Position numbers and translations under genes: made by a program. Below are positions 1 to 24,000 of a DNA stretch of 24,000 nucleotides, in pieces. Under the pieces are notes generated by a model. The model did not search any database. It saw nothing but the letters and a program-made list of their open reading frames with translations, and was not told the origin of the DNA. Each line of letters begins with the position of its first letter. Positions within the stretch are counted from its first letter, which is position 1. The DNA is taken from the NCBI GenBank assembly GCA_946478305.1, contig CAMLBO010000005.1:1-24000 (forward strand), read 5' to 3'. The stretch comes from an uncultured Enterobacterales bacterium (GTDB lineage: Bacteria > Pseudomonadota > Gammaproteobacteria > Enterobacterales > Enterobacteriaceae).

Positions 1-1
1 C

Positions 2-442
2 AACGCCTACAACCGTATGGGGCTGGAGGAGCACCTTAAGCGGGTCAAAAAGGGGTCTCCGCAGGTGGGGCTGGCGATGCTCGATATCGATTTCTTCAAA
101 CAGGTGAATGACAACTATGGGCACCCCGTTGGGGATGCTGTGTTGGTACGCGTGGCGGAGGTCATCCGCATGATGATCCGCAAAGAGGACGTGCTGGCCC
201 GTTTCGGGGGCGAAGAGTTTGTGATTCTGTTTTCCAGCGACAACATTTATCAAATGGTTAAAAGCTGTGAACGCATCCGGCAGGCGATCGCAAAAACGCC
301 TTTTGCCGCGACCGACGGTACGCCTTTTAGCATCACGGTATCGCTTGGGGTGACACGTTACCAAAAGGGCAAAAACTTGCAGGAAAACATCATCGTGGCT
401 GACAAAGCTCTCTATCTTTTCAAAAACGCACGGGCGCAATAA
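2..442 (+). CDS. Diguanylate cyclase, C-terminal GGDEF domain; the N-terminus lies upstream of the window
   Basis: The reading frame is open from the window edge (..AYNRMGLEEHL.. precedes the first ATG at 17). It has a GGEEF active site, with RKED (RxxD inhibitory site) exactly 5 residues upstream. The DIDFFKQVNDNYGHPVGD signature is typical of GGDEF domains. Confidence 0.85.
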   Translation, partial: NAYNRMGLEEHLKRVKKGSPQVGLAMLDIDFFKQVNDNYGHPVGDAVLVRVAEVIRMMIRKEDVLARFGGEEFVILFSSDNIYQMVKSCERIRQAIAKTPFAATDGTPFSITVSLGVTRYQKGKNLQENIIVADKALYLFKNARAQ

Positions 443-559
443 AACCACCAGTATTTGAAAGGCGTTCGTGGTGGGCGAAAATTAATTGAGCAAAGTATCG
501 AATTAAAACCCAAATTCAGGTATTTACTTCTCATACCGTACTCACAGGCGCTCCCTTGT

Positions 560-1147
560 ATGCAAATAAAACCGGCTCTTCCCGTTTCATCTGCGCGTCA
601 TCGTTATGATGGCCTGACGATCACCCTGCACTGGGTGACAGCGCTGATCGTTATCTTTATGTTTGCCAGCGCCCATATCTGGGAGGTGCTGGAACGCGGC
701 ACGCCGCTGCGCAAAGGATTGCAATCGGTACATATCTCGATGGGGATTTTGCTGGCGGTGATTATTATCGGGCGTTTGCTCTGGCGGCTATTCACCGTTA
801 GCACCGGGCGCAGTAAACAGGCGCCGATTGCTATGCCTAGGCTGATGAAAGCGGCGGCGCACCTGACGCATCTGGCGCTCTATTTGTTGCTGATTGCTCA
901 GGTGGTCCTCGGATTCTTATATCGCTGGTCACAGGCGGAGCCTTTCTATTTCTTCGGCTTATTTCCCATCCCTGATGTTTTTGATTTCGACAGTGTAATG
1001 ACCAGCACTTTTCGCATGTTACATAACAATGTGGCCTGGGCGCTGATCATTGTGGCCGGGGTTCATGCCCTGGCTGCGCTGTTCCACCATTATGTATTAC
1101 GTGATGGTGTTCTGCGGCGGATGCTGCCAGGCAGACGCGGCCAATAA
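560..1147 (+). CDS. Cytochrome b561 family membrane protein (CybB/YodB-like)
   Basis: Track ORF 455-1147 trimmed to the first ATG (560). Hydrophobic helices carry conserved His residues (LTITLHW, SVHISMG, AAHLTHLALY, GVHALAALFHHY). The C-terminal ..DGVLRRMLP.. resembles the E. coli CybB tail ..DNTLLRMMP.. as I recall it. There is no clear SD before 560, so the start is uncertain. Confidence 0.75.
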   Translation: MQIKPALPVSSARHRYDGLTITLHWVTALIVIFMFASAHIWEVLERGTPLRKGLQSVHISMGILLAVIIIGRLLWRLFTVSTGRSKQAPIAMPRLMKAAAHLTHLALYLLLIAQVVLGFLYRWSQAEPFYFFGLFPIPDVFDFDSVMTSTFRMLHNNVAWALIIVAGVHALAALFHHYVLRDGVLRRMLPGRRGQ

Positions 1148-1461
1148 AAGGGCTGCGCAGGGTAACAATTTGTTGAAAAACCTGGCCTGGCGCACTAAGC
1201 CTTCAGCCCCAGATGGAAGGTTCCTCGACCTTGGCAGAATTGGCAGAAATTGAAGACTTTCTGACGTGCCATTGCTGATTTTGACGGTTTATCGGCAAGT
1301 AATCACACACTGAAATTATCTTGCTAAATTAGTTTAAAGTTTAAATCTATTTTTAACCAACGTAGCATTAATGTTATATTGGTTACGAAAGGTTGATATT
1401 TGGAATATCCAGCAACAATGTGTGTGTTTCTTTTGTTAATGCGGCTGTTAGCGCCGCGCGC

Positions 1462-1587
<126 letters not shown>

Positions 1588-1726
1588 TAAAAATCCTTTC
1601 ATTTTGTCGGGGATAATCGCTTATTCCCGCACTCATCAGGTTGCTGATTTCGCTTATCCACAGGAAATCCGAACACTTTTTTCACCTGCAAGCTTCAAAA
1701 TTAAACCTACAGAGATACAGAAAATC

Positions 1727-3391
1727 ATGAGAAAGCACCTCGTCATGATCTTCTGCCTGGCCGCATTTGCGCTTAGTCCGCGTGCGATGGCAGAAGAAGA
1801 GAAATCCGTTGATGTTGTTCTGATTGGCGGAGGGATCATGAGTGCCACGCTGGGTACTTACCTTCAGGAACTGGAACCTGACTGGTCCATCGATATGGTT
1901 GAGCGCCTGGACGGCGTGGCACAAGAGAGCTCGAACGGCTGGAATAACGCCGGTACCGGTCACTCTGCACTGGCAGAAATGAACTATACGCCGGAAAAAG
2001 CCGACGGTTCGATCGACATCTCTAAAGCGGTAGAAATTAACGAAGCCTTCCAAATTTCCCGTCAGTTCTGGACTTATCAGGTAGAGAACAACGTTCTGCA
2101 TGATCCGCGTTCGTTCATTAACAGTGTGCCGCACATGAGCTTTGTGTGGGGCGACGACAATATCAATTTCCTGCATAAACGCTACCTTGCGCTGCAAAAA
2201 AGTACGCTGTTCCGCGGCATGGAATACTCTGAAGATCAGTCACAAATCAAACAGTGGATCCCACTGGTGATGGAAGGGCGTGATTCGACTCAGAAAGTGG
2301 CGGCGACCCGCATTCCTATCGGAACGGACGTGAACTTCGGCGAAATCACGCGTCAGCTGGTGGCATCGTTGCAGAAAAAACCAAATTTCTCGCTGAGCCT
2401 TAGCCACGAAGTTCGCGACATCAAACGCAACCCGGATAATACCTGGAGCGTGACGGTGGCAGACCTGAAAAACGACGGCAAAGAGCGCGTCATTAAATCG
2501 AAATTTGTGTTTATCGGTGCGGGTGGAGCGTCCCTGACGCTGCTGCAAAAATCCGGTATTCCTGAAGCCGACAACTACGGTGGCTTCCCGGTAGGCGGTC
2601 AATTCCTGGTGACTGAAAACCCAGAAATCGTAAACCGTCATCTGGCGAAAGTGTATGGCAAAGCCTCTGTGGGCGCGCCACCGATGTCGGTTCCGCACCT
2701 TGATACCCGCGTATTCAACGGCAAACGCGTACTGCTGTTCGGGCCATTTGCCACCTTCTCCAGCAAATTCCTGAAAAACGGTTCGCTGTGGGATCTGTTC
2801 GGTTCGATGAACTTCTCTAACATCGGCCCGATGACCGACGTAGGTATCGACAACTTCGATCTGGTTAAATACCTGATTGGTCAAGTAATGTTGAGCGATA
2901 ATGACCGTTACGAAGCGCTGAAAGAGTACTTCCCAGACGCGAAGAAAGAAGACTGGAGACTGTGGACTGCCGGTCAACGTGTGCAGATCATCAAGAAAGA
3001 TCCGAAAGAAGGCGGCGTACTGCGTCTGGGCACCGAAGTGGTTAGCTCGAAAGATGGCAGTATTGCGGCATTGTTAGGCGCATCTCCGGGCGCATCGACG
3101 GCGGCACCTATCATGCTGCACCTGATGGAAACCGTGTTCAAAGACAAAGTCGCCACGCCAGAATGGCAGGCCAAACTGAAGGCGATTATTCCTTCTTATG
3201 GCACGCAGTTGAACGGTAACGTTGAAGCGACCGAGAAAGAACTGGGCTACACCAGCCGCGTTCTGCAACTCGACAACCCAACGCCAGCCGCGAAACCTGC
3301 TGAAGCTGCGCCAGCCACAGAAGCTGCGCCTGCGACGCAAGATTCAACCGAGCATAAAGAGCAGAAACAACCGGCCGATATCGCGCTGTAA
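1727..3391 (+). CDS. mqo: Malate:quinone oxidoreductase (FAD-dependent, membrane-associated)
   Basis: Track ORF 1604-3391 trimmed to ATG 1727 ([22 protein letters not shown]..), which corresponds to the E. coli Mqo N-terminus as recalled. It has the FAD fold [18 protein letters not shown], followed by ..[19 protein letters not shown].., which is near-identical to E. coli Mqo. Confidence 0.93.
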
Positions 3392-3420
3392 GTTCTGCTC
3401 TGAGTTTCTGTTTCGAAAGT

Positions 3421-3448
3421 AAAAACCGCCTTAATCGGCGGTTTTTTT
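3421..3448. terminator. Bidirectional rho-independent terminator shared by convergent mqo and the APC transporter gene
   Basis: aaaaaccgcc ttaat cggcggttttttt: a GC stem (accgcc/ggcggt) flanked by an A-run on the left and a 7-T run on the right. It lies 30 bp after the mqo stop and 27 bp after the minus-strand stop at 3475. Confidence 0.85.
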
Positions 3449-3474
3449 ATGCCCTGATTTCAGGTATGGCTTAA

Positions 3475-5013
<1,539 letters not shown>

Positions 5014-5035
5014 TTATTTTTATAAGTGCAATGCT

Positions 5036-8601
<3,566 letters not shown>

Positions 8602-8752
8602 AAAATATCGGATAATATTTACCGATTGTCAGAGCGATCACAAAAAATAAAAAACAGGTAGGAATATCAACAGGTTAATTTTTACCGTAGAAGATCCATC
8701 CCCCTGACGCCGCAATGGGGTGTCAAAGGGAGATGATTTTTGAAGTGGGGAA

Positions 8753-9838
<1,086 letters not shown>

Positions 9839-9868
9839 TTAACGCTTTACTGATCATTACCTGTATTT

Positions 9869-9885
9869 TACTAAAATATTTACTA
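9869..9885. promoter_or_regulatory. Second copy of the operator-like motif, in the ebgR/ygjJ divergent region
   Basis: The reverse complement of tactaaaatatttacta is tagtaaatattttagta. This is identical to 8586-8601 apart from one extra T. It lies 49-65 bp upstream of the ygjJ ATG, within a run of repeated TTTAC(T) words (9846, 9866, 9879, 9893). Confidence 0.4.
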
Positions 9886-9912
9886 GTATGCGTTTTACTT
9901 TTGGGAGCATAA

Positions 9913-13415
<3,503 letters not shown>

Positions 13416-13452
13416 GGTGAGCCGTTCGCCGTAACGGCTGAATTTCAGGCAC

Positions 13453-13482
13453 AAAAAAACCGCTTTAGAGAGCGGTTTTTTT
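13453..13482. terminator. Bidirectional rho-independent terminator between convergent ygjK and the NCS1 permease gene
   Basis: aaaaaaaccgct ttagag agcggttttttt: a perfect stem flanked by an A-run and a T-run. Confidence 0.85.
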
Positions 13483-13495
13483 GTTGGGGAGTTCT

Positions 13496-13517
13496 CGCCC
13501 TTCGGGGCGGTTTTTTT
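13496..13517 (+). terminator. Second plus-strand rho-independent terminator (tandem with the previous one)
   Basis: cgccc ttcg gggcg g ttttttt: a GC stem with a TTCG tetraloop and a 7-T run. The T-run overlaps the stop codon of the minus-strand gene (13516-13518). Confidence 0.65.
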
Positions 13518-14775
13518 AGCTATTTACCTTCCGCCCTAACCCCCAGCAAACTATCGCCGCGACAATCAGTGACGGTATCGTCGCGCCGACGTCCGGCAGG
13601 AAGTTCGCCATTGCCTGATACACCGCAATACCGATAACCCACGCGGCAAGCGACCGTCCGTTGAGGTCGCGGGTGGTCTGCTGGCGCAATACAAAATGAT
13701 GCGTCAGCACCACGCCGAACAGTGGCGCAAAGACAGAACCAATCAACAGCAGGAAGTTTTCGTACTGCGTGAGCGGAACGCGCCAGGCGATCAGCGTACA
13801 CAGCAGACCAATGCCCAGCGTCAGTTTGCCAATACCGACCGGTAATGACGTACCAGCAGATACCGCCGCCGAGTGAATATCGGCAAAAGCGTTCTCGTGT
13901 TCATCCACCAAAATCAATAACAGCGGAATACCCAGCGCCACGCCGGACAGCGCAAGCAATAGCGCATTGGCATCGGTTGACGTGCTGACAAACGCCAGCG
14001 TATAAGCCACGCCGAGCGACATCATCCACACGCTGCCGAGGAAAAATCCGCAGGCCGTCCCCCAGAAGTTTTGCCGGGCAGATTTGCCAAAACGAGTGTA
14101 ATCGGACACCAGCGGCAACCACGAGAAGGCCATCGACACCACGATGTCACAGGCCATGGCGAATGGCATCGAGCCGTCACCTGCTTTGCGCCATAAGGCC
14201 ATGAGGTCGGCATGGCGGAACAGATAAACCGTGAGCCATGCGCAACTCGCCAGCAGCAGCCAAATTCCCCAGCGCCGTAATACCACGCGGATAAACGCCA
14301 GCGGGCCACTGGCTGCCAGCAACGTAGCCACTGCGCCAAAAACAAAAGTCCACAGCGTCGGGCTGGCCCACAAACTGTCAGTGCCCCACGCCCGCTGCGC
14401 CAGCAAACTGGCCGCATCGCGCATCACCACAATTTCGAATGCGCCCCAGCCGACCAGTTGAATCAGGTTAAACAGCACCGGCAGCGCCACGCCGCGTTTG
14501 CCGAGGCTCAGTTTCAGCGACGCCATCGACGACATACCCGTCTGCCCGCCAATCACGCCAACCAGCGCCAGCAGCGCGACACCCACTGCCGTTCCCAGTA
14601 AAATCGCGGTAATTGACCCTGCCAGCCCCAGACCCGGAGCCAAAATCGCCCCCGCCTGCAATACCATCAGGCCCATGCCGAGCGAGAACCACAGCGAGAA
14701 TAAATCCGACCAGCCGAGTACCCGCGATGCTGCGGGGATCGACGCTTGAGGTGAGTAAATACTATTATCTTTCAT
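13516..14775 (-). CDS. NCS1-family permease (purine-cytosine permease CodB / CytX-like)
   Basis: A 419-aa, 12-TM-type protein, the same length as E. coli CodB. The segment SDYTRFGKSARQNFWGTACGFFLGSVWMMSLG parallels CodB ADFVRFGRNAKLAVLVAMVAFFLGNSLMFIFG as recalled. It is GC-rich, which produces many spurious overlapping ORFs. The SD is weak. Confidence 0.7.
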   Translation of the reverse strand: MKDNSIYSPQASIPAASRVLGWSDLFSLWFSLGMGLMVLQAGAILAPGLGLAGSITAILLGTAVGVALLALVGVIGGQTGMSSMASLKLSLGKRGVALPVLFNLIQLVGWGAFEIVVMRDAASLLAQRAWGTDSLWASPTLWTFVFGAVATLLAASGPLAFIRVVLRRWGIWLLLASCAWLTVYLFRHADLMALWRKAGDGSMPFAMACDIVVSMAFSWLPLVSDYTRFGKSARQNFWGTACGFFLGSVWMMSLGVAYTLAFVSTSTDANALLLALSGVALGIPLLLILVDEHENAFADIHSAAVSAGTSLPVGIGKLTLGIGLLCTLIAWRVPLTQYENFLLLIGSVFAPLFGVVLTHHFVLRQQTTRDLNGRSLAAWVIGIAVYQAMANFLPDVGATIPSLIVAAIVCWGLGRKVNS

Positions 14776-14896
14776 GAGGTTAATTTCGTTAATGCTGCGA
14801 AGGGCTGTTATAGCATATCTGTACGCGATTCTGATGATGTGGGGGCGGGAAGCGCACTTTTCGGTGTTGAATGAGGGTTATCGGCACACGGCTATT

Positions 14897-14923
14897 TTGG
14901 CAAACAGGGGATGAGGGTAGAAT
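14897..14923 (+). promoter_or_regulatory. Candidate sigma70 promoter for the hsd operon
   Basis: TTGGCA (14897-14902), a 15-nt spacer, then TAGAAT (14918-14923), about 45 bp upstream of the hsdM ATG. The spacer is shorter than optimal. This was identified by eye only. Confidence 0.25.
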
Positions 14924-14966
14924 GCCGCCATGCTTTTTACCGACTGAAATAGAGTGGCGAACCTGA

Positions 14967-16487
14967 ATGAACGATAAAGTAAAACAAGACGATATTAACA
15001 AAGCCCTTTGGGACGCCTGCGATACCTTCCGTGGCACCATCAGCGCGGACACCTACAAAGATTTCATCCTCACCATGCTGTTTCTGAAATACATCTCCGA
15101 CGTCTGGCAGGACCATTACGACACCTACGCTAAACAGCACGGCGACTCGCCGGAGCTGATTGAAGCGCTGATGAAAAGTGAGCGTTTTGTTCTGCCGAAA
15201 GACGCCAGTTATTACGCCATTTACGCCCGCCGCCATGAAGCCAAAAACGGTGAGCGTATCGATCAGGCGCTGCACGCCATTGAAGAAGCCAACGGCACCA
15301 AACTGAAAGATGCCGGGAAAAGCGTGTTTCAGGATATCTCTTTCAACACCGATAAGCTGGGCGAAGAAAAGCAAAAAAACGGCATTCTGCGTGAACTGAT
15401 CGAGCATTTCGATAAACCTGAGCTGAACCTTAAACCGAGCCGCGTCGGCACGCTGGATGTGATCGGTAACGCTTATGAATACCTGATCAAGAAATTTGCG
15501 TCTAACGGCGGTCAGAAAGCCGGTGAGTTTTATACCCCGCCGGAAGTCTCGGATTTGATCTCTGAACTGTTAGACCCGCAGCCGGGTGACAGCATTTGCG
15601 ATCCGGCCTGTGGTTCGGCCTCGTTGCTTATCAAATGTGGTGCCCGTGTGCGCACCAATCACGGTTCGAAGCATTATGCGTTGTACGGTCAGGAAGCTAT
15701 CGGCTCCACCTGGGCGCTGGCAAAAATGAACATGTTCCTGCACGGCGAAGACAACCACAAAATCGAGTGGGGCGATACCATTCGCAACCCGAAATTGCTG
15801 GATAAAAACGGTGACCTGATGCTGTTTGATATCGTCACCGCCAACCCGCCGTTCAGCCTGGATAAGTGGGGCCACGACGATGCGGCATCTGATAAATTTG
15901 ATCGCTTCCATCGCGGTGTGCCGCCAAAAACCAAGGGCGACTATGCGTTTATCTCACATATGATCCAAACGCTAAAACCCGCCACCGGTCGCATGGGCGT
16001 GGTTGTCCCGCACGGCGTGCTGTTCCGTGGCTCCAGCGAAGGGAAAATTCGCCAGCAGCTGATCGAAGAAAACCTGCTCGATGCGGTGATCGGCCTGCCG
16101 GAAAAACTGTTTTACGGCACCGGTATTCCGGCGGCGATCCTTATCTTTAAGAAAGATAAAATCGACAACAATGTGCTGTTTATCGATGCCAGCCGGGAAT
16201 ATAAATCCGGTAAAAACCAGAACGAACTCAGCCCGGAAAATATCGCTAAAATCATCGCGACTTACCGCGAAGGCGGCAGCGTCGATAAATACGCCTATAT
16301 CGCCAGCCTGAAAGAGATTCAGGATAACGACTACAACCTGAATATCCCGCGCTATGTCGATACCTTCGAAGAAGAAGATGAAATTGACTTGGTGGCGGTG
16401 CGCGAAGAACGTCTGGCGTTAACGGCGCAGCTGGATGCGCTGGAAGTGGAAATGGCGGGCTATCTCAAGGAGCTGGGTTATGAGTAA
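14967..16487 (+). CDS. hsdM: Type I restriction-modification system, N6-adenine DNA methyltransferase subunit
   Basis: 506 aa. It has an HsdM N-terminal helical domain (LWDACDTFRGTISADTYKDFILTMLFLKYISD), AdoMet motif I DPACGSASLL, and catalytic motif IV TANPPFSL. Confidence 0.93.
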   Translation: MNDKVKQDDINKALWDACDTFRGTISADTYKDFILTMLFLKYISDVWQDHYDTYAKQHGDSPELIEALMKSERFVLPKDASYYAIYARRHEAKNGERIDQALHAIEEANGTKLKDAGKSVFQDISFNTDKLGEEKQKNGILRELIEHFDKPELNLKPSRVGTLDVIGNAYEYLIKKFASNGGQKAGEFYTPPEVSDLISELLDPQPGDSICDPACGSASLLIKCGARVRTNHGSKHYALYGQEAIGSTWALAKMNMFLHGEDNHKIEWGDTIRNPKLLDKNGDLMLFDIVTANPPFSLDKWGHDDAASDKFDRFHRGVPPKTKGDYAFISHMIQTLKPATGRMGVVVPHGVLFRGSSEGKIRQQLIEENLLDAVIGLPEKLFYGTGIPAAILIFKKDKIDNNVLFIDASREYKSGKNQNELSPENIAKIIATYREGGSVDKYAYIASLKEIQDNDYNLNIPRYVDTFEEEDEIDLVAVREERLALTAQLDALEVEMAGYLKELGYE

Positions 16488-17685
16488 GGTTCCGGCGGGT
16501 TGGTATGAAGACGTTTTTGGTAATGTTATGTCATTCAAAAATGGGCTTAACTTTACCAAGTCCGCTTTAGGTGAAACTATAAAAATAGTTGGTGTTGGTG
16601 ACTTTAAAGACTATTCAGAGTTGCGTAATACTCAATGTCTTGAGTTTATACAGGTCGCAAATAAGATCCGTGATGAAGAGTTACTAAAGGACGGAGACTT
16701 GTTGTTTGTTCGCTCAAATGGCAATAAAAATCTCATTGGACGTTGTCTATTTTTTCCTTTTGTCAAAGAACGTCTTTCATTTTCTGGTTTTACTATCCGT
16801 GGTCGAGTCGATAGTAAGAAAATCCTTCCTGAATATGCTTCATATCTTTCAAGGTCATCGTTGGTCAAAGAGCAAATTAATCAGAATGGCGGTGGAACTA
16901 ATATTTCTAATTTGAGCCAACAGATTTTAAATGACATTGAGTTTCTGCGGCCCCCACTCCCAGAACAAACCAAAATCGCCCAAATCCTCTCCACCTGGGA
17001 TAAGGCGATTGCGACCACTGAACAACTAATTAGCAACAGCCAGCAGCAGAAAAAAGCGCTGATGCAGAGTTTATTGACGGGAAAGAAACGGTTACCGGGG
17101 TTTGAGGGGGAGTGGGTAGTTCAGCCTTTAGATAATTGGATAGAAGAATATAAAAAGAAATCATCTGAAAATGATCAGTATGAAGTATTAACCTCTTCAA
17201 GGAATGGTCTTGTCCTACAAAGTGATTACTTTGAAAATAATAGAATCTCATCGCGTGAGAATATAGGGTTTAATATTATACCTGAAGGTTATGTTACTTA
17301 TCGCTCCAGAAGCGATGACGGACGATTTACTTTCAATATTAATAAGTTAGGTTTCACTGGGCTCATCAGTATATATTACCCCGTATTTTATTTTCCAAAT
17401 GGTAGTCTGGAATTTTTCATTAATATGCTTAGCTTCAATGAGCGTCTGTTTGAGGCTCATAGTGTAGGAACATCTCAAAAAGTTCTTTCGATTAATGCGT
17501 TGAAGTTAATGAGATTTAAAATTCCCCCACTCCCAGAACAGCAAAAAATCGCCGCCGTACTCACCGCTGCCGATAACGAAATCGAACTGCTGCAAAAGAA
17601 ACTGTCCTTTCTAAAACAGGAAAAAACCGCATTAATGCAGCAATTGCTGACCGGTAAGCGCCGGGTGAAGGTGGAGGCAGCCTGA
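16480..17685 (+). CDS. hsdS: Type I restriction-modification system, specificity subunit
   Basis: Start set to ATG 16480, with AAGGAG 7 nt upstream; it overlaps hsdM by 8 nt (ATGAGTAA). Two divergent AT-rich target-recognition domains are each followed by a conserved helical repeat (PPLPEQTKIAQILSTWDKAI..ALMQSLLTGKKRL and PPLPEQQKIAAVLTAADNEI..ALMQQLLTGKRRV). Confidence 0.92.
   Translation: MSKVPAGWYEDVFGNVMSFKNGLNFTKSALGETIKIVGVGDFKDYSELRNTQCLEFIQVANKIRDEELLKDGDLLFVRSNGNKNLIGRCLFFPFVKERLSFSGFTIRGRVDSKKILPEYASYLSRSSLVKEQINQNGGGTNISNLSQQILNDIEFLRPPLPEQTKIAQILSTWDKAIATTEQLISNSQQQKKALMQSLLTGKKRLPGFEGEWVVQPLDNWIEEYKKKSSENDQYEVLTSSRNGLVLQSDYFENNRISSRENIGFNIIPEGYVTYRSRSDDGRFTFNINKLGFTGLISIYYPVFYFPNGSLEFFINMLSFNERLFEAHSVGTSQKVLSINALKLMRFKIPPLPEQQKIAAVLTAADNEIELLQKKLSFLKQEKTALMQQLLTGKRRVKVEAA
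16951..16967 (+). repeat. 17-bp direct repeat, copy 1, at the start of the hsdS central conserved region
   Basis: cccccactcccagaaca is identical to 17524-17540. It encodes PPLPEQ at the TRD1/conserved-region boundary. Confidence 0.9.
17524..17540 (+). repeat. 17-bp direct repeat, copy 2, at the start of the hsdS distal conserved region
   Basis: cccccactcccagaaca is identical to 16951-16967, 573 bp downstream of copy 1. It is followed by a shared aaaatcgcc. Confidence 0.9.
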
Positions 17686-18713
17686 TGGATGAGAAGAATT
17701 TGCCGTTAGCACCTGAAGGTGAGTTTGTGCTGTTTCAAAGCGCGGACGATCGCGTACAGGTGGAATGCCGCTTTGAGTCGGAGACGCTGTGGCTTTCACA
17801 GGCGATGATTTGTGACTTGTACGGTAAAGCCAAGGCCACCATCAGCGAGCATATCAGCCATATTTTTGCTGAGCATGAACTGGAAGAGAATTCAGTTGTT
17901 CGGTTTTACCGAACAACTGCGGCTGATGGAAAAGCCTATAATGTTCAGTATTTTAGCCTGCCGTTAATTCTGGCTGTCGGTTACCGTGTCCGTTCCGCTC
18001 GCGGCACCCAGTTCCGCCAGTGGGCAACGCAAACCTTGCAGGAATATGTCATTAAAGGGTTTGTGATGGACGACCAGCGGCTGAAAAATCCGCCGGTTGG
18101 GCAGTCGGTGGTGCCGGATTATTTCGACGAGATGCTGGAACGCATCCGCGATATTCGCGCCAGCGAACGCCGGGTGTATCTGCGGATTAAAGATATTTTT
18201 GCCATGGCGGCGGATTATCAGCCATCGGATAAAGACACTGCCCGTTTCTTTCAGGCAATTCAGAACAAACTGCATTACGCCTGTACCGGTCTGACGGCGG
18301 CGGAAATTATTGCTCAGCGTGCGGACGCCAGCCAGCCGGATATGGGGCTGACCAGTTTCAAATATGATAACGTGCGTAAAACCGATATCACCATTGCCAA
18401 AAATTATCTGCGTGAAGAAGAAATTGACCAGCTTAACCGCATTATTTCCATGTGGCTGGATTATGCCGAAGACCAGACCAAACGCCGTCAGCAAATATTC
18501 TTAAAAAGCTGGCAGGATAAGCTGGAGCAGTTTCTTAACTTTAATGAACTGGATATTTTGCAGGGTAGCGGTAAAACCAGTAAAAAAGCAGCGGATGAAA
18601 AAGCCTGCCAGCAATATGAACAATTCGCCGAACAGCGCCGCCGCCTGAAAGAAGCCGAAGGCGCCAAAAGTAATATCGAGGCGCTTCACGCCATTGCGCA
18701 GAAAAAGGACTAA
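17685..18713 (+). CDS. RhuM-family protein (COG3943-like; 'DNA-binding protein in cluster with Type I R-M system'), embedded between hsdS and hsdR
   Basis: 342 aa. Its ATG shares one base with the hsdS stop (TGATG, 17683-17687), with GGAGG 7 nt upstream. The core ..LILAVGYRVRSARGTQFRQWATQTLQEYVIKGFVMDDQRLK.. and the N-terminal HTH-like ..LWLSQAMICDLYGKAKATISEHISHIF.. match my recollection of the RhuM family. This was not verified by a search. Confidence 0.7.
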   Translation: MDEKNLPLAPEGEFVLFQSADDRVQVECRFESETLWLSQAMICDLYGKAKATISEHISHIFAEHELEENSVVRFYRTTAADGKAYNVQYFSLPLILAVGYRVRSARGTQFRQWATQTLQEYVIKGFVMDDQRLKNPPVGQSVVPDYFDEMLERIRDIRASERRVYLRIKDIFAMAADYQPSDKDTARFFQAIQNKLHYACTGLTAAEIIAQRADASQPDMGLTSFKYDNVRKTDITIAKNYLREEEIDQLNRIISMWLDYAEDQTKRRQQIFLKSWQDKLEQFLNFNELDILQGSGKTSKKAADEKACQQYEQFAEQRRRLKEAEGAKSNIEALHAIAQKKD

Positions 18714-18716
18714 CGG

Positions 18717-21700
18717 ATGTCACAGCCTGAACCACACCCCCTGCCAAAGTTTGAAGAAGAGTACATCGCCAAATTACCGGCGCTGACGCTGATGACCCAC
18801 ATGGGCTGGACGTTTCTTTCCCCCGCTCAGGCGCTGGCGGCACGCGGCGGCAAGCTGGATCAGGTGGTATTGCGTGATGAACTGCACCGGATGCTGAAAA
18901 CCCGCCGTTTTCATTACGCGGGCAAAGTGTATCCGCTGTCTGAAAAATCCATTGAAAATATCATTAGCGAAGTATGCAGCCCGGCCCTGAATGAAGGATT
19001 GATGTCGGCTAATCAGCGGATGCACAACCATTTGCTGTACGGCATCACGGTGACCGAGTTTGTCGATGGGCGTAAATCCAGCCAGACCGTCGAACTGGTC
19101 GACTGGAAAAATATCGCCAACAACAGCTTTTTGGTCACCGAAGAGTTTCGCGTGACCCGCACCGGCGGCATTGGCTCATCGCATTATGATTGCCGCAAAC
19201 CGGATATCGTCGGTTTTGTGAATGGCATTCCGATGGTGGTGATCGAGGCTAAACGCCCGGTCAGCCAGGGCAAAAAAGGCCCGACTATCGACGAAGGTAT
19301 TTCCCAAAACCTGCGTAATCAGATGCACGACGAAATCCCGCATCTGTTCGTCTACAGCCAGATTTTGCTCTCGATTAACGGCAGCGACGGGCGTTATGGC
19401 ACCTGCGGCACGCCGTTAAAATTTTGGGGCGGCTGGCGCGAAGAAGATATTACCGATGCTGAAATGCTGGCGGTGAAGAACAAAAGACTGAACCCGCAGC
19501 AGGTTTCCGGCTTGTTCAGCCACCGTAAGCCGGAAGATTTACACTGGTATCAGAATCTGATTGCCGGCGGCCATCTGGCGGTGACGGGACAGGATCAGAT
19601 GCTTATCAGCCTGCTGTTGCCGGCGCGCTTATTGGAGATGGTTCGCCTGTATACGCTGTTCGACAAAAAGGTTGGCCGGGTGATTGCCCGTTATCAGCAG
19701 GTGTTTGGCATCAAACGGCTCACCGATCGCATCAAGCTCAAAAACGCCCACGGCGGTCGCGAAGGAGGGGTGATTTGGCATACCACCGGTTCCGGTAAAT
19801 CGCTGACCATGGTGCTGTTCAGTAAAGCGCTGCTGCTGGATGAATCGCTGAAAGCCTGCCGTTTCATCATCGTTACCGACCGGGTGGATCTGCAAGCCCA
19901 GCTGAGTAAAAGTTTTCTGTCGGGCGATCAGCTTTCCGGTAAGCATGATTTTAAGAAAGCGATGGCCAACTCCGGTGCGCGTCTGGCGCAGCAAATTAGC
20001 CAGGGTAAACAGCGGATTATCTTCTCGCTGATCCAGAAGTTTACCTCGGCCACCGAATTACCCGAGTGCCATAACGACGATGCCAATATCGTGGTGCTGA
20101 TCGACGAAGGCCACCGCAGTCAGGGAGGCGAAAATCATATTCGCATGAAGCTGGCGCTGCCTAATGCGGCTTTCGTGGCGTTTACCGGCACGCCGCTGCT
20201 TAAAGACGATAAAACCACCAACAAATTCGGCCCGATTGTTCACGCCTATACCATGCAGCGCGCGGTGGAAGATAAAGCCGTCACGCCGCTGTTATATGAA
20301 GAGCGCAAACCCGAACTGAACGTGAATGAAAAAGCGGTCGACAGTTGGTTTGATCGTATTACTGTTGGTTTGAGCGACGCGCAGCGCGCCGACTTAAAAC
20401 GTAAATATTCCCGCAAAGGCGCAGTGCAAAGCGCCGACGATCGTATTCATTTAATCGCGCTGGACGTCGCCAATCACTTCAGTAAACACATCACCGAGGG
20501 GCTAAAAGGTCAGTTGGCCTGTGACAGCAAACTGTCTGCCATCAAATATAAAAAGTACCTCGACGAAGCGGGCTTGTTTGAGTCCGCCGTGGTGATGAGC
20601 CCGCCGGATACCCGCGAAGGCAATACCAGTATTAATGAAGCAACCCAGCCAGAAGTGTCGAAATGGTGGAAAGACAACGTTGGCAGTGAGGATGAGCGGA
20701 AATATACCCAGAAACTGATTGGGCGTTTTGAGAAAGACGAAAAGTTGAAATTGCTGATCGTGGTCGATAAGTTGTTGACCGGTTTCGATGAGCCGCTTAA
20801 TGCGGTGTTGTATATCGATAAATCCCTGAAAGGGCATAACCTCATTCAGGCCATTGCACGCGTTAACCGACTGCATGATAAGAAGAAAGAAGGCTTGCTT
20901 ATCGACTATCGCGGTGTACTGGCGGAGCTGGACACCACCATCGCCAAATATCAGGATCTGGCTTCGCGCACACAGGGCGGCTATGACATCAATGATATCG
21001 ATGGTTTATATAATCAGATGAGCAGCGAATATAAGCGCTTGCCGTTATTGCATAAAACGTTATGGGCAATCTTCGACGCGGTGCCGAATAAAAGCGATAC
21101 CGAGCAGTTGCGTCAGGCATTGGTGCCTAAAATGGAGCAGCGTAACGGCGAGTTTGTCGATATTCACCTGAAGGCACGTGAAGATTTCTACGAGGCACTG
21201 AGTGAGTTTGCCAGTTGCCTGAAAGTGGCATTGCAATCGGCGACGTTCTTCGAAGACAACAGTTTTAGTGATGCCGACCGTAAAAGTTATAAAGAGACCG
21301 TGCGCCAGCTTTCGATTTTGCGTCAGCAAATTAAAGCCGATGCCGGTGAAACGGTGGATTACGACGAATACGCCGAACAGGTGAAAAAACTGCTCGATAA
21401 ACACGTGGTCGGCGTGCAAATCAAAGAGCCTGACGCAGTGTACGACGTGTCGAAAATGGGGCAGCAGAAGCCCAAAACACCACATCCGTCGTGGTCAGAA
21501 GATAAAACCCGCAACGAAACTGACATCATTAAAACGCGTGTCACCAAAATGATTGAGCAGGAATTGCACGATGATCCTTATGCGCAGGAAGCATTCTCGG
21601 CTCTGCTACTAAAAACGATAGAGGAAGCGGAAAAACAGTTCGATCATCCTTCCAAGCAATATTTGCTTTATACCGAGTTTATGCAGGATGTTGAAAACCG

Positions 21701-22037
21701 CCGGTTGCAGGATATCCCCGATGCTTTTGGTGGTAATAAACACGCACAGGCTTATTACGGCGTTTTCAAGAAAGAGCTACCTCAGGTTTTTGCAGTGGCA
21801 GATGCTCAGGTCGAAAAGAAATGGGTGGCACTGGCGTTTGTGATTGATACTGTGGTCCACCGCGCCGTCACCGAAAACTCTATCAACACGCAAAATATTG
21901 AAGCTGAGATTCGAAAAAATCTTCTCACAATGCTGTTTCACGAGTGCAGGGACGTAGGTGCGGGTATCGATCAGGTGAATAGGATTGTCGAAAGCGTGGT
22001 GCAAATCACCCGCGTCGGCCTGAATGGTGTGTCATAA
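18717..22037 (+). CDS. hsdR: Type I restriction-modification system, restriction (endonuclease/translocase) subunit
   Basis: 1106 aa. It has a PD-(D/E)xK nuclease motif (KPDIVGFVNGIPMVVIEAKRP). SF2 helicase motifs are present: I HTTGSGKSLTM, II VLIDEGHRSQ, III FTGTPL, VI QAIARVNR. The start is 3 nt after the preceding stop, with AAGGA 7 nt upstream. Confidence 0.93.
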   Translation: MSQPEPHPLPKFEEEYIAKLPALTLMTHMGWTFLSPAQALAARGGKLDQVVLRDELHRMLKTRRFHYAGKVYPLSEKSIENIISEVCSPALNEGLMSANQRMHNHLLYGITVTEFVDGRKSSQTVELVDWKNIANNSFLVTEEFRVTRTGGIGSSHYDCRKPDIVGFVNGIPMVVIEAKRPVSQGKKGPTIDEGISQNLRNQMHDEIPHLFVYSQILLSINGSDGRYGTCGTPLKFWGGWREEDITDAEMLAVKNKRLNPQQVSGLFSHRKPEDLHWYQNLIAGGHLAVTGQDQMLISLLLPARLLEMVRLYTLFDKKVGRVIARYQQVFGIKRLTDRIKLKNAHGGREGGVIWHTTGSGKSLTMVLFSKALLLDESLKACRFIIVTDRVDLQAQLSKSFLSGDQLSGKHDFKKAMANSGARLAQQISQGKQRIIFSLIQKFTSATELPECHNDDANIVVLIDEGHRSQGGENHIRMKLALPNAAFVAFTGTPLLKDDKTTNKFGPIVHAYTMQRAVEDKAVTPLLYEERKPELNVNEKAVDSWFDRITVGLSDAQRADLKRKYSRKGAVQSADDRIHLIALDVANHFSKHITEGLKGQLACDSKLSAIKYKKYLDEAGLFESAVVMSPPDTREGNTSINEATQPEVSKWWKDNVGSEDERKYTQKLIGRFEKDEKLKLLIVVDKLLTGFDEPLNAVLYIDKSLKGHNLIQAIARVNRLHDKKKEGLLIDYRGVLAELDTTIAKYQDLASRTQGGYDINDIDGLYNQMSSEYKRLPLLHKTLWAIFDAVPNKSDTEQLRQALVPKMEQRNGEFVDIHLKAREDFYEALSEFASCLKVALQSATFFEDNSFSDADRKSYKETVRQLSILRQQIKADAGETVDYDEYAEQVKKLLDKHVVGVQIKEPDAVYDVSKMGQQKPKTPHPSWSEDKTRNETDIIKTRVTKMIEQELHDDPYAQEAFSALLLKTIEEAEKQFDHPSKQYLLYTEFMQDVENRRLQDIPDAFGGNKHAQAYYGVFKKELPQVFAVADAQVEKKWVALAFVIDTVVHRAVTENSINTQNIEAEIRKNLLTMLFHECRDVGAGIDQVNRIVESVVQITRVGLNGVS

Positions 22038-22044
22038 GGCAAAA

Positions 22045-22824
22045 ATGAGCGTACGCATCGCAATTCCGCGCCCGAAAAAACATTCGCCAGATCTCTGTTT
22101 TCACTATGGAGATGAGCGCATCTGTTTTGAGATCAGCGTCCGACGCAGTGTGAAAAGCAAGGTGCTGATCAAAGTACACCCGGATTGCAGGGTGCTGGTC
22201 GCCGCGCCTGAAAACAGTTCCGACGAAGAAGTGCTCGGTGCGGTGAAAAAACGTGGGCGCTGGATCTGGCAACAATTGCGGGATTTCCGTGCCCAGCAGC
22301 AACATATTACTGAACGACAGTACATCAGCGGTGAAAGCCACTTTTACCTCGGCAAACAGTACATGCTGAAAGTGCTGGTGGAGCCGGAGGAAAAGCAGCG
22401 GGTTAAAATGCTGCGCGGTAAATTGGAAATTACTGTGCGGGAAAGAAACCCCGAGCGTATCCGCGTGCTGCTCAATGAATGGTACAAAGACCGAGCTAAA
22501 GAAGTGTTCGCTCGCAGACTGGAGGCGATGCTGGATCAGGCATTATGGGTTAATGAGCGGCCGCCGCTGCGCGTGCAAACCATGCAAACTCAATGGGGAA
22601 GCTGTTCACCTCAGGGGCGTATTACGCTGAACCCACATCTGGTTAAGGCTCCGCGTGAAAGCATTGATTACGTCATTTTGCACGAGCTTTGCCATCTGGC
22701 GGAACACAACCACAGTGAGCAATTTTACCGGCTAATGAAGCAGGTGATGCCGCACTGGGAGAAAATCAAATCACATCTGGATGGCATAGCGGCGGCGTTG
22801 CTCAATGGCAGTCATTCGGCGTAA
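22045..22824 (+). CDS. DUF45 / YgjP-like (COG1451, SprT/WLM-like) HExxH zinc metallopeptidase
   Basis: Start set to ATG 22045, 7 nt after the hsdR stop with AAGG upstream. The track start 22024 would overlap hsdR by 14 nt. The zinc site is in VILHELCHLAEHNHSEQFYRLM. The N-terminal ..ISVRRSVKSKVLIKVHPDCRVLVAAP..VKKRGRWIWQQL.. is typical of DUF45 proteins as recalled. Confidence 0.8.
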   Translation: MSVRIAIPRPKKHSPDLCFHYGDERICFEISVRRSVKSKVLIKVHPDCRVLVAAPENSSDEEVLGAVKKRGRWIWQQLRDFRAQQQHITERQYISGESHFYLGKQYMLKVLVEPEEKQRVKMLRGKLEITVRERNPERIRVLLNEWYKDRAKEVFARRLEAMLDQALWVNERPPLRVQTMQTQWGSCSPQGRITLNPHLVKAPRESIDYVILHELCHLAEHNHSEQFYRLMKQVMPHWEKIKSHLDGIAAALLNGSHSA

Positions 22825-22853
22825 TTTTTTTCCATATATAAAGGAGCAAGCTA

Positions 22854-24000
22854 ATGAAAAAACAACGTGGTTTGGTGGATGACCTCGCTTTACTGGATAG
22901 CGTAGTTTTAGCCAGCTTTATTGCCTCACTGTATGGCGAATATGAACTCCTGGATACGAGAATAGAACGGCTATTGTTAAAAAACGACACCAGTGCATTA
23001 ATTAAAACGCTTAAAAAAGAGATAAAATCTCTGGGTCGATCCTCCTATTTTTACAGTTATTATCAAGCCGGTGAGTTAGCTCACAATGTATATCAATTAA
23101 AAAGTGAAATCGAAGATAATGTTTTACCTGACTTTCCCGATCAGGCATTTCAATTGGTCAATGATCTACTGGAGACTGCTGAAAATAGCCTGAACCGATG
23201 TGATGATTCTGATGGTAGCGTCGGTGATGTTTACTTGGATATTTGTTTATTATGGTTAAAATCAGCCAGCCTGAGTTCTGTGCCTGCGACAGGTTGGTTG
23301 CCGATCATTAAACAATTAGCCGATAGTAATGATTATGGCGTGCTTGATCCTTTATTACCCAACGCCAATATCCTTCTTTCGCAAGGAGAGTTACGCCAAC
23401 TGGCCGCTTATTATGAAGACGGATTACGTGCCTCGCTCAAAACGAAAAAAAGGGATGAATTCCGTGATATTAGCTGGTCAGTTAACCTCCATAGCGTGGC
23501 TGAAGCGTTAAAAGACCCGGCAATCTATATTCAGGCAACATTACTGGTCAGCCCTTCGCCAAATCATATGCAGATGGAAAGCATGGTTGAGTTTAGCCTG
23601 CATTGTGGTGCGTATGATGAGGCAATGAAATGGCTGCAAAAAGACTGGGGAGAAAGTGGCTGGAAAAAGCCCAATGCAACACGCCTGTCACTATTAGCCG
23701 ACTGCTATCAGGGGCTGAATCAGCCAGAAAAACGCCTGGCTGCGCTGATTGAGTTGATGGATATAGAACCCACGTTTGAGAATTTCCAAAAAGTGGAGCC
23801 GCTGGTTTCTGAAGATGACGTCCGTCAATTACGTGAGCAATTGATTATCGCTGTCCTCAAAGAGTCTGAACTTGATGACCAGTTAGACCCATTACTCAAA
23901 CTCAATGAATACAGCAAAGCTGAAGAGCTGGCGATAAAGGGCGTCAATGAAATCGCTGAGTGGCATTATACCCAGTTGCTTTCGTTGTTGGATGAAGTGC
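22854..24000 (+). CDS. Hypothetical protein, predicted all-alpha/TPR-like; 3' end lies outside the window (382 codons visible)
   Basis: This ORF is not in the supplied track because it has no stop codon in the window. ATG 22854 is preceded by AAGGAG (22841-22846) with 7-nt spacing. I translated it by hand and found no in-frame stop through 23999 (MKKQRGLVDDLALLDSVVLASFIASLYGEYELLDTRIERLL...HYTQLLSLLDEV). It is AT-rich compared with its neighbours. I did not recognise any family. Confidence 0.75.
   Translation, partial: MKKQRGLVDDLALLDSVVLASFIASLYGEYELLDTRIERLLLKNDTSALIKTLKKEIKSLGRSSYFYSYYQAGELAHNVYQLKSEIEDNVLPDFPDQAFQLVNDLLETAENSLNRCDDSDGSVGDVYLDICLLWLKSASLSSVPATGWLPIIKQLADSNDYGVLDPLLPNANILLSQGELRQLAAYYEDGLRASLKTKKRDEFRDISWSVNLHSVAEALKDPAIYIQATLLVSPSPNHMQMESMVEFSLHCGAYDEAMKWLQKDWGESGWKKPNATRLSLLADCYQGLNQPEKRLAALIELMDIEPTFENFQKVEPLVSEDDVRQLREQLIIAVLKESELDDQLDPLLKLNEYSKAEELAIKGVNEIAEWHYTQLLSLLDEV

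Follow-up and report, generated by a model that had tools for sequence, protein, structure and literature searches.

In the window, by which the whole analysed stretch of 24,000 nucleotides is meant, the ORF listing contains five co-oriented genes on the + strand, in the order hsdM, hsdS, a RhuM-family gene, hsdR and a gene for a YgjP/DUF45 peptidase. The same order and coordinates had been given in a preliminary description of this DNA, and the locus is confirmed as a real, tightly packed Type I restriction-modification (R-M) operon with the following features:

14776..14966, + strand: intergenic region 5' of hsdM, presumed promoter region of the operon
14967..16487, + strand: hsdM, Type I methyltransferase subunit, 506 aa (Pfam, NCBIfam, PADLOC)
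16480..17685, + strand: hsdS, specificity subunit, 401 aa, two target-recognition domains (Pfam, PADLOC)
17685..18713, + strand: RhuM-family gene, 342 aa, PADLOC PDC-S05, cargo of the slot described below (Pfam, PADLOC)
18717..22037, + strand: hsdR, restriction/translocase subunit, 1106 aa (Pfam, TIGR00348, PADLOC)
22045..22824, + strand: gene for a YgjP-like (DUF45) zinc metallopeptidase, 259 aa (Pfam)
22854..24000, + strand: sixth co-oriented ORF, DUF6880, at least 382 aa, leaving the window (Pfam)

Every junction in the five-gene operon is an overlap or a gap of at most 8 nt, and the strings are exactly those that had been described: hsdM and hsdS overlap by 8 nt (ATGAGTAA, 16480-16487), the hsdS stop and the RhuM start have TGATG in common (17683-17687), and gaps of 3 nt (CGG, 18714-18716) and 7 nt (GGCAAAA, 22038-22044) precede hsdR and the peptidase gene, respectively. 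Across 20 related loci, the gap between the RhuM gene and hsdR ranges from -20 to +9 nt and that between hsdR and the peptidase gene from -20 to +10 nt, and the tight packing is thus not a matter of chance. Shine-Dalgarno-like sequences precede hsdS (AAGGAG, 7 nt), the RhuM gene (GGAGG, 7 nt), hsdR (AAGGA, 7 nt) and the peptidase gene (AAGG, 5 nt), which agrees with the earlier assignment except for hsdR, where the GGAG that had been claimed is in fact AGGA. Longer starts in the ORF listing, at 16435 for hsdS and at 22024 for the peptidase gene, are disfavoured by profile alignments and homologue lengths. The statement that there is no room for internal promoters was too strong, because promoters may sit inside coding sequence, but a consensus scan found no promoter-like site on the + strand within the operon and just two shortly upstream (14576-14604 and 14739-14768), which is consistent with one transcript without proving one. 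On the other side of the intergenic region 14776-14966, a cytosine/purine-type permease gene is encoded divergently on the minus strand (13516-14775), and this region marks where the core chromosome gives way to the inserted defence locus. At the other end, the sixth ORF begins with an ATG at 22854, 29 nt past the peptidase stop, with an AAAGGAG Shine-Dalgarno sequence 7 nt upstream. It matches Pfam DUF6880 (2.4e-10) and no PADLOC model, and the only homologue in an equivalent position, 72% identical, was found in Budvicia aquatica. This ORF is an island neighbour outside the conserved scaffold that is possibly co-transcribed, and the end of the operon may lie beyond 22824.

Judged by their translations, HsdM, HsdS and HsdR contain the domains and motifs expected of a functional Type I enzyme. 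HsdM matches Pfam N6_Mtase (5.4e-106) and HsdM_N (7.1e-22), NCBIfam TIGR00497 hsdM (273.5 bits, cut-off 242.75) and PADLOC MTase_I (3.4e-132), and contains the motifs NPPF and DPACGSA. HsdS, whose gene has a low GC content of 0.38-0.45, matches Pfam Methylase_S in two stretches and PADLOC Specificity_I from residue 4 to 401 (4.8e-83). HsdR matches Pfam HSDR_N (1.9e-40), SWI2_SNF2 (1.2e-71) and T1R_D3-like (6.8e-24), TIGR00348 hsdR (456 bits) and, over its full length, PADLOC REase_I PDLC03041 (E = 0), and a Walker A motif (GSGKS), a DEGH box and a PD...IEAK nuclease motif can be recognized. Its relation to HsdR of EcoR124I is distant (118 bits, motor domain only).

Related loci were collected through HsdR alone (80 loci, 69-91% identity), and as the metagenome contigs among them are partly redundant, with many from gut E. 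coli and Klebsiella, the counts do not represent independent events. The genes very likely form a fixed scaffold of hsdM, hsdS, a variable cargo slot, hsdR and the YgjP-like zinc peptidase gene. The slot could be defined in 63 loci, where it is empty in 8, holds RhuM in 10, a YecA-like gene alone in 16, a YecA-like gene with a cold-shock-domain protein in 10, a YecA-like gene with other genes in 2, and other cargo in 17. The cargo consists of one to five co-oriented genes, or none, and falls into no fewer than 29 distinct gene clusters, each on the + strand, including SMODS + SLATT, SIR2 + HerA, TIR-STAND, dCTP deaminase, dGTPase, DRT UG5-nitrilase, OloAB, AbiD, AbiZ-like, and PDC-M04, M07, S12, S21 and S60. 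Established or candidate anti-phage modules account for most of it (CBASS-like, SIR2-HerA, DRT, Olokun, AbiD, YecA-like and others). Whatever cargo the slot holds, conserved coding sequence flanks it on both sides, and the HsdS C-terminus LKQEKxALMQQLLTGKRRV is kept across loci regardless of the cargo. The cargo may be swapped via homologous recombination between the conserved 3' end of hsdS and the conserved 5' end of hsdR.

The linkage of both RhuM and DUF45/YgjP genes to Type I R-M genes, which had been mentioned in the preliminary description, is seen in other genomes. The exact five-gene order is also found in Yersinia pseudotuberculosis (including IP32953) and Klebsiella pneumoniae, as well as in 15 species genomes from a scan of RhuM homologues, and trmE islands of Vibrio cholerae have it with one extra gene in the slot. 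The scaffold is present in annotated E. coli chromosomes and on plasmids of Klebsiella and Acinetobacter, and the HsdR lineage occurs on 513 plasmid records, 396 of them conjugative. The preliminary description had regarded the function of such an arrangement as undescribed, which is outdated as to the architecture, as the published guilt-by-embedding method builds on cargo genes inside Type I operons (bioRxiv 10.1101/2024.01.29.577857) and the same scaffold is known from enteropathogenic E. coli. The RRDM island of EPEC E2348/69 contains RptR, HsdM, HsdS, DarT/DarG, HsdR and an M48 metallopeptidase, it protects against phages, and its site between hsdS and hsdR has been considered a possible hotspot at which defence systems recombine (PMC12255303). 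A comparison of gene orders shows the scaffold as in the window, with hsdS and hsdR flanking the cargo and hsdR followed directly by a gene of the M48/YgjP type, but the cargo is DarTG2 in EPEC and RhuM in the window, and the EPEC island opens with the repressor gene rptR and TAGCTA operators, whereas neither a small rptR-like ORF nor a TAGCTA palindrome is present in the intergenic region 5' of hsdM. The architecture and the anti-phage activity of RhuM have mostly been published already.

The RhuM-family protein matches Pfam Virulence_RhuM (3.8e-108) and, over its full length, PADLOC PDC-S05 (6.6e-158), which supports the family assignment that had been proposed. Its AlphaFold2 model (pLDDT 76.6) has an N-terminal domain of strands and helices and a conserved, all-helical C-terminal domain, and as a whole it weakly matches DdrC. 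The N-terminal domain, which is Bro-N/winged-helix-like, probably binds DNA. PDC-S05 is a PADLOC candidate from guilt-by-embedding in Type I R-M systems (bioRxiv 10.1101/2024.01.29.577857), and a PDC-S05 gene cloned alone into E. coli B lowered plating by about 1000-fold for T7 and T5 and by about 10-fold for T4 (bioRxiv 10.1101/2024.09.26.614923). The earlier view that neither accessory has a demonstrated role is thus outdated for RhuM, although the assayed protein came from a cold-seep metagenome and belongs to another clade than that of the window. It is probable that RhuM is an independent defence gene, and the protein would then be an autonomous second-line anti-phage protein, neither a subunit nor a regulator of the restriction complex.

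The peptidase gene belongs to the core of this HsdR lineage, as it lies directly 3' of hsdR in 78/80 loci of the HsdR sample, or in 78/79 testable ones, since one of the two exceptions is a contig end, and as its divergence parallels that of HsdM and HsdR. Spearman correlations of divergence are 0.93 for HsdM and HsdR, 0.84 for HsdR and the peptidase, and 0.77 for HsdM and the peptidase. The match to Pfam YgjP-like is strong (1.5e-57), again as proposed, with partial matches to SprT-like and WLM, and genes of this kind carry the label M48 family or SprT family in other annotations. The motifs HELCHxAExNH and QWGSCSP show no variation among 121 homologues. The C-terminal half resembles selecase, jannalysin and abylysin (Foldseek probability 1.0, TM 0.45-0.58), with weak matches to IrrE, PprI, Spartan and BlaR1, in a model of poor confidence (pLDDT 67) in which the fold matches span only the catalytic core of about 100 residues. 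The best PDB match by sequence is proabylysin (1.9e-5). The peptidase thus shares the HExxH zincin core of the minigluzincins (selecase, projannalysin, proabylysin) and of IrrE/PprI, Spartan/SprT and BlaR1, but unlike them it carries about 165 additional residues in a conserved N-terminal region, for which the low-confidence model gives no structural match.

As a tentative best guess by analogy, the peptidase may be a protease that controls HsdR, with the restriction subunit or complex as its most likely target. ClpXP breaks down HsdR of Type IA and IB systems and thereby shields unmodified host DNA in a new host or upon DNA damage, and the peptidase could be a self-encoded equivalent of this restriction alleviation. 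It would be a functional analogue and not a homologue, as ClpXP is an AAA+ serine protease of the host that is encoded elsewhere, whereas the gene of the zinc peptidase lies in the operon itself. The conserved HExxH is no proof of a relevant proteolysis, because ArdC, a protein with a metalloprotease domain, counteracts HsdRMS without needing its protease site. Instead of regulating HsdR, the peptidase might be a defence effector or a counter-counter-defence factor that cleaves Ocr, ArdA or Stp, or a toxic abortive-infection protease that acts when restriction fails. The strict linkage to hsdR and the intact zincin site would suit such a role, as would the weak structural likeness to the signal-triggered regulatory proteases IrrE/PprI and BlaR1 and the setting of the locus, which in many genomes lies among defence genes, Mrr, GmrSD and DUF262 neighbours included. 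It is nevertheless rather unlikely, since no PADLOC model matches the peptidase, no report describes it as a stand-alone defence gene, and a module of this kind would be expected to move like the slot cargo, whereas the peptidase co-diverges with HsdR and HsdM.

The preliminary description had interpreted the locus as a composite defence system, of which the layered defence locus is plausible, but the two accessories are not co-varying parts of one machine. In an integrated system, both proteins would serve the restriction complex as dedicated accessories; RhuM, for instance, could be a PrrC-like guard that the R-M complex keeps inactive and that is freed when a phage inhibits restriction, and the peptidase could activate this guard or be its effector. 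PrrC shows that a guard can be embedded at this position: in the Type IC system EcoprrI, an extra gene is co-expressed between hsdS and hsdR in a classic layered defence, and its product is a tRNA nuclease of the ABC-ATPase/HEPN type (anticodon nuclease) which the R-M complex keeps masked. Also the recurrence of the exact five-gene order in several genera would agree with this, and the tight junctions of RhuM with hsdS and hsdR, kept in 20 loci, would also fit a functional interaction. In V. cholerae VPI-2, a Type I operon carries TgvAB, which acts against phages independently of HsdR nuclease activity, and the whole Type I-TgvAB cluster protects 10- to 100-fold better than the cargo alone (PMC11411939). 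TgvAB is cargo inside a Type I operon that brings its own anti-phage activity, as RhuM in the window probably does, but unlike RhuM it consists of two genes and is a GmrSD-like Type IV system, and the words "peptidase" and "protease" have 0 matches in the text of that paper. Likewise, a peptidase gene is not mentioned in the description consulted of EcoprrI (prrABCD), to whose Type IC family HsdR of the window, unlike that of EcoprrI, has no close relation. Against an integrated system, the peptidase stays in place with any cargo and also with an empty slot, whereas RhuM is one of the at least 29 alternative cargo clusters, so that the linkage of the RhuM-peptidase pair is sporadic and only that of the peptidase with hsdR is conserved. 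Divergence of RhuM is uncoupled from the scaffold (Spearman 0.31 with HsdR and 0.19 with the peptidase), and in one related locus HsdR is 88% identical but RhuM just 47%. PrrC occurs almost only as an embedded gene of Type I systems (Payne et al., bioRxiv 10.1101/2024.01.29.577857), but RhuM, which has no sequence kinship with PrrC, is mostly solitary, as 57/80 of its closest homologues lack a Type I system within 10 kb, and was active alone in the one published assay of PDC-S05. An integrated system is thus improbable.

It is quite improbable, too, that RhuM has no role in defence and is hitch-hiking as a DNA-binding regulator, an antirepressor-like mobile-element factor or a virulence factor. 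RhuM was first named in Salmonella SPI-3 as a virulence factor, where rhuM mutants have phenotypes, and it adjoins mobI in trmE islands (PMC7449626), its N-terminal half resembles phage Bro-N, KilA-N, Ant and "repressor domain" proteins and winged-helix regulators, and several solitary homologues lie at island boundaries or next to core genes. Against this stand the direct plaque-assay evidence for a PDC-S05 protein, the mostly defensive nature of the other cargo in the same slot, an enrichment beside phase-variable hsdS genes (odds ratio 14), and the lack of a PHROG match, which indicates that RhuM is not a typical phage gene. That the peptidase is a passive passenger, a housekeeping hydrolase unconnected with restriction, is highly improbable in view of its presence in nearly all testable loci, its narrow distance to hsdR, a divergence that follows that of HsdR to identities as low as about 50% and its mean column identity of 71%, even though DUF45/YgjP genes are also solitary on chromosomes (a partial match in E. 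coli being annotated as "YgjP-like metallopeptidase domain-containing protein") and E. coli K-12 YgjP is annotated as a weak UTP pyrophosphatase.

The locus as a whole is best explained, with a probability of roughly 0.7, as a member of a widespread and horizontally mobile Type I R-M lineage, with its conserved scaffold and exchangeable cargo. RhuM, as a second layer of defence, would be co-transcribed with the R-M genes, by which both layers would be expressed and transferred together. If the peptidase indeed controls HsdR, this control would aid an element that repeatedly enters naive hosts via plasmids and islands.

The operon in the window is built on a modular scaffold of hsdM, hsdS, a cargo slot, hsdR and a gene for a zinc peptidase of the YgjP/DUF45 family, in which the peptidase gene is constant and the cargo in the slot, the interval between the hsdS stop and the hsdR start, is exchangeable. 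In the window, the slot is filled by a RhuM-family gene of 342 aa, and the five co-oriented ORFs lie at exactly the coordinates that a preliminary description of the sequence had assigned to them.

Genes of the operon and the ORF that follows it (window coordinates)
14967-16487, + strand: hsdM (ORF call)
16480-17685, + strand: hsdS with two target-recognition domains (ORF call)
17685-18713, + strand: RhuM-family gene (ORF call, Pfam, PADLOC)
18717-22037, + strand: hsdR with PD-(D/E)xK nuclease and SF2 translocase (ORF call)
22045-22824, + strand: YgjP/DUF45 peptidase gene (ORF call, Pfam)
22854-24000, + strand: ORF of at least 382 aa with a DUF6880 match (Pfam 2.4e-10), leaves the window

Also the junctions agree with that description, with ATGAGTAA at the hsdM/hsdS overlap, TGATG at the transition to the RhuM gene, and gaps of 3 nt and 7 nt before hsdR and the peptidase gene, and purine-rich Shine-Dalgarno motifs are found 5-7 nt upstream of every downstream start in the operon. 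A promoter consensus scan of the + strand gave two sites just 5' of hsdM and none inside the operon, a pattern that fits a single transcript of the whole operon and is not a proof of it, as coding sequence can harbour promoters. The count of five genes may be too low, since the co-oriented DUF6880 ORF starts 29 nt past the peptidase stop, with an AAAGGAG motif ahead of it; a PADLOC scan gave no match for this ORF, and a homologue (72% identical) is found at the same position only in Budvicia aquatica (L001:8564-9700). The GC content falls to 0.38-0.45 over hsdS (window 16001-17500), compared with about 0.50-0.54 elsewhere in the operon, which is usual for variable target-recognition domains. 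The RhuM coding sequence contains a perfect inverted repeat of 12 bp around a loop of 3 nt (CAGTTGTTCGGT AAA ACCGAACAACTG, 17893-17919), which a terminator scan picked up on the minus strand.

As judged from its sequence, the operon is a restriction-modification system of Type I, with predicted sequence-specific methylation and ATP-dependent restriction of unmodified DNA. HsdM (an N6-adenine methyltransferase), HsdS and HsdR are all present, with strong matches along their full length and Pfam, NCBIfam and PADLOC scores above the cut-offs, and the translations show NPPF, Walker A, DEGH and PD..ExK, the motifs expected of an intact Type I enzyme. A full-length likeness of HsdR to the Type IC family (EcoR124I, EcoprrI) was not found by phmmer against the PDB; the match to EcoR124I HsdR (118 bits) covers only motor-domain residues 305-535.

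The operon opens an inserted island, as ordinary core metabolism genes (Mqo, LacZ/LacI, the YgjK glucosidase, permeases) lie upstream of 14.8 kb; a search for a tRNA gene marking the insertion site found none. Among these genes, a 360-aa ORF (9934-11016, + strand) without a Pfam match at E <= 1e-5 lies between those of the LacI-type regulator and the YgjK glucosidase, and runs at its 3' end into the start of the ygjK-like ORF. The permease gene next to the operon shares 81% DNA identity with its counterpart in Rahnella victoriana (locus L002, 8018-11038, compared with window 13516-18713), behind which comes a solitary RhuM gene (79% amino acid identity), whereas hsdM, hsdS, hsdR and the peptidase gene are all absent there. 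One and the same chromosomal spot is thus occupied by RhuM alone in R. victoriana and by the full operon in the window.

The five-gene order, for which the preliminary description had left it to neighbourhood analysis whether it is conserved or sporadic, recurs widely. A look-up of peptidase homologues revealed exactly this order in Yersinia pseudotuberculosis, including the reference strain IP32953, and in Klebsiella pneumoniae, and the trmE islands of Vibrio cholerae have it with one extra Schlafen/HATPase gene; all these copies lie within integrase-bearing islands that carry other defence genes (Mrr, GmrSD). When genomes were retrieved via RhuM, 15 of the 80 species genomes had the order, and in 20 loci that have it the junction gaps around hsdR range from -20 to +10 nt, with ORF starts outside the window being inferred. 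The same scaffold with other cargo (YecA-family, cold-shock-domain, CBASS-like, or NucS plus Abi) is found on annotated E. coli chromosomes and on Klebsiella and Acinetobacter plasmids, and in every annotated chromosome or plasmid examined hsdR is followed by a gene for an 'M48 family' or 'SprT family' metallopeptidase. Plasmid records with this HsdR lineage number 513, and 396 of them are predicted to be conjugative.

How constant each accessory is becomes clear from loci retrieved by HsdR only, 80 partly redundant metagenome loci with 69-91% HsdR identity in which homologues of the five proteins of the window were located. The peptidase gene directly follows hsdR in 78 of these, the two exceptions being one contig that breaks off at the hsdR stop and one locus in which the peptidase gene is truly lacking, whereas the content of the slot, definable in 63 of the 80, varies.

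Contents of the slot in the HsdR-retrieved loci
Empty (4-16 bp): 8 loci
YecA-like gene alone: 16 loci
YecA-like gene and cold-shock-domain protein: 10 loci
YecA-like gene and other genes: 2 loci
RhuM: 10 loci (without other genes in 5, together with other genes in 4, as a decayed fragment in 1)
Other cargo: 17 loci

The two non-canonical genes thus are not a co-varying pair, as had been considered, and the revised reading is that of one core accessory, the peptidase, and one interchangeable cargo gene, RhuM. At least 29 clusters of cargo sequences were found, all on the operon strand, and most are known or candidate anti-phage modules according to Pfam and PADLOC. The cargo includes SMODS with AGS_C and a SLATT effector (CBASS-like), SIR2 with HerA, TIR-STAND, dCTP deaminase, dGTPase, a UG5-nitrilase reverse transcriptase (DRT), Olokun OloAB, AbiD, an AbiZ-like protein, KAP NTPases, MoxR-vWA, a fused AAA_15/21-DUF4435 protein, and the PADLOC candidates PDC-S12, S21, S60, M04 and M07, and for PDC-S12, the YecA-like cargo, there is partial experimental support (bioRxiv 10.64898/2026.09.05.749240). 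Whatever the cargo, the flanks of the slot are conserved, with LKQEKKALMQQLLTGKRRV at the HsdS C-terminus and PKFQEEYSAKLPALTLLTNLGW at the HsdR N-terminus, and these hsdS 3' and hsdR 5' flanks would serve as homology arms for the exchange of cassettes. In one locus (L139:5613-5927), the slot of 284 bp holds only a 97-aa RhuM fragment, apparently cargo that decays in place.

A recurrent second gene of the slot (L144, L159, L163-L164, L169-L172, L174, L177, L181 and L184) encodes a 620-aa protein for which only a weak cold-shock-domain match was obtained and PADLOC gives no model. It is found on conjugative IncF plasmids of Klebsiella and in E. coli, and an intact YecA-like gene lies immediately 5' of it except in L144, where an 89-aa fragment is left, and in L181, where it is a pseudogene; the two proteins are a candidate for an unrecognised defence pair. 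In L181 (E. coli O145 RM12522-C8, 52-9159), also hsdM, hsdS and hsdR are annotated as pseudogenes with an internal stop or frameshifts, and the annotation gives the cold-shock-domain cargo and M48 peptidase genes as intact.

The scaffold as such has been published, with its M48 gene named, for the RptR-RMS-DarTG-M48 island of enteropathogenic E. coli E2348/69, and its authors noted that the site between hsdS and hsdR resembles a recombination hotspot for defence systems (PMC12255303). The window shares with that island the order of the genes, including the cargo slot and the peptidase gene at the end, but it lacks the upstream rptR gene and the TAGCTA operators, as neither a small + strand ORF nor a TAGCTA palindrome was found in 14776-14966. 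Many related loci (L083-L092, L095 and L185) have directly 5' of hsdM a small ORF (88-96 aa, no Pfam match) and an hsdS-like gene of half length (about 190-210 aa), which may represent a regulator of the RptR type and a specificity domain kept in reserve; both are absent from the window. In the case of TgvAB, embedded cargo of VPI-2 in V. cholerae, function is independent of HsdR (PMC11411939). The window locus adds another copy to a mobile defence operon that is common, and its cargo has already been named and given a phenotype.

The RhuM protein, called uncharacterised in the preliminary description, is in fact the named and once-tested defence candidate PDC-S05: its match to the PADLOC model reaches 523 bits (residues 8-340), that to Pfam PF13310 361 bits (cut-off 33.7; profile 1-250 of 252), and it keeps all residues that are invariant in 109 homologues, while NCBIfam and PHROGs have no family for it. 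The PDC candidates come from a 'guilt-by-embedding' approach applied to BREX, DISARM and Type I R-M operons (bioRxiv 10.1101/2024.01.29.577857), and RhuM is reported to be enriched beside invertible hsdS genes with an odds ratio of 14 (PMC9881135). Its molecular function was still called unknown in 2020 (PMC7449626). In E. coli B, another PDC-S05 representative, cloned alone, made T7 and T5 plate about 1000-fold less efficiently and T4 about 10-fold less (bioRxiv 10.1101/2024.09.26.614923).

In its position between hsdS and hsdR, with co-expression predicted from the junctions, the RhuM gene resembles prrC of EcoprrI, whose product is the classic guard at this place and, with few exceptions, is found inside Type I R-M operons (bioRxiv 10.1101/2024.01.29.577857). 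This does not hold for RhuM: among its 80 closest homologues (62-81% identity, each species represented by a single genome), 57 lack any Type I gene within 10 kb, a count from which very divergent Type I genes could be missing as detection was by phmmer with the proteins of the window (E < 1e-5); distant HsdM and HsdR were still picked up at scores of 45-130 in eight loci. Fifteen of the 80 are in the scaffold, 8 are near a different Type I system, and several solitary copies directly adjoin core genes such as prlC/rsmJ or yicI/yicJ. Also the divergence of the proteins from those of the window, compared in the 21 loci that have all four, sets RhuM apart, with Spearman correlations of 0.93 for HsdM and HsdR, 0.84 for HsdR and peptidase and 0.77 for HsdM and peptidase, but 0.31 for RhuM with HsdR and 0.19 with the peptidase. 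By these sequence comparisons, RhuM evolves independently of the scaffold. In L100 (Ga0308171_1004920), HsdM, HsdR and the peptidase are 97%, 88% and 92% identical to those of the window and RhuM (4131-5153) is 47% identical; apparently another RhuM allele has come to fill the slot.

RhuM has no sequence relative in the PDB. Its AlphaFold2 model (pLDDT 76.6) has two parts, an N-terminal strand-plus-helix domain that resembles the phage DNA-binding domains Bro-N, KilA-N and Ant, and a well predicted, all-helical C-terminal domain with many invariant polar residues (in DIRxSE, QNK and AKNY). The sole PDB structure match below an E of 0.01 is DdrC, a DNA-break sensor of Deinococcus (E = 5e-4), which with TM scores of 0.22-0.34 was dropped as a fold assignment and kept as a weak lead; at the level of the model it suggests DNA binding by RhuM, nothing more. 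A Fic/Doc-like toxin, considered because some COG3943 N-termini are fused to Doc, was rejected as there is no Fic/Doc motif in the alignment and no structural match, and a HEPN protein was rejected as no Rx4-6H motif was seen by eye among the conserved residues. RhuM is probably an autonomous second defence layer that would be co-transcribed with the R-M genes, and both layers would in this way be expressed and transferred together.

Only the peptidase gene equals the restriction enzyme in constancy. Its product matches Pfam PF01863 (YgjP-like/DUF45) with 195 bits (cut-off 26; profile 3-205 of 207), its HExxH zinc site is intact with H213, E214, H217, E220 and H223 invariant in 121 sequences, and the motifs HELCHxAExNH and QWGSCSP are invariant. 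The label 'M48 family' originates in genome annotations: Peptidase_M48 (Ste24/HtpX) gave no Pfam match at E <= 0.001 and NCBIfam none at all, the match to SprT-like, a profile of the DNA-protein-crosslink protease type, is partial (34.5 bits, cut-off 25.6; profile 18-96 of 108), and the WLM match (29.8 bits, cut-off 26) covers only profile positions 79-119 of 190, around HExxH. As the structural model is poor (pLDDT 67, pTM 0.40), only matches of the catalytic core were used; these are to minigluzincins and, faintly, to IrrE/PprI, Spartan (E = 2.7) and BlaR1, and according to them the kinship with M48 is at the level of the fold only, via minigluzincins. The conserved N-terminal 165 residues had no match with this low-confidence model, and PHROGs gave only a weak match to a PHROG of unknown function. 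A literature search for DUF45 and restriction returned nothing on the peptidase, the matches being mostly to DUF450 and DUF4xxx.

What remains of interest is the role of the peptidase and the use of the slot for finding new defence genes. With regard to the latter, a systematic census of a single slot between two conserved coding flanks would be a cheap source of candidates, and the 620-aa cold-shock-domain protein, DUF3800 with its partner, and DUF6161 are cargo without explanation here. With regard to the peptidase, it is tentatively predicted to act on HsdR or on the assembled enzyme. More narrowly, it would be a dedicated, operon-encoded protease that controls HsdR by cleavage, perhaps on unmodified host DNA at which HsdR is stalled or along which it translocates, a reading with a probability of roughly 0.3. 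Type IA and IB enzymes are under proteolytic restraint by ClpXP, and the peptidase would provide such restraint in cis, replacing the ClpXP pathway by self-encoded, host-independent restriction alleviation and establishment control, which would suit this lineage because the element repeatedly enters unmodified hosts. Less likely alternatives for the peptidase, which has no match among defence-finder models, would be an anti-anti-restriction protease or an abortive-infection effector. Caution is warranted as to its role, since ArdC acts on HsdRMS without needing its metalloprotease site. If the peptidase does control HsdR, this would account for the way in which a Type I system on a plasmid or island spares each new host, and self-encoded proteolytic control would join the known modes of R-M regulation.

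Follow-up and report, generated by a model that had tools for sequence, protein, structure and literature searches.

A RhuM-family gene in the hsdS-hsdR slot of a type I restriction-modification operon carries a coding palindrome that looks like the docking site of its own product

In a type I restriction-modification (R-M) operon from an uncultured Enterobacterales bacterium, hsdS and hsdR are separated by a gene whose product, judged by its sequence, is a canonical and quite ordinary member of the RhuM family (PF13310, COG3943; PADLOC PDC-S05). Within its codons we found a perfect palindrome that is under nucleotide-level selection and that, from its pattern of conservation, looks like the RhuM protein's own docking site. 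The explanation that we favor, and consider as a whole to be probable though far from assured, is that RhuM is cargo in an exchangeable hsdS-hsdR slot and would be an autonomous, DNA-reading anti-phage protein with the palindrome as its self site. Throughout, "the window" is the whole stretch of 24,000 nucleotides that was analyzed, and positions are those of the window.

Results

Organization of the island

The rhuM gene belongs to a ~9.4-kb island with the order hsdM-hsdS-rhuM-hsdR-M48 peptidase-DUF6880, which the DUF6880 gene closes as the final gene (Table 1). HsdM, HsdS and HsdR are complete and free of internal stops, scoring above the cut-offs of TIGR00497, PF01420 and TIGR00348, respectively, and the true start of hsdS may be an ATG near position 16480. 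As the first-pass annotation of this DNA had stated, an intact ORF of 342 aa is located between hsdS and hsdR and is start-coupled to hsdS: the hsdS stop codon (TGA, 17683-17685) and the rhuM start codon (ATG, 17685-17687) overlap by one base in a shared TGATG, and a 3-nt gap separates the end of the rhuM TAA codon at 18713 from the hsdR ATG at 18717. The YgjP-like/M48-type peptidase gene is found 3′ of hsdR in all close relatives of the operon. The type I R-M island, including rhuM, is probably horizontally acquired.

Table 1. Positions of the genes of the island and of the features within rhuM.
Feature	Position	Strand	Basis
hsdM, type I methyltransferase subunit	14967..16487	+	PF02384 (E 5.4e-106); PF12161; TIGR00497 above cut-off
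hsdS, specificity subunit (longest ORF)	16435..17685	+	PF01420; PADLOC Specificity_I (E 5.7e-83)
rhuM, RhuM-family/PDC-S05 gene, 342 aa, cargo in the hsdS-hsdR slot	17685..18713	+	PF13310; PDC-S05; gene junctions
Predicted Bro-N/KilA-N-like winged-HTH N domain, aa 12-125	17718..18059	+	AlphaFold; BFVD; sub-threshold Pfam
Putative recognition helix, aa 50-62	17832..17870	+	Covariation with the palindrome
Perfect palindrome CAGTTGTTCGGT-TTT-ACCGAACAACTG, 12-bp arms, codons 70-78	17893..17919	.	Stem search; alignment; genome search
Conserved GYRV..FRQWAT core, G99-T115, at the end of the N domain	17979..18029	+	Invariant residues
Predicted all-alpha, RhuM-specific C domain, aa 143-290	18111..18554	+	Predicted structure; invariant residues
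Long charged C-terminal helix (modelled), aa 300-341, sequence poorly conserved	18582..18707	+	AlphaFold model
hsdR, restriction subunit	18717..22037	+	TIGR00348 (E 1.7e-136); PADLOC REase_I
YgjP-like/M48-type metallopeptidase	22024..22824	+	PF01863 (E 1.6e-57)
DUF6880 gene, 460 aa, low GC	22854..24000, on to contig position 24236	+	

Family membership and predicted architecture of the protein

The earlier assignment of the protein as RhuM-like was borne out by matches to PF13310 (E 3.8e-108, 361 bits, cut-off 33.7) and to the PADLOC PDC-S05 model PDLC04852 (E 6.6e-158, 523 bits, residues 8-340), while PHROG phage protein families gave no match. In an alignment of 81 sequences from many phyla, the family-invariant residues W36, H56, E65, G99, R101, F110, R111, W113, R158, E161, D177, Y178, Q193, K239, N240 and E246, together with others, were all present in the window protein. 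The family is large, comprising at 50% identity about 25,000 clusters (24,766 representatives at E<=1e-3), and PADLOC lists it as the candidate single-gene system PDC-S05. It spans free-living and uncultured phyla, including Nitrospirae and the candidate phyla radiation (a Moraniibacteriota MAG). A role as a virulence factor, which the family name suggests after the phenotype of a Salmonella SPI-3 rhuM mutant, has historical annotation on its side (PMC7449626), but this phylogenetic range, the defence-island contexts of RhuM genes and the DNA-binding fold modelled for the protein make it very improbable.

In the predicted structure, a Bro-N/KilA-N-like winged-HTH domain is connected through a flexible linker to an all-alpha domain, after which the chain ends in a long helix. 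In the AlphaFold model of the N domain, helices 39-46 and 50-62 are followed by a beta wing, and Foldseek searches of BFVD returned 34 matches with E<1e-3 to viral Bro-N, KilA-N and Ant (Ant-N) proteins (best E 1.4e-8); Pfam Bro-N was also detected, below threshold, in 14 of the 81 RhuM members. Consistent with the first-pass annotation, the N terminus is thus HTH-like, and the GYRV..FRQWAT core proposed there is conserved, with G99, R101, S104, F110, R111, W113 and A114 invariant in the 81 homologues. The charged C-terminal tail, for which a coiled coil had been thought probable, takes the form of a single long helix in the model (residues 300-341), in partial agreement with that proposal, and may serve oligomerization.

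The C domain was modelled with a pLDDT of 91.7 and a pTM of 0.81 and contains the invariant polar residues R153, R158, E161, D177, Y178, Q193, T204, E207, R212, K239, N240 and E246. A hidden nuclease, Fic or toxin fold was considered and rejected: the confident C-domain model found no fold match in the PDB (best E 2.2), and nothing relevant emerged from the PDB when it was searched by sequence or by profile. The PrrC/RloC anticodon nucleases have an N-terminal ABC-ATPase (Walker A/B) and a C-terminal HEPN nuclease domain (Rx4-6H). Pfam, NCBIfam and PADLOC revealed no ATPase family in the window protein; there was no HEPN match either by family search or as a fold in the PDB; and no histidine of the C domain was invariant in the 81-sequence alignment. 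The earlier statement that no catalytic motif is recognizable therefore holds after structure search. It had also been foreseen that the structure might show only a generic transcription-factor fold; this describes the N domain, modelled with a DNA-binding fold, but not the conserved C domain, which is different.

Over the whole chain, the best Foldseek match in the PDB was DdrC of Deinococcus radiodurans (8u0g, 7udi, 7qvb; E 5e-3, probability 0.99), in which, as in the model of the window protein, the N domain is a winged helix and the C domain after it is helical. However, the TM-score is only 0.23-0.34 and the identity 11%, and the C domain alone misses DdrC, so that the modelled similarity is a lead rather than evidence of homology.

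Kinship in the N domain was found with proteins in which the RhuM N domain is joined to Fic/Doc (e.g. BifA, Streptococcus equi). All ten of the matches confined to the N domain were RhuM-N fused to Fic, an architecture also described in PMC3710099 and PMC1626090, and the homologous domain of ~125 aa is shared with the window protein. By contrast, the C-terminal half is Fic/Doc in the fusions and the RhuM-specific all-alpha domain in the window protein, which lacks a match to PF02661, although the sister fusions match it, as well as the Fic motif HxFx(D/E)GN(G/K)R; its C-domain model retrieved no Fic structure. PADLOC PDC-S23 models also match the RhuM N module.

A palindrome under nucleotide-level selection

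The palindrome in codons 70-78 occurs as a single copy in the genome when up to 3 mismatches are allowed. A search of the window with up to 1 mismatch yielded no second full palindrome, the operon promoter included, and two isolated half-sites, at 6836 and 12661, which we treated as chance occurrences. Among 110 RhuM genes, 78 possess a perfectly paired stem, 9 bp or longer, centered at residue 74, whereas comparable perfect stems elsewhere numbered 3 in total across all 110 genes. Stem pairing reached 89.2% of cells compared with 65.7% in shuffles, none of 500 shuffles attaining the observed value, and it dropped to 19-40% when the partner arm was slid out of register. Paired (double) changes were observed at 12 of the 12 stem positions, and the genes displayed 47 distinct arms, including further palindrome classes such as AACTATCCGG..CCGGATAGTT. 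Four-fold-degenerate third positions within the stem were nearly fixed (A in 105/110 at codon 70, T in 106/110 at codon 78), and the third position of codon 72 (T/C) co-varied with that of codon 76 (A/G); third positions flanking the stem, unlike those inside, were mixed. The RhuM-N fusions to Fic/Doc carry a coding palindrome at the same codons. In the literature that we searched, no description of a coding palindrome in RhuM genes was found.

These features could conceivably reflect something other than a protein site: the mRNA might fold into a hairpin that regulates a toxic product through its translation or decay, or the repeat might be a functionless quasi-palindrome. The hairpin at the window palindrome is stable (-17.8 kcal/mol), and RNAalifold returned it as the sole helix in 138 nt. 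Moreover, template switching during replication is a known route by which quasi-palindromes are perfected. On the other hand, particular bases are fixed at four-fold sites beyond what pairing demands. The mismatches in the stem included 20 G.U and 25 A.C, with no wobble excess on either strand, so the site behaves as expected for DNA. No sense-strand terminator exists, since that strand lacks a T-run, and an antisense T-run is found in only part of the family; a terminator was rejected on these grounds, as was a frameshift site, for which no conserved slippery site was seen. Rfam searches over the hairpin produced no known RNA family near its gathering score.

Covariation with the recognition helix and copies on viral contigs

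Entropy-corrected mutual information between protein positions and the palindrome, scored as entropy-regressed z-scores, singled out residues 50, 51, 52, 54 and 55 (z 3.7-5.3), compared with values below 2 at the other ~300 positions; these z-scores are not probabilities, because the sequences share phylogeny. A table of helix motifs against palindrome arms links the variants of the putative recognition helix with the arms. Contacts within the protein could account for part of this covariation, since the palindromic codons specify a strand that belongs to the same domain as the helix.

The palindrome class of the window was present on 27 viral contigs, in 10 cases outside RhuM homology and with flanks full of stops, while neither of two control palindromes of matched composition gave any copy (0 and 0). 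Of the viral-contig copies of two further classes, those outside RhuM genes numbered 102 of 119 in one and 16 of 30 in the other; since many such copies sit in a few related prophage backgrounds, independent events are fewer than these counts. Both the specificity of the covariation for the recognition helix and the recurrence of identical palindromes outside RhuM genes, where the controls gave none, argue against a hairpin or a functionless repeat, which we regard as unlikely.

Exchange of the hsdS-hsdR slot

Type I genes were found nearby in 48 of 119 sampled RhuM loci, and the remaining 71, with no type I gene within four genes, adjoin CRISPR I-C, type III R-M or MmeI-type genes, helicases or housekeeping genes. 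The eight sampled homologues most similar to the window protein (61-71% identity) include four that are located outside any hsd operon. The closest relatives found for HsdM and HsdR, at 84% and 70% identity, are from E. coli, and there a YecA-family gene occupies the hsdS-hsdR slot. HsdR identities are also discordant with RhuM identities. The slot thus holds exchangeable cargo. The 40% association with type I systems is nevertheless far above chance, and a functional link outside our preferred model may exist.

GC content is 0.46-0.54 in rhuM, about 0.47-0.56 in hsdM and hsdR, 0.35-0.42 in the AT-rich hsdS and 0.56-0.64 in the flanking cytX. The first-pass annotation had correctly noted that rhuM resembles hsdM and hsdR in composition and had taken the gene for a long-term resident of the operon; since the slot is swapped and the identities are discordant, long-term residence does not follow from similar GC.

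The presence of RhuM genes inside type I restriction operons has already been published: Anantharaman et al. (2013, PMC3710099) described RhuM genes of R-M operons that occupy the position of the Doc toxin, and suggested that RhuM is a toxin domain. In EcoprrI (hsdM-hsdS-prrC-hsdR), the anticodon nuclease PrrC shares the slot, the orientation and the co-transcription of the window rhuM, in a comparison between operons where the window hsdR is only distantly related to that of the type IC enzyme EcoR124I. From this likeness it had been suggested that RhuM may be a latent effector or sensor guarded by, or guarding, HsdMSR. The positional analogy and the idea of a defence effector or sensor stand, neither of them being new, but the link to HsdMSR found no support. 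According to it, contact with HsdMSR would keep RhuM latent until a phage anti-restriction protein disables the enzyme, and the shared slot, the translational coupling to hsdS, the 40% of RhuM loci in or beside type I operons and the occurrence of RhuM in some PrrC loci (PMC3710099) would fit. However, hsd genes are missing from 60% of RhuM loci and do not surround half of the closest homologues, a YecA-family gene fills the slot in the nearest operons, and RhuM and HsdR identities disagree. RhuM also differs from PrrC in lacking the ABC-ATPase and the HEPN Rx4-6H signature and shows no sequence or fold similarity to it, and it was with a DNA site rather than with an Hsd protein that covariation was found. 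In addition, a RhuM-domain/PDC-S05 gene acting alone protected E. coli B, a foreign host, ~1000-fold against T7 and T5 and ~10-fold against T4 (Nat Commun 2026, PMC12881386), in a test of another homologue than the window gene under IPTG over-expression. Taken together, these observations render an HsdMSR-guarded RhuM distinctly unlikely. With the RhuM/PDC-S05 family itself, the window protein shares the two-domain plan, the invariant residues and the defence-island/R-M context, and we found no difference.

A possible regulator of the operon

Controller (C) proteins of type II R-M systems are small HTH proteins that bind a palindromic C-box in their own operon and have diversified into specificity classes. 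By analogy, RhuM bound to the palindrome between hsdS and hsdR might tune read-through into hsdR and have no effector activity, as its winged-HTH N domain, the cognate-looking palindrome within the operon upstream of hsdR and the single copy of that palindrome in the genome would allow. But C-boxes are upstream and non-coding, whereas the RhuM palindrome lies within codons, and C proteins lack a second domain, whereas RhuM has a C domain of ~150 aa with about a dozen invariant polar residues; in sister proteins the N module is joined to a Doc toxin. The majority of RhuM genes are also outside R-M operons, and we infer that a roadblock formed only after RhuM has accumulated would have the wrong timing for the establishment of R-M. 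We therefore consider a pure operon regulator quite improbable.

Discussion

The preferred explanation, an autonomous RhuM with a self site, has a precedent in BstA, a KilA-N abortive-infection (Abi) protein with a cognate DNA element, aba, in its own locus (Owen et al. 2021, PMC8585504). This short element functions as DNA, is specific to its variant and lies partly within the coding sequence (PMC8585504). Like BstA, the window RhuM combines a KilA-N-like N-terminal domain, a likeness at the level of the fold only, with a second domain. The two differ in that aba is located at the gene start and depends on direct CCCGCC repeats, as opposed to a perfect palindrome at codons 70-78, and in that BstA is prophage-borne, whereas this rhuM copy is found in an R-M island.

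We propose that RhuM would act independently, as a DNA-reading anti-phage protein of the abortive-infection type. A dimer would bind its cognate palindrome through the N domain, and the copy in rhuM would be a self site that either permits auto-repression or holds the protein inactive, comparable to aba for BstA. Matching sites on phage DNA would then either trigger RhuM or titrate it. The C domain would deliver the effect, from the position in which sister proteins carry Doc; the term effector is inferred here from the conservation of this domain and its position relative to Doc, its fold being not recognizably catalytic. Residence in the operon would provide co-transfer and co-expression with restriction, as a layered defence, and would not imply control by the Hsd complex.

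Extended to the family, this reading holds that RhuM proteins are DNA-reading effectors of abortive infection whose own codons contain their cognate operator, that helix and palindrome specificity falls into dozens of classes, and that the phage copies are the signal or aba-like decoys. Its molecular core, proposed from the sequences, is recognition by the winged-HTH domain of a 25-27-bp palindrome within the coding sequence of that domain, at codons 70-78. We regard this extended reading as a serious possibility, a little short of an even call.

The window gene should be annotated as RhuM/PDC-S05 cargo and not as a new PrrC analogue. A palindrome that tracks the recognition helix and recurs on phage DNA turns "function unknown" into a concrete and cheaply testable hypothesis. 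If it is correct, each RhuM copy in a type I operon would be an independent sensor of particular sites on phage DNA, the RhuM defence family, with its about 25,000 clusters, would be a system that pairs a protein with a DNA site, and the principle known from BstA-aba, a cognate DNA element, would reach a far larger family.

A RhuM-family gene in the type I restriction operon

The gene between hsdS and hsdR encodes an intact 342-aa protein and shares a TGATG with hsdS (hsdS stop and rhuM start), while three bases separate its TAA from the hsdR ATG. This confirmed the first-pass annotation of a soluble, start-coupled ORF at this position. The protein matched the Pfam family Virulence_RhuM (E = 3.8e-108) and PADLOC PDC-S05 (E = 6.6e-158, residues 8-340), and is an ordinary new representative of the RhuM family. 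The family is very large: at least 8000 candidates passed a word-indexed search (8000 of 8000 scored), and 24,766 representatives of 50% clusters matched RhuM at E ≤ 1e-3. Of 400 genomes sampled from the class to which the window belongs, 116 contained a match, and the window's own genome has a single copy; homologues with 43-71% identity were found in Proteobacteria, Verrucomicrobiota, Desulfobacterota, Planctomycetota, Nitrospirota, Bacillota, Bacteroidota, Spirochaetota, Actinomycetota, Chlamydiota, Elusimicrobiota and a candidate-phyla-radiation (Moraniibacteriota) genome. Some genomes have tandem RhuM genes that differ in palindrome and helix class (both described below); one such pair lies inside a type I operon (M-rhuM-rhuM-S).

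The operon belongs to a six-gene island of about 9.4 kb and lower GC, flanked by cytX and a pentapeptide-repeat/prlC/ada block. A YgjP/M48-like metallopeptidase gene 3′ of hsdR was also seen in every close operon relative (L041, L044, L045, L061, L074, L075, L090, L124 and E. coli) and appears to be a constant fifth member of the type I lineage carrying it. Three sigma-70-like promoter matches were seen on the antisense strand of rhuM; such matches were fewer in this region than expected from shuffled sequence, and thus are probably due to chance.

Coordinates of the features discussed
Feature	Sequence	Position	Strand	Remark
hsdM	window	14967-16487		operon member
hsdS	window	ends 17685		operon member
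rhuM	window	17685-18713	+	between hsdS and hsdR
Palindrome	window	17893-17919		perfect 12-bp stem inside rhuM
Promoter matches (three)	window	18364-18469	-	inside rhuM
hsdR	window	18717-22037		operon member
YgjP/M48-like metallopeptidase	window	22024-22824		3′ of hsdR
DUF6880 gene	window	22854-24000, on to contig position 24236		460 aa; GC 0.38-0.47; directly after M48 peptidase, ends island
DUF6880 gene, also covered	L167	55-1437
Arm half-sites	window	6836-6846; 12661-12671		one mismatch each, no partner arm
YecA family protein gene	L151 (NZ_CP033378.1)	10764-11447		E. coli chromosome; 227 aa; hsdS-hsdR slot
YecA family protein gene	L152 (NZ_CP148507.1)	10800-11483		E. coli chromosome; 227 aa; hsdS-hsdR slot
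Tandem RhuM pair	L062	7800-9849
Tandem RhuM pair	L049	7926-10702
Tandem RhuM pair	G081:C1	319873-321616
Viral palindrome	L178 (IMGVR_UViG_3300011919_000059)	2880-2906		outside any RhuM gene
Viral palindrome	L176	6842-6872		window class; 13-bp arms; outside any RhuM gene
Viral RhuM gene	L176	3144-4049		about 2.8 kb from 6842-6872

RhuM is an exchangeable passenger of the operon

We sampled 120 RhuM loci, 40 of them in genomes belonging to the window's class and 80 from an all-phyla scan, and annotated them with profiles made from the Hsd proteins of the window; taken together with the window, they gave 119 loci with a scorable full-length RhuM gene. Type I genes lay on the same strand within four genes of RhuM in 48 of the 119 loci. 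The commonest such layout was M-rhuM-S (12 loci); the S-rhuM-R layout of the window occurred in four, each with hsdR and the peptidase next. The other 71 loci adjoin CRISPR I-C genes, type III or MmeI-type methylases, helicases or housekeeping genes, and among the eight nearest sampled homologues (61-71% identity) four were in type I operons and four were not.

The nearest HsdM and HsdR relatives found were from E. coli (HsdM 84%, HsdR 70% and peptidase 64% identity). Their operons share the M-S-[slot]-R-peptidase layout but carry a YecA-family gene in the slot, giving it at least two unrelated occupants. In L151 and L152, the same hsdR and M48 peptidase follow this gene, and then DUF262 genes. 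RhuM and HsdR identities to the window were 71% and 54% in locus L075, 66% and 36% in L040, and 61% and 69% in L074; by these sequence comparisons, RhuM identity does not run parallel to HsdR identity. The YecA-family gene in the slot and the discordant identities argue for a cargo slot that rhuM occupies as an exchangeable passenger. The first-pass annotation had correctly described the composition of rhuM (GC 0.46-0.54) as resembling hsdM and hsdR (about 0.47-0.56) rather than the AT-rich TRDs (hsdS 0.35-0.42). Its view of rhuM as a long-term resident, however, does not follow, because GC likeness is no proof, the slot has been swapped and the identities disagree.

A PrrC-like slot and a defence role, which it had also proposed, are plausible and were published before. 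RhuM has been reported in R-M operons, together with PrrC and at the Doc position, and was suggested to be a toxin domain itself (PMC3710099). Another study found it enriched beside hsdS genes that undergo inversion, and lists it among genes located between the core hsd genes (PMC9881135). In E. coli B, a single cloned PDC-S05 gene whose product has a Virulence_RhuM domain lowered T7 and T5 plating about 1000-fold and T4 plating about 10-fold (PMC12881386). By contrast, control by the Hsd complex is unsupported, given the 71 loci with no type I genes nearby.

RhuM joins a predicted DNA-binding head to an all-alpha domain

In an AlphaFold model (81-sequence alignment, pLDDT 81), the N domain (residues 12-125) consists of three strands, helices 39-46 and 50-62, a beta wing (72-91) and two further helices that carry the GYRV..FRQWAT core. 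A disordered linker (119-142), an all-alpha C domain (143-290) and one long helix (300-341) follow. The N domain matched Bro-N, KilA-N and Ant-N among predicted viral structures (34 at E < 1e-3, best 1.4e-8), and 14 of 81 family members had sub-threshold Pfam Bro-N matches, consistent with the HTH-like segment previously noted by eye. Structure prediction and fold searches, the check originally suggested, thus pointed to a DNA-binding-type N domain but found no nuclease, Fic or toxin fold in the C domain: modelled alone (pLDDT 91.7, pTM 0.81), this had no significant match among PDB structures (best E 2.2). Searching the PDB with RhuM by sequence and by profile found nothing either. The top whole-chain PDB match of the model, DdrC (E 5e-3, TM 0.23-0.34), is a lead and nothing more. 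Most of the invariant polar residues of the protein lie in the C domain: R153, R158, E161, D177, Y178, Q193, T204, E207, R212, K239, N240 and E246.

All ten checked proteins from other genomes that match just the first ~70 Pfam RhuM positions were RhuM-N + Fic/Doc fusions. This indicates that the N module is a portable DNA-binding head and that the RhuM C domain occupies the place of the toxin in sister proteins, as argued by Anantharaman et al. 2013 (PMC3710099); PMC1626090 is a further source on RhuM-N modularity.

A coding palindrome is under nucleotide-level selection

A consensus scan revealed a perfect 12-bp stem within codons 70-78 of rhuM. Distant homologues have the same structure at the same codons with different arms. 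Perfect Watson-Crick stems of at least 9 bp were centred at residue 74 in 78 of 110 RhuM genes, against three anywhere else in all 110. In a codon-anchored gap-free alignment, 89.2% of cells were paired versus 65.7% in column shuffles (0 of 500 were as high); when the partner arm was slid, 19-40% were paired. All 12 pairs showed both-sided changes, yielding 47 distinct 9-nt arms, and the compensating changes alter the peptide (for example V-V-R..R-T-T, T-I-R..R-I-V, T-T-E..S-V-V, T-C-K..L-Q-V, V-C-A..A-H-T). Third codon positions are near-fixed in the stem (codon 70 ends in A in 105/110 genes and codon 78 in T in 106/110) and mixed outside, and T or C at codon 72 is matched by A or G at codon 76, indicating selection on nucleotides. 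G·U pairs (20) were not above A·C (25), which favours neither RNA strand; RNAalifold over 138 nt returned the palindrome helix and no other, and Rfam has no family at this site. Read on the antisense strand, the palindrome and the AATTCTCTTC behind it score as a terminator-like site.

The palindrome was also present in 12 of 14 RhuM-N + Fic fusions. With as many as three mismatches allowed, the intragenic copy is the only one in the window's genome; the two isolated half-sites are probably due to chance (0.42 expected for all matches).

Palindrome arms covary with the second HTH helix

Entropy-corrected mutual information was computed between the arm nucleotides and all protein columns other than those of codons 68-81; it peaked at residues 50, 51, 55, 54 and 52, where the second HTH helix begins (z 3.7-5.3). 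Wing residues 83-85 also covaried (z 3.4-5.1), whereas all other positions (~300) had z ≤ 2, the 154 C-domain positions reaching at most 1.5. The resulting code holds in RhuM and Fic architectures alike. Because one strand of the N domain is itself encoded by the palindrome, part of the covariation could reflect contacts within the protein, which is the main caveat on reading the palindrome as a docking site.

Palindrome arms and corresponding helix motifs
Arm	Helix motif
..CAAG/CTTG..	(S/T)(S/T)KQN(I/V)SLH
..TCGG/CCGA..	K(A/S)K(A/S)TISEH
..ATCCGG/CCGGAT..	KDVRTI(N/S)EH
..ACCGAG/CTCGGT..	TSxDNISLH
..GTTGCA/TGCAAC..	RDKSVIS(K/R)H

Palindromes occur outside RhuM genes in viral DNA

The palindrome class of the window was found on 27 viral contigs, ten copies lying outside any RhuM homology in unrelated, stop-filled flanks; two composition-matched control palindromes had no match on viral contigs. 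For a second class, 102 of the 119 copies among the matches listed were outside RhuM genes, as were 16/30 of a third, many lying in prophage backgrounds that recur. The L178 copy is identical to that of the window in all 27 bases, with its inverted repeat extended to arms of about 17 bp (ttattgCAG...CTGcaataa). L176 also encodes a RhuM protein, and this gene is degenerate at the palindrome position (peptide SVIQKFRITA). Copies of the AACTATCCGG..CCGGATAGTT class outside RhuM genes often share one conserved prophage sequence (L197, L201, L205, L208, L209, L213 and others) with the local frame ..AINMRLN(A/S)DTFTGDALSW(R/C)WHRTIRNIRIVAS.., and a second group has ..HSLTTAYPTIRSYRIVAR.

Discussion

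The analysis establishes the family membership, domain plan, modularity and cargo status of RhuM, and a selected palindrome with helix covariation and copies in phage DNA. We propose that RhuM acts autonomously: a dimer would bind the palindrome through the N domain, the copy within the gene may serve as a self site in auto-repression or sequestration, copies carried by phages may be triggers or decoys, and the C domain would be the effector. The association with type I systems in 40% of loci may be co-transfer alone or a true functional link. BstA offers a precedent: this KilA-N Abi protein has a DNA element, specific to each variant, that overlaps the bstA gene and works at the DNA level (PMC8585504). 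In the literature searched, no paper on the RhuM mechanism was found, and the coding palindrome appears to be absent. RhuM in R-M operons and its defence role are already published, and the positional PrrC analogy is not new; the coding palindrome is the part of this locus worth following up.
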